From assembly GCA_050298055.1 (NCBI GenBank), contig JBNKTL010000012.1:1-64000 (forward strand): 64,000 nucleotides of DNA, given 5' to 3'. The translations under genes and the position numbers were made by a program. Positions 1-64,000 of the stretch are shown in pieces (position 1 is the first letter of the stretch; each line of letters begins with the position of its first letter). The notes under the pieces were generated by a model. That model worked only from the letters and a program-made list of their open reading frames with translations, was not told the DNA's origin and did no database searches. This DNA is from Spirochaetota bacterium (GTDB lineage Bacteria > Spirochaetota > UBA4802 > UBA5550).

Positions 1-2
1 GC

Positions 3-1808
3 GGGAACAGCGCGGTGACAGTTGATTCTTCTGAGGGGATCGTTTTTCGTTCGTGTGTGTTTGATTCGCTGACCGGTACCGGGAGCGGAAAGGCAATTTA
101 TGTTACGGGAAATTCAGAGATAACCGTAACGGATGCGGAATTTAAGAATAATGAAGCAGATGATGGCGGAGCAATATGTGCGGTATCAGGGGCGGTAATC
201 AATATATCTGCATCCGATTTCATCTCTAATAGTGCAAATGATGATGGAGGCGCTCTTTTTATAGATGATAATTCAACGGCAGAAGTGTATGTTAACATTT
301 CCGGGTCCAATTTCATTAATAATAATGCAGGTAGTGGTCTAAGTAATATTGGAGGCGCTCTTTATGCCCATGGATCAAATATCTCAATTACCAATAACTC
401 CCGGTTCGATGGTAACAGCTCCGGCCAGGGGGGGGCGATTTATGCTTACGAAGATACAAACATAACGATAAATGATACGGAATTAACAAATAATAGTACA
501 ACATCAAACGGTGGGGCAATTTTCATAAATAATACACCTGCCGATATCAACAATTCAACCCTGTCAGGAAATTATACAGATTCAGGAGAAGACGGGGGAG
601 CTTTATACATAGAATCTAGTAATGTGAATATTCTCAATTCGAAGTTGCAGAATAACGGGTATACAGGGACCACTACTTATACCCGTTATGGCGGTGCGAT
701 TTATTTATATAGTGGTTCCCTTAACATTAGCGGTGCGGGGAGTGAAATTTCCTCAAATTGTGCCTATGGCGGTGGTGGTGCTATTAATGTTTATGGAGGA
801 ACTTTAACAATTACTGACGCCGCCATCAGCAATAACGGGTCCATTACAGGGGTTACACCTGCAACAAATATCGGAGGCGGGATTTTCTTTGGAGGTGATA
901 ACTTAACTGTTACTGACTCTTCTTTTGATAACAACCAGGCAACCGGTAACGGTGGGGGAATCCATCAGGAAAATACAGGGGATATGACCATTACCGGGTC
1001 AACCTTTTCTTCCAATGAATCCGGAATAACAGGGGGAGGGGGAATTTTCTCATCTACAACAGGCGCGGTAGTTGTTAATGGAACAGACTTTTCTGATAAC
1101 CATACCGATGGGACCGGCGGGGGGGGAGTATATCTCAGTAGCGAAGGAGGCGCAAATTTTAATGCCTGCAGCTTTGTAAGTAATACTGCCGGAGTTACTG
1201 GATCCAGTGATGGCAGCGGCGGAGCAATATTGATTTTGGAGAATAGCCCAACTACAGTTGTTAATTCTTTTTTTTATGATAACCATGCATATGACTATAC
1301 AGGAAGTACGGGTGTCGGCGGAGCAATTTCTTATCAATCCAGTTCTGCCTCATCATCAAATACATATATAAATCTCGCCTTTTATTCCAATCATGCCTCT
1401 GGTAATAACGGTATTGGGGGGGCTTTCTATTCCATTTATGGAGATCATTCATTTTATAATTCTGTTTTTTACGGTAATACGGCTGATGATACTACTACAA
1501 ATAATATTTCCGCAAACGGTGATGCTGGTGATACATTTGGAATTTATAATTCATTTTATTACGGCGGTGCATATATAGATACGGATCTTGGTTTTACGGG
1601 AGATTCAAGCAACATAACAGGAAATTCCGAATCACCATTTGAGAGCATTAATGATGAAGCCGCCAATTTTCTTTATCCCAATTCATACATTATTGACCTG
1701 GGAGACAGTTCACAGGTCCCAAATGGTATTACCGAAGACCTCGCGGGGAATACGCGTATCGCAGGAAGCGCTGTGGACATCGGGGCCTATGAATGGCAGG
1801 GGGAGTAA
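3..1808 (+). CDS. Pmp-like right-handed beta-helix surface protein with choice-of-anchor-Q-like C-terminus (5'-truncated by window)
   Basis: Many GGAI/GGAL...FxxN repeats; C-terminus DLAGNTRIAGSAVDIGAYEWQGE; frame open from window start; nt 1-77 identical to 2552-2628 of the downstream paralog. Confidence 0.85.
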   Translation, partial: GNSAVTVDSSEGIVFRSCVFDSLTGTGSGKAIYVTGNSEITVTDAEFKNNEADDGGAICAVSGAVINISASDFISNSANDDGGALFIDDNSTAEVYVNISGSNFINNNAGSGLSNIGGALYAHGSNISITNNSRFDGNSSGQGGAIYAYEDTNITINDTELTNNSTTSNGGAIFINNTPADINNSTLSGNYTDSGEDGGALYIESSNVNILNSKLQNNGYTGTTTYTRYGGAIYLYSGSLNISGAGSEISSNCAYGGGGAINVYGGTLTITDAAISNNGSITGVTPATNIGGGIFFGGDNLTVTDSSFDNNQATGNGGGIHQENTGDMTITGSTFSSNESGITGGGGIFSSTTGAVVVNGTDFSDNHTDGTGGGGVYLSSEGGANFNACSFVSNTAGVTGSSDGSGGAILILENSPTTVVNSFFYDNHAYDYTGSTGVGGAISYQSSSASSSNTYINLAFYSNHASGNNGIGGAFYSIYGDHSFYNSVFYGNTADDTTTNNISANGDAGDTFGIYNSFYYGGAYIDTDLGFTGDSSNITGNSESPFESINDEAANFLYPNSYIIDLGDSSQVPNGITEDLAGNTRIAGSAVDIGAYEWQGE

Positions 1809-2061
1809 GTTTTGAATGTTAAATGTTGAATTTTTAATTTTAAATTAAAGAGAGGAAGAAAAGTATTGAACCGCAAAGGCGCTAAGGGCGCAAAGGAAGA
1901 GTTTTTATAATGTTGAGTTTTAAATGTTGAATGTTAAATTAAAGAAACTGTTTTTAACCGTATAACTCATCATTCAAAATTATCCTAAACTTCGTGTGCT
2001 TCGTGATCTTCGTGGTGATAAAAATCTTAAAAACTTTGCGCCCTTTGCGTCTTTGCGGTTC
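1809..2061. repeat. Nested low-complexity inverted repeats (heptamer AATGTTG-type and 9-mer CGCAAAGG-type)
   Basis: Heptamer runs at 1809-1845 and 1908-1940 with an inverse copy near 1965-1981; aaccgcaaaggcgctaagggcgcaaag (1869-1895) inverted at ~2034-2061. Confidence 0.75.
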
Positions 2062-2112
2062 AAATTGAAGGGTCCCGGACCTCGGAGGAAGTGTAAGATA
2101 AGGAGAAGTAAA

Positions 2113-3882
2113 ATGAAGAAGCTCATTCCGGTCATCATCCTGTTTCTTTTAAACCTGTCCTGTTCGGACATTATAAACGGCATGTTTGAAGACATGCCCG
2201 ATATAGTCCCTGTCTGCGTTGATAAAGACACGTTAAGCAGCGGCGACGGGCGCGGGTGGGTGAATGCCGTTCAGAGTATCAACGAGGCCCTTGCCCTGGT
2301 AAAGGAGGGGGGGGAGATATGGATAAAGTCGGGGACTTGCGACATTGGCGCAGTTATAGAGATCGGCGGGAGCGTGGAAAATTTTTCCATCTACGGGGGC
2401 TTTGCCGGTACCGAGAGCAGGAGAGAGCAGAGGGACGTATCCGCCAATGAGACAATTTTAAATTCTTCGTCAGGGAACGGGATCATCTCCCTTTCAGGGG
2501 CCCGTTCAGTCACCCTTGATGGTTTTACCTTCAGGGCTTCCGCAAGCCTCGGCGGGAACAGCGCGGTGACAGTTGATTCTTCTGAGGGGATCGTTTTTCG
2601 TTCGTGTGTGTTTGATTCGCTGACCGGTTCCGGGGATGGAACGGCCGTAAGGAGTTCCGGGTCGGGGGTTGGTATTGAAGAGTGTAATTTCAGTAATAAT
2701 TATGCAGATGGCAATGGAGGCGCTCTTTATGGAAACGGGTCAACTATCTCAATCTCCGGTCATTCACTTTTCGATATCAATAGCGCTTATAGAGGTGGAG
2801 CAATCTATCTTGAAGGAAATTCAGAGATAAGCATTACGGATACGGATTTGACAAATAATAATTCAGAATTAGCATATAATTCAGGAAGCAATGGTGGGGC
2901 AATTTACTTAGAAAATACCACAGCTGTTATCAATAATTCCAAACTTATCGGTAATTATTCAGAAGATAATGCTAATGGGGGCGCATTATATATAGATAAC
3001 AATACCGGCGAGGAAGTAAATATTATAAACTCAGAGTTTAAGTATAACGGGTATCTGGATTCAACTTCCAAAACTTTTAATGGCGGTGCAATATATCTTT
3101 TAAATGGTTCCCTGAATATCAGCGGTGCGGGGAGTGATATTTCTTCAAATTGTACTAACAATGGTGCAGGCGGAGGAATTTATATTTATGGTGGAAATTT
3201 ATCAATAAGTAATGCCAGCATCAGCAATAACGGGTTCATTGGAGTGGGAGCGCCAGAAACACAATCCGGAGGAGGGATTTATTTCAGGGGTAGCAGCTTG
3301 ACTATTGATAGGGTTAAATTTATTAATAACCAGGCAGAAGATAATGGTGGTGGTATATTCATAAATCCTGTCACTGCAGATATCAATATTAATAACAGCC
3401 TGTTTCGAAGCAATAGAGCAATTAATAACGATGGCGGCGCGTTATATCTTAATAATGGTGCCTTGAACTTTGCAAATGTGACATTTTATGATAATTCTGC
3501 TAATAACAATGGTGGCGCTATTTATAGTAATATTGGTGCAACAATATATAATTCGGTTTTTTATGGCAATTCCGGTTCTGCTGGTAATAATATTTATGTT
3601 AATAACGGAACAGTGAGTATTTCTTACTGTTTTTATTACGGAGGTCTTGATACTGGAGGGTCTGGGATTATTGATACTTCAGGGGATGGGAATATTAATG
3701 ATAGCACAAATCCCTTTATGAGCACTACATACGGAGCCGACGATTTCCTCTATCCTGATGTCATTATTATCGATGCGGGATATAACGATGCTATTTCAGA
3801 CTATTTAACTGACCTCGCGGGGAATACGCGTATCATAAACGGCACTGTGGACATAGGGGCCTATGAATGGCAGGGTGAGTAA
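2113..3882 (+). CDS. Pmp-like beta-helix lipoprotein with choice-of-anchor-Q-like C-terminus
   Basis: AGGAG SD at 2101, ATG 2113, signal MKKLIPVIILFLLNLS-C; GxGWxNA...IYGGFAGTE N-terminal module; GGAIY repeats; ends DLAGNTRIINGTVDIGAYEWQGE. Confidence 0.85.
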   Translation: MKKLIPVIILFLLNLSCSDIINGMFEDMPDIVPVCVDKDTLSSGDGRGWVNAVQSINEALALVKEGGEIWIKSGTCDIGAVIEIGGSVENFSIYGGFAGTESRREQRDVSANETILNSSSGNGIISLSGARSVTLDGFTFRASASLGGNSAVTVDSSEGIVFRSCVFDSLTGSGDGTAVRSSGSGVGIEECNFSNNYADGNGGALYGNGSTISISGHSLFDINSAYRGGAIYLEGNSEISITDTDLTNNNSELAYNSGSNGGAIYLENTTAVINNSKLIGNYSEDNANGGALYIDNNTGEEVNIINSEFKYNGYLDSTSKTFNGGAIYLLNGSLNISGAGSDISSNCTNNGAGGGIYIYGGNLSISNASISNNGFIGVGAPETQSGGGIYFRGSSLTIDRVKFINNQAEDNGGGIFINPVTADININNSLFRSNRAINNDGGALYLNNGALNFANVTFYDNSANNNGGAIYSNIGATIYNSVFYGNSGSAGNNIYVNNGTVSISYCFYYGGLDTGGSGIIDTSGDGNINDSTNPFMSTTYGADDFLYPDVIIIDAGYNDAISDYLTDLAGNTRIINGTVDIGAYEWQGE

Positions 3883-4357
3883 ATGTTGAATGTTGAATTT
3901 TAAATTTTGAATTGAAGAGGGAGAAGAAGATTTGCCACAGAGGCACAGAGGCACGGAGTTCACAGAGAAGAGGGAGTTGGGGTTGAAGAGAAGAGATTTG
4001 GAACCGCTAAGACGCAAAGGACGCGAAGGAAGAGGAAGAAGAGTTATTTCACACAGAAAGTGCAATAGATAATATGCACTTCAGTGGCCAATTTAATAAA
4101 TTATAAAATATGATGGAGTTCCGGGTTATATAAATAGATAGATGCAAAGAGACAGTCAAAAAACCTAAAAAAACCTCTGTGTCTCTGTGGCGTTAAAAGC
4201 CTTTTCGGACCTCGTGTCCTGGCTTTTAAATGCGCATCATCCTGATGCTGTCTGTGGCAAATCTTAAAATCTGTTCATAGTTGTTAATGGAGAAGTTAAA
4301 TGAAAGAAACCGTTTTTGACCGGATAATTCAAAATTCAACATTCAAAATTCAAAATT
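3882..4357. repeat. Nested inverted-repeat complex (heptamer, CACAGAG and CGCAAAG families)
   Basis: Heptamer run 3882-3913 inverted at 4326-4357; aagatttgccacagaggcacagag (3927-3950) inverted at ~4174-4191 plus 4252-4265, interrupted by an insert. Confidence 0.75.
4192..4251 (+). mobile_element. Short two-hairpin inserted element with 7-bp target-site duplication
   Basis: CTGTGGC at 4185-4191 and 4252-4258; removing the insert restores an inverted-repeat arm; stem ttaaaagcc/ggcttttaa encloses ggac-ctcgt-gtcc, followed by gcatca-tcc-tgatgc. Confidence 0.7.
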
Positions 4358-4458
4358 TCTTAAAAAAAGTGTCGTTCATTACACCCGGGGCGATTTTTCT
4401 TGACATAACAGAAAAAAAGTATAGTTTCAGTCTATTCCAAAGACTGAAGGAGGGAGCT

Positions 4459-4779
4459 ATGAGAACACGGTCTGTATTTTCAGCTATAGTTATTTTACTC
4501 TTTTCTTTGACTCTTTTGTCCTGCGATATCTTTGACGGCGGCGGATCCGGCGGGGACGATCCAAGCCCGCCGTCGTCACTGATGGCGGAAAAAACATATA
4601 TCAGTTCGGGGCCTGAATGCGAATACGGCGGCATCCGGATAGACATGGGGTTCGACAACAACGGGAACAACGTCCTGGACGCGGACGAGATCACCAACAC
4701 CGAATACGTCTGCAACGGGGCGAACGGGGAGGATTCCAACTCGCACCTTTGTTGTCTACACGAGCCCCACTCCCAATGA
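4459..4779 (+). CDS. N-terminal lipoprotein fragment of a frameshifted surface protein (continues in 4787-6781 frame)
   Basis: GGAGGGAG SD, ATG 4459, signal ending LLS-C; CEYGGIRIDMGFDNNGNNVLDADEI..YVCNG module; other frame from ~4748 reads FVVYTSPTPNETGVDLDK, a typical Ig (Big_5-like) domain start. Confidence 0.7.
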   Translation: MRTRSVFSAIVILLFSLTLLSCDIFDGGGSGGDDPSPPSSLMAEKTYISSGPECEYGGIRIDMGFDNNGNNVLDADEITNTEYVCNGANGEDSNSHLCCLHEPHSQ

Positions 4780-4786
4780 AACGGGT

Positions 4787-6781
4787 GTGGATCTGGACAA
4801 AACCGTTACCGCGGTTTTTAACACAGAGATGGACGCCGGCACGGTGAACGGGACAACCTTCACCCTCACCGACAGCAGCGGCGCCCCGGTGGCGGGGACG
4901 GTAAGCTGTTCGGGGATCACCGCGGTCTTTCAGCCCGCAGACACCCTGCTCATCGATGAAGAATACACGGTAAGTCTTACCTCATCCATTGAGAACCAGA
5001 GCGGTGTTGCCATGGGCTATGATCACGTGGTCTCCTTCCGGGGCGGCCTTGCTCGGGTGAAATATTATCCCAACGGGGCGGAAAGCGGAACGGCCCCCGT
5101 GGACGGCAGCCTCTACAACAGGGAAGACACGGCCACGGTGGCGGGGAACACCGGGGGGCTTGAAAGAAGCGGCTACCTCTTTACCGGCTGGAACACCGAA
5201 GCGGACGGTTCGGGGAGTACCTATGCTGAAGGGGAGATTGTAGAGATCGTCGATACGAACATTACCCTCTATGCTCTCTGGACCACGGCGTATTCGGTGA
5301 CATATAATGGTAATGGGGCCACGGGGGGTTCTGTTCCGGTGGATGGTAATCTCTATCTCTATGGAGATAATGTAACTGTGCTTGGGAACCCCGGGGGGCT
5401 TGAGCGAAGCGGATACCTCTTCAGCGGTTGGAACACCGAGGCGGACGGTTCGGGGACTACATACGGTGAAGGGGACACGGTTGCTATCTCCGGTTCGAAT
5501 GTTATACTCTATGCACTCTGGACAACGGTGTATTCGGTGACATATGACGGCAACGGGGCCACGGGGGGTACTGTTCCGGTGGATGGGAATCTCTATTTAT
5601 ACGGAGAATCTGCAACTGTGCTTGGGAACATAGGAAGCCTTATAAATGGAGAGCTGTATTTTGCCGGTTGGAACACCGAAGCAGACGGTTCGGGAACTGG
5701 TTATGGTACAGGTGACACCTTGGAGATATCCAATGCGGACGTCACCCTCTATGCTCTCTGGACGGTTGATCCCTTTGTTGCAGCCGATACCCCCGGCGAT
5801 ATAGCGCCAATAAATATAGGTTCAGAGACAGTAAACATGATCTACGCCAACAACCAAACAGGCATTACCTTTCCTTTTTCTCCATCAAGTTGGACATCTT
5901 CTGTGGACAATATTCCGGCAACTCTGACGAGAAAGTTCTTTATGAGCGATACCCAGGTAACCAATGCACTTATGGCTGAAGTACTGCAGTGGGCCTATGA
6001 TAATGGCAAATTCAGTACCACCTTAGGCGACCACAACGGCCTTGAAAGCAGAACGGTAAAATATGGTGGGCAAGAGCTTCTTGATCTTGATGATACAAAT
6101 ATAAAGATCAATTATTCATCCGGAAATTTCACGTTAGATTCCGGTTATGAGGACCACCCGGTGGTCTGTGTGACCTGGTACGGGGCCATTATGTTCTGCA
6201 ATTGGCTTACGGAGATGAGAGATGGGAATACTGATAATGTAGTATATACCGGCATAGACACGGACTGGGACCATACTGAGACCGTCGAAAACGCGGACAG
6301 GTCCGGTTACCGTCTGCCTTCAAGCCAGGAGTGGGAGTATGCTGCCCGGTATATTGGCACTACCGCGCCCACAGGGGGTGATCTTGCCACTGAATATATT
6401 GCACAGAGTTATAATTCGGGGGATGTGACCCTTACAGCGGGGTATTACTGGACCCCGGCTGATTATGCCAGCGGAGCGATCAGGGACTATACGAACGATA
6501 CAGAGACCCGGGCCGTGGGCTGGTATTCAGGAGACCCTGACATGGGCGGCAGTGACACATTGATGCCGGTGGCGCAAAAGACCGCTAACCAGCTTGGCCT
6601 CTATGACATGAGTGGCAATGTGTGGGAGTGGTGTTTCACTGTGATCGCGGATGGGCACGTGTTCAGGGGTGGCAGTTGGAGCGATACTGCTGACTACCTG
6701 CAGGTTGGCTACTGGAGCTTTTACTCCCCGAACGACGGGTTCGACATTATAGGCTTCCGATTTGCGAGGTCGGCTCCTTGA
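4787..6781 (+). CDS. Ig-like domain + 3 Listeria-Bacteroides repeats + FGE-sulfatase/C-type-lectin domain protein; putative DGR target
   Basis: Big_5-like domain; three GYLFxGWNTEADGSG..TLYALW repeats; YRLPSSQEWEYAAR, NQLGLYDMSGNVWEWC, RGGSW and IGFRFAR motifs. Confidence 0.85.
   Translation: MDLDKTVTAVFNTEMDAGTVNGTTFTLTDSSGAPVAGTVSCSGITAVFQPADTLLIDEEYTVSLTSSIENQSGVAMGYDHVVSFRGGLARVKYYPNGAESGTAPVDGSLYNREDTATVAGNTGGLERSGYLFTGWNTEADGSGSTYAEGEIVEIVDTNITLYALWTTAYSVTYNGNGATGGSVPVDGNLYLYGDNVTVLGNPGGLERSGYLFSGWNTEADGSGTTYGEGDTVAISGSNVILYALWTTVYSVTYDGNGATGGTVPVDGNLYLYGESATVLGNIGSLINGELYFAGWNTEADGSGTGYGTGDTLEISNADVTLYALWTVDPFVAADTPGDIAPINIGSETVNMIYANNQTGITFPFSPSSWTSSVDNIPATLTRKFFMSDTQVTNALMAEVLQWAYDNGKFSTTLGDHNGLESRTVKYGGQELLDLDDTNIKINYSSGNFTLDSGYEDHPVVCVTWYGAIMFCNWLTEMRDGNTDNVVYTGIDTDWDHTETVENADRSGYRLPSSQEWEYAARYIGTTAPTGGDLATEYIAQSYNSGDVTLTAGYYWTPADYASGAIRDYTNDTETRAVGWYSGDPDMGGSDTLMPVAQKTANQLGLYDMSGNVWEWCFTVIADGHVFRGGSWSDTADYLQVGYWSFYSPNDGFDIIGFRFARSAP
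5050..5765 (+). repeat. Three ~240-bp intragenic tandem repeats
   Basis: ctctatgc(t/a)ctctggac recurs at 5267, 5507 and 5747 (period 240). Confidence 0.85.
6671..6769 (+). other. Putative DGR variable region (VR)
   Basis: Between GGSW and IGFR, 15 codons at typical variable positions all end in C/T, as expected from A-to-N mutation of AAC/AAT template codons. Confidence 0.65.
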
Positions 6782-6968
6782 CCTCCTGTCACCGCCAACA
6801 ATAAGGCATCCGTGCCTGTAGGACTCAGTAACTTTTTGGCCGATCCCTTTTAGCACCTCCTGTGCGGGGTCGGCATTGGAACATCCTGTTCGGTAGTTTT
6901 TGACTTTTTTTGGTCGAGTGCTTTTTGGACATGCTGTCCGTACTGGACATTAGCTCATCCGTGAGCGT
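6769..6968 (+). repeat. Three tandem structurally conserved two-hairpin inserts
   Basis: Units 6769-6819, 6839-6894 and 6913-6968, each with outer stem + pyrimidine bulge + inner hairpin + 4-nt linker + CATCC(G)TG-loop hairpin + GT. Confidence 0.7.
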
Positions 6969-7044
6969 CATTTTTTACAGGATCTTAAACTTCGTGGTGG
7001 AAAAAAAACTTAAAAGAATTTACCACGAAGAGACCGAAGGAAGA

Positions 7045-7117
7045 CCCCCCTAACCCCCGGAGGGGGGCACAAGAGAGTGCCGGATAAATATCTTACGCCC
7101 CTCAGGGGGACGGGGGG
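7045..7117. repeat. CCCCCTAAnCCCCC..GGGGG REP-like palindrome pair
   Basis: cccccctaacccccggagggggg and cccctcagggggacgggggg; related copy at 7792-7876. Confidence 0.55.
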
Positions 7118-7143
7118 CGAACAGCGAAGGACCTGTGACAAAA

Positions 7144-7701
7144 TCAAAAATAACTCTCCCCGAAACTCTCCCTGTGCACAAACTCTCCCAGCTCCTTCCG
7201 GGGCGGGGCTTTTTTTTCTCCCACCGCGGAGACCCCTACCGGGATGGCTGCCACCACCTCGTAACCTTCGGGGACCGAGAGCATCTCCCTGCATTTATCG
7301 TGATCAAAGAGGCCGGCGATCACCGTCCCCAGGCCAAGTTCATGGGCCCTGAGGCAGAGGTTCTGCACCGCCAGTCCCAGGTCGAACATGAACCACTCGT
7401 TGAACTTTGTGACCGGTTTCCCCTCCCTGCATCCCGAAACGTCCTTCCTGGCGCAGACCATTATCAGGGCGGAGGCGTTTATTGTGCATTTTCGGGCGGG
7501 GTTGGTTTCCGAGTAGGTCTCCGCTATTCTCTCCATCATACTCTTTTCCCGGATAACGATGAATTCCCAGACCTGGGTATTGGCCCATGAAGGTGCCATC
7601 CTGGCGGCCTCAAGGATATCTTTTAGCTGCCCGTCGCTGACAGGGTCATCGGTAAATCTTCTTATAGACCGTCTCTTCTCTATTGCTTCCTGCAGTTCCA
7701 T
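7144..7701 (-). CDS. Nitroreductase family protein
   Basis: RRSIRRF, APSWANTQVWEF, DLGLAVQNLCLRAHELGLGT motifs. Confidence 0.92.
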   Translation of the reverse strand: MELQEAIEKRRSIRRFTDDPVSDGQLKDILEAARMAPSWANTQVWEFIVIREKSMMERIAETYSETNPARKCTINASALIMVCARKDVSGCREGKPVTKFNEWFMFDLGLAVQNLCLRAHELGLGTVIAGLFDHDKCREMLSVPEGYEVVAAIPVGVSAVGEKKAPPRKELGEFVHRESFGESYF

Positions 7702-7791
7702 TTTCTCCTCACTCTGCGGGTGCCAGGCACGGCACCTATTAATAATATTTGTGCATATTCTTATTACCAGGGAGGGTACCTGTTCTGGTTA

Positions 7792-7876
7792 TCCCCCTAA
7801 ATCCCCCAAAGGGGGACTTTTGACCTTTTGTGCTGAAATAAGGTCATTTAGTATAATAACTCCCCGAGGGGGTGGC
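7792..7876. repeat. CCCCCTAAATCCCCC..GGGGGACTT REP-like element
   Basis: tccccctaaatcccccaaagggggacttt plus degenerate partner ctccccgagggggtgg. Confidence 0.5.
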
Positions 7877-7946
7877 TCGCTGTGGTAGATCAAAAAGATA
7901 AAGGTGTTTGAGCCGGGGGCTTATAAGTGCTGTGGTATTGCGGCGC

Positions 7947-10415
7947 CTATACGGCCACAATATTGACCAGTTTCCCCGGGATAACGATCACCTTCTTAAT
8001 ATCCTTCCCTTCAATCAACTGCTTTATCTTATGGTCCTCCCTGGCAAGCTTCTCCATCTCGTCCTTTGAGATATCGGAGGGGGCCATAACTTTTGACCGT
8101 ATCTTGCCGTTTACCTGGAAGACGATTTCCGTTTCACTTCTCGTTGTGAGGTCTTCCTCATAACCGGGCCAGGGATGATCGACGAGTATTTCTCCGTTGC
8201 CCAGGAGTTTCCACAGCTCTTCGGCCAGGTGAGGAACAAAGGGTGAAAGGAGGGGGATAAGTTTGTCGAATACTTCGGATATCACCGCCTTCCCGCCGGG
8301 GGTCTCAAATTTATTTTCATCCGCCTGGTAGAGGACATTGGTCAGCTCCATCATCCGGGCAATGGCGGTATTGTACTGCATCCTCTCCTCTATGTCGTGG
8401 GTGACGGACTTCACGGTCCGGTGAAGTTCCACCCTGATGCCCTTCAGTTCATCATCAATCTCCCCCTTGCGGGGGCCGGTATTTTTATCATAGAGACCGG
8501 CGTGTTTGTTCACAAACCTCCAGACCCGGTTGATAAACCTGTAGCTTCCCTCGACCCCCTTGTCCGACCAGTCCAGGTCCTTTTTTGGGGGAGAGGCAAA
8601 GAGCATAAAGAGCCTTACCGTGTCGGCCCCGTACTTGTCGATGATCAGGGCGGGATCAACGGTGTTTCCCTTGGACTTGCTCATCTTGGACCCGTCCTTG
8701 ATCACCATTCCCTGGGTGAGAAGCCGCTTAAAGGGCTCTTTGCTCTCAAGGAGTCCCATGTCGTGGAGTACCATTGAGAAGAACCGCGCGTAGAGGAGGT
8801 GAAGGACCGCGTGTTCAATCCCCCCGATATACTGGTCCACGGGCATCCAGTAGCTGACTTCGTCCTTATCAAAAATTTCTTCCGTATGGGGGGAGGTAAA
8901 TTTCGCGTAGTACCAGGAGGAGTCAACAAAGGTGTCCATTGTGTCCGTCTCCCTCCGGGCGTCTCCCCCGCAGGAGGGACATTTTGTTTTAATAAATTCC
9001 TCCATTCCCGCAAGGGGGGACCGTGAGTCTCCCTTAAAGTCAACTTCCCGGGGGAGTATAACGGGAAGGTCTTTCTCCGGGACAGGCTGTGTCCCGCACT
9101 TATCACAGTAGATCACCGGAATGGGGCAGCCCCAGTATCTCTGCCGGGATATTCCCCAGTCCCTGAGCCTGTAGTTTATCTCCCGTTTGCCGATCCCCTC
9201 TTCTTCGGCAAAATCGGCTATTTTTTCAATGGCCTCCCTGTTGGGGATACCGTCAAACTGCCCCGAGTTCACGCAGATCCCGTCGTCGGTAAAGGCATCA
9301 TCCATCTCTTCGGGGACAAGGGGTTCTTTTTTCCTGTCTATGACGATCTTTATGGGAAGTCCGTACTTTTTCGCGAAGGCAAAGTCCCGGGAGTCATGGC
9401 CCGGGACACTCATAATGGCGCCGGTCCCGTAATCCATGAGGACAAAATTCCCCACATAGAGGGGGACCTTCTCCCCGGTGAAGGGGTTGAGGACCTTTAT
9501 CCCCGTATCAAACCCCTCTTTTCCCTTCTCCTCGGAAATACGGTCCGCAAGGGACTGGGACTTGAATTCATCAATATGCTTTTTCAGTTCGGGATCGTCG
9601 ATCTTTTCCAGGAAGGGATGTTCCGGGGCAATGACCATGAAGGTGACCCCGTAGACCGTATCGGGACGGGTGGTGTAGATGGGGAAGTCTTCCCCGGTTT
9701 CAAGTTTGAAGTTTATCCTGAGCCCTGTTGACCGCCCGATCCAGTTCTTCTGCATTGTGATGACCTGTTCCGGCCACCCGTCACCCAGTTCCTCATGGCC
9801 GGTGAGAAGATCATCGGCATAACGGGTGATTTTAAAAAACCACTGTTCAAGCTCCTTCTGGGTGACCTCCGAGTCGCATCTCCAGCAGAGCCCGTTTTCC
9901 GCCTGTTCGTTTGCCAGAACAGTCTGGCAGTGGGGACACCAGTTCACCGCGGACATCTTTTTATAGACGAGGTCTTTCTCCATCATCCGGATAAAGATCC
10001 ACTGGTTCCATTTATAGTAATCGGGCGTATATGACGCGATCTCCCTGTCCCAGTCGTATGAGAAGCCCATGACCTTGAGCTGCCCCTTCATGTGGCTGAT
10101 ATTTTCCGCTGTCCACTTTGCCGGGGGGATATTGTTCTGGATGGCGGCATTTTCCGCCGGCATGCCGAATGAGTCCCATCCCATGGGATGGAAGACATTG
10201 TATCCCTTCATCCTCTTCTGCCGTGCCGCCAGGTCTCCGATGGTATAGTTTCTTACGTGTCCCATGTGAAGTTTGCCCGAAGGGTAGGGAAACATCTCCA
10301 GGAGATAGTATTTTTCTCTGCCGGGGTCGATTTTACTTTTGAAGGAACCCTTTTCTTCCCACCTCTTCTGCCATTTCTTTTCTATGTCCCGGAAATTATA
10401 GTCCCTTTCGCTCAT
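7947..10415 (-). CDS. leuS: Leucine--tRNA ligase
   Basis: MFPYPSGKLHMGH (HIGH), KMSKS, DWGISRQRYWG, C-terminal QVNGKIR. Confidence 0.98.
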   Translation of the reverse strand: MSERDYNFRDIEKKWQKRWEEKGSFKSKIDPGREKYYLLEMFPYPSGKLHMGHVRNYTIGDLAARQKRMKGYNVFHPMGWDSFGMPAENAAIQNNIPPAKWTAENISHMKGQLKVMGFSYDWDREIASYTPDYYKWNQWIFIRMMEKDLVYKKMSAVNWCPHCQTVLANEQAENGLCWRCDSEVTQKELEQWFFKITRYADDLLTGHEELGDGWPEQVITMQKNWIGRSTGLRINFKLETGEDFPIYTTRPDTVYGVTFMVIAPEHPFLEKIDDPELKKHIDEFKSQSLADRISEEKGKEGFDTGIKVLNPFTGEKVPLYVGNFVLMDYGTGAIMSVPGHDSRDFAFAKKYGLPIKIVIDRKKEPLVPEEMDDAFTDDGICVNSGQFDGIPNREAIEKIADFAEEEGIGKREINYRLRDWGISRQRYWGCPIPVIYCDKCGTQPVPEKDLPVILPREVDFKGDSRSPLAGMEEFIKTKCPSCGGDARRETDTMDTFVDSSWYYAKFTSPHTEEIFDKDEVSYWMPVDQYIGGIEHAVLHLLYARFFSMVLHDMGLLESKEPFKRLLTQGMVIKDGSKMSKSKGNTVDPALIIDKYGADTVRLFMLFASPPKKDLDWSDKGVEGSYRFINRVWRFVNKHAGLYDKNTGPRKGEIDDELKGIRVELHRTVKSVTHDIEERMQYNTAIARMMELTNVLYQADENKFETPGGKAVISEVFDKLIPLLSPFVPHLAEELWKLLGNGEILVDHPWPGYEEDLTTRSETEIVFQVNGKIRSKVMAPSDISKDEMEKLAREDHKIKQLIEGKDIKKVIVIPGKLVNIVAV

Positions 10416-10434
10416 TTATTGTCTCCGCCTTTAA

Positions 10435-10881
10435 TTACTTATTAAAAATTTTAATTATCTCGTCTGCCGACTCTGAGTTAATGATCTTCTCCTTGATCTT
10501 TTCATTCTTAAGAATAGACATGATATTTGAGAGAAGTTTCAGATATTTTTTATGCTGCTTTTCCCCCGCGGCCACCATGATTATCACGTGTACGGGTTCT
10601 TCGTCAATGGAGTTGAAATTGATCCCTTTCTTTGAAATACCTATGGCAAAGGCCATCTTTGTGACCGTGTTGATTTTTGCGTGGGGGACGGCTATCCCAA
10701 ATCCGATACCCGTACTCATGATCTCTTCCCTTTCCTTTAATGCGGCAATGAGTTCGTCTATGTTGGTGCATATGTCGGTATTTTCAAAGATACGGGCAAG
10801 TTCTTCAATTGAACGGAATTTTTCGGTTGAATCGAGGTATTTTACGAATTCTTTCCTTGTGTATTCAATTATTTCACTCAT
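10435..10881 (-). CDS. PTS EIIA (Ntr/fructose-type) domain protein
   Basis: EREEIMSTGIGFGIAVPHAK phospho-His motif. Confidence 0.9.
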   Translation of the reverse strand: MSEIIEYTRKEFVKYLDSTEKFRSIEELARIFENTDICTNIDELIAALKEREEIMSTGIGFGIAVPHAKINTVTKMAFAIGISKKGINFNSIDEEPVHVIIMVAAGEKQHKKYLKLLSNIMSILKNEKIKEKIINSESADEIIKIFNK

Positions 10882-11100
10882 TCTTCATTCCTCTGCATAC
10901 AGGCTTTTTTATTTTTTGTTCAGGGGGACTCTCTCTTTAATATGAAATTCTCCTGTTCGTTGAGATAGACTTTTTTATCTTTTTTACAGGTGTCAATGAT
11001 TAATTCGTTAAATATTTATCATTTCTCATTGACATATTTTAGTCTTCCAAAAAGTATTTAAAGAGTTATTTACGGTCCACCGAATACCAGTGAGAGAAAA

Positions 11101-13200
11101 ATGAAACAAGATACAGAGTACTCCGACACGGAGATTAAGGACATTACACCAAAGATACTCTTCTACCTTTCCCGAAAAACTGCTGACCTGGTTGAAAGGG
11201 CCAAAATGACAGAGTATACATTCATGATTGTTGCCGCGCTGATCATAGGTGTACTCGCCGGTTTAGGCGCGGTCCTCATCAGGGCGATGATCACCGAGAT
11301 ATCCTCGCTCTCCTTTCCCGGTACAGCCGATCTCCTGACAAACATAACGGGAAGTCCCTGGGCAAGAAAGCTCTTTGTACCCGCCCTGGGCGGTCTTATT
11401 GTGGGCCCCCTTATCTATTTTTTCGCCAAGGAGGCCAAGGGGCATGGTGTTCCCGAGGTCATGCAGGCCATTATTGCCCGGGGGGGAATGATACGGCCCA
11501 GAGTGGCGGTGGTCAAGGCCATAGCCTCCGCCATAACGATAGGGACAGGGGGGTCCGTGGGACGTGAAGGTCCCATCGTCCAGATCGGTTCAAGCATCGG
11601 TTCGTCAGTGGGGCAGTTTTTCAGGGTCTCCTCCCACCGTTTAAAGACATTTGTTGGCTGCGGGGCTGCTGCCGGTATTGCCGCGGCCTTTAATGCCCCT
11701 GTGGCCGGGGCCCTTTTTTCCGTTGAAATCATTTTGCAGGACTTTGCCTTTGCCCATTTCTCGCCTATTGTTGTTTCCTCGGTCATGGCAACGGTGGTGT
11801 CCCACATGTTTGAGGGTGACTTCGTGGCTTTCCGGGTACCGGTATACAAACTTACCAGTCCCTATGAACTGATATTCTATTTTATCCTGGCAGCCCTCTC
11901 CGCCCTGGTGGGCCACCTCTTTATCAGGGTGCTCTACTTTTCAGAGGACTTCTTTGACCACAGGTTAAAGTTCCCCGAATACCTCAAGCCGGTCATCGGC
12001 GGATTTATCATAGGAGGGGGGGCGCTCTTTTTCCCGGAGATGATGGGTGTGGGCTATGAGTCCATTAACAGTGCCCTGCACGGGAACACCATATGGTATA
12101 TGGCCATTGTATTCCTTTTCGTTAAGCTCCTTGCCACCTCTCTTACCCTGGGTTCAGGGGGGTCCGGAGGTATTTTTGCCCCTTCACTTTTTCTGGGGGC
12201 CATGCTGGGTGTGTTTTTCGGCGGACTGGTACACAGCTACTTCCCGGATATAAGTTCGGGTCCCGGAGCGTATGCCCTTGTGGCCATGGGGGGGTTGATA
12301 TCGGCCACCACCTATGCTCCCATTACCGCCATTGTCATTGTTTTTGAGCTTACAAACGATTACCATATTATCCTGCCCCTGATGATAACCTGTATCATAA
12401 GCACCATTATCTCCCTCAAACTCTCCCGTGAATCTATCTATACGAAAAAGCTGGTCAACAGGAACATCCTTGTGAAGAACGGTGCGGATTCAAATGTGAT
12501 GAAGTCCATTGTGGTCAAGGAAGTCTTTACCGACAGGGCTGATATAATTGGCGAGCATATGAAGTTTGATGAGGTCATCAACCATGTTGTTGCCAGCCAT
12601 GAGAAGTATTTTCCTGTTGTGAACAGGAGGGGGACCATCTCCGGAATCATCTCCATGGATGAGATCAAGGAACATCTCTACGACAGGGAGATGCTGCAGC
12701 ATCTCCTCATAGCGGAGGACATAAGCAATAAGCATTTTGAAGCAGTCTCCCTTGAAGATAACTGCCAGGAAGCCCTTGATGTCATGAGCCGGCACGATCT
12801 TGACGGCCTTCCGGTAGTGAAAACGGCAAAATCGAAAAAACTCATAGGCATGATCTGGAGGAAGGACATTGTTGACGCGTACAACAGGGAGATAGAGAAA
12901 CGGGACATTACAACATCCTTTGCCAGCCGCATTACCATGAAAAACATTGACCGCCACGTGCATTTTATGGAAGGGTATGCTATTACCGAAATTCCCGTAC
13001 CCAGGAATTTTCTGGGGAAATCCATAAAGGACCTGGAAATACGGAAGAAATACGGGGTGGATATCCTCCTGATAAGATCCAATACAGGGGTGACTTCCCA
13101 GATCAAGGCAATTCCAAACCCGGACTATGTCTTTTCCATCGATGATTCCATTGTCATCGCAGGAGAGATAGGCAAGCTGAACCTTATGAAGAGTATTTAG
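11101..13200 (+). CDS. CLC-family chloride transporter with CBS pair and TrkA-C (RCK_C) domain
   Basis: GHGVPE, GSVGREGP, GGIFAP motifs; CBS domains; C-terminal FLGKSIKDLEIRKKYGV. Confidence 0.93.
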   Translation: MKQDTEYSDTEIKDITPKILFYLSRKTADLVERAKMTEYTFMIVAALIIGVLAGLGAVLIRAMITEISSLSFPGTADLLTNITGSPWARKLFVPALGGLIVGPLIYFFAKEAKGHGVPEVMQAIIARGGMIRPRVAVVKAIASAITIGTGGSVGREGPIVQIGSSIGSSVGQFFRVSSHRLKTFVGCGAAAGIAAAFNAPVAGALFSVEIILQDFAFAHFSPIVVSSVMATVVSHMFEGDFVAFRVPVYKLTSPYELIFYFILAALSALVGHLFIRVLYFSEDFFDHRLKFPEYLKPVIGGFIIGGGALFFPEMMGVGYESINSALHGNTIWYMAIVFLFVKLLATSLTLGSGGSGGIFAPSLFLGAMLGVFFGGLVHSYFPDISSGPGAYALVAMGGLISATTYAPITAIVIVFELTNDYHIILPLMITCIISTIISLKLSRESIYTKKLVNRNILVKNGADSNVMKSIVVKEVFTDRADIIGEHMKFDEVINHVVASHEKYFPVVNRRGTISGIISMDEIKEHLYDREMLQHLLIAEDISNKHFEAVSLEDNCQEALDVMSRHDLDGLPVVKTAKSKKLIGMIWRKDIVDAYNREIEKRDITTSFASRITMKNIDRHVHFMEGYAITEIPVPRNFLGKSIKDLEIRKKYGVDILLIRSNTGVTSQIKAIPNPDYVFSIDDSIVIAGEIGKLNLMKSI

Positions 13201-15263
13201 TGAAATTTTTTACAAACATATACCAGTCCCTTTCAAAACGCTCTGTTATGCTGGTTGACCGGGCCAAGATGACGGAACATACCTTCATGATCATTGCCGC
13301 GGTGATTATCGGGCTCCTGGGCGGGTACGCGGCCGTGGGCTTCAGGTCCATGATCAATTTTATTTCAGAGACGTCCTTCGGCGGCAGCGGAACGGTCCTG
13401 GAGAGGATAACGGCCTCTCCCTGGTATATGAAGCTCCTTGTCCCCTTTATCGGGGGACTGGTTGTGGGCCCTATTATCACCTTTTTCGCCAGAGAGGCAA
13501 AGGGTCACGGTGTCCCCGAAGTGCAGGAGGCCATACTCCTGAAGGGCGGGGCCATACGGACGCGGGTCGCCTTTATCAAGGCGCTGGTTTCTTCTGTCTC
13601 CATCGGTACAGGGGGTTCCGTTGGGCGTGAGGGCCCCATTGTGGGCGTGGGCTCCACCATCGGTTCCACCCTGGGTCAGTTTTTAAGGGTTTCTCCCGAG
13701 CGGATGAAGACATTCGTGGGATGCGGGGCGGCAGCCGGTATCGCGGCGGCGTTTAACGCTCCCATCGCCGGTTCCCTCTTCGCGGTGGAGATCCTGCTGG
13801 GAGATTTTACCTTCAGGCAGTTTTCACCCATAGTGGTTTCCTCGGTACTGGCAACGGTTGTTTCACACCGGTATGAAGGCAATATCATTGCTTTCCGTGT
13901 CCCGGACTATAAGCTGACAAGTCCCGATGAACTTGCCCTCTACTTTGTCCTGGGCATACTCTGCGGCCTGGCAGCCTATATCTTTATCAGGCTCCTCTAT
14001 TTTTCCGAAGACCTCTTTGACGAAAAGATAAAGATGCCGGAATACTTAAGGCCCGGCCTGGGGGGCATTATCATAGGGATTATTGCTCTCCGGTTTCCCG
14101 AGGTCATGGGCGTGGGGTATGAGTCCATAACAGAAGCTCTGCAGGAGGACTTCATATGGCAGACCGCCATAATCCTTGCCCTGGCGAAGATAGTAGCCAC
14201 TTCCGTTACTATCGGATCGGGAGGGTCAGGTGGGATATTCGCGCCATCGCTCTTCATCGGCGCAATGCTGGGGTATGCCTTCGGCTGGCTGGCGCATACA
14301 AACTTCCCGGGATTTACCTCAACCGCGGGGGCTTATGCCCTGGTGGCAATGGGGGGACTGGTTGCGGGGACCACCCATGCTCCCATAACGGCCATCCTTA
14401 TTGTGTTCGAAATGACCAGCGATTACAGCATTATCCTCCCCCTTATGATTACCAGTATTGTCAGTACCATCGTATCGTCCAAGCTTTCACGGGAATCTAT
14501 CTATTCCCTCAAGCTGGTGCGCAGGGGGATCCAGATGAAGGAGGGGGCCGAGATTAACGTCATGAAGTCCCTCTTTGTGAAGAACATCTATACGAAAGAT
14601 TTTGATACCATACAGGAGAACAGCAGGTTTGACCAGGTGGTAAACAGGGTCATCTCAGGCAACGATCTTTACTTTCCTGTTATTAATAAGAAAGGGGCCC
14701 TCCGGGGTATAATATCCATGCATGATATCAAGGACTCTCTCTTTGACAGGGACATCTTGCAGGACCTGCTCATTGCCGGTGATATTGCCAACAGGGACGT
14801 GGAAACCGTATCCATCCACGACAACTGCCAGGCTGTTATCGATAAACTGGGCCGGCTGAACATTGAGGGTATCCCTGTAGTTGATCCCAGAAGACCGAAA
14901 CAGGTCCTGGGGATGATATGGAGAAGCGATGTCCTGGATGCCTATAACAGGGAGATCAAGAAAAGGGACATTACCTCCTCATACGCGAGCCAGATTACCA
15001 TGAAGAACATCGACAGGGAGGTCCACTTCATTGAGGGCTACTCCATGACCGAGGTCCCCGTCCCCGGACCATTTGTGGGAAAGTCTATCCGGGAGCTGAA
15101 TATCCGGGCGAAATACGGGGTGGATATCCTCCTGATCAGGACAAATACCGGGGAGGGATCGAAGATCAAGTCCATGCCCAGCGCGGATTACATATTTTCC
15201 TATGATGATTCAATTGTCATATCGGGGGAGATAGGGAAGATAAACCTGTTAAAACAGATCTGA
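13200..15263 (+). CDS. CLC-family chloride transporter with CBS pair and TrkA-C domain (tandem paralog)
   Basis: Same motifs; GTG start overlaps upstream TAG by 1 nt. Confidence 0.93.
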   Translation: MKFFTNIYQSLSKRSVMLVDRAKMTEHTFMIIAAVIIGLLGGYAAVGFRSMINFISETSFGGSGTVLERITASPWYMKLLVPFIGGLVVGPIITFFAREAKGHGVPEVQEAILLKGGAIRTRVAFIKALVSSVSIGTGGSVGREGPIVGVGSTIGSTLGQFLRVSPERMKTFVGCGAAAGIAAAFNAPIAGSLFAVEILLGDFTFRQFSPIVVSSVLATVVSHRYEGNIIAFRVPDYKLTSPDELALYFVLGILCGLAAYIFIRLLYFSEDLFDEKIKMPEYLRPGLGGIIIGIIALRFPEVMGVGYESITEALQEDFIWQTAIILALAKIVATSVTIGSGGSGGIFAPSLFIGAMLGYAFGWLAHTNFPGFTSTAGAYALVAMGGLVAGTTHAPITAILIVFEMTSDYSIILPLMITSIVSTIVSSKLSRESIYSLKLVRRGIQMKEGAEINVMKSLFVKNIYTKDFDTIQENSRFDQVVNRVISGNDLYFPVINKKGALRGIISMHDIKDSLFDRDILQDLLIAGDIANRDVETVSIHDNCQAVIDKLGRLNIEGIPVVDPRRPKQVLGMIWRSDVLDAYNREIKKRDITSSYASQITMKNIDREVHFIEGYSMTEVPVPGPFVGKSIRELNIRAKYGVDILLIRTNTGEGSKIKSMPSADYIFSYDDSIVISGEIGKINLLKQI

Positions 15264-15641
15264 TCACTGCATGTCCAGGATATACCTGATCATGTCCCTC
15301 CTGCTGATTATTCCCGCAAGACGGCCGTCTTTCAGGATCGGTATCCTTTTGTAGTTCATATCAATAAGGTACTCACAGACATCCAGGAGGTCTGTCTCCT
15401 CATCAAGGGCAACCACATCCCGGGTCATATAGTCTGCCACTATTCCCAGGTCTACTTCTCCCGTGAAGATGAGCCTGAGAAGGTCTTTCTCCGTTATCAG
15501 GCCAACCAGTTTATTGTCATCAGTGACCACGGGGAGCCCGCTTATTTTCTTTTCAACCAGTATTGCAATGGCTTCCCGCACGGGAGTGTGGTCCTTTACC
15601 GTAATAATGTCTTTTGTCATAATCGACTTTGCAACGGCCAT
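15264..15641 (-). CDS. CBS-pair domain protein
   Basis: ISGLPVV..LVGLITEKD and RIPIL..LAGIISRRD. Confidence 0.9.
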   Translation of the reverse strand: MAVAKSIMTKDIITVKDHTPVREAIAILVEKKISGLPVVTDDNKLVGLITEKDLLRLIFTGEVDLGIVADYMTRDVVALDEETDLLDVCEYLIDMNYKRIPILKDGRLAGIISRRDMIRYILDMQ

Positions 15642-15694
15642 TGAGCTGGTCCTTTTTTTTTACTCCTCAGTATATGGATGAAACATGCATATGT

Positions 15695-16387
15695 TTAATC
15701 ATTCTTAAATGATTGAATTTTTTCAATATCGTTGTATTTTCCCATAATGATCATGAGAGAATTTTTTTCTATGACATCATTACCGGACAATACAATTTTT
15801 ACGTCAGAGTTCATATCATAAAAGCTTTCCGTATTGCCGGATGCGTTATGCTTTATCCCGATAACCTGGCAGTTGAACCGTGAAGGGAGCTGAAGCTCTT
15901 TCAGGCTTTTACCGATAAAACTTGCCGGGGGAGACACTTCAACAATTCCAAAATCTTCTCCCATAGGAAGGTAATCCAGGGCGTTCCTGAGGGCCAGCCT
16001 GTTTCCAAGCCTCAGGGCTTCGTCCTTTTCGGGGAATATAATATCGGTTATTCCCAGTTTGTTTAATATTTTTACATGGTCGTCTGAAATCGCCCGGGAG
16101 ACAATCCTCTGAATTCCCAGTTCCTTCAGGTAGAGGGAAATAAGAATATTCTGCTCCATCTTCTGGCCGATGCTTACGATAGCGCCGTCGTAATCACGGG
16201 TAACGATTGATTCCAGGACTTCCCTGTTTGAAGCGTCCCCGATTATGGCATGGCTTAAAAAGTCTTTTGCCATGTCCACCGACTGCTTTGAAACATCAAT
16301 GCCAAGGACTTCACAGTTGTTTTTGATGAGGGACTTTGCCAGGTTGAAACCAAAGTTCCCCAGTCCAATGACAATATATTTTTTCAT
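15695..16387 (-). CDS. ktrA: Ktr/Trk potassium uptake regulatory RCK subunit
   Basis: VIGLGNFG Rossmann motif, RCK_C domain, adjacent to TrkH/KtrB. Confidence 0.9.
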   Translation of the reverse strand: MKKYIVIGLGNFGFNLAKSLIKNNCEVLGIDVSKQSVDMAKDFLSHAIIGDASNREVLESIVTRDYDGAIVSIGQKMEQNILISLYLKELGIQRIVSRAISDDHVKILNKLGITDIIFPEKDEALRLGNRLALRNALDYLPMGEDFGIVEVSPPASFIGKSLKELQLPSRFNCQVIGIKHNASGNTESFYDMNSDVKIVLSGNDVIEKNSLMIIMGKYNDIEKIQSFKND

Positions 16388-16423
16388 AATTTATCTCTTA
16401 CTGCTCCGCTCTCCGGTTAAACT

Positions 16424-16530
16424 CTATTCTTATGAAAATATCAATAATGTGTCCCCGCCGCCGCAGGCGGCGGGGAGATCTCAGTTCTATTTTATTGACA
16501 AGAATGTTTATTCTTATACATAGCTAAATG
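16424..16530 (-). repeat. ~130-bp dispersed MITE-like element, copy 1
   Basis: Core tccccgccgcc-gca-ggcggcgggga (16452-16476); flank aligns with 58761-58888. Confidence 0.75.
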
Positions 16531-16537
16531 ATAATAT

Positions 16538-17890
16538 TTATCCGATCATAATATGTTCTTCGGGATACCTGATTTTAATCTCTTTCTTTCCTGATGTCAA
16601 TGCTAATATCAGTGTCAGGGGGCCCAGTCTTCCCACGAACATAACAATACTTAAAATGATCTTGTCTATATCGGGAAGCTGGTCTGTTATCCCCATTGAA
16701 AGACCCACAGTCCCGAATGCCGATACTGTTTCAAAAAAAACAGATTCAAATGTATGCCCGATATCAAACTCGCGTATGGTAAGCATGATAAAGGTTGACG
16801 TTATGACGAATATCAGGGAGAGAATGATCAGGGTCGTGCTCCTGTCTATTGTTCCCCAGTCTATTGCCCGGTCCCAGATTACCACCTGCTTTCTTTCCCT
16901 GAATTTTGAATAGATAAGCAGTATCACAACACCGATTGTTGTTGTTTTTATCCCCCCTGCGATTGACCCGGGGGAGCCTCCTATGAACATCAGGCATATC
17001 ATCATAAAATAGGTGCTCTCCCTGAGGAACCTCATGTCCACGGTATTAAAACCCGCTGTTCTGCATGTAACTGACTGGAAAAAGGAATTCAATATTTTCT
17101 CCCCGGGACCCATTGTCTTTAAAATATGGTTCTGTTCAAGGAAAAAAAAGATAACTGCTCCGGAAATAATAAAGATGAACGTCAGGATAAGAACAAGTTT
17201 TGTATGTATGGAAAATGCCTTTAACGATGATTTCATTTTTTTTATCCTGATCTTGCTCAGGTCATTTAACACAACAAATCCCAGGCCGCCCAGAATAATA
17301 GCTATTGAGATTGTTGTGATTATTAAATAGTTATTATTGTAATTAATCAGACTGCTGGAAAATGTTGAGAATCCCGCGTTGCAGAATGAAGATACGGCAT
17401 GGAAGATGCTGTGACCCAGTGCAACGGGCAGGGGATAATCACGGGAGAATTGCGTAAACAGGACCACGGCAGTTATCCCTTCGATCAAAAGAGTAAAGAT
17501 AATGATTTTTTTCAGGATATTTACGTTTGAAACCCTGTTGGTATCGTTATAGAGGTCCTGCATGGCAAAACGCCATTTTATCGAAACCTTACCTCCCACC
17601 GCGGATATGACAGCAAGGGAAAAGGTCATGATCCCTATGCCCCCAAACTGGACAAGAAGGAGGATCACTGTTTTCCCAAAAAGCGTAAAATCGCTTGCCG
17701 TGTCCTTCACGATGAGACCTGTAACACATACAGCCGATGTTGAAGTGAACAGCGCGTCAATGGGACTGATTCCCACGATTGTCGAGCAGGGAAGCATCAG
17801 CAGGAGAAAGCCTGTCATGATAAGCAGGAGAAAGCTTATGAGAACTTTCTGGATGGGGGAAAAAAGATTAATAATATTCTTTTTATCCAT
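16538..17890 (-). CDS. ktrB: Ktr/TrkH potassium uptake membrane subunit
   Basis: SAVCVTGL, SFCNAGFS, CRTAGFN, SAFGTVGLS pore loops; start ATG 17890 (ORF open to 17926). Confidence 0.92.
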   Translation of the reverse strand: MDKKNIINLFSPIQKVLISFLLLIMTGFLLLMLPCSTIVGISPIDALFTSTSAVCVTGLIVKDTASDFTLFGKTVILLLVQFGGIGIMTFSLAVISAVGGKVSIKWRFAMQDLYNDTNRVSNVNILKKIIIFTLLIEGITAVVLFTQFSRDYPLPVALGHSIFHAVSSFCNAGFSTFSSSLINYNNNYLIITTISIAIILGGLGFVVLNDLSKIRIKKMKSSLKAFSIHTKLVLILTFIFIISGAVIFFFLEQNHILKTMGPGEKILNSFFQSVTCRTAGFNTVDMRFLRESTYFMMICLMFIGGSPGSIAGGIKTTTIGVVILLIYSKFRERKQVVIWDRAIDWGTIDRSTTLIILSLIFVITSTFIMLTIREFDIGHTFESVFFETVSAFGTVGLSMGITDQLPDIDKIILSIVMFVGRLGPLTLILALTSGKKEIKIRYPEEHIMIG

Positions 17891-17973
17891 AAAGAGAGTA
17901 AATAAAAAAAGGGCCGTATAAATCAATAACTTTTATTTTTTACTTCTGAAGATTCCCTCCCCGGCTTTATCTT

Positions 17974-19044
17974 TTACTTCCTGTCCCTGTCTTTATACAT
18001 CCTCTTTATTTCTTTGCTTATCTCTTTCATCTTGCCTCTCCGCTTCATGTCCTGAAGTCCCCCGGTTTTTTCTTCCAGGTACCTGACCTCCAGTATCATC
18101 TTGAGATAATTATTATAACGTTCGGGATCAAGACGTCCCTTTTCAACGGCATCACGAACGGCACAGCCCGGTTCTGACTGGTGACTGCAGTCTTTGAACC
18201 GGCAGTCAACGGATATCTTTGCGATATCAGGAAACGAGGAGGATACTGAGGTCCCGTCATCCCAGAGGGCAAGCTCTCTCATTCCCGGGGTGTCGATAAT
18301 GAGTCCGTCGGAGGGAAGTTTTACCAGTTCACGGTATGTTGTGGTATGCCGTCCCCGGGAATCTTTTTCCCTCACAGCTCCGGTTTTACCGATTTCAGTT
18401 CCCATAAGGCGGTTTAATATTGATGACTTTCCCGCACCGGAGGGCCCCAGGAGACACGCGGTCACTCCCTTCCTGATATAAGGGAAGAGCGGGTCCAATC
18501 CTTCTTCGGCAAAGGTGCTTATTGTCAACGCCGGCACATCATCTATCCTGTTTTTCACCCGGAGAACATATGAAGCGGGATCATCTGTTAAATCGCTCTT
18601 GTTCAGGAGTACCAGGGGTTTGATGATATCATCACGGACTGCTGCCAGGTAGCGTTCTATGGAGTTTATGCTAAAACGTTCATCGCAGGTCTGCACGATC
18701 ATGACAAGATCAACGTTTGCGGCCATGACCTGTTCCCGGAGAGCCTTCCCTGCTGTTTTTCTGGAGAGGAGGGTCCTCCTCTCCAGGACCTCCCTTACAA
18801 GGGCTGTTCCCGTATCAACATCCTGTTTGATGACCCAGTCACCCACAACCGGCAGGAGACTTTCATCAGCGAGAATGTGACCGGGGACCAGGCCTTCCAC
18901 TTCACCCTTTGTGGTCATAAGCCTGCAGGTTTTCCCGTGGACAAGAGTCACCCTGCCGGCATCTTCTTCTTCTATACCCGGGCCCTTTTCGATTGATGGG
19001 AAGTATTGGGACCATCCGTATGTATCAAGGGATATTTTTTTCAT
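17974..19044 (-). CDS. rsgA: Ribosome small subunit-dependent GTPase A
   Basis: NKSD, GPSGAGKS, GRHTTT, DTPG and CRFKDCSHQSEPGC zinc finger. Confidence 0.96.
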   Translation of the reverse strand: MKKISLDTYGWSQYFPSIEKGPGIEEEDAGRVTLVHGKTCRLMTTKGEVEGLVPGHILADESLLPVVGDWVIKQDVDTGTALVREVLERRTLLSRKTAGKALREQVMAANVDLVMIVQTCDERFSINSIERYLAAVRDDIIKPLVLLNKSDLTDDPASYVLRVKNRIDDVPALTISTFAEEGLDPLFPYIRKGVTACLLGPSGAGKSSILNRLMGTEIGKTGAVREKDSRGRHTTTYRELVKLPSDGLIIDTPGMRELALWDDGTSVSSSFPDIAKISVDCRFKDCSHQSEPGCAVRDAVEKGRLDPERYNNYLKMILEVRYLEEKTGGLQDMKRRGKMKEISKEIKRMYKDRDRK

Positions 19045-19095
19045 ATTTGGATCGTTTTTTTAATATGTAATACAAATTTTTCCTAAAGTTAAGAA

Positions 19096-19251
19096 ATTTG
19101 CCACAGAGGCACAGAGTTCACAGAGGTTAAGATAATTTCAAATTATGAATTTATGGAAAATTATCTTTAAAGAATCAACAACTTTACATCCACTATTTGT
19201 AATTTAACATTAAAAAACTCTTCTCTGTGTCTCTGTGTCTCCGTGGCAAAT
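19096..19251. repeat. CACAGAG-family long inverted repeat (MITE-like)
   Basis: atttgccacagaggcacagagttcacagag ... ctctgtgtctctgtgtctccgtggcaaat; same family as 3927/4174; partial copies near 7015 and 20030. Confidence 0.7.
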
Positions 19252-19331
19252 CTTTTGATGTAAAGTTATAAATCAAGTTCAGAAATTAATCCTGTGTTTG
19301 AATCATTCTTCATTTATTCTCATAGTTCCCC

Positions 19332-20015
19332 TCATACCACGAAAACCTCCATGAGGACCTGGTACGAACTGTTGAGCTTTTTCATCAGGGTGTCATCCCC
19401 GTTGTTAACATCAGGGTGCATTTTTATGGCCAGGCGGTGATATTTCTTTTTTATGATTTTTCTTGTGGGCCGGGAAAGGCCGAAAAACTTCAGGGCGTCT
19501 TCAACCGCCCCTTTTTTCATTGAATAGAAGATGAAGCCGTTCAAAAGCTTCCGGAAGATATCCTCCCGGCAAAAACTGATGTTCCCGGGGTTTGTATAGA
19601 AATCGTGCAGGGGATCAAAAGAGACGAATTTCTCACCGGGTTTCACGTTCTTCTTATGGAGGGAGCAGTGTTCGGAACCGGCGGTTTCCCCGGAACAGAA
19701 CCTTCCTCTCTCCGGATAGTAGTGATGACAATGACCGTTTACCGGGATCCTGATCATCCTGATTCTCATGGGATCCAGATGGAAGTAGTATCCTTCGGGC
19801 CCGTGCTGTTCTTTCAGTTGATAGAGGAGATGAAAAAGAGTAAAGTGATAGGTGAAGAGCTCCTCGGACTCGAAAGGGAGGGACTTTAAATCTGTTACCG
19901 ATTTCAGGAGCGATGATTCCATGAGAGGCCTGTCCGCTTCAAGGAGCCTGTTGAAAAGAAGAGAAGAATCAATCTCTGCCAGTTCCGGGTTTATACAGCT
20001 GTCTGATTTATCCAT
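19332..20015 (-). CDS. DnaJ-related protein (C-terminal J domain)
   Basis: LFTYHFTLFHLLYQL N-terminal region; IKKKYHRLAIKMHPD J-domain HPD motif. Confidence 0.8.
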   Translation of the reverse strand: MDKSDSCINPELAEIDSSLLFNRLLEADRPLMESSLLKSVTDLKSLPFESEELFTYHFTLFHLLYQLKEQHGPEGYYFHLDPMRIRMIRIPVNGHCHHYYPERGRFCSGETAGSEHCSLHKKNVKPGEKFVSFDPLHDFYTNPGNISFCREDIFRKLLNGFIFYSMKKGAVEDALKFFGLSRPTRKIIKKKYHRLAIKMHPDVNNGDDTLMKKLNSSYQVLMEVFVV

Positions 20016-20165
20016 CTTTTTTAATACTCGTGTGCCTCTCTGTGGTAAATCTTTTTTTTATAAGATATATATGAATGAATCAAAAAAAAATATATAAAAA
20101 TTTTAAAGAGGAAAAAATTTTAATATTTCCCGCTCCCCAATCGTATTAATGATAAGGAGCATATT

Positions 20166-20924
20166 ATGGAAAACAGCAAAATCCACGACAATTTTTTTAA
20201 AAAGACATTTAAAGACAAAAAGAACATCAGGGATTTCCTGAAGCTCTCGCTACCGGAAGAGATCAAGGGTGAAATCGATTATTCATTCATTAAAATTGAC
20301 AACACAGGGTATGTTTCGGAAAATATTAAAGGCTATTTTTCCGATATTGTCATAAAAACCCGGTTAAAGTCAAAAACAGGTAAAGACAGACCCCTCAATG
20401 CGGATATCTATATCCTTTTTGAGCATAAGTCATATAAAGATAAAAGGATATTTGTCCAATTGCTTAAATATATGTACCTCATGTGGCAAAAAGATGCGGA
20501 CAATAATAAACCCCTGAGGGTTATTCTTCTGCTCGCATCACTTATGCTGATGAAAAGCGCTAAAGACAATAACTTTGAAATTATTGAAAAAATATTTGAT
20601 TTCTGGAGGGAGAAAGGTTTTATTGAAGGTAATAAAGATGAAAAACTCATTTTTTTCTTAACATATATTGTTTCGACAAGGGATATTCCCGAAAGGGAAC
20701 TTATAAATCTCATAGAAGAGAAAAAACTGCTTGGAGGTGATTCGATGCCCACATTAGCACAGAGATGGATTGAAGAAGGTGAAATGAAAGGAAAAACCGA
20801 AGGTAAAATTGAAGGTAAGTTAGAGACCGCAAAAAAAATGCATAAAAAAGGCTTCTCCCTTGAAGAGATTATTGATATTACCGAACTCTCCGAAGAAGAA
20901 CTGAAAAAGGCGGGAATTTCTTAA
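20166..20924 (+). CDS. Rpn/YhgA-like PD-(D/E)XK nuclease, apparently internally shortened
   Basis: HDNFFK, SDIV, YILFEHKS motifs and C-terminal EGKxEGK repeats; lacks the usual PIVFYHG segment. Confidence 0.85.
   Translation: MENSKIHDNFFKKTFKDKKNIRDFLKLSLPEEIKGEIDYSFIKIDNTGYVSENIKGYFSDIVIKTRLKSKTGKDRPLNADIYILFEHKSYKDKRIFVQLLKYMYLMWQKDADNNKPLRVILLLASLMLMKSAKDNNFEIIEKIFDFWREKGFIEGNKDEKLIFFLTYIVSTRDIPERELINLIEEKKLLGGDSMPTLAQRWIEEGEMKGKTEGKIEGKLETAKKMHKKGFSLEEIIDITELSEEELKKAGIS
20745..20924 (+). CDS. Putative intragenic small C-terminal Rpn protein (RpnS-like antitoxin), 59 aa
   Basis: GGAGGT SD at 20733-20738, 6 nt before in-frame ATG (MPTLAQRWIEEG...). Confidence 0.6.
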   Translation: MPTLAQRWIEEGEMKGKTEGKIEGKLETAKKMHKKGFSLEEIIDITELSEEELKKAGIS

Positions 20925-20925
20925 G

Positions 20926-20995
20926 AAATGTTAAATGTTTAATGTTGAGTTTTCCGCTCAAAAATCTCTTGAATTCAACATTTAAAACTCAACAT
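20926..20995. repeat. Heptamer inverted repeat between convergent genes
   Basis: aatgttaaatgtttaatgttgagttt ... aattcaacatttaaaactcaacatt. Confidence 0.65.
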
Positions 20996-21004
20996 TAATA
21001 AAGC

Positions 21005-24000
21005 TCAGAATATCCAGAAGAAAGTATGCCTGGTTTCCCCTTTATATTCAACCCTTTTGTAGAGCCCCTTGAGTATTGAAAACTTTTTGAAACCGGTTTC
21101 ACTCTCCGTCTCATAATCCCAGAGACCGCTCCAGAACATTCCCTGAGAATGGTAGCCCCTCTCGGGCCTCTTGACCTCGTACCAGAGTGTTCCGCCGAGC
21201 CATGTTCTCTTGTCCTTCTGTTCCGCGATATTATTGTTTCGATAGTAGATGATCCCCAGCAGGGCCAGGTCCAGATCACCTTCTTTGTCCTTTGAAAAAT
21301 ATGAGAGGGTAACGGGGCTCAGGAAATACCATCCTCTGTCCGGATCATCATAGTTTTTATAATAGTACAAGGGAAAGAAGTGACTGTAGCTGAAGTCCTT
21401 TCCTCTTTCACGGTTGATGATATTGAAGAGGATGCTCACCTCGTACCGGTCCGAATGAGTATATCCCCTGTAGCTCATGAGAGCACCCCAGAACATTTTG
21501 AATTTTTTTACCTGGGGGTTAATTTCGTAATGTATGCCTGTAAAGAGATAATTATAAATCTCCTTCTCAGTGTTTTGATCAGTATTTTTATATATCCTGT
21601 GGTCGAAGAGATAATAGAGATTCTGCCTTTCGTAATAGTTTGATCTGTGCCAGTATGTTCCCAGTACCATCCTGCTGCTGCTTTCCGGTGTCCGGGAATA
21701 TCCCGATAAAAGCAGGGGGAGTGCCAGGAAGCTGAACCGGCCTCCCCCGGAATTATACGAACCGTCGCTTTTATAGAAAAGGGGCAGAAAAAAACTGCGG
21801 TTGTATGAATTATCAGCGCTTGTCTTTCTGTCGATCAGACCGAGGATGTTCCAGTGTGTGGTATGGTCCGCAGGGCTGTTATAGCTCCTGTTCCAGTATA
21901 CGAGGGGAAGAATGGGAAACCAGGTTGTGCTTGAATACTTTTCGCTGTTTTCTGTTCTATACGTCTCCCTGCTTCTGTAGTGAAGAAGTGAAAAATGGGT
22001 GGAGCTCCTGTATCCCCCTCCTCCTGAACTTTCCGTGTAGTAGTAGAGGGGTATCAGCCAGTTTCTCTTCTTTTTCGTCTCCATTGCCCTGTAACCTGTG
22101 AGGGATGAATATTCCGTGTCCCTGAAGGAGCTGTACCAGAAAAGGCCCCAGAGAACCTTCAGGTATGATCTCTCTTCACTCCTGTTGTGGTAACTTTTGT
22201 AGAGACCGAGAAGGAGAGAAAATTCGCCGGCGCCGGGAGAACTGCTGTTGTAATAGAAGGGGAAAAACCATGTCCTGCTTGATTCTCCCGATCTGCTGAA
22301 GGAGAGGAGCCCGAATAAAAAGTTAAGCCGTGAAAAATCTGTTTTATCGTTTTTCCTGTAGTTCCAGAGCGCCCCCCAGAGGAAGCCGTTCCCCCATTCG
22401 TCTTTTTCCCTGTAAAAATTGAATCCCAGGACAAAGAGGCTGTAATCCTTATAAATGACCGTGCTTGCCGGGTAGCGGCTGCTTTTGTAGTAGATAAGAG
22501 AAAGAGGAATGAGAAGACTGTAGTCCTCGCTTTCTGTCCCGTCAGTCATCTTCATGCCGGAAGATGTGGAATAATAAAAGGGGAAAAGGTACGATCTCCC
22601 GTCACGTTTCTCTTTTATGATGCGGCCTTTCGCGGTCAGTTCCGGTTCATCATCGGTCCTGCTGATAACAGACCGTGATGAACTGTAATAGAGGGGAAGC
22701 AGCGGGATGAATGTGCTCTCATTTGTTGTCCCGTTTTTGACTTTTTTCCTTGAGAAATAGAAAGGATTAATAATGAATTTATACAGGGTTGAATTGTCAC
22801 TGCTGTCTGTTTTATAGTGGCTGTAGTGAAGGGGGCTGATAATTTTGCTGGTAACTATTCCCTTCTCTTTCCGCCATTTTCGCCATATGAGGGGGAATAC
22901 CCTCCACCCGCTTTTTTCCGGTGAGCTGTAACAGTTTATCAGGGGCCAGAGAAAGGTCTTTTCTCTGAGTTTCTTCTCATCATCGTATTCGTCCCAGTAG
23001 AGGTTCAGGAGATACCCCCTGGAGTAAGACTTGCCCTGCCTCTGGCTTCCGTATAAGGGAAATACCACAAAGTATTCAGAGTCATCTTCAACTGACTTAT
23101 AGGAGAGATACAACGGGGGAAACGCTATCAGTTCATCATCTGATTCAGTGTCGTATGTGATCCATGAAAGCGGGAGTATTCTGAAGTGTCTCTTTGTATC
23201 GGCCCTCTCATAAGCCATCCAGCCGAACAGGACTCTCCACCCAAAGAAGAATTCCGAAGTATTTCTTGAAACGTCTTTTTGCTTTGTTATTGAAGTTTTT
23301 ACCCGGCTTTTATCCGTATCCCGGTCTAATTTCAGGTCTTCCATAAGTTCATTGTCTCCGGCCAGGTCGGAAGGTGAGATGTCCCGTTTCTTTTTAAAGG
23401 GATTTTTTAATGTGATCCGGGAGGATATGCTGAAAACATCGTAGAGCCAGGAGAGGTCTGTGTCAAGATACCAGTTTCCCCTGTATTTTCCCACATCAAC
23501 AGAGACATCGGGTGATGCGGGACCCAGGGCGGCGGTTTTCGACAGCCCGAGGATGTTCACATGGTAAGACCGTGTTTTACTCTTGTAGTTGAAGAGGACC
23601 GGGAGAAAGATATCGCCGCTGCTCTTTTCAGATTTCCATGTGACCCCCAGGGGAAAGAAGAAGGAGAAGTATGTCTTCTTTTCCAGGTCGTAGCGTGCGT
23701 AATAGGGCCAGATCCATATCCTGTTTTCGCTTTCTGACCACCTGTGGTAGTGTAATAAACCGAACGAGCTTCCTTCCGATTCTGTCCAGCCCGAAGACCT
23801 GAGATAGAACGGGAAAAAGTGCCTGTATCCCCCGTCTCCTGATTTATAAAAGACAAAAGGGATAAACCAGAACCTGTCCAGGTCCCCCCGGGGGTTCTTC
23901 TTCCAGTCCACAAGCCAGAGGAAGTTCCTGTGAATGCCGTCGCTGTCTTCTGATGAATAGTAGAGAAAAGGGATGAAAGGGCCGATCCAGAATGTATCGG

Positions 24001-25501
24001 AAGAGACTTCCGGAGCTGATTCACCGGTGGCCTTCTTTTTTGTAAACCGGGAGTAGAGTATGCTGATCAGGGAGTTCGATTCATAATAAACGGGGGTCCT
24101 CTCTTTGTTTTTATAGGTGAAGTAACGTCTTGAGTCCTTCCAGGCAAAAAAGAGGGGGAGCAGGTGACGGTAATAGTCCCCGTCTTTCCACCTGAAGCTC
24201 ATGTAGACCGGAAAGAGTATGTGATTGTAGCCCTTATCTCCGAAGCTGTAATACCAGACGGGTATAAACCAGAATCGTTTCATCTCTCCCCTGCTGTTTC
24301 TCTTCCAGTCAATGAGCCAGAACATGTTTTTATGGGTGCCCGTATTGTCTTCGGATGAATAGTAGACAAAAGGTATAAAGGGACCGATCCAGAGTGTGTC
24401 TGAGATGAGTTTTTGTTTTTCATCTTCCCCGGTACGGTATTTTTTAAACCGGGAACAGAAAATGCTCAGAAATGAATCATAATTATCGGAGACATATTTT
24501 TTCAACCGGTAATCGTATCTGCTCTCTCTTCCTTCCCAGGAGAAATAGAGAGGGAAAATATGGCGGTAGCCGCTGTGGGTGTTTTTGAAACTCATGTAAA
24601 GGGGAGGGAGAACATGTGTATATTCGCCGGCCCCTTTTTTCATAAAAAACAAAGGGACTATCCATAATCTCTTCAGCCGGTCTTCCTGCCCGGTTGATAT
24701 CCAGGAATAGTCAAAGAGCCAGAGAAAGTTCCGGTGCCCGCCGTCCGGCCCGGTATGGTGGTATGTCAGGGGAAGGAGGGGAAACCACCAGGTAGTTGTA
24801 CTGACCGCGGCGCCTCCTTCTTTATCCGTCTTCGTGAAACTATCGTAATAATGGAGCAGAGAGAAATTGAACCGGCTGGTCGTTGAAGAATCCCCGGTTT
24901 CACTGGCTCTTTTGCTCCGGTAGAAAAAAGGAAGAAAGAGCAGCCGGGACCCTTCAATTCCATATTTTTCATAAACATAGCTTTTCTGGTAATAAAGCGG
25001 GAAAAGATTTACATATGAATTTCTGTATCCGTCAGAGTCCCTTTTTTCATGACCCCACCAGAAGAGGTAGAAAAGAGACCTGTCAGTCTCGTTCTTTTTA
25101 ATGCTGGAATAGTATACCGGGACATGGACTGTTAGCTCTTCGGGGCCGTCAATACTGTGATAGTAGAAGAGGAGCGGCCATCCGAATCCCCACGATCTTT
25201 TTCTGTTGTCAATTTTGCTCTTCTGTTTGTAATAAAAGGGCCACAATCTCAATGAAGAGTACTTTGGAAAATCTGTATATTTCAACATCCAGAAGAACAT
25301 AAAGCTGTAATGTCCTTCCCAGTTTTCTTTTTCAAGAAAGAAGGCGTATGTGGCGTTTTTCTCCTCTTTCTCGCTGCCGTAGTATTTCCGTTCTCCCGCG
25401 GTGAGGTCCGACCAGTCTCCCTTTGCCTTATCCCGGGCAATGAGGGGGATAACGGAAAAAAGTAATATAAGCGTCAGGAATACATATTTTAAATATTTCA
25501 T
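21005..25501 (-). CDS. Giant exported aromatic-rich repeat protein (FPLYY-type motifs), function unknown
   Basis: ~1500-aa ORF, signal peptide, dozens of (F/L)P(L/F)(Y/F)Y and LWLxDW motifs; paralog of 25647-30845. Confidence 0.85.
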   Translation of the reverse strand: MKYLKYVFLTLILLFSVIPLIARDKAKGDWSDLTAGERKYYGSEKEEKNATYAFFLEKENWEGHYSFMFFWMLKYTDFPKYSSLRLWPFYYKQKSKIDNRKRSWGFGWPLLFYYHSIDGPEELTVHVPVYYSSIKKNETDRSLFYLFWWGHEKRDSDGYRNSYVNLFPLYYQKSYVYEKYGIEGSRLLFLPFFYRSKRASETGDSSTTSRFNFSLLHYYDSFTKTDKEGGAAVSTTTWWFPLLPLTYHHTGPDGGHRNFLWLFDYSWISTGQEDRLKRLWIVPLFFMKKGAGEYTHVLPPLYMSFKNTHSGYRHIFPLYFSWEGRESRYDYRLKKYVSDNYDSFLSIFCSRFKKYRTGEDEKQKLISDTLWIGPFIPFVYYSSEDNTGTHKNMFWLIDWKRNSRGEMKRFWFIPVWYYSFGDKGYNHILFPVYMSFRWKDGDYYRHLLPLFFAWKDSRRYFTYKNKERTPVYYESNSLISILYSRFTKKKATGESAPEVSSDTFWIGPFIPFLYYSSEDSDGIHRNFLWLVDWKKNPRGDLDRFWFIPFVFYKSGDGGYRHFFPFYLRSSGWTESEGSSFGLLHYHRWSESENRIWIWPYYARYDLEKKTYFSFFFPLGVTWKSEKSSGDIFLPVLFNYKSKTRSYHVNILGLSKTAALGPASPDVSVDVGKYRGNWYLDTDLSWLYDVFSISSRITLKNPFKKKRDISPSDLAGDNELMEDLKLDRDTDKSRVKTSITKQKDVSRNTSEFFFGWRVLFGWMAYERADTKRHFRILPLSWITYDTESDDELIAFPPLYLSYKSVEDDSEYFVVFPLYGSQRQGKSYSRGYLLNLYWDEYDDEKKLREKTFLWPLINCYSSPEKSGWRVFPLIWRKWRKEKGIVTSKIISPLHYSHYKTDSSDNSTLYKFIINPFYFSRKKVKNGTTNESTFIPLLPLYYSSSRSVISRTDDEPELTAKGRIIKEKRDGRSYLFPFYYSTSSGMKMTDGTESEDYSLLIPLSLIYYKSSRYPASTVIYKDYSLFVLGFNFYREKDEWGNGFLWGALWNYRKNDKTDFSRLNFLFGLLSFSRSGESSRTWFFPFYYNSSSPGAGEFSLLLGLYKSYHNRSEERSYLKVLWGLFWYSSFRDTEYSSLTGYRAMETKKKRNWLIPLYYYTESSGGGGYRSSTHFSLLHYRSRETYRTENSEKYSSTTWFPILPLVYWNRSYNSPADHTTHWNILGLIDRKTSADNSYNRSFFLPLFYKSDGSYNSGGGRFSFLALPLLLSGYSRTPESSSRMVLGTYWHRSNYYERQNLYYLFDHRIYKNTDQNTEKEIYNYLFTGIHYEINPQVKKFKMFWGALMSYRGYTHSDRYEVSILFNIINRERGKDFSYSHFFPLYYYKNYDDPDRGWYFLSPVTLSYFSKDKEGDLDLALLGIIYYRNNNIAEQKDKRTWLGGTLWYEVKRPERGYHSQGMFWSGLWDYETESETGFKKFSILKGLYKRVEYKGETRHTFFWIF

Positions 25502-25646
25502 GATGATCATTTCATGATAAACGAATACCTGTTCAGCCGGAAGTATAAAATTCGTTTACTATTGTTCATTGAGAAAAATTTCCGGATGTGAATTTAAATT
25601 CAAGTCATTTTATCTACTTTTACCAGGAAATTATCAATAGATGACC

Positions 25647-28600
25647 TTATATATCAACCGCATCAGATGTTTTCACCATAATTCCCAGTATCTTGTGCCG
25701 TGTCTTTCCTTTGTAGGTGACTTTTTTATAGACTTCTTTCAGAATCGCGAACTTCCTGTAACCGGTTTTACTTTCTGTTTCTTTTTCCCAGAGGGCGCCC
25801 CAGAAACTTCCCTCTGAATGAAGCCCTTTTTCAGGGCGCCTGACCTCATTATAGAGAGTCCCGAGAAGCACCATCCTCCTCTCTTTTTGGGCGGGGATAT
25901 TGTTTTTCCTGAAATAAACAAGTCCCAGGAGCCCGAGGTCCAGGTCGCCGTTTCTGTCCTTTGAAAAACAGGAAAGAATTATGGGGCTCAGGAAGGAGTA
26001 TCCCCTGTCTGGATCGTTATAATTTTTATAGTACCATAAGGGGAAAAAATGGCTGTAGCTGTAAGTTTCGTTCGCTTCCCTGTTGAATAAATTAAAGAGA
26101 GCGCTGACTTCATAGCTTTCTGTACTGGCATATGTTTTCTTACTGAGGAGAGCTCCCCAGAGCAGTTTAAACCTGTTTATCTCCGGTGTGACATCATATT
26201 TTACTGCTGAGAAAAGAACAGAGTAAATGTCCCTCTCCCGGCGGTCATCTGTATCGTTGTATCTTCTGTGGTCCCAGAGAGAGAAGATGTTTTCTCTCTC
26301 ATACTCTTTCGAGATGTGCCAGTATGTGCCCAGGACCAGTCTTGAATATCCGTGAGGACCTGTTAAAGAACCGGTAAGGAGCGGCGGCACTGTCCAGAAG
26401 CTCTTCCTTCCCGTGTAACTGATCCAGAGGGGAAGGACCCAGGCTTTATGAAAATGTCCCTTCCGGTCTTTCCGGAAATCAATGAGACCCAGAATGTTTG
26501 TATGTCTTTCTCCGTTTCTGTTGCTTCTGTAGAGAAAGGGGAAAATGAAAAAACGGCTGTAATCGTATGATTCTTTTCCGCTCACAAAACCCATAAAATT
26601 CCAGGAGCTTTCATAGTCATGAGGAGTGTTGTATTCACTGGTCCGGGAATAGAGGAGTAAGGGTGTTACCACTGTTTCTCTCTTCTTTCTCTCTGTTTCC
26701 GTGGTATAGGTCTCGGTCTTCCTGTATTGGAACAGCGACAGGTTCACTTTGTTCTTGTAACCCCCTTCCCAGCTGCTTTCCGAGTGATAGACAAGAGGGA
26801 AAAACCAGGAGGTCTTTTTTCGTGTCTTCATGGCCCGGGAACCGACCAGTGGTGAAAACTCCCTGCCTGTAAAACTGCCCTGGTGGACAAGGCCCCAGAA
26901 AAGATTGGACCCGAAACTTTCCTCTCTCCTGTTTGAGTAATTATTATAGAGCCCCAACAGAAACGAGAACTCATCCCTGTCCGGTGAGCTGCAGGTAGAG
27001 AAAAAGGGAAGTACCCGTAACTTTGTTGCTGCCCCGGTTCTGTTGTAGGAGACCCATCCGTAGAGAAATTTAAAACTGCTGGAATCTTCCCGGCTGTTGG
27101 ACTCCTTTCCCCATAAACCATAAAGAATATTGAACTCACTTCTTATGGGGGAATCTGAGTAGTCCCAGATTGGGAAAAGGGAATTAATGCGGGTCTCTCC
27201 GGAATTTTCACTTCTATAGAGGCCGTAAAGAACCTGTAAGCGGGAATCACCTGACTCATGTTCTCTCCTGTATTTCCAGAGCAGGCCGGAGAGAAAGCTG
27301 TTCCTATTTGCGAAGCTGTTGTTGTAAGAGGAATATCCGAACATAAAGAGATTGTAGTCCCTTGCCGGTTTCAGAACTTTGTCGCCCTCTTCCCCACTGA
27401 CACGATTTTCAAGGGCAGCATGGATGCTGCTCTCATAATATGTTAAAAAGAGAGGCGCAAAGACTTTTATCTTCTCACGGGTAGTCCCTGCCTGTGAAGT
27501 TTCCTTTTCTCCCGTTGAAAAATAGAAGGGGAAGAGGAAAGACCTCTTCTCAAGTCTCTCTTTTACCCGGTACCGGCGTGCCAGGGTTGAACTGCTGAGC
27601 GGTGCCTCTTCTTCATTAACCCGGTAGCTTTTCATTGAATGATAACAGAAAGGAATCAGGGGGAAAAGGGTCCTTTCTGAGATAGACTCATTCTCAATTA
27701 TTTTTCGGGAAAAGGAGAGGGGATTAATGACAAATTTATAGAGTGTCTCATCTGTCTTCTCATCTCTCCTGTAGTGACTGTAGTAAAGGGGGCTGATAAA
27801 CCGGCTGGCCAGTATCCCCTTTTCCCGGGACTTTTTTCTCCAGATAAACGGGAAAACTCTCCAGCCGCTTTTCACCGGTGAGCTGTACCGGTTTATTATT
27901 GGCCAGAGGAATGTTTTTTCCTTCAGTTTTTTCTCATCATCATACTGGTCCCAGAAGAGGTTCAGGAGATATCCCCGTGAATACGACTTGCCCTCTCTCT
28001 GGTTCCCGTAAAAGGGAAAGACCACCGTGTATTCAGAGTCCTCATCTATGGATTTGTACCTGATAACCGGGAGAGGGAGGGGAACAACATAGAGTTTATC
28101 ATCGGACTCTTTGTCCCAGGTGATCCATGAGAGGGGAAGAAGCCTGAAATGTCTTCTCGAATCCGCCCTTTCAAAAGCAGCAAGCCCGTAAAGCAGGTTC
28201 AGGCCCCAGAAGTATTCCGAACTCTCCCTGTTGACGGTTTTCTTTTTTACGATACCGGTCTTACCTTTTTCTGTTTCCCCGATCTGAAGTTTTTCCGTAA
28301 GCTTCCTGTTATCTGCCAGCTTATCGGGTGTGATATTCTCCTCTTTTTTAAAGGGATTTTTCAGTGTAATCCGGCTTGAGATACTGAATAGATCATAAAG
28401 CCATGAGATATCGGTATCCAGGTGACAGTTCCCTTTGTATTTGCCCACATCCAGGGAAAGATCAGGAGATGCCGGTCCCAGGGCGGCCGTTCTTGACAGG
28501 CCCAGTATGTTCACATGATATGATCGTCTTTTGCTCCGGTAATTGAAGAGGACCGGGAGAAAGATGTCCCCGCTGCTTTTTTCTGATCTCCATGAGGCAC

Positions 28601-30845
28601 CCAGGGGGAGAAACAGTGAAAAATATATTTTCTCCTTCAGATTATACCGGGAGTAATAGGGCCAGATCCAGATACTGTTTTCGGTTTTTGACCACCTGTG
28701 GTAATGCAGAATACCGAAAGATTTCCCCTCCTCCCGTGACCACCCGGAAGGCCGGTGATAGAAGGGGAAGTAATACCTGTATCCTCCTTCTTCCCATTCA
28801 TGAAGGGCAAGGGGGAACAGCCAGAACCTCTCCGCGGAACCCGTTCTGTTTTCTTTCCAGTCTATGATCCAGAAGAGGTTTCTGTGGGTCCCGGTCTCAT
28901 CCGAATGTTTATAGAAGAGGGGAATGACCGGTCCCACCCATGATGTATAAGAACAGGGCTTTTCGTCCCACTTCTTCTCCCCCCTCTGTTTTGTGAACCG
29001 GAAATAGAATGGTGATATTGTGGAACTGTCATAACTGGTTATTTCTTTATCAGCATTTAAATCAAATGTACGTTCAATTCTTCTCCATGATGCCATGAGG
29101 GGAAACATGTGCGCATAGAACTCATCGCCGGTGTTTCTTTGGGTCATGAACAGGGGCGGCAGTATGTGAGTGTATCCCTCTTCTCCTTTTTTATTGAAGA
29201 AAAAGGGCATAATCCAGAGGCGTTCCCTTTGACCTTTACTGTTCCTGTACCAGTCGATTAACCAGAAGATGTTCCGGTGAGTCCCTTTATTGTCAGTATG
29301 GGTGTAGGAGAGAGGAATGAGAGGCCCTATCCATCTTGTGAGGCTGTAGGGTCTTTCATCCCATTTTTTCTCACCCCTGTGCTGTGTAAACTTTGAATAG
29401 ATAGGTGTTATTGTTGAACTGGTATAACGGGTTATTTTTTTATTGTCCTTTAAATCAAATGTATACTCCATGCGTCTCCATGATGCCATGAGGGGAAGCA
29501 TGTGTGCGTAGAACTCACCGTTGGCATTTCTGCCGGTCATAACTAACGGCGGTAGTATATGAGTATATCCGCCGGGTCCTTTTTTATGGAAGAAGAAAGG
29601 CATCATCCAGAACCTGTTCAGGGAACCCCTGCTGTCTCTTGACCAGTCAGCAAGCCAGAGGAGGTTTGTGTGCGAACCCTTTCTGTCCCTGTGGTAGTAG
29701 GAGAGGGGAAAGATAGGTCCTATCCACCATGTTATGCTGTAGGGCTTTTCATCCCACTTTTTCTCTCCCCTGTGCCGGGTAAACTGTGAATAGAGGGGTG
29801 ACAGAGTTGAACTTGTATACTCTTTTAAACTTTCTCTGCGTCTCCATGATGCCATGAGGGGAAGCATGAGGGCGGTGAACTCACCGCTGGTATTTCTGCT
29901 GGTCATAAATATTGGCGGTAGTATATGAGTATATCCCCCGGGTCCTTTTTTATGGAAGAAGAAAGGCATCATCCAGAACCTGTTCAGGGAACCCCTGCTG
30001 TCTCTTGACCAGTCAGCAAGCCAGAGGAGGTTTGTGTGCGAGCCCTTTCTGTCCCTGTGGTAGTAGGAGAGGGGGAGAAGGGGTCCTATCCACGATGTGT
30101 AGCTGTATGGTTCCTCATCCCACTTCTTCTCGCCCCTTTTTTTTGTGAACCGGGAATAGAAAAGTGATAGAGTGGAACTATTATAACTGGTTATTTCTCT
30201 ATTATCATTTAAATCAAATTTGCGCTCAATGCTTCTCCATGATGCCATGAGAGGGAGCATGTGTGCGTAGAACTCACCATGGGTGTTTCTGCCGGTCATG
30301 AATATTGGCGGCAGTATGTGAGTATATCCCTCAGGTCCGTTTTTATTGAAAAAGAAAGGGATCAAATATCGATATTGACTTGAGTATCCTTCATTTTTAC
30401 GCTTTTTGTTCCCCCACCAGTATAAATAAAAAAGTGACCTGTCAGTACCGTTTCTTTTAATGTTCGAGTAGTAGAACGGCGCAATACTTCTTAGCTCTTC
30501 GGGTCCATCGACTTTGTCATACCATATTCCAAACAGAGCCCAGGTCATCTTCCTGTTGTCAATCTTGCTCTCCAGCTTATAGAAAAAGGGTAAAAAATAG
30601 CTTCTTTTAAACTTTGGATAATCCTTTGTCTTAAAAAACCAGAAGAACATAAAGGAGGAGTGATTCTCCCATTTTTCCCTTTCCATAAAAAAAAGATCTA
30701 CCGGGTATTTTTCAAATTTCTCACTTCCGTAGTATGTTTTCTCCTCTTCATACAGGTCCGACCAGTCTTTCTTTGCCTTCTCCCCGGCAATGAGGGGAAT
30801 GGCGGAAAAAGACAATATCAGTATTATGTATTTTATGTATCTCAT
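25647..30845 (-). CDS. Giant exported aromatic-rich repeat protein, function unknown
   Basis: 1732-aa ORF, signal peptide; shares N-terminal KAKxDWSDL..YYGSEK and central SEKSSGDIFLPVLFNY..LGPASPD blocks with its neighbour. Confidence 0.87.
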   Translation of the reverse strand: MRYIKYIILILSFSAIPLIAGEKAKKDWSDLYEEEKTYYGSEKFEKYPVDLFFMEREKWENHSSFMFFWFFKTKDYPKFKRSYFLPFFYKLESKIDNRKMTWALFGIWYDKVDGPEELRSIAPFYYSNIKRNGTDRSLFYLYWWGNKKRKNEGYSSQYRYLIPFFFNKNGPEGYTHILPPIFMTGRNTHGEFYAHMLPLMASWRSIERKFDLNDNREITSYNSSTLSLFYSRFTKKRGEKKWDEEPYSYTSWIGPLLPLSYYHRDRKGSHTNLLWLADWSRDSRGSLNRFWMMPFFFHKKGPGGYTHILPPIFMTSRNTSGEFTALMLPLMASWRRRESLKEYTSSTLSPLYSQFTRHRGEKKWDEKPYSITWWIGPIFPLSYYHRDRKGSHTNLLWLADWSRDSRGSLNRFWMMPFFFHKKGPGGYTHILPPLVMTGRNANGEFYAHMLPLMASWRRMEYTFDLKDNKKITRYTSSTITPIYSKFTQHRGEKKWDERPYSLTRWIGPLIPLSYTHTDNKGTHRNIFWLIDWYRNSKGQRERLWIMPFFFNKKGEEGYTHILPPLFMTQRNTGDEFYAHMFPLMASWRRIERTFDLNADKEITSYDSSTISPFYFRFTKQRGEKKWDEKPCSYTSWVGPVIPLFYKHSDETGTHRNLFWIIDWKENRTGSAERFWLFPLALHEWEEGGYRYYFPFYHRPSGWSREEGKSFGILHYHRWSKTENSIWIWPYYSRYNLKEKIYFSLFLPLGASWRSEKSSGDIFLPVLFNYRSKRRSYHVNILGLSRTAALGPASPDLSLDVGKYKGNCHLDTDISWLYDLFSISSRITLKNPFKKEENITPDKLADNRKLTEKLQIGETEKGKTGIVKKKTVNRESSEYFWGLNLLYGLAAFERADSRRHFRLLPLSWITWDKESDDKLYVVPLPLPVIRYKSIDEDSEYTVVFPFYGNQREGKSYSRGYLLNLFWDQYDDEKKLKEKTFLWPIINRYSSPVKSGWRVFPFIWRKKSREKGILASRFISPLYYSHYRRDEKTDETLYKFVINPLSFSRKIIENESISERTLFPLIPFCYHSMKSYRVNEEEAPLSSSTLARRYRVKERLEKRSFLFPFYFSTGEKETSQAGTTREKIKVFAPLFLTYYESSIHAALENRVSGEEGDKVLKPARDYNLFMFGYSSYNNSFANRNSFLSGLLWKYRREHESGDSRLQVLYGLYRSENSGETRINSLFPIWDYSDSPIRSEFNILYGLWGKESNSREDSSSFKFLYGWVSYNRTGAATKLRVLPFFSTCSSPDRDEFSFLLGLYNNYSNRREESFGSNLFWGLVHQGSFTGREFSPLVGSRAMKTRKKTSWFFPLVYHSESSWEGGYKNKVNLSLFQYRKTETYTTETERKKRETVVTPLLLYSRTSEYNTPHDYESSWNFMGFVSGKESYDYSRFFIFPFLYRSNRNGERHTNILGLIDFRKDRKGHFHKAWVLPLWISYTGRKSFWTVPPLLTGSLTGPHGYSRLVLGTYWHISKEYERENIFSLWDHRRYNDTDDRRERDIYSVLFSAVKYDVTPEINRFKLLWGALLSKKTYASTESYEVSALFNLFNREANETYSYSHFFPLWYYKNYNDPDRGYSFLSPIILSCFSKDRNGDLDLGLLGLVYFRKNNIPAQKERRMVLLGTLYNEVRRPEKGLHSEGSFWGALWEKETESKTGYRKFAILKEVYKKVTYKGKTRHKILGIMVKTSDAVDI
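28760..30360 (-). repeat. Intragenic tandem repeats of 366-393 bp
   Basis: GYTHILPP codons at ~30320, 29927, 29561 and 29168; 29548-29708 vs 29914-30074 differ at 2 of 161 nt. Confidence 0.9.
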
Positions 30846-31036
30846 GATTATCTTCTTATCTCTTAAGCTGTTGTTTATTATTCAGTATAGCGTATTTTCA
30901 GGACAGGGTCTTCTTATTCCCAGTCATCTCTGGAAATAGGAAATCGGACTAACATCTCATTTTTAAGTGAAATTATGATTGACTTTATAGTTCTTATATC
31001 AGATTTTAATTATATATAAATTTCATGAGAGAATTT

Positions 31037-31090
31037 AACTGGTATCTCCCCGCCGCGGTCGGCGGCGGGGGGATACTAATAATATTTTCA
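31037..31090 (+). repeat. ~130-bp MITE-like element, copy 2 (core only recognisable)
   Basis: gtatctccccgccgc-ggtcg-gcggcggggggatac. Confidence 0.65.
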
Positions 31091-31159
31091 TTGATAGGGA
31101 TAAAATTTAGAATATGGTAAAGCCGTATTTCAATGTGCTAAATATTTCAGGGGTAAGTT

Positions 31160-31696
31160 ATGAAAGTTGTTCATGTGTTGAAAAGAATTGAGACAATAGA
31201 TGAGGATATAAAGGACCTGCGCAAGCTTGAGAAGTCCCTTGCCAAGGACAAATCCTTTACAACTGCTATTTATATGTCAATTGAGAAGCAGATCAATATC
31301 CTTCTTGGTGAAAGGATAAAGATGCTTGAGTTAAAGATTGAAAATCCCCCCGAACAGATGGTTGAGGAGATAGAAGGGAAGCCGGAAGAGAGAGAAGAAA
31401 AGAAAAAGATTCAAAAAACCTCAAAGAAAAAAACCGCTAAAAAAAAACCATCGAAGAATAAGGCAAAAGTCACGGATATTGATGAAATCCCCATGCTTAC
31501 CCAGGACCAGATTGACGCGAAGATCAGCAATATATCCGTAACAAAAAAAGAGAAGAAAGAAGCGGAAAAAACAGATGAGAAGGAGATCAAGCTGCTTGAT
31601 GCCGCCCTTGAGCATGGGACCCTGAACAAGAAGGAACTGGAGGAATCCAGGGACAAAAAGGTAAAATTTTTCAGAGAGAATTTCCCTTCCGATTGA
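31160..31696 (+). CDS. Hypothetical Lys/Glu-rich protein
   Basis: 178-aa ORF with coiled-coil-like N-terminus; no recognised motif. Confidence 0.7.
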   Translation: MKVVHVLKRIETIDEDIKDLRKLEKSLAKDKSFTTAIYMSIEKQINILLGERIKMLELKIENPPEQMVEEIEGKPEEREEKKKIQKTSKKKTAKKKPSKNKAKVTDIDEIPMLTQDQIDAKISNISVTKKEKKEAEKTDEKEIKLLDAALEHGTLNKKELEESRDKKVKFFRENFPSD

Positions 31697-31906
31697 TACT
31701 TGTGCTGAGCCCGCGCATCTATAGATCAATATCGAATAAGTCTGCAATTAAGAATAGTGGTGTGTTCGGTTGATTTTTTCGGCGCGAAATTTTAATTACT
31801 GGTGGCACACAGGAGCATTCCTATCAACAGAAAATCGTTTATACATTCACATAAGATGCATTGTGTCCCTTTATGCCGGTGTTTGCATTCACTGGATACT
31901 CTTATA

Positions 31907-31937
31907 ATAGGAGCAGATTTCTACAAGACCAAGACAA
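31907..31937 (+). repeat. 31-bp direct repeat, left copy
   Basis: ataggagcagatttctacaagaccaagacaa, 28/31 identical to 33231-33261. Confidence 0.8.
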
Positions 31938-32008
31938 ATAGTTAAGCGCCTTATACATGAAAGGAAGTTAAAATGTTTTCAATACATCCAAGTAAAGTGG
32001 AGATTCGT

Positions 32009-33214
32009 ATGAGAAAAAATATTAGTTTTCAGTTACTCATTTATTGTCTAGCCTTTCTAGTCAGCTATGGTTGTAGCAGTGAAAATCCCTCTGATCCTAA
32101 TCCATCACCAACCTTATGGGATAATATAAAAAGTAATGCCTCACCTACTCTTTTACTCAGTACAGAGTTTAATACCCCAACAAGACTTGTTAATGTAAGT
32201 ACCATGGCCTGGGAGGATGGTATATATGTAAGTGATGATGGCCTGAGCCTGTTTGCTTTTTATGCACCGGTTTCACTTTTTAAGTTTCAACAATATGTCA
32301 ATTCATATCCTTATGTTGCCCCCAATGTCTGCGCACCTATAACAAATTATATTCGTGGTTCGATTTTATCCGGTAGTGATTTTGAGCTACAGCTACCCTA
32401 TGATCTTCCGGATTCTATTTGTAATCATGGTAACGGTATTGTTCACTCGGAAATCGCTTATGCGTCCAGGAGCTCGGTGAATGATAATTTTTCGTCCTGG
32501 TCAAGGCATGCTGTATCAACCGATTTTGTTTATGATGGTGGCTTTTCCTCTACCGATAATGGTGATGACACATATAACCTTGTTTATAGTCAATCTACCA
32601 GCTCAAACCAAAATGATATTTATTGGGTTCAAAATGCATCCAGCCTGAATCCTGGTTCTGCAATACCCGTTGCGCTGCCTTCAGCCATCAATACAAATAT
32701 GCAAGAAGATAATCCACATCTTGAAAGAATCAGCGCTACTGAATTAATACTGCTGTTTGATAATCATTATGAAACGGGAGGTAGTGGCGATACGCACATA
32801 TCTTACTCTATTTCAACAGATAACGGTGTGAACTGGAGCATACCAATAATTATCGCGACGGGAACAATTAATGATTACACGGAGGATTTATCCGGTCATC
32901 TTTATAAGGATGGTGCCAATAACTGGTGGCTTTATTTGACCTCTAACCGTGATGGAAAAGTTGAGATATGGCGTGTCCAACACGCTACTAATAATCTTAT
33001 CGCTGATTTTGATAACTGGAATAGCTCCTCAATGGAAAAAGTTATTGCAACAGGCAGTGTTACTGGAAACATCGGTACCATAGGGGGATTAGGAGAACCC
33101 TCTCTGACTTCCGATGGTGATCTATACTTTGTTGTGGTTTACTGTAAAAATCCTAGTGATCAAACAGAATTTGACGGCTGTGATATTGATCCCTGGGTTG
33201 CTACAAAAAAATAG
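32009..33214 (+). CDS. Putative lipoprotein with Asp-box / beta-propeller-like motifs
   Basis: GGAG SD, signal MRKNISFQLLIYCLAFLVSYG-C; SISTDNGVNWS Asp-box; PSLTSDGDLYF. Confidence 0.75.
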   Translation: MRKNISFQLLIYCLAFLVSYGCSSENPSDPNPSPTLWDNIKSNASPTLLLSTEFNTPTRLVNVSTMAWEDGIYVSDDGLSLFAFYAPVSLFKFQQYVNSYPYVAPNVCAPITNYIRGSILSGSDFELQLPYDLPDSICNHGNGIVHSEIAYASRSSVNDNFSSWSRHAVSTDFVYDGGFSSTDNGDDTYNLVYSQSTSSNQNDIYWVQNASSLNPGSAIPVALPSAINTNMQEDNPHLERISATELILLFDNHYETGGSGDTHISYSISTDNGVNWSIPIIIATGTINDYTEDLSGHLYKDGANNWWLYLTSNRDGKVEIWRVQHATNNLIADFDNWNSSSMEKVIATGSVTGNIGTIGGLGEPSLTSDGDLYFVVVYCKNPSDQTEFDGCDIDPWVATKK

Positions 33215-33230
33215 AAAAAACATACAATAG

Positions 33231-33261
33231 ATAGGAGCAGATTCCTGCAAGATCAAGACAA
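33231..33261 (+). repeat. 31-bp direct repeat, right copy
   Basis: ataggagcagattcctgcaagatcaagacaa. Confidence 0.8.
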
Positions 33262-33329
33262 GACTAAGAGTTGGATATTTCGGCAGTTAAGCAATCACAT
33301 GATTAGTTGAAAATCAAACAGTCGAAGCA

Positions 33330-36080
33330 CTATGGGCCGGTAACATGCTCTTTACGGGATTTCCCAATCATTAATTCGATCCTGTACTTTTCAATAAAAT
33401 ATATTGACGTCCCCGTTGAGATGTCTTCACTTTTTACGTCGCTTATTTCAATATTGTCAATCAATTGCAGATCACGGTTTTTCTTTGTTATCAAATGAGT
33501 GACTTTTTCAGGCAATTTCTCAAGGGGGATAAACTCGGTAGATGTGTTGTCGCTGAATTTCAGTGAGTAGTAATTGTCCCTGGTCATGTACCGTGATATG
33601 ATGGCATGGGCGCTGTTCTCCCCGGATTTTTTTCCCTCGGCCAGGTTCTTTATAATTCCCGTTTCCTCTGTAACGGAATAATTTCCCTCTTTATCCGCGC
33701 TGAGCCTGTAGACCGTGATCCTTTTCTTTATATCAGGAAAGTAATGAAAGTTATTAATGGTGTTGATAACATTCTGACTGAACCTGTAAAGGTTCTCAAG
33801 GATTTCTTTTTTTAGACGTGCGGGTTTTATGAAAATAAATATATTCCCCCTTTCATTGATAAGATATGAAAAAAGGTATTTTTGACTCTCCTGGTAAATT
33901 ATTGATATTCCATTGTTCTGCCTGTTTTTATAACTTTCTGACAGTGCCCTGACAAAGCTATCTTCCCCCTGAAAATCATACATAATCTGTTTCCTGGGAT
34001 TCAGAGTAATGGTTGCCATCATCTTCAGAGGATTGTCCAGCACATCAATTTTAACATCATTCCCCCTGTGGCTGTTAATGACCAGGTATTTGCCGGAGAT
34101 ATTAAGGACAAGGCATGAAGCGCCACTCCGGCTTTCCCGGACAATTGATTTATAGCTGTCTCGGAATGTTTTTTCAATGTCCCTGTAGAGCTTTCTTGTG
34201 GGTTCCGGTGAAAAAACATGACAGTAATCGTTGTAGTCCCTTTTCAATATCAAACCGTTTTTCAGGATGCCGGATAAAATATCGGCGAGGCTGTCTTCAC
34301 TATTGGAGAAATCGATATAGGCTTCTCCCCAGCTGGTGTGATAAAGGTGATGGATGGTTTTAATTGAACTCTGACTTTCAAGGTTGAAATTCAGGATGAC
34401 CATATTGACCACGTTAAATACAGGCCGGGTGTAATAGTTGTTTTTTATGGAGATGCTTTTGGCAACAAAGAGCTCCGAAATTTTTGATAACAGTTCAATA
34501 ACAAGGTTCTGGTCAATTCTCGAATAACCTGACACGATCTTTATCCTTGAGAACAGGGGGTCAAAAATTTTATTTATGGCTGTCCATGAAATCAGTTTGA
34601 GAAGGTCCTTCTGAGTGTTCAGAACTGTGGAAACAGGCTTTTCACCGTTCTCTTTTATATTTTTATAGAGCTTCCACTCAACTTCTTTTATTCCGGAGCT
34701 TTCAGGTTCTATATAGAGAACAGCTTCGTGAGGGGTCTCCTTGAAAGTGATGTACTGGTCGATCTTATTTGCCCCGGGCAGGAAGTGGGTTTTTATCTTC
34801 CTGTTGAGAAGTTTAAAGTCAGTGTCAGAGATTTTCTGCTGCAGGTTGAGTTCAGGTAACGCGGCTGAGATGTTCTGGTAGCTGAGCAGCATGAATTTTT
34901 TCACCAGGTTCCAGAAAGCCATTGTCCTGTTATAATCCCATTTATTGAAATTATCAAGATCGGTGATATCATCCTGGGTCCATTTCCATTCTTTTATATA
35001 TTTGAACATTACGCTCACATTATAGGGCAGGTTTTTGCTTTTTTTCATGCCAATATATTTTGAAAGCTGCGGATTAATTTTCAGATAGAGGTTCTGTCTC
35101 AATATTTTCAGAAGATCTTTGTCCTTGAGCGCGGACTCATAGTAGTCATAAACTTCGTCAAACATCAATATATAAGAATCAAGGATTTTGTTATCAATCT
35201 CTCTTCTTAAAACACTGGATTTGACTTTCTGGCTCAGGAGCGGGGCCGAACCTGTTTTGTAGAGATACTTCTCCAGAACGCCCAGTTTGATAATTGATTT
35301 AAAGGGATTTCCCAGTGACTTAATAAGCTGAAACAGGGCGGCCCCAAGGAAATCTTCTTTTGAAATTGAATAGAGGTTCCCGAGGTCAATGAAATCGTTT
35401 TCTTTCATCTCTTCGGGAATGCTGTTGTAGACTTTTGAGTATTCGCTATCGGTAACAAACTTCGGCATGACCCACCAGAAAGGGATCTTGCCCGAGAGAA
35501 CAATTGAACTCCTGAAAAACTCGTCCTTGAGCAGCGCTCCAATTGTTGATCCGAAGGCTTCTTCTTCGCTCTCATCGAAGATATTGTTCTTTATATCTTC
35601 AATGTCATTTATGAAGAGATTTACATCAAGCTTTGATTCCGTGCTGATCCATTTCTGGATCCCCTGTACTTTGTTTACAAACCGCCCGTATTTTTCCCTG
35701 CTGACTCTGCGCCTGTCAATACAGACCCAGAAGTCATAATCTGATTTTTTTGTATATGCTATGGTGCCGATGCTTCCCATAACAGCCAGCATCTCTATAA
35801 AGGGGTTCTCGGTTCCCACTTTAAGGTTTCTTGTTCTGAATCGTGTTTCAATATAATTGACAATTGAGGGGTCCGGTGTATAGTTTACTATCCCGTAAGG
35901 AGTATCCCCTTCACAATATCCGGGAACATTGCTGTGATTTATACTCAGGAGCAGGGGAATTGAATTAATGATTTTGCTGGCAGTGCTGTTGGAAAAGAGT
36001 TCCTGGAAACGGTTATACTTCGCCTCGTTGAATTTTAAGAAGCTCTCTTTATTTTTTATTATTATATCGTTAAATGTCAT
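33330..36080 (-). CDS. cyaA: Class I adenylate cyclase
   Basis: MGSIGTIAYTKKSDYDFWVC (GS...DxD), LLKDEFFRS, GKIPFWW, LFQLIKSLGNPFKS motifs. Confidence 0.85.
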   Translation of the reverse strand: MTFNDIIIKNKESFLKFNEAKYNRFQELFSNSTASKIINSIPLLLSINHSNVPGYCEGDTPYGIVNYTPDPSIVNYIETRFRTRNLKVGTENPFIEMLAVMGSIGTIAYTKKSDYDFWVCIDRRRVSREKYGRFVNKVQGIQKWISTESKLDVNLFINDIEDIKNNIFDESEEEAFGSTIGALLKDEFFRSSIVLSGKIPFWWVMPKFVTDSEYSKVYNSIPEEMKENDFIDLGNLYSISKEDFLGAALFQLIKSLGNPFKSIIKLGVLEKYLYKTGSAPLLSQKVKSSVLRREIDNKILDSYILMFDEVYDYYESALKDKDLLKILRQNLYLKINPQLSKYIGMKKSKNLPYNVSVMFKYIKEWKWTQDDITDLDNFNKWDYNRTMAFWNLVKKFMLLSYQNISAALPELNLQQKISDTDFKLLNRKIKTHFLPGANKIDQYITFKETPHEAVLYIEPESSGIKEVEWKLYKNIKENGEKPVSTVLNTQKDLLKLISWTAINKIFDPLFSRIKIVSGYSRIDQNLVIELLSKISELFVAKSISIKNNYYTRPVFNVVNMVILNFNLESQSSIKTIHHLYHTSWGEAYIDFSNSEDSLADILSGILKNGLILKRDYNDYCHVFSPEPTRKLYRDIEKTFRDSYKSIVRESRSGASCLVLNISGKYLVINSHRGNDVKIDVLDNPLKMMATITLNPRKQIMYDFQGEDSFVRALSESYKNRQNNGISIIYQESQKYLFSYLINERGNIFIFIKPARLKKEILENLYRFSQNVINTINNFHYFPDIKKRITVYRLSADKEGNYSVTEETGIIKNLAEGKKSGENSAHAIISRYMTRDNYYSLKFSDNTSTEFIPLEKLPEKVTHLITKKNRDLQLIDNIEISDVKSEDISTGTSIYFIEKYRIELMIGKSRKEHVTGP

Positions 36081-36249
36081 GGGTTAAGAGGGCGAATAAA
36101 TGTGCCCGATAAAATTCACTGGTTAATCTTTTACCATAATACAAAAAACTTGTTCTTTTGTACAGATAAAAAGAATTCATTTGACACAATAAAATCAAGG
36201 TTTTTTTTTGTTATCATCGGGTTGGGGATAATTCAATAAGGAATGGAAT

Positions 36250-36588
36250 ATGGATGAAATAACTCTGCTCAAATACATCCTGGACAGTATCAAAGAACCG
36301 GTTGTGTATGTAGATACCAAACACATTATCAGGTATCTCAACAGGCCCGCGGAAATGCATTATTCAAAGAAGTGGGGCAATATTCTTGGGAAGTCGATTT
36401 TTCACTGTCACAACGAGAGATCCTCCGGGATAATAAGGGAAGTTTACCAGGAAATGCTCAATGGCCTGGATGAAAAGAAAATTACCGATAATGAAAAGCA
36501 CAGGGTCTACATGAGAGCTGTCCGTGATAATCAGGGCGAATTGATCGGCTATACGGAAAGGTATGAGCCTCCGGGAAAAGGGAAATAA
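36250..36588 (+). CDS. Stand-alone PAS domain protein
   Basis: ILDSIKEPVVYVDTKHIIRYLN, LGKSIFHCHNERS, AVRDNQGELIGY. Confidence 0.85.
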   Translation: MDEITLLKYILDSIKEPVVYVDTKHIIRYLNRPAEMHYSKKWGNILGKSIFHCHNERSSGIIREVYQEMLNGLDEKKITDNEKHRVYMRAVRDNQGELIGYTERYEPPGKGK

Positions 36589-36625
36589 AACGTAACACAA
36601 ATTATATCAAGAAATAAATAGGACA

Positions 36626-36653
36626 GCAGGCGGGGTCATGTGACCCCGCCTGC
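36626..36653. repeat. REP-like perfect palindrome / possible terminator
   Basis: gcaggcggggtca-tg-tgaccccgcctgc downstream of PAS gene; no U-tract. Confidence 0.55.
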
Positions 36654-36740
36654 GACATCTCCTGAGATTCCGGAATGAGTTTTAAATATATTTTTGACTT
36701 AAAATGCGGAACGTATTATTGTATATTTATAATATTGTTA

Positions 36741-36876
36741 CTATTCAGCTAAGCATAAGAATAGACATGTTAATGAACAAAAAAGATAACCGATATGTCT
36801 CCGCCGCTGACCGCGGCGGGGACATCTTGTTGGTATTTTATTAAATATGTTTATTTTCAACCATACAAATGAGTAG
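36741..36876 (+). repeat. ~130-bp MITE-like element, copy 3
   Basis: Starts ctattcagct, core atgtctccgccgc-tgacc-gcggcggggacat, ends gagtag. Confidence 0.75.
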
Positions 36877-37023
36877 TTATATAATATTAATTAAAAAACT
36901 TGCTATTAATTAACGGAATAGAGAATCTGTAATGAAATTTCGGATGTTTTCCCATCAATTAATGAGGATAAATTAAATTCTCAATAAAACCAATATGTTA
37001 AAGAGAAAAGAGTGTGAGGAATA

Positions 37024-39459
37024 ATGGATTTTGATGATATAATGAGTGAAACCGGTGAACTCCCCGTTGACGCTGACCTTTTTGAGAGTGAACTCTTATC
37101 AATTGACCACACTTTGCCGGAAAGACTTTTTATAATACCCATAAGATACAGGCCGATATTTCCCGGCATCGTTACACCTCTTGTGATTTCACAGGGGAGG
37201 TTTACCGATGCCATTGACAAGGTGTTAAAAAACTCAAGGACAATTGGACTTGTGCTTATAAAGGACGATGAAAAGGATGAAGTCAATCCCGATGATCTCT
37301 TCAGGTTTGGTACGGCGGCGAAGATCCTTAAAAAAGTCAACCTCCCTGACGGAGGAGTCAATGTTCTGATCAACAGCATCAGGCGTTTTAAGATCGAGGA
37401 TGTATCTTATGACAAGAAGTACCTTGTAGCTGATATCGAATACCTCAGTGATGATTTCGAGAATAAAAAAAACATCGAGATCAAGGCCCTGATGAAAGAG
37501 GTCCTCGGGCAGCTTAAAAAGTTATCGGACAACAATCCTCTTTTTACCGAAGAGATGAAACTGACAATGCTCAATGTGGATGAACCGGGAAAGGTGGCCG
37601 ATTTTGTTACATCCATATTGAACGTGGAGAAGGATGAATACCAGGAGATCCTTGAAACTCTCAGTGTGAAGAAAAGGCTGTGGAAGGTCCTGAGACTCCT
37701 TCAGAAGGAAATCGAAGTGCTTGAAGTCCAGAAAAAGATCCAGGTGCAGATAAGTGATAAGATAGAAAAACAGCAGAAGGAGTTTTTCCTCAGGGAGCAG
37801 TTAAAGGTCATAAAGCAGGAGCTCGGGCTGGATGTTGACGAGAGGACCCGGGAGCTCCTTGAAATGAAAAAGAGTCTTGATAACCTGGATATAATCGATG
37901 AGGTGCGTGAAAAAATCGGTGATGAGATCCATAAGCTCGGTCTCATGGAAACCAGTTCTTCGGAATATTCGGTAACCAGGACATATATCGATACCGTCCT
38001 TTCACTGCCCTGGAACAAAAAAACCGAGGACAAGATAAATATTGATAAAGCGGAAAAGATCCTCAACAGGGACCATTATGGTCTTGAGGATGTTAAGGAG
38101 AGGATCCTTGAGTTTCTTGCCGTAAAGAAAATTAAACCCGACTCAAAGGGTTCAATCATCTGTCTGCTCGGCCCTCCGGGTGTGGGAAAAACTTCCCTGG
38201 GAAGATCAATCGCCCGGGCACTCAACAGGAAGTTTTTCAGGATTTCCCTGGGAGGCATGCGTGACGAAGCGGAGATAAAGGGGCACAGGAGGACCTATAT
38301 CGGCGCCATGCCCGGTAAGATTGTCCAGGGGATAAGGATCTGCAAGTCGAGCAACCCGGTTTTCATGCTGGATGAGATTGATAAACTCGGCCAGAGTTTT
38401 CAGGGAGATCCCGCCTCGGCTCTTCTTGAGGTCCTGGACCCCGAACAGAACTCAGATTTCAGGGACTATTACCTGGATGTTCCCCTTAACCTTTCAGATG
38501 TACTCTTTGTTACAACAGCGAATACACTGGACACCATACCCCCTGTTCTCATTGACCGTATGGAGGTCATCACTCTTCCCGGCTACATTGCCCTTGAGAA
38601 ATACCAGATCGCCAGAAAATATCTCCTGCCAAAACAGATCGGGATCCATGGCCTTAAAAAAGGGAGTATTAAGATCAACAGGGAAGAATTTATGTATATT
38701 ATCAACGGCTGGGCAAGGGAAGCCGGTGTAAGAAATCTTGAAAGACAGATTGAAAGGATATGCAGAAAATCAGCATCTGTTGTGGCAAAAGGCAAGAGGC
38801 TTCCCGCTGCGCCCCTGAGCAGGAAGAAGATAAGAGAATACCTGGGACTGGAGACTTTTACCGATGATGATCTTATCAAAATATCAAAGCCGGGTATTGC
38901 CGTGGGGCTTGCCTGGACCTCCCTGGGAGGGTCCGCACTGGTTGTCGAATCAATAGTGGTGTCCGCCAGAAAAGGGACGGGGGGATTGAAGTTAACGGGA
39001 CAGCTTGGGGATGTAATGTCCGAATCGGCGAATATCGCATACAGTTATATACAGAATCTTCTGAATGATGACAGCAGGGCCAGGGAGATATTCCAGAGCA
39101 ATGTTGTTCATATACATGTTCCGGCGGGGGCCACACCCAAGGATGGACCTTCCGCGGGTATTACAATTGCTTCCTCTGTCTATTCAGTGGTTACCGGGAA
39201 GAAACTCAAAAAAGGAATTGCCATGACCGGAGAATTGACCCTGACGGGAAGGGTGCTGCCTGTGGGGGGTATTAAGGAAAAGATCATTGCGGCAAAAAAA
39301 GCCAGTCTCAAATCGATTATACTTCCCCGGGACAACAGCAGAGATCTTGATGAGATACCTGAGAACATCAAAAAGGGATTGAAATTTCTCCTGGTTGATG
39401 ATATTGACCAGGTTATATCAGCAGCCTTTGGAAAAAATCCGGTTAAGAAAAGAAATTAA
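37024..39459 (+). CDS. lon: ATP-dependent protease La
   Basis: GPPGVGKTS Walker A, DEIDK Walker B, PKDGPSAG catalytic Ser, GGIKEK. Confidence 0.97.
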   Translation: MDFDDIMSETGELPVDADLFESELLSIDHTLPERLFIIPIRYRPIFPGIVTPLVISQGRFTDAIDKVLKNSRTIGLVLIKDDEKDEVNPDDLFRFGTAAKILKKVNLPDGGVNVLINSIRRFKIEDVSYDKKYLVADIEYLSDDFENKKNIEIKALMKEVLGQLKKLSDNNPLFTEEMKLTMLNVDEPGKVADFVTSILNVEKDEYQEILETLSVKKRLWKVLRLLQKEIEVLEVQKKIQVQISDKIEKQQKEFFLREQLKVIKQELGLDVDERTRELLEMKKSLDNLDIIDEVREKIGDEIHKLGLMETSSSEYSVTRTYIDTVLSLPWNKKTEDKINIDKAEKILNRDHYGLEDVKERILEFLAVKKIKPDSKGSIICLLGPPGVGKTSLGRSIARALNRKFFRISLGGMRDEAEIKGHRRTYIGAMPGKIVQGIRICKSSNPVFMLDEIDKLGQSFQGDPASALLEVLDPEQNSDFRDYYLDVPLNLSDVLFVTTANTLDTIPPVLIDRMEVITLPGYIALEKYQIARKYLLPKQIGIHGLKKGSIKINREEFMYIINGWAREAGVRNLERQIERICRKSASVVAKGKRLPAAPLSRKKIREYLGLETFTDDDLIKISKPGIAVGLAWTSLGGSALVVESIVVSARKGTGGLKLTGQLGDVMSESANIAYSYIQNLLNDDSRAREIFQSNVVHIHVPAGATPKDGPSAGITIASSVYSVVTGKKLKKGIAMTGELTLTGRVLPVGGIKEKIIAAKKASLKSIILPRDNSRDLDEIPENIKKGLKFLLVDDIDQVISAAFGKNPVKKRN

Positions 39460-39551
39460 TTATTGAATTAATCTGCAACTGGTTTATCATATGGTTAAAT
39501 TTTGGTAATTATGCAATCCTGTGTAAAACAGCCGGCTGTTTAGATTGGTAA

Positions 39552-40238
39552 ATGAGGAGTTTTAAGGTGGGAGTAAAAAATATCAAGGAAGACATCATAT
39601 ACAATATTGTTAATGAAGTCATGAAAAGCGATAAAGATATTAAGAACCTCAAACTTCAGAAAGATGATATTGTGGCATATATTCTCAACAGAATTCCCCC
39701 CAAATATATTACCAGTGAAAGGGGGGTCCTTCACGGAAAGCTGGAAGCCAGGTACATAATTCAGCAGAAAACAGACATCCTCCTCCTTCTCTATGAGGCC
39801 ATTGAGGTTTTCAATAAAAGAAGACCCACGGAGAAAGGTGACGATAATTTTGAAGTTGAAATTGAAAAGTGCCGTTTTCCCCATATATTCGGTGAAATCC
39901 TTGAAGAGACGACTTTCACTATTGTCTCCAATGCCGAGGTTTCACTTCTCTATAACGGCAAGCCCACCGAAATGATCAACCAGGGATGGAAGAACCCCTA
40001 TATAACCAACAAGGCCACAATGGGCTTTTATCACTTCTGGCCGGTATATGAAGAGGAGATGGGTAATCCCGGGAAAGTCCCGTTTCAACTGGCTTTTAAA
40101 CACCCGAAGTTTGAAGAAAAAAGGCTGGATATCAATGTTGATCTTCTTGATAAGGCCGATGTGGGAAAATCACACGTTGTTCCCATAATACTGCTGAAAC
40201 TGCACCAGGGGGTTGATCCCGACTTTCTCTATGACTAG
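39552..40238 (+). CDS. ComFB-family protein with C-terminal extension
   Basis: DIVAYILNRIPPKYITSERG motif. Confidence 0.75.
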   Translation: MRSFKVGVKNIKEDIIYNIVNEVMKSDKDIKNLKLQKDDIVAYILNRIPPKYITSERGVLHGKLEARYIIQQKTDILLLLYEAIEVFNKRRPTEKGDDNFEVEIEKCRFPHIFGEILEETTFTIVSNAEVSLLYNGKPTEMINQGWKNPYITNKATMGFYHFWPVYEEEMGNPGKVPFQLAFKHPKFEEKRLDINVDLLDKADVGKSHVVPIILLKLHQGVDPDFLYD

Positions 40239-40245
40239 CACTTGC

Positions 40246-42435
40246 TCAGTGCGAGGATTTGCTGAATATCCTTTCCAGGAAGTCAAGCATCCGTGCGGTT
40301 ACCCTCTCTGACTCATCACCCCGGACAATCCCATGCCTGTTAGAATAGATCCTGTGCATCTCCTTATCGGTTGTACCGAGCTTTTCAAATATTTCAAGGC
40401 CGCTTGCAGGGTTAACAACAGGATCATTTGAACCCTGTATGATTAAAGAGGGAATTTTTACTTTCTCCAGGTTCTCTTCAACCACTGACATGAGTTTCCC
40501 CAGTTCATTAACTCCGGATATGGGGTTCCGAAAATAGTTGATATGCGGATTCTCCGGTCTGTTGGTTACAAATTCAAATTTACCTGTTTCAATATTTATT
40601 TTTTTCAGAAGCTTGTTCCAGGCAACAACGGCTGAAGTTAACTTTGAGGTAATGTTCTGGAGATGGAGCGGCGCGTTGATAGAGATGACTCCCTTAAAAC
40701 GCTTCTCTTCGTGAGTTGACTGAAGCAGCGCAAGTCCCGCACCGGTTGAAAAACCGGCAATGGCAAAATCGTCAACACTGTTATCCATAATAATGTACGC
40801 CCTGTTCACGGAATGATACCAGTCAATCCATGTTCTCTTTGCCAGGTCTTCAGGTGAAGTTCCGTGTCCCCGGAGCCGCGCTCCATAGACATTGTAACCT
40901 TCCCGGTGAAGGTTCTCCGCTATTACCCTGATCTCTTCCGGTGCTGCCAGGTATCCGTGGACGAGAAGTATCCCTTTCTTCCGGGAAATCTTTTTCAGAA
41001 AAAACGGGGCGCCGATATTTTTCGGTTTTGACTCTTCCGGTAGACTGTACTTTTTATAGTCCTGGTTGAACATATCCATATCGAGTTTTATGAATCTCCG
41101 GCTTATCTTCTTCCTGTCATATGAAGGGAATGAGACCATGGTTTTCCTGAGTATTTTCATCACATCCCCCAGGGGTTCAATCTCATTTTTAATGACTTCA
41201 ACGATGTTATCCTGCCGGACTGAATGGAATTCATAAATTTTACGGAATTTTTTCCTGTTTTTATGGATCTCACGATTTTTTACGGTAATGAGTTTATCAG
41301 AAGTTGCCGCGTCGATAAAGCTGTCATAGATATTGTATTCATCATCCGTGAGAAGGTGAAACTGGTTCTTTTTCATGCTGCTGTGAAGATTAATTGATTG
41401 AAGCCTGCCGATCTTTTCAATTGCCAGAAATGCCTTGTTCTTGAAGGTGTTTTCCGGTATGACTTTCTTGGGGCTTGCCATAAGGATATAGGAAAATACA
41501 TGGTCGTGGTTTATTGTGGTCCTGTTATAGATTGAATCCATATAATTGTACATAAGCTCCACACTAACTTTTTTAAAGGGGATCTCCTCTCTTACCACCT
41601 CCTTTTCCAGGAAAAGCCTGCTGTCGTTAATTTTCTCATCAATTTTATTTGATTTTCTGAGGTAATCCTTTACTCTAATGGGTTTACCGAAGTTGATGTC
41701 GATATCAACACCTTCCAGGAGCATGGTCCCTTCTACCTGCAGTTCTTCCTCGTATCGGACAGGAATTTTCTTTAAAAATTTTCCTGCCAGTTTCTGGATC
41801 GCGTTATTCTTTGCCCGTATGGGGAAGTAGGTTACATTAACCGGAACGATAAAAGTGTCACTTTTTAGTATCTCATCCAGTTCCTTCTGCTTGAATCCGA
41901 AGAAATCCAGGTAGTTTTTAACCGCCTCCATGTTTCCCTCTTTATTAAACCGGGCCATTTTTTCCCGGTAGAACTGCGCGGAAAGCGCTATGCGGGCAGC
42001 ACCGGTATGCGGCGGTCTCCTGATCCCGGTATTGTAGACCATGTACTTCCCCTTTTCAATGAGCTTCTTGTCCTTGAGCATCTGCCCTTCCGGAAAGATA
42101 ATCACAGAGAGGTCCTCCTTTAAAAGTGCCGAAGTCAGGATCTTGTTCCGTTCCGGGTCACCGGTGGAGACTGCGCCCAGCTTCTCCATTATGTTGCCGA
42201 AGGTGCCGCCGAAGAAGGAATGGTGCGCAAGGGAGAGGACATACTTGTTCGTATGCTTATGAATGATATAGGGAAGAAAAATAGTCTCAATCCGGGTAAA
42301 GTGGTTAATTACATAGAGTACCGACTGGTCGGGAAGGTTTTCAATATTATGGACCCGTATATTTGCGCCGGATACATTAAAGAGCCTGTGAAGAAGTTTT
42401 GATGTGGCTTTTGTTATGATTTTTGATAGCGGCAT
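40246..42435 (-). CDS. PlsC-like acyltransferase fused to alpha/beta hydrolase
   Basis: NHFTRIE and IIFPEG acyltransferase blocks; LLVHG, GFSTG nucleophile, GSNDPVV and RHG triad motifs. Confidence 0.85.
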   Translation of the reverse strand: MPLSKIITKATSKLLHRLFNVSGANIRVHNIENLPDQSVLYVINHFTRIETIFLPYIIHKHTNKYVLSLAHHSFFGGTFGNIMEKLGAVSTGDPERNKILTSALLKEDLSVIIFPEGQMLKDKKLIEKGKYMVYNTGIRRPPHTGAARIALSAQFYREKMARFNKEGNMEAVKNYLDFFGFKQKELDEILKSDTFIVPVNVTYFPIRAKNNAIQKLAGKFLKKIPVRYEEELQVEGTMLLEGVDIDINFGKPIRVKDYLRKSNKIDEKINDSRLFLEKEVVREEIPFKKVSVELMYNYMDSIYNRTTINHDHVFSYILMASPKKVIPENTFKNKAFLAIEKIGRLQSINLHSSMKKNQFHLLTDDEYNIYDSFIDAATSDKLITVKNREIHKNRKKFRKIYEFHSVRQDNIVEVIKNEIEPLGDVMKILRKTMVSFPSYDRKKISRRFIKLDMDMFNQDYKKYSLPEESKPKNIGAPFFLKKISRKKGILLVHGYLAAPEEIRVIAENLHREGYNVYGARLRGHGTSPEDLAKRTWIDWYHSVNRAYIIMDNSVDDFAIAGFSTGAGLALLQSTHEEKRFKGVISINAPLHLQNITSKLTSAVVAWNKLLKKINIETGKFEFVTNRPENPHINYFRNPISGVNELGKLMSVVEENLEKVKIPSLIIQGSNDPVVNPASGLEIFEKLGTTDKEMHRIYSNRHGIVRGDESERVTARMLDFLERIFSKSSH

Positions 42436-42450
42436 GAAGTCTCTCCGGTG

Positions 42451-42858
42451 TCAGTATTTGTTATTAAAATAATCATTGAGAATGTCCCAGTGATCAAAAA
42501 CAATATTTTCGGGAAGATTTGTCCGGTTGAAGATCCCAGCGTTCTTTGCATCATCCGCTGCCACAGGCACTCCCTTTCCCTTTGCAATATAGACAGTTGT
42601 AATCGTATGTTTTCTCCTGTCCCGGGAAGGATCAGAATAGGTGTGAAACTGTCTCATCAGCTCCACATCAAGTCCCGTCTCCTCTTTTGCTTCTCTTATG
42701 GCGGCGTCCTCGAGACACTCACCATAGTCTACAAACCCTCCGGGAATTGCCCATCCGTAGGGAGGATTTTTTCTGCTGATAAGAACAATACCCGTGGTGT
42801 GGTTATTTTCCAGTTCAATAATAATGTCTACGGTTGGTACGGGGTTATTATAGTTCAT
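42451..42858 (-). CDS. NUDIX hydrolase
   Basis: [24 protein letters not shown]udix box. Confidence 0.93.
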
Positions 42859-43078
42859 TTCATCGAAAAAAATTGTTCTCTTAGATTACAGGGTACCTCT
42901 GAAAATTTAATTTTTCTTTAACACGCACCCTGACCGGGAAACAGCAAAAAAATTATTGAGAGAAGTACCCTGTTGTTATATGTATAATCCCGGCGAATGT
43001 TTCCGTCAATGAAAATTCATTTTAATTAAATAAATTATCTTGATAATACCTGCAAAAAGTGTATTATTAAAATAGCCG

Positions 43079-43603
43079 ATGCTTAATATGAATTCAGCGG
43101 TTAAACATATAAGAAGGAAGAAGGTCCAGGTAAAGAGGGGAGAGATCTCTCTGAGCAGCAGTGAGCTTTTCTATACGCATATCAGTACATGTGTCTGTGT
43201 CTGTCTCTATCATCCGGGAACAGGTTTCGGGGGGATGACCCACATTTCCCGGTGCAGGAGTGATGATACAACACCCAGCGGAAGGTTCCTGGTCAATCAC
43301 GGCTACTATTATGCCGATACCGCCGTTGAAGGGCTGCTTGAAGGATTCAGAAAAGAGTCTTCCCATATTAAAGAGGTGAGTATTGAGTCTTTTCTTATCG
43401 GGGGTATTAACAGCGAGGGGCCTATTACCGAAACTCTTGAGGTATTGAAATTATACAGGTTCAGGGAGAGAGGTGCTGACATAAACAGTAAGCTCCACAG
43501 GTATATTGAATTTGATACAGCGGCCGGTATCGTTACAATCAGAAGGAATGAACCCCTTTCCCAAAGACGGGAGAAACTGCTGCTTATTAGATTCGGCCCT
43601 TGA
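43079..43603 (+). CDS. cheD: CheD-like chemoreceptor glutamine deamidase (divergent)
   Basis: VKRGE, THISTCVCVCLY, GGMTH, YYADTAVE motifs. Confidence 0.65.
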   Translation: MLNMNSAVKHIRRKKVQVKRGEISLSSSELFYTHISTCVCVCLYHPGTGFGGMTHISRCRSDDTTPSGRFLVNHGYYYADTAVEGLLEGFRKESSHIKEVSIESFLIGGINSEGPITETLEVLKLYRFRERGADINSKLHRYIEFDTAAGIVTIRRNEPLSQRREKLLLIRFGP

Positions 43604-43614
43604 ACCGGGAATCT

Positions 43615-43854
43615 CTATGATTTGACGCTTCCGTTTTTCACTGTTACAATAATTTTAATGAAAAGGAGGACCCAGGGAATGGCGTGATATACGAGATCGA
43701 ACCAGTCAATGGGCTTTTTAAGGGTCCCTTTTATGAGCATATTGATTTTTTCAAAGAGGTGAGGGGGCGCATAGGGTGCCAGACCCAGGGTAAGACAAAA
43801 GAGTATCAAAATACTCCAATCCAGGTTCTTTATAAATATCAGAAATTGTTCCAT
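43615..43854 (-). CDS. Small membrane protein
   Basis: LTLGLAPYAPPHLFEK..LKKPIDWFDLVYHAIPW; two hydrophobic segments. Confidence 0.7.
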   Translation of the reverse strand: MEQFLIFIKNLDWSILILFCLTLGLAPYAPPHLFEKINMLIKGTLKKPIDWFDLVYHAIPWVLLFIKIIVTVKNGSVKS

Positions 43855-43943
43855 TTGTATATTCTCCCATAGAAAGAGTTCCGAGTTACAGGAACAATCC
43901 AATAGAGGCGGCTATGACTGTCAATGAGAAATATCAGAAAATA

Positions 43944-45116
43944 CTAAAAAACCATGCTCTGAAAAACCTGGAAACATCTCTTCTCAATATCTATGAGATT
44001 CTGGAAAGCATCTGTGAAATCGGTTTTGCCCACAGTAAACAGCCCGTGACCATAAACAATAACTCCCCTTCCTTTCATGGCGGGGGGAAGGGTCTTCTGG
44101 AGTCCCGTGGGTCCTGTCCCCACCTCGCCGGGTACTATGGGGACATCATCCACGGATCTCTTCTCCGGGCATCCCGTGTGGCATCTTCCCCTGCTATTAC
44201 ACCCGTCTTTATGGCAGATCATGGATATTACAACACTTAATTTCGGATGGCCGTGGAGAATTGCTTTCACATCTGTGAGCCCGTAAACACTCTTGTGGGC
44301 GGAGAACTCGCTTGACGCGGTAATCGCGTTGGATGTTGAATTGTCAAAGGGGCAGATATCGATAAAACCTTCAAGTTCATCCATTGAGCTTCCTGTCTGG
44401 CTGATAAAGATACTCTCATCTCTCCTGTATGAGATATTTCCGAAAAACGAATCAACCATCCCTGAGTCGATTACCCTTTTGCCCGCTTCAGCCATTGCTT
44501 TCATGATTTCATTCTCTTTCCTGAACGGGCCTTTTCTCAGGGGAGAGTCATATTCAATGGATCCGAGACGCTTTTCAGTGAATTTACACGCTGCTTCAAC
44601 GGCGCCGATATATTCACCGGGCAGCCGGGACGTCATTTTTTTATGGGAGGCGTAATCAGAAAGGACCTTAACAAAACATGAGAAACAGACCGAACTGTAT
44701 ACGATATAAGCCTGTTCGGGGCTCACAACCCCGAAGGTGACAATTCCCTGGTCACGGACAATAACGGCTTTCCTCCTTTTCAGGTGAGAGACCAGGAGCT
44801 CGCCGGTGAATTCTTCCGCCACGGGGATATCGTGAAGAAAGGTCCTTGTTTCGGTGTCCTGGGGATGAATTGAGCCGTCTTCTCCGGTGGAATATTTTGC
44901 CAGGCAGTTTATGAGAGTAAAATAGGGCTCAGCGGGTTTTGAAAAAAGGACACTGTTGATATTGAGCCCGTTCAGGACCTTTTCAAGTTCTGTACTTTTT
45001 TCACTTTCCCTGTTCCATTCAATTTCCGCGTCAAGGAAACCGAAGAGCGGTTCGCCCCGGCTGCAGATCCCCTGTTCCACAAGTTTATCCGTATATTTCT
45101 TTATGAGTATTTCCAT
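43944..45116 (-). CDS. Class II aldolase/adducin-family protein
   Basis: FFGNISYR, TASSEFSAHKSVY, AILHGHP, VYGHGLF. Confidence 0.85.
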   Translation of the reverse strand: MEILIKKYTDKLVEQGICSRGEPLFGFLDAEIEWNRESEKSTELEKVLNGLNINSVLFSKPAEPYFTLINCLAKYSTGEDGSIHPQDTETRTFLHDIPVAEEFTGELLVSHLKRRKAVIVRDQGIVTFGVVSPEQAYIVYSSVCFSCFVKVLSDYASHKKMTSRLPGEYIGAVEAACKFTEKRLGSIEYDSPLRKGPFRKENEIMKAMAEAGKRVIDSGMVDSFFGNISYRRDESIFISQTGSSMDELEGFIDICPFDNSTSNAITASSEFSAHKSVYGLTDVKAILHGHPKLSVVISMICHKDGCNSRGRCHTGCPEKRSVDDVPIVPGEVGTGPTGLQKTLPPAMKGRGVIVYGHGLFTVGKTDFTDAFQNLIDIEKRCFQVFQSMVF

Positions 45117-45123
45117 CTTCAGA

Positions 45124-46893
45124 CTATTCGTTCAGCTCAAGCTCCTTTATTTTCTCTTCCAGGGGCAGCCCCCTGGTGTCCAGCCCCCTTACCCTGTAGT
45201 ATTTGTTCCGTGCTTCCAGAAATCTGTTTCTGTCCAGGGGTTTTATCTCCATACCGTTTCCGCTGCTCCCTTCCTCCCTGAAAAATATTTCGGGGAGGTC
45301 ATCGTCATCAGCGGTAAATCCGTTCATTGAGTTCATAATTCTCTCATTGTAGAATATCCTCTCCCCGGCCTTCATGAGGTCCTGGGCCGTGGTCTTTATT
45401 CCGGTGACACCGCCGTAGGCCCGGGCGTATTCTTCCAGGGAAGCGGCAAAGAAGATGAACTTGCATGCTGTGAGTGAATCAACAACGGCATTGAGGTCCT
45501 CGTTGAGCTTGATGATCCGTGCCTTTCCGCTGAATGAGAACCTGTCCGTTGAAACGGGTTTTCTGAGTATTTCATGTGAAATAGGGTAGGCGCGAAGATG
45601 GCATCCCCCCCTGGTGGAGGTGGCATATCCCAGGGCCATTCCGTAAGCCCCCCGGGGATCGTATGCGGGAAGTTCCTGTCCTTTTACACTGATAGAGGCT
45701 TCCGGTTTTCCTTTCCGTTGGGCATATCTTGCGGACCCCATCTTCAGCCCGGTTCCTTCATCACGGGAATATCCTGTCTTAATGAGAAGATCTCTGATCA
45801 TACCCGGTGTAAGCTTAATTCCGTTTATCTGAGAAAAACATGAAAGTGTGGCAGCGGCAGATATTGTATCCATACCCAGGCTGTTGCATATTCCGTTTGC
45901 CTCAACAACTGTATCCATATCATCGTTCTCAAGAAGTGCGCTGAAATGAGACATTGTTTCAAACTCGGGGATAATTTCTCCCCGGGAGCCCGTCTTTTTA
46001 CACTGTATATGGCAGCCCGTGCAGCCTGTTTTCTTTGTGGTGAATCTTTTCCTGTAGCTGTATGCGTTCATGAAAGGGGCGTTTTTAAAGAGAGTTTTCC
46101 TGAAATTATCTGTGGGCATCATCCTCCGTGAATGCATCAGGTCATAGAGCGCCCCTGTCCCATATTCAGAGATCCCCAGTTCGCCCATTATCACAGGTGA
46201 AGCAGCCGCCAGTCTGAATATCTCCTCCCTGGCCATCCTGACTTCATCCCTGTTGAAGCATTCTGTTCTGCCTGTCCCCCGCACACTGATATATTTAATT
46301 CCCTTATCAACCATGAGAAGTCCCAGCCCGTTTCTTCCGGAGAAGAAATGGCCGTCAATGGAGATATTTGAGAAGAGCACGCCGTTTTCCGCTGCGGGCC
46401 CAACGGATACAATGGATCCCTGAGCCCGGAGTTTTGCGGTTAATTCATCCGTTGTAAGTCCCCTGAGCCCTTCCCCGTCAGTCAGTGTAATACTGCTGTT
46501 ATTAATCTCAATGCCGCACAGGCGGTCTCTTTTTCCCGTTATGATGATTCCGTCAAGGCCTGTTCTCTTGATCAGGGAAGCAAGTTTTCCCCCAACGGAG
46601 GTATCTCCGATAGTCCCGGTAAGGGGGGACCGTGACATTATGGTCATCCTGCCGGAAGTGGGTGAGGGTGTATCCACAAGGGGGCCGGTGAAGAGAAGAA
46701 GGGGCATCCCGGGGCTGTTCCAGTTTTCGGTAATATGGGGTTTCAGGTAATGTCCGGCGAGCCCCCTTCCCCCGATATATTTTTCCAGGACTTCAGGAGC
46801 GATATCTTCAATGACAGTTTCCGAAGTTGTGAGGTTAATCCTTAACAGCCTGCCGTTCCAGCCTTTTAGTTGGAATTGTGTTTTTTTTGACAT
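45124..46893 (-). CDS. Aldehyde:ferredoxin oxidoreductase family (W/Mo)
   Basis: YIGGRGL, SPLTG, GRNGLG, CTGCHIQC, GMDTIS, RGGCH, DSLTACKF; start ATG 46893. Confidence 0.93.
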   Translation of the reverse strand: MSKKTQFQLKGWNGRLLRINLTTSETVIEDIAPEVLEKYIGGRGLAGHYLKPHITENWNSPGMPLLLFTGPLVDTPSPTSGRMTIMSRSPLTGTIGDTSVGGKLASLIKRTGLDGIIITGKRDRLCGIEINNSSITLTDGEGLRGLTTDELTAKLRAQGSIVSVGPAAENGVLFSNISIDGHFFSGRNGLGLLMVDKGIKYISVRGTGRTECFNRDEVRMAREEIFRLAAASPVIMGELGISEYGTGALYDLMHSRRMMPTDNFRKTLFKNAPFMNAYSYRKRFTTKKTGCTGCHIQCKKTGSRGEIIPEFETMSHFSALLENDDMDTVVEANGICNSLGMDTISAAATLSCFSQINGIKLTPGMIRDLLIKTGYSRDEGTGLKMGSARYAQRKGKPEASISVKGQELPAYDPRGAYGMALGYATSTRGGCHLRAYPISHEILRKPVSTDRFSFSGKARIIKLNEDLNAVVDSLTACKFIFFAASLEEYARAYGGVTGIKTTAQDLMKAGERIFYNERIMNSMNGFTADDDDLPEIFFREEGSSGNGMEIKPLDRNRFLEARNKYYRVRGLDTRGLPLEEKIKELELNE

Positions 46894-46933
46894 AAATGGT
46901 TTCTCGTTATTTTCAAAGAAGGCTCTTATTTTT

Positions 46934-48721
46934 TTAAAGGTCAATCTTGTCCATAAGAGAGTAGAGGTCTTCTCCATCTTTCGGAAATTCTGCAGTGAGC
47001 GAGGTCAGGAGGAGCTGTAATTCAGTGCTGTTGAACTGGCTTGTAATCTCCTGGCAGAGAGAATTCACAAGGGGAACGGCAAACTTCTTGTCTTTCCCGG
47101 GAAGTACTATGAGAATTTTATGCCGGCCGTACCTGAGTGAAAAATCATTATCGGACAGCCGGGTTTTAATAAGGTCTTCAAATCGTTCGAGCAGTTGTTT
47201 AAACGCGCTTTGACCGTAAAGGCTGTAGTATCTCCTGTAGTTCTTTATTGAAAGCAGTGCTATAGTGAGAGGGATCCCCAGGTTCCGGGAGTTTGATATT
47301 TCGTCCTCTATCCTTTTGAAGATTATCTCTACGTTGTCTATATAGCTGCTCCGGCTGCTGTCCATATACTGGATATTCTGTATATGGTAGAAAAGAAATT
47401 CAATGACCATCCCGAGTTTTTTATCAATCGCAGGAAGGTTTGCTTCAGGTGATAAATTAAAGATAATAATAAAACCCTGGATGTTGTTGCCCACCAGAAA
47501 GGGGTAGACCCTGAATATCCCGGCTTTTTGTATCTGTGATTCTTTAAACGTGGTACGGATTAAATCGGATTTCCGGAAATTATCGATTTTTATGGGAATA
47601 TCCGGCTTGTTGATAAACCTGATAAAATCATCATTCTTCCTGAGGGTGAACTTCGATTTTTTCAGTGACAGCCTGTCATCCGCTTCAGTAAATTCGGGAT
47701 AAAATCTTTCATCATCCCTGTGTTTTATGAATATCGCGTAGGTCTCCAGGCCAAGTTTCCCGAACTGCTCCGTTATGACACTGTTCACGTTTTTAATACT
47801 TGTTTCCGATTTTACCCTCTCTCTGAACTTATTGGTGTCGGAGATCTCTTCCAGGCTTTGTTTGAGTTTGCGGTTCTCTTTCTTTAAATTCTCTTCAGAA
47901 ATGATCTTATGCAGTGCTATGGCGGATATTTCTCCAACAGCCATGAGAAAATCTTTCTCCTCTGTGCTGTATTCTTCACTTGTAATTTTATCTCCCATGA
48001 TGGCAACTCCCATAACATCTGTTCTGTGAACAAGAGGCGTCATCAGGCGTGTGTCTATGGAGATGTAGTTTATATAGTCATCCAAAAGGTCTTTGTGATC
48101 TTTAAATTCTTCAATATCGATAATACTTTTTCGGGAAATAAGCTCCTTGAGAATCCCGATATCGGGCTCAAAGAAGAGATTCTCATTGTCTATGGTGAGC
48201 CCGCTTGACTGGGCAATGATCCATCTGTCACCGTTTTCAGGATCGGGAATTAAAAGGGAAGATGATGATGTTCCCAGTTGTCCCATAAGCGTAAAGAGGA
48301 CATAATCGTAGAGTTCTTCTCTTGTCTGTGCCTTGGAAATCTCCTTCTCGATTTCATAAAGGAGCATGAAATCTCCCGATACTCCTTCACGTTCTTCCGT
48401 TTCGGTCATGAAGGTGCTTTCAACCTGCCCTGTTTCAGCAGTCCCGGGTTCCGGATGCTCTTCCGAAGATTTTTCAGTATCAGTGAGGGGCCGGTCTTCA
48501 GAAGGTTCCTCGTCAAGAAGCCTCACTTCCACGGTTTCCAGTTCGCCCTGATCTTCCAGGTCCGAATCGCTTATGGTTTCTCCTTTTTCGGCCGGACCGG
48601 TTTTTTCGGGTAATCCCTCTTCAATTAATTCAAAGTCTTCATCAAGAGTAACAGTGGCGGTTACTTCCCCGGCTTCTTTCTTTTTCTTCTTATAATTTAA
48701 TGCTTTATCGAGAAGTCCCAT
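46934..48721 (-). CDS. GAF + degenerate GGDEF domain protein
   Basis: GAF-like central region; C-terminal DFSLRYGRHKILIVLPG replacing RYGGDEF. Confidence 0.8.
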   Translation of the reverse strand: MGLLDKALNYKKKKKEAGEVTATVTLDEDFELIEEGLPEKTGPAEKGETISDSDLEDQGELETVEVRLLDEEPSEDRPLTDTEKSSEEHPEPGTAETGQVESTFMTETEEREGVSGDFMLLYEIEKEISKAQTREELYDYVLFTLMGQLGTSSSSLLIPDPENGDRWIIAQSSGLTIDNENLFFEPDIGILKELISRKSIIDIEEFKDHKDLLDDYINYISIDTRLMTPLVHRTDVMGVAIMGDKITSEEYSTEEKDFLMAVGEISAIALHKIISEENLKKENRKLKQSLEEISDTNKFRERVKSETSIKNVNSVITEQFGKLGLETYAIFIKHRDDERFYPEFTEADDRLSLKKSKFTLRKNDDFIRFINKPDIPIKIDNFRKSDLIRTTFKESQIQKAGIFRVYPFLVGNNIQGFIIIFNLSPEANLPAIDKKLGMVIEFLFYHIQNIQYMDSSRSSYIDNVEIIFKRIEDEISNSRNLGIPLTIALLSIKNYRRYYSLYGQSAFKQLLERFEDLIKTRLSDNDFSLRYGRHKILIVLPGKDKKFAVPLVNSLCQEITSQFNSTELQLLLTSLTAEFPKDGEDLYSLMDKIDL

Positions 48722-50622
48722 TATGATATGCCCATGTCATTCAGTACTTTCGCGTACAGATCAAAGTATTCGGAATCCGCAAAACTCTTTATTGTGCTTT
48801 CCGGGAGTTTTTCGAAAAGACCGTCGAGATATTTTAAAAGATTTTTCAGGTTGTCCTGCTTCTCTTCCGGAAACTTTTTTATGAACCTGTCAATATCGAT
48901 ATCATCTTCCAGGATAACAATTTTATCGGTAATATCGTATATCTCTTCATGCTCACTCTCTGCAGGGGAACCGTCATCTTCAGTGGCTGAACTCTTCAAA
49001 GCCATTTCGTCAAAGAAATCCTCAACGATTATTTCAAGGTCGCTGTCAGAAAATACTATTTCATCATTAAGATCTTCCGGTCCGAGATGAGTATCGTCCA
49101 ATGCGTCACTCTCAAGAGAGGGCTCTATAATCTCCCGGGCTTCTTCCGGTTCTGCCTTATCCCCGTCTTTAGCAGCCGGTTTCTTGGGATCATGCACTTC
49201 TCTGCCCAGGAGTTTTTCGATTTCATCGATATCCTCTTCGAAGATAAGGGCATTATCAGAAGAAAGGTCTTCTTCGATTGACAGCTTGACTGTTTCATCA
49301 AGTTCTTCCTGACGGGGAGTGATATACCTGTAATTCTTCTCCCGTGTTTCTGAAAGGTCAATGGGTCCAAAATCCACCCTGAAAAGGTCAACCTCTGCTT
49401 CGATGTTGATTCCCTTGTATTCATCATGGAAGAGGTGGTCCTCTATCCCGTTCATTTCGTAATCACTGAGGCCGAATAACTCCACGGAAGTTTTTGCTTT
49501 TTCTCTTTCAACTTCCCCGGTTGAACCGTAATAATCGTCGATTTTCTTTATGTAGTCTGAATAGTCTTCATCGATGATGCTTGAGTCAATGATGTCAAGT
49601 TCGGTGTCCCTGTATTTATATTCAGCATCTTCAAAATCAATAATAAGATCACTGTAAGCGTTCCTGTCATCGGAAATAAAAGACGCGATCATTTTCCGGT
49701 CTTCATCATCATCTGCTTCTGTGAGGATGATAGACTTTTTTTCAATTACGTCACCGATTTCAACAGCAATATTTTCAAGTTCACTCTCTCCAAATTCAGA
49801 TACCGGAACCTCTTCTTTTTCGAAGGATTCGTCATCGATGAATCTTACCCTGCTGTCATCTGTTCCAATCTCCCTGATCTCATCGAGGGTATATTCCTTA
49901 ACACTCCCCGCATCAACAACAGAGACCTCCTCGACTTTTTCGGGGGAAACCGGTTCTTCATCTTTTTTTTCTTCCGGTACCGGCTTTTCAAGAAAATCAT
50001 CTTCGGAGAGAGAAGCAAAATCCGGTTCGGAAAACTCTACGATTTCTCCAAGGTCAATATCATCGACTATTTCATCTGAAACTGCTGCTTTCTCTTCATT
50101 TTCTTCCTGTTCTTCCCGGGGTTCTATTCTTTTGAGATCTTCGGGCAGGGTGTCCTGTCCTGCTGCGGATTCTTCTTCAGCAATGACTTCAGCGGGAACT
50201 TTTTCTCCTTCGCCCTCTGAAAGAATAGTGTCGATTATTGCCTGTTCTCTTTCTTCAGCTGTTACGGATGTATCATCTTCTGTGTGGGAATCTGATGGTG
50301 AAACGGGTACCGAGGTTCTCTTCATCCCTTTTTTTTGAGTAACCGGTTCATCAGGAGACGGGGAAGAATCATCTTTCAATGGTATAAGGTCAAATTCTTC
50401 GAGACCCAGGATAAGATCATTTTCCGTGAGAAAAAGAATGTCCTCATTTGCAATTTTTTCTGCTTCCCGCAGATCTATATTGCCAATGTCATCAACATTG
50501 AAGTTATCCGGCAGTTTTTCTTTCAGTCCGTTTTTGAGGTCAATCCTTACCTTTTGATCTTTTCCCGAATTGCTTTCAGAAATACCGGAAATCCTGTTTT
50601 TTTCTGTTTTCTCTTCTTTCAT
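48721..50622 (-). CDS. Highly acidic hypothetical protein
   Basis: D/E-rich ORF (open to 50646); C-terminus LLKYLDGLFEKLPE..FADSEYFDLYAKVLNDMGI resembles a spirochaete motif; stop overlaps next start. Confidence 0.8.
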   Translation of the reverse strand: MKEEKTEKNRISGISESNSGKDQKVRIDLKNGLKEKLPDNFNVDDIGNIDLREAEKIANEDILFLTENDLILGLEEFDLIPLKDDSSPSPDEPVTQKKGMKRTSVPVSPSDSHTEDDTSVTAEEREQAIIDTILSEGEGEKVPAEVIAEEESAAGQDTLPEDLKRIEPREEQEENEEKAAVSDEIVDDIDLGEIVEFSEPDFASLSEDDFLEKPVPEEKKDEEPVSPEKVEEVSVVDAGSVKEYTLDEIREIGTDDSRVRFIDDESFEKEEVPVSEFGESELENIAVEIGDVIEKKSIILTEADDDEDRKMIASFISDDRNAYSDLIIDFEDAEYKYRDTELDIIDSSIIDEDYSDYIKKIDDYYGSTGEVEREKAKTSVELFGLSDYEMNGIEDHLFHDEYKGINIEAEVDLFRVDFGPIDLSETREKNYRYITPRQEELDETVKLSIEEDLSSDNALIFEEDIDEIEKLLGREVHDPKKPAAKDGDKAEPEEAREIIEPSLESDALDDTHLGPEDLNDEIVFSDSDLEIIVEDFFDEMALKSSATEDDGSPAESEHEEIYDITDKIVILEDDIDIDRFIKKFPEEKQDNLKNLLKYLDGLFEKLPESTIKSFADSEYFDLYAKVLNDMGIS

Positions 50623-50900
50623 GGCAATAAAGAAATATCTTATCAATCCCTGTTGTTTAATAGTCTGAACTGCAACATCTATTATAGGTACCCCGGTTTT
50701 TTTTGAGGTTCACTTATGTTTATAAAATACAAAATAATATCAAGATAAAATCAAATAGTTTCATCATAAAAAGAGGAAATATTTTCATTTTGTCGAATAA
50801 TTTCTGATTTTGATACCTGGCTTTTAATTTTTCCTGAACATACTTATTATTTGAACAAAATATTATCTATAAGTTAATATCTTAATCCAATTTTTATATA

Positions 50901-51031
50901 ACCAATCAACTATATGGCCAAAATAGACCAATTTAGTGAAAATATCAACTATATACTCCCGCCGCGGTGGGCGGCGGGAACATATCAGTTATGTTTTGTC
51001 ATAAATATAAGTCTTAAACATAGCCAAGTAG
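50901..51031 (-). repeat. ~130-bp MITE-like element, copy 4
   Basis: Core tcccgccgc-ggtgg-gcggcggga; reverse complement aligns with 58761-58888 including tggccatatag. Confidence 0.75.
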
Positions 51032-51094
51032 TAGCATTTTTAATAATTATTCCATGTTATCATTAATATATCGGTCATTGTGTATGTTTACAGC

Positions 51095-51135
51095 AAAAAA
51101 AAAGCTGCAACAGCTTATTGCTGAAACAGCTTTTT
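51095..51135 (-). terminator. Rho-independent terminator of atp operon
   Basis: Minus strand: agctgtttcagc-aataa-gctgttgcagct followed by a T run, ~20 nt after the atpC stop. Confidence 0.75.
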
Positions 51136-51155
51136 CCAGGTTTTATTTTGTCCGG

Positions 51156-51566
51156 TTATCTTTTCGATACCTTCAGTTTTATTTTCAGGTTCTTTGCCGT
51201 CTCCAGGTATGTGTAACCCTCCCCGGTTTTGGCATCAGCTTTTTTTGTCTTCATAATCTCTTTGACTTCATCAAGTTCTTTCTGCAGTGTATCCGGGTCC
51301 AGTTCTTCTTTCAGATATCCCTTTTTCGCCAGGATGGTCAGATTGTCGTCCACAAATTCGAGAAGACCTCCTTCAAGCATGAGGTATTCTGTGGATTGCC
51401 CCTGCATGAGCCTGACTTCACCATTTCCAAGTTTTGTAATAAAGGGAATATGCCGGAGAAGAAAACCTCTTTCTCCATCATGTGCCTGAACCACGGCAAA
51501 ATCCACTTCTCCTTCAAAGATATATCTTTCAGGTGTAAGGATTGTACAGTTAATTTTTCTACTCAT
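51156..51566 (-). CDS. atpC: ATP synthase epsilon subunit
   Basis: ILTPER..GE, GERGFLLRHIPFIT; position after atpD. Confidence 0.93.
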   Translation of the reverse strand: MSRKINCTILTPERYIFEGEVDFAVVQAHDGERGFLLRHIPFITKLGNGEVRLMQGQSTEYLMLEGGLLEFVDDNLTILAKKGYLKEELDPDTLQKELDEVKEIMKTKKADAKTGEGYTYLETAKNLKIKLKVSKR

Positions 51567-51568
51567 TT

Positions 51569-52984
<1,416 letters not shown>

Positions 52985-53049
52985 TTAACTGTCTCCTTGG
53001 TCTCTTAATATCTCAATAAATATATTTTTTTTATCACCGGGAGCCGGAA

Positions 53050-53931
53050 CTACTCAAGTGCTGCTGCTCCACCGACAATTTCTGCAATTTCATTTGTAAT
53101 CTTGGCCTGTCGTGCCCTGTTGTATGAAATTGTCAGCTCCTTGACAATTTCCGTTGATGCATCTGTTGCGTTTTTCATTGCCACCATTCGGGCAAACTGC
53201 TCGGAATAGTTCGATTCCAGGAAGCAGTTGAAAACCTTTACATCGAGGTAAAGGGGGAGAATGTACGACAGCATCTCTTCAGGATTGGGATCGAAGATGT
53301 AGGATGATCGTCTTGAACCGGGAACGTCCTGAGGGCGCCCTTCTTCGGGTGTAATAGGCAGAAGTTTCATGACTTTTGCTTTTTGAACCGAAGTTGATAT
53401 GACATTGGTGTACGATATGTATATCTCATGAAACTCACCGCTTGTAAAGAGCTCTCTCACTTCAGAAGTCAGCATCCTTGCATGGTCCATTGTAAGTTTG
53501 TCCTCAAGGTTCAGTGTTGACTTAAACATCGGTTCGTTTATGAACTTCAGATAGTTGATTCCCTTTTTCCCGATGACATAATTGTAGGTCTCCTTTCCCT
53601 CATCCGCGAGTTTTTCCTTAAGGGTAAGTGAATTGTAGATAACATTGGTATTGTAACTTCCGCAGAGTCCCCTGTTACCGGTTATCATTATCATCAGGAT
53701 CCTTGTGGGGTGAATAAATTCACTGAAAAGCGGGTCGTACAATTCGCTGATATCAGAGCTCATCAGGTTCTGCATCACATCGTTGAGCTTTCCTTCATAG
53801 TTCTGAGACATCAGGAGCCTCTGTTGCACCTTTTTCATTTTGGCGCTGGCAACCATCTCCATTGTGCTTGTGATCTTCTTTGTGTTGGATATGGATTTTA
53901 TTCTGTTTTTAATATCTCTCTGGTTTGCCAC
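53050..53931 (-). CDS. atpG: ATP synthase gamma subunit
   Basis: KITSTMEMVASAK, RGLCGSYN, RQAKITNEIAEIVGGA. Confidence 0.98.
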   Translation of the reverse strand: MANQRDIKNRIKSISNTKKITSTMEMVASAKMKKVQQRLLMSQNYEGKLNDVMQNLMSSDISELYDPLFSEFIHPTRILMIMITGNRGLCGSYNTNVIYNSLTLKEKLADEGKETYNYVIGKKGINYLKFINEPMFKSTLNLEDKLTMDHARMLTSEVRELFTSGEFHEIYISYTNVISTSVQKAKVMKLLPITPEEGRPQDVPGSRRSSYIFDPNPEEMLSYILPLYLDVKVFNCFLESNYSEQFARMVAMKNATDASTEIVKELTISYNRARQAKITNEIAEIVGGAAALE

Positions 53932-53956
53932 TGATATGCCCTCTTATCTCCGGTAA

Positions 53957-55465
53957 TTATTCAGCAAGAAATTTTTCAACGAAGTCCGCCGTAACTTTAT
54001 TGAGTTTATCCGGATCATTCAGTACGCCGGTTTCCGCGATATCGGAGAGAATATCCTGGTGTGATTTTTTCAGCATATCCAGGAAGTTTGTTTCAAACTC
54101 TTTCATCCTCTCCAGGGGTATCCTGTCGCAATGTCCCTGTGTTCCGGCAAAGATAATGGCGACCTGTTCTTCCACGTGCATGGGAACATATTGTCCCTGC
54201 TTGAGTATCTCCACAAGCCTCATTCCTCTATCAAGCTGCTTTTGAGTTGCCGCATCCAGCTCGGTACCCATCTGCGCGAAAGCTTCAAGTTCCCTGAACT
54301 GGGCAAGGTCCAGTCTCAATGAACCGGCATATTTTCTCATGGCCTTGATCTGGGCGTTTCCTCCGACCCGGGATACGGATATACCCACGTCAACGGCCGG
54401 TCTTATTCCCGATGCAAAAAGGTTTGGCAGCAGGTATATCTGACCGTCTGTAATCGATATGACATTGGTGGGAATATACGCGGAAACTTCACCCTCCTGG
54501 GTTTCGATAATGGGAAGTGCTGTGAGTGACCCACCCCCCATTTCATCCGATAGTTTGGCAGATCTTTCCAGGAGACGTGAGTGACAGTAGAAGATGTCAC
54601 CCGGGTAAGCTTCCCGTCCCGGAGGCCTTCTGAGAAGAAGTGAAAGTTCCCTGTAGGCGTTTGCCTGCTTGGAAAGGTCATCGTATATGCAGAGTGTATG
54701 CCCGCCCTTTTCATACATGAAGTACTCGGCCATTGCGGTCCCGGCATAGGGTGCGATATACTGCAGGGTTGACGGGTCCGAAGCATTTGCCGCAACAACA
54801 ATGGTGTAATCCAATGCCCCGGCTTCCCTGAGCTTTTGAACAACACCGGCAACAGTTGAAGCTTTTTGTCCCACTGCAACGTAAACGCAGATAACATCTT
54901 TTCCTTTCTGGTTTATAATAGTATCAATGGCAATCGCGGTTTTACCGGTTTTCCTGTCTCCGATTATCAGCTCCCTTTGTCCTCTCCCGATGGGAGTCAT
55001 CGAGTCAACGGATTTCAGCCCGGTTTGTAAAGGTTCTTTAACCGGCTGCCGCTGTGCTATGCCCGGTGCGTTAAATTCAACCGGTCTCATATTACCGGAT
55101 TGTACGGGACCTCTTCCGTCAAGAGGGTCTCCCAGGGGCGTAATGATCCTTCCGAGAAGTTCATCGCCAACCGGCACTGCGAGGACCTTGTTAAGTTTCT
55201 TAACGGAATCTCCCTCTTCAATTTTCAGATAGTCACCAAGGATCGCAACACCAACCGTATCTTCTTCAAGGTTGAGAACCATGCCCTGGACTCCGCTTTC
55301 AAACTCAACCATTTCTGCGGACATGGCATTGGAGAGGCCGTTGATTTTTGCAATCCCGTCACCAACCTGAATGACCGTTCCAACTTCACTGACATCCAGT
55401 TCGGTCTTGAAACCTTCTATTTCATTCTTTATAAGAGATTTAATTTCACTTGTATTAATCTTCAT
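53957..55465 (-). CDS. atpA: ATP synthase alpha subunit
   Basis: [18 protein letters not shown]; start ATG 55465 (ORF open to 55477). Confidence 0.99.
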
Positions 55466-56024
55466 ATGCAACATCACTCCCGACTTTACTGAAAATTAGA
55501 TTATTTTTTATTCTTTTAAGCTGGTTAGCAACTGACCCGTCAATTAAGAGGTCATCAATTTTTATAATTATTCCGCCAAGAATTTTCTCATTAATTGTTT
55601 CATCAAGTATGATTTCTTTATTAAGCTTTTTGCTTAACACGGTTTTAATATTTTTTCTCACTGAGTCATCCATTTCAAATCGTGTGGTTACAGTGACACG
55701 CTGCCTGTTATTGATCAGATCGACCTGTTTAACAAACTCATTATAGATTTGATCAAGTTCTCCTGTGCAGTTGAAATCAATCGTGGATTTCAACATGTTT
55801 ACAACAGGGTCAGATAACTTGCCGGAAAAGAGTTTCTCTATGAATTTCTTCTTCTTTTCACCGGAAATATCATGAGAATCGAAATATCTCTTCAGTTCTT
55901 TCTCTTCATGAAAAAGTTCGGCAACTGTCCGCAGTTCATTTTCGAAATCTGACAGGACATTTTTAGCTTTGCCAACTTCTGACAGTGATTCCGCGAATAT
56001 ACGCGCGATATTTTTATCAGCCAC
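55455..56024 (-). CDS. atpH: ATP synthase delta subunit
   Basis: [27 protein letters not shown]; operon position. Confidence 0.93.
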
Positions 56025-56070
56025 AATAACACCTTAGAGAGGACTCTTTCCTGATTGAGTCAGCCCAGAA

Positions 56071-56580
56071 TTACTGAACTGACTCAATTTTATCAAGAGT
56101 CTCATTAATTATAGATTTTTGATCATCAGGATTAAGGTTTTTGTTAATTATTTTAGAAGCTATATCAGTGGAAATACTAACGATTTCAGATTTCAGTTCT
56201 GCAAGAGCAGAATCTTTGGCAAGAGTGATCTCATTTTTTGTGCTTTCGGCAATATTCCTGGCGTCACTGTTTGCCTTCTCAATAATATCGTTTCTGATTT
56301 TTTCGGCTTCAATTTTACTTTTTTCAATGATATTCGAAGCTTCCTCCTTTGCTTTGTCCATCATCTCTTTATGTTTATGTAACAGTTCCTCTGCTTCCTG
56401 GCGGGCCTTGTCCGCATTGGACAGGTCGCCGCGTATTCTCTCTGATCGTGCGTCCAGAGCCTCAACAATAGGTTTCCAGGCGGTCTTCCACAGGATCAGG
56501 AGAAGTACGAGAAAAGTAATGACTGTCCACAACAGCAAACCCGGATCAACTTTTAATAATCCTTCTTTAATAACGTTCAT
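56071..56580 (-). CDS. atpF: ATP synthase b subunit
   Basis: N-terminal TM helix, WKPIVEALDARSERI, coiled coil. Confidence 0.95.
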   Translation of the reverse strand: MNVIKEGLLKVDPGLLLWTVITFLVLLLILWKTAWKPIVEALDARSERIRGDLSNADKARQEAEELLHKHKEMMDKAKEEASNIIEKSKIEAEKIRNDIIEKANSDARNIAESTKNEITLAKDSALAELKSEIVSISTDIASKIINKNLNPDDQKSIINETLDKIESVQ

Positions 56581-56604
56581 CAGCGAACTTTCCTGTTAGA
56601 CAGA

Positions 56605-56895
56605 TTATTTTGTTTCCACATGAGCCGGAGCTTTCTCTGGCGGCGTAGCTGCTTTTTCAATAGGTGCTTTCGTTGCCAGCATGAATGTTACAACCAGCGC
56701 AAAGAAGGTAAAACCCTCAATAAGAGCCGCCGCAATAATCATGGTTGTTCGCAGTTCACCGCTTGTTTCCGGCTGCCTGGCCATTCCTTCAAAAGATGCC
56801 GCTGCGAGTTTACCTATCCCAACTGAGGCTCCAAATACTATCAGTCCGGCTCCGAGTCCTGCAGCAAGATATGCAAAAGCTAATTCCATATTCAT
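56605..56895 (-). CDS. atpE: ATP synthase c subunit
   Basis: GLGAG..GIG, ARQPE loop, AALIEG; AGGAGG SD. Confidence 0.96.
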   Translation of the reverse strand: MNMELAFAYLAAGLGAGLIVFGASVGIGKLAAASFEGMARQPETSGELRTTMIIAAALIEGFTFFALVVTFMLATKAPIEKAATPPEKAPAHVETK

Positions 56896-57155
56896 TTTTT
56901 AGTATCCTCCTAAAAGTTTATACGATTTAGTTTTTTTTACCTGTTTTAAAAGTTAACGGTAAAGCATAATGACATTTACCTGAAAACTATTTATTATAAA
57001 CGAGCATAATAAAAGTAATATATATAAGAAGCAATATCAAATTATGGGTACATCAAAAATTAAATTTGTCATAATTTTTAAACGAAGTATACCCGCAAGT
57101 GAACGTCATGCTGATAACATAAATGTTCCCTTATTTGTTATTTGCTCCAAATAAA

Positions 57156-58034
57156 TCAATGTGCGTGCATAGACGCTCCAATATACATAGCTGAAAGCGA
57201 TGCAAAGATATATGCCTGGATAAACGCCACAAGCAGTTCGAGCATATATATCATCAGAGAACCGAATACCGATCCAAATCCAATCCAGTAGTTCTGGAAC
57301 ATAATAACAAGATAGAGAAATATTATGATAACAATATGACCTGCTGTCATATTCGCGAAAAGTCGAATTGTCAATGCAAAAGGTTTAATAAATATTCCTA
57401 AAAGTTCAATTATCCATAAAAGGGGAAAGAGGAAAAGAGGGACACCGGAGGGGACAATTCCCTTGATAATCCAGAATGGCCCCTGTTTGATTGTTCCAAT
57501 CACGATAATGCCCAGAAGTGTCAATACTGCAAGCCCGGCCGTAACGGCAAGGTTTCCGGTTGAGGTCGCCATTCCCGGGATAAGGCCGATCAGGTTCGCG
57601 AAAAGGATAAAGAAAAAGAGGCTTCCAAAATAAGGCATCGCTTTTATGATATACTTGTGGTCAAAATTCGGTTCAACGATTTCATCATGAACAAATCCGA
57701 TAAGGGCTTCCCAGAGGTTGACCCATCTCGATTTGGAACCAGCTGTATCTCTCTTGATCTTCCTCGCAAGGGGAATGAAAACTATAATTGAAAGAAACAT
57801 TGCCACCCACATCATGATGACCCATTTGGTGATCCTCATGTCGAATATCCCAAAGAGTTTATTGCTGAGGATCCCGCTGTTCAATTTGCCGATAAACTCC
57901 CCAATACCCCAGAATCCATGGTCCACGGGGTGGTCGGTTATATGGTGAAGAACTATATCATAAAGAGATTCCTTCTCCCCGGATTCTCCCCCCGATGTAA
58001 TAAATGTATTGGCAAAATGAATGAATTTAATCAT
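57156..58034 (-). CDS. atpB: ATP synthase a subunit
   Basis: KPFALTIRLFANMTAGH, LVAFIQAYIF. Confidence 0.96.
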   Translation of the reverse strand: MIKFIHFANTFITSGGESGEKESLYDIVLHHITDHPVDHGFWGIGEFIGKLNSGILSNKLFGIFDMRITKWVIMMWVAMFLSIIVFIPLARKIKRDTAGSKSRWVNLWEALIGFVHDEIVEPNFDHKYIIKAMPYFGSLFFFILFANLIGLIPGMATSTGNLAVTAGLAVLTLLGIIVIGTIKQGPFWIIKGIVPSGVPLFLFPLLWIIELLGIFIKPFALTIRLFANMTAGHIVIIIFLYLVIMFQNYWIGFGSVFGSLMIYMLELLVAFIQAYIFASLSAMYIGASMHAH

Positions 58035-58217
58035 CTATATATATCCTTTTGATTATTATCACGTTCTGTAGATAAAACAGTTTAAACTGCCACTCTGCTT
58101 GCTTTTGATTTTTATATCAAAATTATTACATACTGATTTCTAACCATCAGTCATATTGTCAAGTTTTTTTCTCGATTTTGCTGTTGATGATCTTTTATAA
58201 AAGATTAACAGCACTGG

Positions 58218-58475
58218 TTACATCCATTTGTATTTGTGTTTGTCCGGCTCTTCGTTGTCTTTCTGATGGCTTTTATCATCGGCCAGTTCTTTAAAGAGTG
58301 AGTAGAACCCGATGACCATGCCGAGAACAGTTCCTGAAATAAGGAAGACAGGGGTCATTTTATAGTATTGATCCAGCTTGTATCCTCCAATGACACAAAT
58401 AAGTATTGTGGCTGCAAGCTGCATCCCTATTGAAACATACGCAAAAGCGCTTTTCGGGCTACCTTTCCCCTGCAT
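58218..58475 (-). CDS. AtpZ/AtpI-family protein
   Basis: Two TM helices with GGYKLDQYY..TP; first gene of atp cluster. Confidence 0.85.
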   Translation of the reverse strand: MQGKGSPKSAFAYVSIGMQLAATILICVIGGYKLDQYYKMTPVFLISGTVLGMVIGFYSLFKELADDKSHQKDNEEPDKHKYKWM

Positions 58476-58760
58476 TTTTTTCCCATTATTTTTAGTAAAT
58501 AAAAAATATTATTACTTAAAATTGTCAATGAAATAAGGGAACCTATATGAAAATTTAATAAAAACCATGGATAAATCCAGAATTTGTGGCTATTCAGCTG
58601 TAAAAAAGTCTCTCATCTTTGAAACTAAATATTTTATCACTACTCAATCAAAACATAAAAATAATCATATTTATATAAAATAGCGGGTGTATTACTGCCG
58701 CCAATATTAATTCATCAAATAATCGAATTGTGACGATAAATAATTATCAAATAAAAGCAA

Positions 58761-58888
58761 CTATTCAGCTATGTATAAGAATAATTATATTTAATAAAAG
58801 ATAACTGATATGTCCACCGCCTTCGGCGGCGGGGACATATTGTTAATATTTTAGTAAACAGGTTGATTATGGCCATATAGCCGGGTAG
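58761..58888 (+). repeat. ~130-bp MITE-like element, copy 5
   Basis: ctattcagctat...atagccgggtag imperfect terminal inverted repeats; core atatgtccaccgcc-ttc-ggcggcggggacatat. Confidence 0.75.
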
Positions 58889-58922
58889 GAACAATTAAAA
58901 TTAAATAAACCGGGAATGATTA

Positions 58923-59177
58923 ATGAAGATATCAGTTAACCTTATAAAGCACGATAATGAATTTATTGCTAATTGCCCTGAACTGGATATTAATTGCTTT
59001 GGGTCAAATAAAAATGAAGCTCTGAAAAGAATTAAGAATGTTATACATTTCTACATCGATTCGGCAAGAGAACTTGGCCTTGATGTTGAAAACCTGCATG
59101 AAATTATGATTGATGGAGAATCACAAATTCCTCTGGGAAGTGAATCTATTCACACCATGCCTGATACGATCAATTAA
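58923..59177 (+). CDS. HicB-like antitoxin-fold protein
   Basis: FIANCPELDINCFGSNKNEALKRIKNVI pattern. Confidence 0.7.
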   Translation: MKISVNLIKHDNEFIANCPELDINCFGSNKNEALKRIKNVIHFYIDSARELGLDVENLHEIMIDGESQIPLGSESIHTMPDTIN

Positions 59178-59188
59178 CCGGCTGTTTT

Positions 59189-60280
59189 TTACTCATTTTT
59201 CATATGAACATCCATCTGAGGGAACGGAATTACAACCCCATTTTCCCTGAACCTGCTGACAATTTCAAAGTTAATGTCACTAATAATTTCAAATCTGTGC
59301 TTTGGATCGTTTGTCCACATCTCCAGGGACATATTGATGGATGAATTGTCAAATTTTTCCAGGAGGACTTCAGGTTCCGGTTCATTGAGAATTTTTTCAT
59401 GGTCAGACGCGATCCGGAGGAGAATATCCCTTACTTTTTTCACGTCTGAGCCGTATGAAACCCCAATGGGCGCCTTGATCATTGTCTTGATGTCATTGTG
59501 GCTCCAGTTAATGACATTTTCTGAAATAAACTTGGAGTTTGGCACGATAATGATTATATTGTCCCTTGTCTTAATGTGGGTGCTTCTTGCTTTTATCTGT
59601 TCGATTGAACCGTAGATATTGTTGACTTCAATATAATCACCAACCTTGATGTGTCTTTCAACAAGGATAACGATACCGCTGATAAAGTTACTGGCGATAT
59701 TCTGAAGCCCGAAACCGATACCCACCATCAGCGCCGCGCCGATTGTTGCAAAAACTGACAGGTTAATGCCATTCACCTGGAGCCCGATAATGACACCGGT
59801 GCCAATGATAAAATATTTCAGAAATGTATCTATGACATTTCTCAGCCCAATATCAATACCTGCCCTGGGGTAAATATCGTGATTGAGTATTTTAAGCAGA
59901 TACCTCGAAAAGATGAGTGAGAGCGATATGATAATTACCAGAAGGAGTATCGAAGTGACTGATACAGGTGTGGAGCCAATGGTGATAAACGGTTTAAAGA
60001 CCAGGCTGTAGGCATAATCGAAGAGAGTGCGGTCTATTCCCGTAAGACTGAATCCGATTGAAAGGGCCGCCACAATGAGTGTCAGCTTTATGAGAACAAT
60101 GACAAGGTACCTGGATTTTCCCAGAGAGTCCCATATTTTTACTGTTTTTTTCTTTAAGAGCCGTAAAATCAATCTTGAGAGAATGACCGCAAAAACAACA
60201 GGAAGTATGAATTTGATCAGTATTAAGATTGAAATATTCAACCTGTCAATTGTAAAGAGTGTTCTCTCGAGAAATTCCAT
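59189..60280 (-). CDS. mscS: Small-conductance mechanosensitive channel family protein
   Basis: GIGFGLQNIASNFISG, IKVGDYIEV, IIVPNSKF, IPFPQ. Confidence 0.93.
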   Translation of the reverse strand: MEFLERTLFTIDRLNISILILIKFILPVVFAVILSRLILRLLKKKTVKIWDSLGKSRYLVIVLIKLTLIVAALSIGFSLTGIDRTLFDYAYSLVFKPFITIGSTPVSVTSILLLVIIISLSLIFSRYLLKILNHDIYPRAGIDIGLRNVIDTFLKYFIIGTGVIIGLQVNGINLSVFATIGAALMVGIGFGLQNIASNFISGIVILVERHIKVGDYIEVNNIYGSIEQIKARSTHIKTRDNIIIIVPNSKFISENVINWSHNDIKTMIKAPIGVSYGSDVKKVRDILLRIASDHEKILNEPEPEVLLEKFDNSSINMSLEMWTNDPKHRFEIISDINFEIVSRFRENGVVIPFPQMDVHMKNE

Positions 60281-60308
60281 ATCGGTTTACTTTTGCCGGA
60301 ACAATATA

Positions 60309-60387
60309 TCATTCCCGCGTAAGCGGGAATCCATTATCTTCAATAAAAACGGATCCCGGATCGCAGCTTCGCTTCGTCCGGGATGAC
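60309..60387. repeat. TCATTCCCGCG..GCGGGAATCC / GGATCCC..GGGATGAC palindromic element
   Basis: tcattcccgcgtaagcgggaatcc ... ggatcccggatcgcagcttcgcttcgtccgggatgac. Confidence 0.75.
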
Positions 60388-60413
60388 AATCGAACATACT
60401 GTTCACTCAGTGT

Positions 60414-61808
60414 TTACTTGTCTTCACCTTCAAGCTTTGAAGTATTTATTTTCATTTCATACTTTTTAAGAAGGTCCCTTTCCCAGATGCTCCGCTTCTG
60501 GGAACGCTTCCTGTGCAAGAGGGTGAACTGTATTCTTTCCTTTACGTCATTAAAGGGCTGAATTTTTGCGGCCATCTTCTTCCCCAGTTTTGACTTTTTT
60601 GTATATGCTCTTTTCTTGTTCTTTTCATATTCACGCTTTATCTCATCATCTGATACGCTGGTTCCCTTTGATGTAATACTGTTCTTGTACTCGCCTGCGA
60701 GAGTATATTCTTTAATGAATTTCCAGTTGAGTTTATATTCCGGTATATTATCAATTCCCCTTTTGAGAGCTTCCCGGACCAGAAGGTCCTGCCTCATTAT
60801 TCTTTTCACCAGGTGTTGTTTCCTTTTTATATCAGGGTCTTTCATCTTTCTGCCGGATTCCGCTCTCCTCTTTTTTGAAAAATCCAGGATCCTGTTCAGG
60901 TCTGAAACTTTGAAGGTTTTTTTGCCCACCGAGTAAAGTATCTCTTCCGGGTTCTTGAATGATGAAGTCTCTATCATATCCTTTACATCCGGGGCTTTCA
61001 TGAGGTTTTGTTCCAGGGACTTTGCCGCGTTCATCTGGAGTCTTCTTTTAAGCCCCTCGGCTTTTTTCTTTTCGAGTATAACGCTTGAAATATTTTTGTC
61101 TGTGATCTCCTTTTTGTCTTCCAGTTTAACAATGTAGAGGGAATTTTTCAGTTTTACCGGTTTCTTTGTATATTCTCCCGGCTTTAATGATTTTGCCGCG
61201 TTGAGTACTTCTGGCTCCCTCATCCCCTGGACAAGGTAGCCGAGTTCGCCCCCGTTTTGTTTGGAAAAGTCATCGGAATATTTTTTTGCCAGTTCGCTGA
61301 AGCTCTTTTTCCGGTCAAGTTCGGTCATTATGATTTTGGCCTTTTCTCCGGCATTTTTGAATTCTTTTTCAATTTCATTTTTGCTGAGGATGACCCTTTT
61401 TTTATTTTCAATCCTGTAATTTTTTATGGTGAGTTTAATGACCTTCAGTTTAAAGGCTTCCTCCTTGAATTCCATGCTGCTCCTGATTTTCTTTACAAAG
61501 AACCCTGCAAGAAAATTGTTTTTAACCAGTGTCATCAGTTCTTCCAGGTCTTTGGATTTAGTGAAACCCGATTTCTCAGCTTCAATAAACGCGATCCTGT
61601 CAATGGCAAACTGCTTGAGCTTGATTTTCTGGTTTGATTTTTTCTTTAAAATGGATTTCGGGGAGAGGTTCCTGCTCTTCATCCAGTCACGGAATTCCCC
61701 CCGCGTAATGTTTCCTCCTTTGAAGCTTACCAGTACATCATTATCACCTTTACATGCGGTTATTGTTACAACAAGGGATATGGCAATAATTGAAAGGTTT
61801 TTCAACAT
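60414..61808 (-). CDS. Parvulin-type peptidyl-prolyl isomerase lipoprotein (PrsA/SurA-like)
   Basis: Signal ending ITA-C; SFSELAKKYSDD..SKQNGGELG rotamase motif. Confidence 0.85.
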   Translation of the reverse strand: MLKNLSIIAISLVVTITACKGDNDVLVSFKGGNITRGEFRDWMKSRNLSPKSILKKKSNQKIKLKQFAIDRIAFIEAEKSGFTKSKDLEELMTLVKNNFLAGFFVKKIRSSMEFKEEAFKLKVIKLTIKNYRIENKKRVILSKNEIEKEFKNAGEKAKIIMTELDRKKSFSELAKKYSDDFSKQNGGELGYLVQGMREPEVLNAAKSLKPGEYTKKPVKLKNSLYIVKLEDKKEITDKNISSVILEKKKAEGLKRRLQMNAAKSLEQNLMKAPDVKDMIETSSFKNPEEILYSVGKKTFKVSDLNRILDFSKKRRAESGRKMKDPDIKRKQHLVKRIMRQDLLVREALKRGIDNIPEYKLNWKFIKEYTLAGEYKNSITSKGTSVSDDEIKREYEKNKKRAYTKKSKLGKKMAAKIQPFNDVKERIQFTLLHRKRSQKRSIWERDLLKKYEMKINTSKLEGEDK

Positions 61809-61998
61809 TTCAGTCTCCTTTTTTTCTGTTTTTTAAATTTCTGAGAATTGGCAGGAATATGCCAACTTCATCTCCACTCGTAATATTCCTTATTGAGGGA
61901 GATAGGAAATAATGTCAAATTATTTTCGGAGAGGAGTGATTTTAAAGCAGGGAGAATTACAGTTTCCGGGAAGTGAAGAGAGATGATTGCAGTTGTGA

Positions 61999-63072
61999 TT
62001 ATATCTGCACCCGTGCCCCGATCTGAATATTAATGTCCTTTTTGTTTCTCAGGTTGACCATGGATTCGGCGGTTACCCTTATGAGGGCAAGGCTGATATC
62101 GAAGCCCACAATATAAACCGGTATGACAAGGTGGGGAGTATACTTGTTTTCAGACACAAGGGTAACATTTGCAATCTGTCCCGATGGATTGATAGCCGGT
62201 GCAGTATAAACCGGATCATCGGTGGTTGCGGTCCCGCTGGCATCAACATCCACGTTGAAATACCCGAAGTTAAAAGAGGTCCCCAGGCCTGTGTAGAATC
62301 CGAAGATCCAGAAGAGGTCCAGGTAGGCGATAAGGCTTGAGGATACGGAGACCATGTACCACTTCACCTTTGCCGAATACTGGGGCGTCATGTCAACATC
62401 CACATCCATTGTCGTGCCGCCGCCTGTGTCTACCTCGATACCATCCATGGGATATTCGATCTCACCACTTACCTTCGCAACCCCGTTAAGCATATCCGCC
62501 CCTAGGCTTACTGTCACTCCTCCGAAATTAAAGAGGCCGGGGAGGATGGTCTGTTTCGATACGAAGTTATAGCGTATCTTTCCCCCGATTGAATAGAGGT
62601 TGAGCTTTTCAATGTTGAGATATGACTTATCAAGGGGGGGCTGGTACATTCCCGAACTGAAAGTAAAAAACCTGAACATGATGTCGAGACCCTTGCCCAT
62701 CCCCAATCCGAAATAGGCCGCGGGACTGATGCCTCCCGCAGGTTTTATATTATCGTTCTGACTCTCATCATCAAAATATTCCATATTGGTAAGACCCGCG
62801 CTCACCGATGCCCCCACGAAAAAACTGGGGAACCCTCCCAGGTAGGCGCTTCCCACCGGGTATCCGCCCATATTTGCCAGGGCAAATCCATCGGCAACAC
62901 CGGGCCCGAAGGTATCAAGGGTATCCTGAATGAGGCTTTCTACCTCGGCGAGCCCCAGAGTGGAAAAATCATAACCACCCCCGCTGGCATCGGTGGCAGT
63001 AATGGTTGTTCCCGAATAGAGAGGAATATTCAGAAACATAACAAGAGTCACTATAATCGCAAGAAGTTTCAT
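61999..63072 (-). CDS. Exported protein, probable outer-membrane beta-barrel
   Basis: Signal peptide from ATG 63072; alternating beta-strands ending INIQIGARVQI. Confidence 0.7.
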   Translation of the reverse strand: MKLLAIIVTLVMFLNIPLYSGTTITATDASGGGYDFSTLGLAEVESLIQDTLDTFGPGVADGFALANMGGYPVGSAYLGGFPSFFVGASVSAGLTNMEYFDDESQNDNIKPAGGISPAAYFGLGMGKGLDIMFRFFTFSSGMYQPPLDKSYLNIEKLNLYSIGGKIRYNFVSKQTILPGLFNFGGVTVSLGADMLNGVAKVSGEIEYPMDGIEVDTGGGTTMDVDVDMTPQYSAKVKWYMVSVSSSLIAYLDLFWIFGFYTGLGTSFNFGYFNVDVDASGTATTDDPVYTAPAINPSGQIANVTLVSENKYTPHLVIPVYIVGFDISLALIRVTAESMVNLRNKKDINIQIGARVQI

Positions 63073-63292
63073 TTGTATAATATACACATTTTTTCTCTTT
63101 GAAAGGCAATAAATCATTAAATAAATCGTGTTTAATATATATTGGCCGGTGTGATCATGTCAATGCAAATTCCCTCATGGGAAACCGGTGCACCTGTTCT
63201 TTTTCTGCTTGTTAAAATGGAAATATTATTAATAACTATACCGGGAACAGGTACAAAATTATTTCCAGGAGTGTATAAAAGGAGTGACAGAT

Positions 63293-64000
63293 ATGGACTG
63301 GAAGAAGATCGAGGAACTCTACCCGGTAAACAGAAAAATGATATGGCTGAACAACTGCGGGACCACACCCTCGGGTGAACATATTAAAGAAGAGGTAGCA
63401 TCATTCATGGCATCTTATTCCGAGAACGGAATACTCACTCCCGATTTTCCCTACTCAACAGTGCTGAGGGAGATACAGGACCTGCTTTCCCGCCTCCTTA
63501 ACTGCAACCGGGAGGATGTGGCGCTGATACACAACACCGCAGAGGGAATGAATTTCATCTCCCATGGATTCCACTTTAAAGCCGGTGATGAGATCATCCT
63601 CCTCGAGAATGAATATCCCAGCAATGTTTACCCCTGGGAACACCTGGGGAAAAAGGGCGTAAAGATAAAGTTTGTCCCGATAGCGGATACACCGGAGGGT
63701 TTTTTTGCGGGTCTTGAAGAAGCGGTTACAGAGAAAACAGTGCTTATGTCGCTCTCCGCTGTCCACTGGTGTACGGGGATGCCCCTGCCCCTTGAAAGAA
63801 TATCGGAACTCTGCCGGGAAAGAAATATCCTCTTTGTTCTTGATGCGGCCCAGGGAGCGGGACATGTTCCCCTGGATGTAAAGGAGCTTGATTGCATTAT
63901 GGCTTTCTCAGCCTGGAAGTGGCTCATGGGGCCCCTGGGGCTCGGGGTCCTGGTGATACCGAAACATAAAATTGGAGTTCTTGACCCGGTATTCAAAGGG
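63293..64000 (+). CDS. Class V PLP-dependent aminotransferase / cysteine desulfurase-like (3'-truncated; absent from ORF track)
   Basis: AGGAG SD, ATG 63293: MDWKKIEELYP..IWLNNCGTTP, NTAEG, EYPSN, DAAQGAG, FSAWKWLMGP. Confidence 0.9.
   Translation, partial: MDWKKIEELYPVNRKMIWLNNCGTTPSGEHIKEEVASFMASYSENGILTPDFPYSTVLREIQDLLSRLLNCNREDVALIHNTAEGMNFISHGFHFKAGDEIILLENEYPSNVYPWEHLGKKGVKIKFVPIADTPEGFFAGLEEAVTEKTVLMSLSAVHWCTGMPLPLERISELCRERNILFVLDAAQGAGHVPLDVKELDCIMAFSAWKWLMGPLGLGVLVIPKHKIGVLDPVFKG

Follow-up and report, generated by a model that had tools for sequence, protein, structure and literature searches.

Two orphan motifs, Desulfotalea-1 and Bacillaceae-1, have been candidate RNAs since 2010. 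The Desulfotalea-1 motif (Weinberg et al. 2010, PMC2864571) is not in Rfam, has many copies per genome and is listed as a doubtful RNA, and insertion is unmentioned in the portions of that paper covered here. The reverse complement of Bacillaceae-1 (RF01690) was matched to the CsrA motif by Gardner and Eldai, and the parts of the literature covered here propose a functional CsrA-type role for both this motif and TwoAYGGAY (RF01731). Mobility has been suspected for TwoAYGGAY, whose mobile-element-like expansion is left undecided in the covered part of the preprint by Li et al. (10.64898/2026.09.22.753630). In the literature covered here, no paper was found that shows insertion of Desulfotalea-1 or Bacillaceae-1 units, though Additional file 1 and S3 of PMC2864571 may comment on repeat-like behaviour.

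Here, we analysed a 64-kb stretch of DNA from a Spirochaetota genome (the window), which contains four small structured units (U1 to U4, Table 1). A sequence-only reading had placed four units there with the stems that we also read from the sequence, and had recognised no named family; they do resemble Desulfotalea-1 and Bacillaceae-1, though below Rfam cut-offs. By-eye comparison with the covered part of the published Desulfotalea-1 alignment shows a common G-started basal helix, a pyrimidine 5' bulge, AUCC(N)U tips on the inner and second hairpins, an A-U-U-N linker with the same linker/tail couples (AUUG..GGCA and AUUC..AGCA), many copies per genome and longer inserts within the first loop. 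The differences lie in the spirochaete host and in the basal helix, which is longer, at 9 bp, in U1, U3 and U4, U2 being a short form. One published Desulfotalea-1 member was matched weakly (17.3 bits, E 0.0098) by our covariance model, R2.

The Bacillaceae-1 consensus has the same order of parts, that is, a helix with an asymmetric internal loop, a CGUCCUG tip, a short linker and a CaUCCUG-tipped hairpin, but its internal loop is 7+3 whereas that of the window units is 5+0. The comparison with Rfam was divided: the RF01690 fold is shared, but its gathering cut-off of 35 bits was not reached by the best match in this genome (21.1 bits) or those in relatives (27.3 and 33.9 bits), and RF01690 gave no match to the window units at E 10. 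When R2 was run on a Bacillaceae genome, it recovered the two strongest RF01690 matches there, with scores of 32.9 and 24.2 bits. An Rfam scan of positions 3800-7200 returned three chance matches. TwoAYGGAY, as described in the covered part of its source, likewise has two minus-strand GGA-type loops, variable copy number and an association with REP arrays; however, both of its hairpins spring from one basal stem and it is about three times longer, whereas the window units are tandem hairpins without a closing stem and their loops are only partly AYGGAY. At its 43-bit cut-off, the TwoAYGGAY model had no match in any of five genomes, and in this genome it had no match whatever. Judged from sequence and fold, the family belongs to a class of 'RNA motif' that has been catalogued but not explained, and represents its spirochaete form.

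Insertion sites and empty alleles

Table 1. Units and host features in the window
Feature	Position	Strand	Basis
Host inverted repeat, left arm, three tandem 8-9-nt units	3934..3958	+	Sequence; reverse complement compared
Host inverted repeat, right arm, split by U1	4175..4258	+	Comparison with uninterrupted copies
U1, long form, 59 nt	4192..4250	+	R2 47.8 bits; in right arm of CTCTGTG-type inverted repeat
Big_5 / Flg_new / FGE-sulfatase-domain gene, last codons split by U2	4787..6781	+	Pfam, paralogue, orthologues
U2, short form, 53 nt, Desulfotalea-1-like, inside codon AG|G	6769..6821	+	R2 42.9 bits; empty allele
Displaced former gene end G ACT CAG TAA	6822..6831	+	Orthologue ends match
U3, long form, 57 nt, T-rich tract past old stop	6839..6895	+	R2 71.7 bits
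U4, long form, 58 nt, next T-rich segment	6913..6970	+	R2 60.3 bits; orthologues without unit

Scanning of the window with R2, whose training set included all four window units, returned exactly U1 to U4 at E 2e-8 or better, the next match having E 0.07. A two-hairpin descriptor had 19 matches in the genome, compared with 1, 0 and 1 in three block shuffles. The unit boundaries of the sequence-only reading were roughly right and needed small corrections (Table 1); its 'terminal GT' is not the end, since a 4-nt tail (GCTG, GTAG, GGTA and GTCA, respectively) closes each unit.

The unit is almost certainly a mobile element. Empty-site alleles were found in a paralogue, orthologues, copies of an IS91-like transposase gene and metH, and together with covariation they bear out the proposal of structure-conserved, sequence-divergent, non-autonomous inserts. 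The gene split by U2 now ends ARSAP*, while its relatives end ARTQ* or ARTK*; the predicted restored end, GCG AGG ACT CAG TAA, is present in the paralogue and orthologues. At U3's place, the paralogue on contig C9 carries a diverged unit. In this genome the IS91-like transposase gene is interrupted by units of 53 and 56 nt, and the copy in a relative by one of 57 nt; comparison with 17 aligned copies places the boundaries to within 0-1 nt. Four insertions occur in three of these 17, one with loss of target bases, and two more contigs have units near the 3' end of this gene. In a gammaproteobacterial metH, a unit adds 17 codons in frame, and two integrase genes from different gammaproteobacterial genomes are split at the same codon, with junctions that differ by one base. 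Both orientations are seen among the insertions, whose targets comprise genes, T-tracts, other repeats and further unit copies; in nested copies one unit lies inside another with the loops destroyed. The contigs of four sequencing runs held no joint skipping exactly one unit, which carries no weight either way.

Insertion is mostly without target duplication and without a fixed target word. An uninterrupted match elsewhere was available for 26 of 117 junctions, with zero duplication as the best fit in 25 and 1 nt in one; because one host site supplies 15 of the 26, these represent about six independent kinds. No cross-junction match of 4 nt or more was present in 77 junctions, no fixed CT or tetranucleotide was seen, and positions -8 to -1 had no consensus in 77 contexts. 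One-base cross-junction matches exceeded chance (32 vs 20 shuffled), and the base preceding short units was G in 21 of 27. Given this excess and bias, the differing integrase junctions and the base loss in the IS91-like gene, junction ends are not always exact.

The variable target duplications proposed earlier are instead coincidental matches or repeats that the hosts already had, and taking a unit out exactly gives back the uninterrupted host. Removal of U1 does restore the inverted-repeat arm, a 25-nt three-unit arm that is uninterrupted elsewhere in the genome, but the CTGTGGC pair around U1 is not a duplication: it belongs to the host repeat, which where uninterrupted consists of three tandem 8-9-nt units. 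U1 and its host repeat recur as a near-identical composite on contig C8. Likewise, the AG after U2, read as part of an AG/AGG duplication, is the unit's own tail, and the T-rich words flanking U3 are present but not insertion-made, as unit-free orthologues have tandem T-rich segments. Reconstructed targets were hairpin-rich (z below -2 in 37 of 73, compared with 50 of 250 intergenic windows), the relatives among them not being independent. From crude ORF calls, neither orientation relative to transcription (22 vs 30) nor leading/lagging strand (34 of 67) was biased.

Fold, covariation and spread of the family

Each unit consists of two hairpins, each bulged and capped by a C-N-TCC-(N)-T-G tip, with one invariant A joining them; it starts at the foot of hairpin 1 and finishes at the foot of hairpin 2. 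Folding of the plus strand as DNA reproduced the architecture proposed for U1 to U4 (z = -4.3, -2.2, -3.9 and -2.5). A terminal pair between linker position 2 and the final base is present in 102 of the 107 distinct long units (C-G in 77, T-A in 25) and in 25 of the 27 short units. The unit ends are not mutually complementary and there are no terminal inverted repeats. The stem covariation noticed earlier proved strong, with 361 double changes and covariation in 15 of 17 pairs in an alignment that was itself fitted to the covariance model. Stem cells were paired in 95.7% of 1214 cases, compared with 64.5% after shuffling and 27-38% after sliding. Among 2040 stem cells, G-T (16) and A-C (18) mismatches were equally rare, so RNA-type wobble tolerance is seen on neither strand. 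A guide-like link between internal bases and target was not evident, as mutual information was not strong (best 0.45 bits, lineage-confounded).

Further copies were found both in this genome (about 25 in all) and in relatives. Unit matches occur in 61 of 64 genomes of the host's family, at 0 to over 70 copies per genome, the unit-rich relatives being G032 (82 units), G035 (66), G040 (47) and G047 (44). In a sample of the gammaproteobacterial class, R2 detected short, Desulfotalea-1-type units in 24 of 151 genomes. In viral contigs, the long-form pattern had no match, while the short-form pattern matched four stretches, three of them the same sequence. Many copies have probably spread as passengers of a host repeat, not by their own jumps.

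Candidate routes of movement

The route that we favour, at slightly less than even confidence, would be the following. The unit is a gene-less 50-60-nt mobile element, one strand of which would fold into a nicked dumbbell that brings its 5' and 3' ends together across from the bulged A. A nick-and-join enzyme encoded at another locus would recognise this fold in trans and join the single-stranded DNA into exposed single-stranded or hairpin DNA, and the loop sequence would be read by a protein. The enzyme would most likely be an HUH (Y1, RAYT-like) nuclease, members of this class being known to act on folded single-stranded repeats and to leave no duplication. In favour of this route are the empty alleles, the excision results, the terminal pair, the covariation, the absence of wobble tolerance and of orientation bias, the hairpin-rich targets and the wide occurrence of Y1_Tnp genes. 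Against it stand the lack of a mover gene next to the units, a unit-carrying complete genome with no Y1_Tnp match, the missing leading/lagging bias and fixed junction word, the inexact ends and the probable passenger spread of many copies.

No mover was identified when a co-occurring RT, HUH or other nuclease was sought. The ORFs of 93 unit loci, after neighbourhood clustering, included no recurring enzyme, and 14 stretches between inverted unit pairs held no mover gene. In this genome, 10 of 11 Y1 matches were inspected and none was flanked by a unit. Y1_Tnp genes are found in 59 of 64 family genomes, so near-universally that their presence is uninformative; in the complete genome G011, which carries 18 units, none was found at E 1e-5. 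An IS91-like (Y2) transposase was rejected as the mover: among the 33 genomes carrying at least 15 units, 12 gave no match, including two complete ones (rho 0.11).

This lack of a cognate gene, the hairpin-rich targets and the occasional 1-nt irregular junctions would also suit a process without a dedicated enzyme, in which folded single-stranded copies are taken up by host repair and ligation where DNA is broken or a fork has stalled, and the arms stay perfect through template switching. Consistent with it, the 58 closest edges between near-identical copies showed 15 compensatory doubles vs 45 singles, about one double being expected by a rough estimate. We nevertheless regard it as unlikely, as it offers no reason why the loops, the single A and the terminal pair should be kept so constant across phyla.

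The loops themselves raise a further route. On the minus strand they read CAGGAUG or CAYGGAUG and look like predicted binding sites for the regulator CsrA; minus-strand RNA folds present GGA loops in U1 (one intact), U2 (two) and U3 (two), and the lowest-energy fold of U4 differs. Since the opposite strand as RNA has a CsrA-type GGA loop, transcribed copies may also bind CsrA. The strictness of this loop across phyla counts against the DNA route described above, and a constraint at the RNA level fits it at least as well. Movement could then proceed through RNA, the GGA-loop strand being transcribed, bound and protected by CsrA and copied by an RT in trans at nicks. Such a route, which would agree with the published CsrA match of Bacillaceae-1, appears rather unlikely. 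Of 121 genomes from the order, 112 carry csrA, including those where no unit was found, so that its near-universal presence is uninformative. The only RT type of this genome is a group II intron RT, in two copies; however, RVT_1 occurs in only 22 of 64 family genomes and was not found in G032, G035, G040 and G047, although draft genomes can miss repeats. Moreover, wobble bias, target duplication and strand bias relative to transcription are all lacking. The earlier preference for target-primed or RT-mediated insertion has likewise lost its basis, both because the duplications are not insertion-made and because so few family genomes have RT genes. A group II intron or other RT was rejected as the mover, not being found in many unit-rich genomes. 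Two further RT systems were set aside: a DGR hairpin after the FGE-type target gene (no template match, only the group II intron RT, orthologues without units) and UG27 RT arrays, whose units are about 150 nt and adjoin an RT.

Alternatively, units might be kept mainly as CsrA-sponge or mRNA-control RNAs with incidental dispersal, as the published proposals for Bacillaceae-1 and TwoAYGGAY would suggest; the two-loop spacing would suit a CsrA dimer, according to the covered part of PMC4333381. This is highly improbable, given that copies break genes, nest and destroy loops, range so widely in number and lie in both orientations.

Returning to the favoured trans-acting DNA route, a wider reading is conceivable, if doubtful: Desulfotalea-1, Bacillaceae-1 and the spirochaete units would form one cross-phylum superfamily of 50-60-nt mobile DNAs misfiled as small RNAs. 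By an undescribed chemistry, an enzyme not yet tied to mobility would insert a nicked dumbbell, with its ends opposite the bulged A, into single-stranded DNA, needing no target word and leaving no duplication, and each jump would bring a CsrA-site pair or knock out another mobile element's enzyme gene. The family provides direct evidence of insertion, exact ends and a structural end rule (the terminal pair and the single A), which turn the spread of the smallest hairpin repeats into a defined biochemical question with a 57-nt substrate. The insertions also show that such elements can rewrite the ends of genes, slip into an essential gene without shifting its frame and disrupt genes for transposases and integrases.

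Comparison with known mobile elements

The units were compared with several known systems. A MITE of a DDE transposase was rejected in view of the absent terminal inverted repeats and the zero duplication at 25 of 26 matched junctions. In IS200/IS605 elements, the insertion is preceded on its 5' side by a fixed target word of 4-5 nt and shows a leading/lagging strand bias; the units have no such bias, and a derivative of these elements was rejected for want of any upstream consensus.

Integron attC sites are shape-read, sequence-tolerant single-strand sites with extrahelical bases; they occur in cassette arrays, each as one long hairpin bearing RYYYAAC / GTTRRRY cores. A tyrosine recombinase of the integron-integrase type might recombine the folded strand in the same way, the unit being an empty cassette. 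In length the unit comes close to the smallest attC, and the two split gammaproteobacterial integrase genes would fit; however, the cores are absent from the consensus columns, the unit has two terminal loops instead of one long hairpin, there is no fixed target word, and the copies are dispersed in genomes, not arrayed next to an integrase. This reading is quite improbable, and an attC site proper was rejected. The double-hairpin elements of Allomyces mitochondria and the short dispersed repeats of cyanobacteria are likewise very small two-hairpin elements, shape-conserved and mobile by unknown means, with different loops and hosts.

The units parasitise REP-like repeats. In turn, REP / REPIN / BIME sequences and their RAYT (TnpA-REP) enzymes resemble the units and the favoured route in being tiny hairpin repeats served by a trans enzyme that reads folded single strands and bulges, as HUH enzymes do according to the covered part of PMC8266576. 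Unlike them, the units have no GTAG or CGTC tag at the foot, no CT cleavage word and no adjoining gene among the Y1 genes examined, and their stems vary freely while their loops are fixed.

Units in the window and their insertion sites

The four double-hairpin units (U1 to U4; U2 is the short form, the others the long form) were found where the sequence-only reading had placed them, and their claimed folds were also borne out (z-scores of -4.3, -2.2, -3.9 and -2.5, respectively, for the plus strand as DNA). U2 splits an AGG codon after AG in a gene with Big_5, Flg_new and FGE-sulfatase domains (FGE-domain gene). The paralogue on contig C9 and the orthologues terminate in GFRFARTQ-stop or TK-stop, confirming the gene end that removal of this unit had been said to restore. 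Removing U1 (59 nt) restores an inverted-repeat arm, as proposed; the flanking CTGTGGC pair, however, is not a duplication, since uninterrupted copies of the host repeat have three tandem units. Nor are the T-rich words around U3 a duplication, because tandem T-rich segments around U3 and U4 are already present in unit-free orthologues. In two other lineages, different, nested units occupy the same 3' region of the FGE-domain gene.

The U1 host, a CTCTGTG-type inverted repeat, has 45 matches in the source genome (4.7 Mb, 199 contigs; the window lies on C12), and nested REP-like inverted repeats of several types (TTCAACATTC, CTCTGTG and CCCCTAACCCCC) occur in the window. The DUF7151 and Big_5/FGE ORFs look like a single gene split where a diverged contig from one sequencing run has two extra bases. 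At two other loci (L068 and L070), the region downstream of relatives of the FGE-domain gene holds a hairpin and then an AAC-rich sequence resembling a DGR template repeat; no such repeat was found in the source genome.

Coordinates of the units and associated features
Feature	Position	Remark
U1	4192-4250	long form
U2	6769-6821	short form
U3	6839-6895	long form
U4	6913-6970	long form
FGE-domain gene	4787-6781 (+)	3' end interrupted by U2
DUF7151 and Big_5/FGE ORFs	4300-4787	apparent split near 4745
Nested REP-like repeats	3884-4360; 7045-7100	
Two tandem genes	15-3882	long Chlam_PMP/beta-helix repeat proteins, C-terminal words alike
IS91-like Y2 transposase gene	L003:926-2285 (source genome, C31)	family of ~420 aa
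Interruption of integron-integrase-like genes by a short unit	L326:1500-1553; L329:118-171	different gammaproteobacterial genomes

Copies, anatomy and covariation

A descriptor requiring an outer stem and a pair of C-N-TCC-(N)-T-G hairpins matched 19 times in the source genome versus 1, 0 and 1 times in three shuffles. Covariance model R1, trained on seven units from this genome, gave 30 matches there at E ≤1. Model R2, trained on 74 matches, was used to score 150 of 1151 candidates and gave at least 27 matches at E 0.1, of which 25 had E under 0.001; many of the matches belonged to its training set. Across the bacterial family of the source genome, R1 matched in 61 of 64 genomes (0-73 copies each, 85 candidates scored per genome); one complete genome holds 67 units and another genome 82. 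In a phylum sample, 22 of 151 genomes had an R1 match, most strongly in the source genome's own order, whereas no match was obtained in the six genomes from one sister family. A pattern scan of GTDB genomes returned at least 121 stretches; among 80 listed, most were titled Spirochaetota or similar and six came from other phyla, three of these being chance matches whose arms fail to pair. In a sample of 151 genomes from the class to which a gammaproteobacterial bin belongs, 24 carried the shorter form.

In the long form (57 nt), hairpin 1 starts with a G and 8 bp, has a 5-nt bulge made up mostly of T, and continues through 4 bp whose last base is C to the loop N-TCC-T and the 3' arms. After it come a single A, three further nucleotides, a stem of 4 bp, the second loop and a tail of 4 nt. 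In a model-fitted alignment of related sequences, 95.7% of 1214 stem cells were paired, compared with 64.5% after shuffling and 27-38% with slid partners, and double changes (361 cells) were seen in 15 of 17 pairs, which upholds the covariation claimed earlier. Between nearest neighbours 1-4 positions apart (58 edges), 15 compensatory double changes stood against 45 single changes. G-T and A-C mismatches were similarly rare (16 and 18 of 2040 stem cells) in the 120 of 130 rows with at least 7/9, 3/4 and 3/4 pairs. An extra pair, absent from the model, joins the base after the A to the terminal base of the unit; among distinct long units it occurs in 102 of 107, among short units in 25 of 27. 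Both unit ends thus sit at the feet of helices and would come together opposite the A.

Junctions, targets and a proposed mobilising enzyme

Empty-site alleles were found for the FGE-domain gene (orthologues), IS91-like copies and metH. The IS91-like gene on C31 is interrupted by units of 53 and 56 nt, and a relative's copy by a 57-nt unit; boundary ambiguity is 0-1 nt in each of these. At a fourth insertion, found in a different relative, some bases of the target are missing. This Y2 family occurs in 39 of the 64 genomes and has a conserved downstream region, remnants of which adjoin units on C23 and C57. A 17-residue in-frame insert in a gammaproteobacterial metH is one unit, and some units sit within, or immediately behind, other units. 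For 26 of 117 junctions, from units selected by their terminal pair, an uninterrupted counterpart was found elsewhere, and 25 of these (15 of the 26 being one host site) fitted best with zero duplication, so that the proposed variable flanking duplications did not hold. Three observations count against a fully clean insertion: one-base matches across junctions exceed chance (32 vs 20 shuffled), G precedes 21 of 27 short units, and the preceding G is apparently extra in one of two integrase genes and not in the other. The integrase-like genes of L326 and L329 are interrupted at the identical codon, just before the tyrosine of a TTxIYTH motif, the catalytic residue; their flanks differ, pointing either to an insertion hot spot or to an ancient event common to both. 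Host repair alone is an improbable source of these insertions, and a tyrosine recombinase quite improbable.

Reconstructed targets were hairpin-rich (z < -2 in 37 of 73 vs 50 of 250 intergenic windows), mostly other REP-like repeats, and many copies likely travelled with host repeats. Small genes of toxin-antitoxin-like and nucleotidyltransferase/HEPN-like appearance, labelled by eye from ORF starts, are often found around the units at L335, L337, L340 and L345.

IS200/IS605 elements exemplify HUH chemistry with duplication-free ends, shape recognition and hairpin targets. Because these features mark that chemistry (PMC8266576), we tentatively favour a route in which the unit would fold as single-stranded DNA and an HUH-type enzyme, encoded elsewhere, would recognise its shape and join the folded strand into the target in trans. 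No mobilising enzyme was found. The Y1_Tnp profile was found in 59 of 64 family genomes, but not in one complete genome carrying 18 units, and none of 10 Y1 genes inspected in the source genome was flanked by a unit. Of 33 genomes with at least 15 units, 12 gave no match to the IS91-like gene. An RNA intermediate with a reverse transcriptase, as suggested earlier, is unlikely, as RVT_1 was found in only 22 of the 64 genomes. The source genome's reverse transcriptase is that of a group II intron; two near-identical intron copies (L001 and L002, on C4 and C45) each directly follow a hairpin and T-run, as in class C introns. No enzyme gene recurred beside units (93 loci) or between inverted unit pairs, and there was no bias by replichore (34/67) or relative to transcription (22 vs 30).

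Relation to catalogued motifs

The units are a real selfish element of ordinary size. A selected sponge RNA is very doubtful; Gardner and Eldai (PMC4333381) propose the reverse complement of Bacillaceae-1 (RF01690) as a CsrA binder, and the minus-strand loops of the units read CAGGAUG or CAYGGAUG. That the units belong to no named family was not supported: they resemble two published motifs, although no Rfam cut-off was passed and an Rfam scan of 3800-7200 in the window returned nothing beyond three chance hits. Bacillaceae-1 has its parts in the same order as the relatives' unit and scored 33.9 bits on relatives, just below the cut-off of 35, and R2 recovers the top-scoring RF01690 matches in a Bacillaceae genome. 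One such genome (G256; L311 and L315) has 100 RF01690 matches, 40 above cut-off, so Bacillaceae-1 behaves there as a high-copy repeat. Desulfotalea-1, as aligned by Weinberg et al. 2010 (PMC2864571), shows the short form and identical linker/tail couples. TwoAYGGAY (RF01731), whose suspected mobile-like expansion is left undecided by Li et al. (preprint 10.64898/2026.09.22.753630), has a cut-off that the units do not reach. Shared part order, linker/tail couples and R2 cross-matches indicate that the units work like Desulfotalea-1 and Bacillaceae-1 and are probably their kin, outside Rfam membership cut-offs. The units are thus a new long-stem spirochaete variant within a catalogued orphan motif class, to which they add direct insertion evidence and a rule for the element ends.
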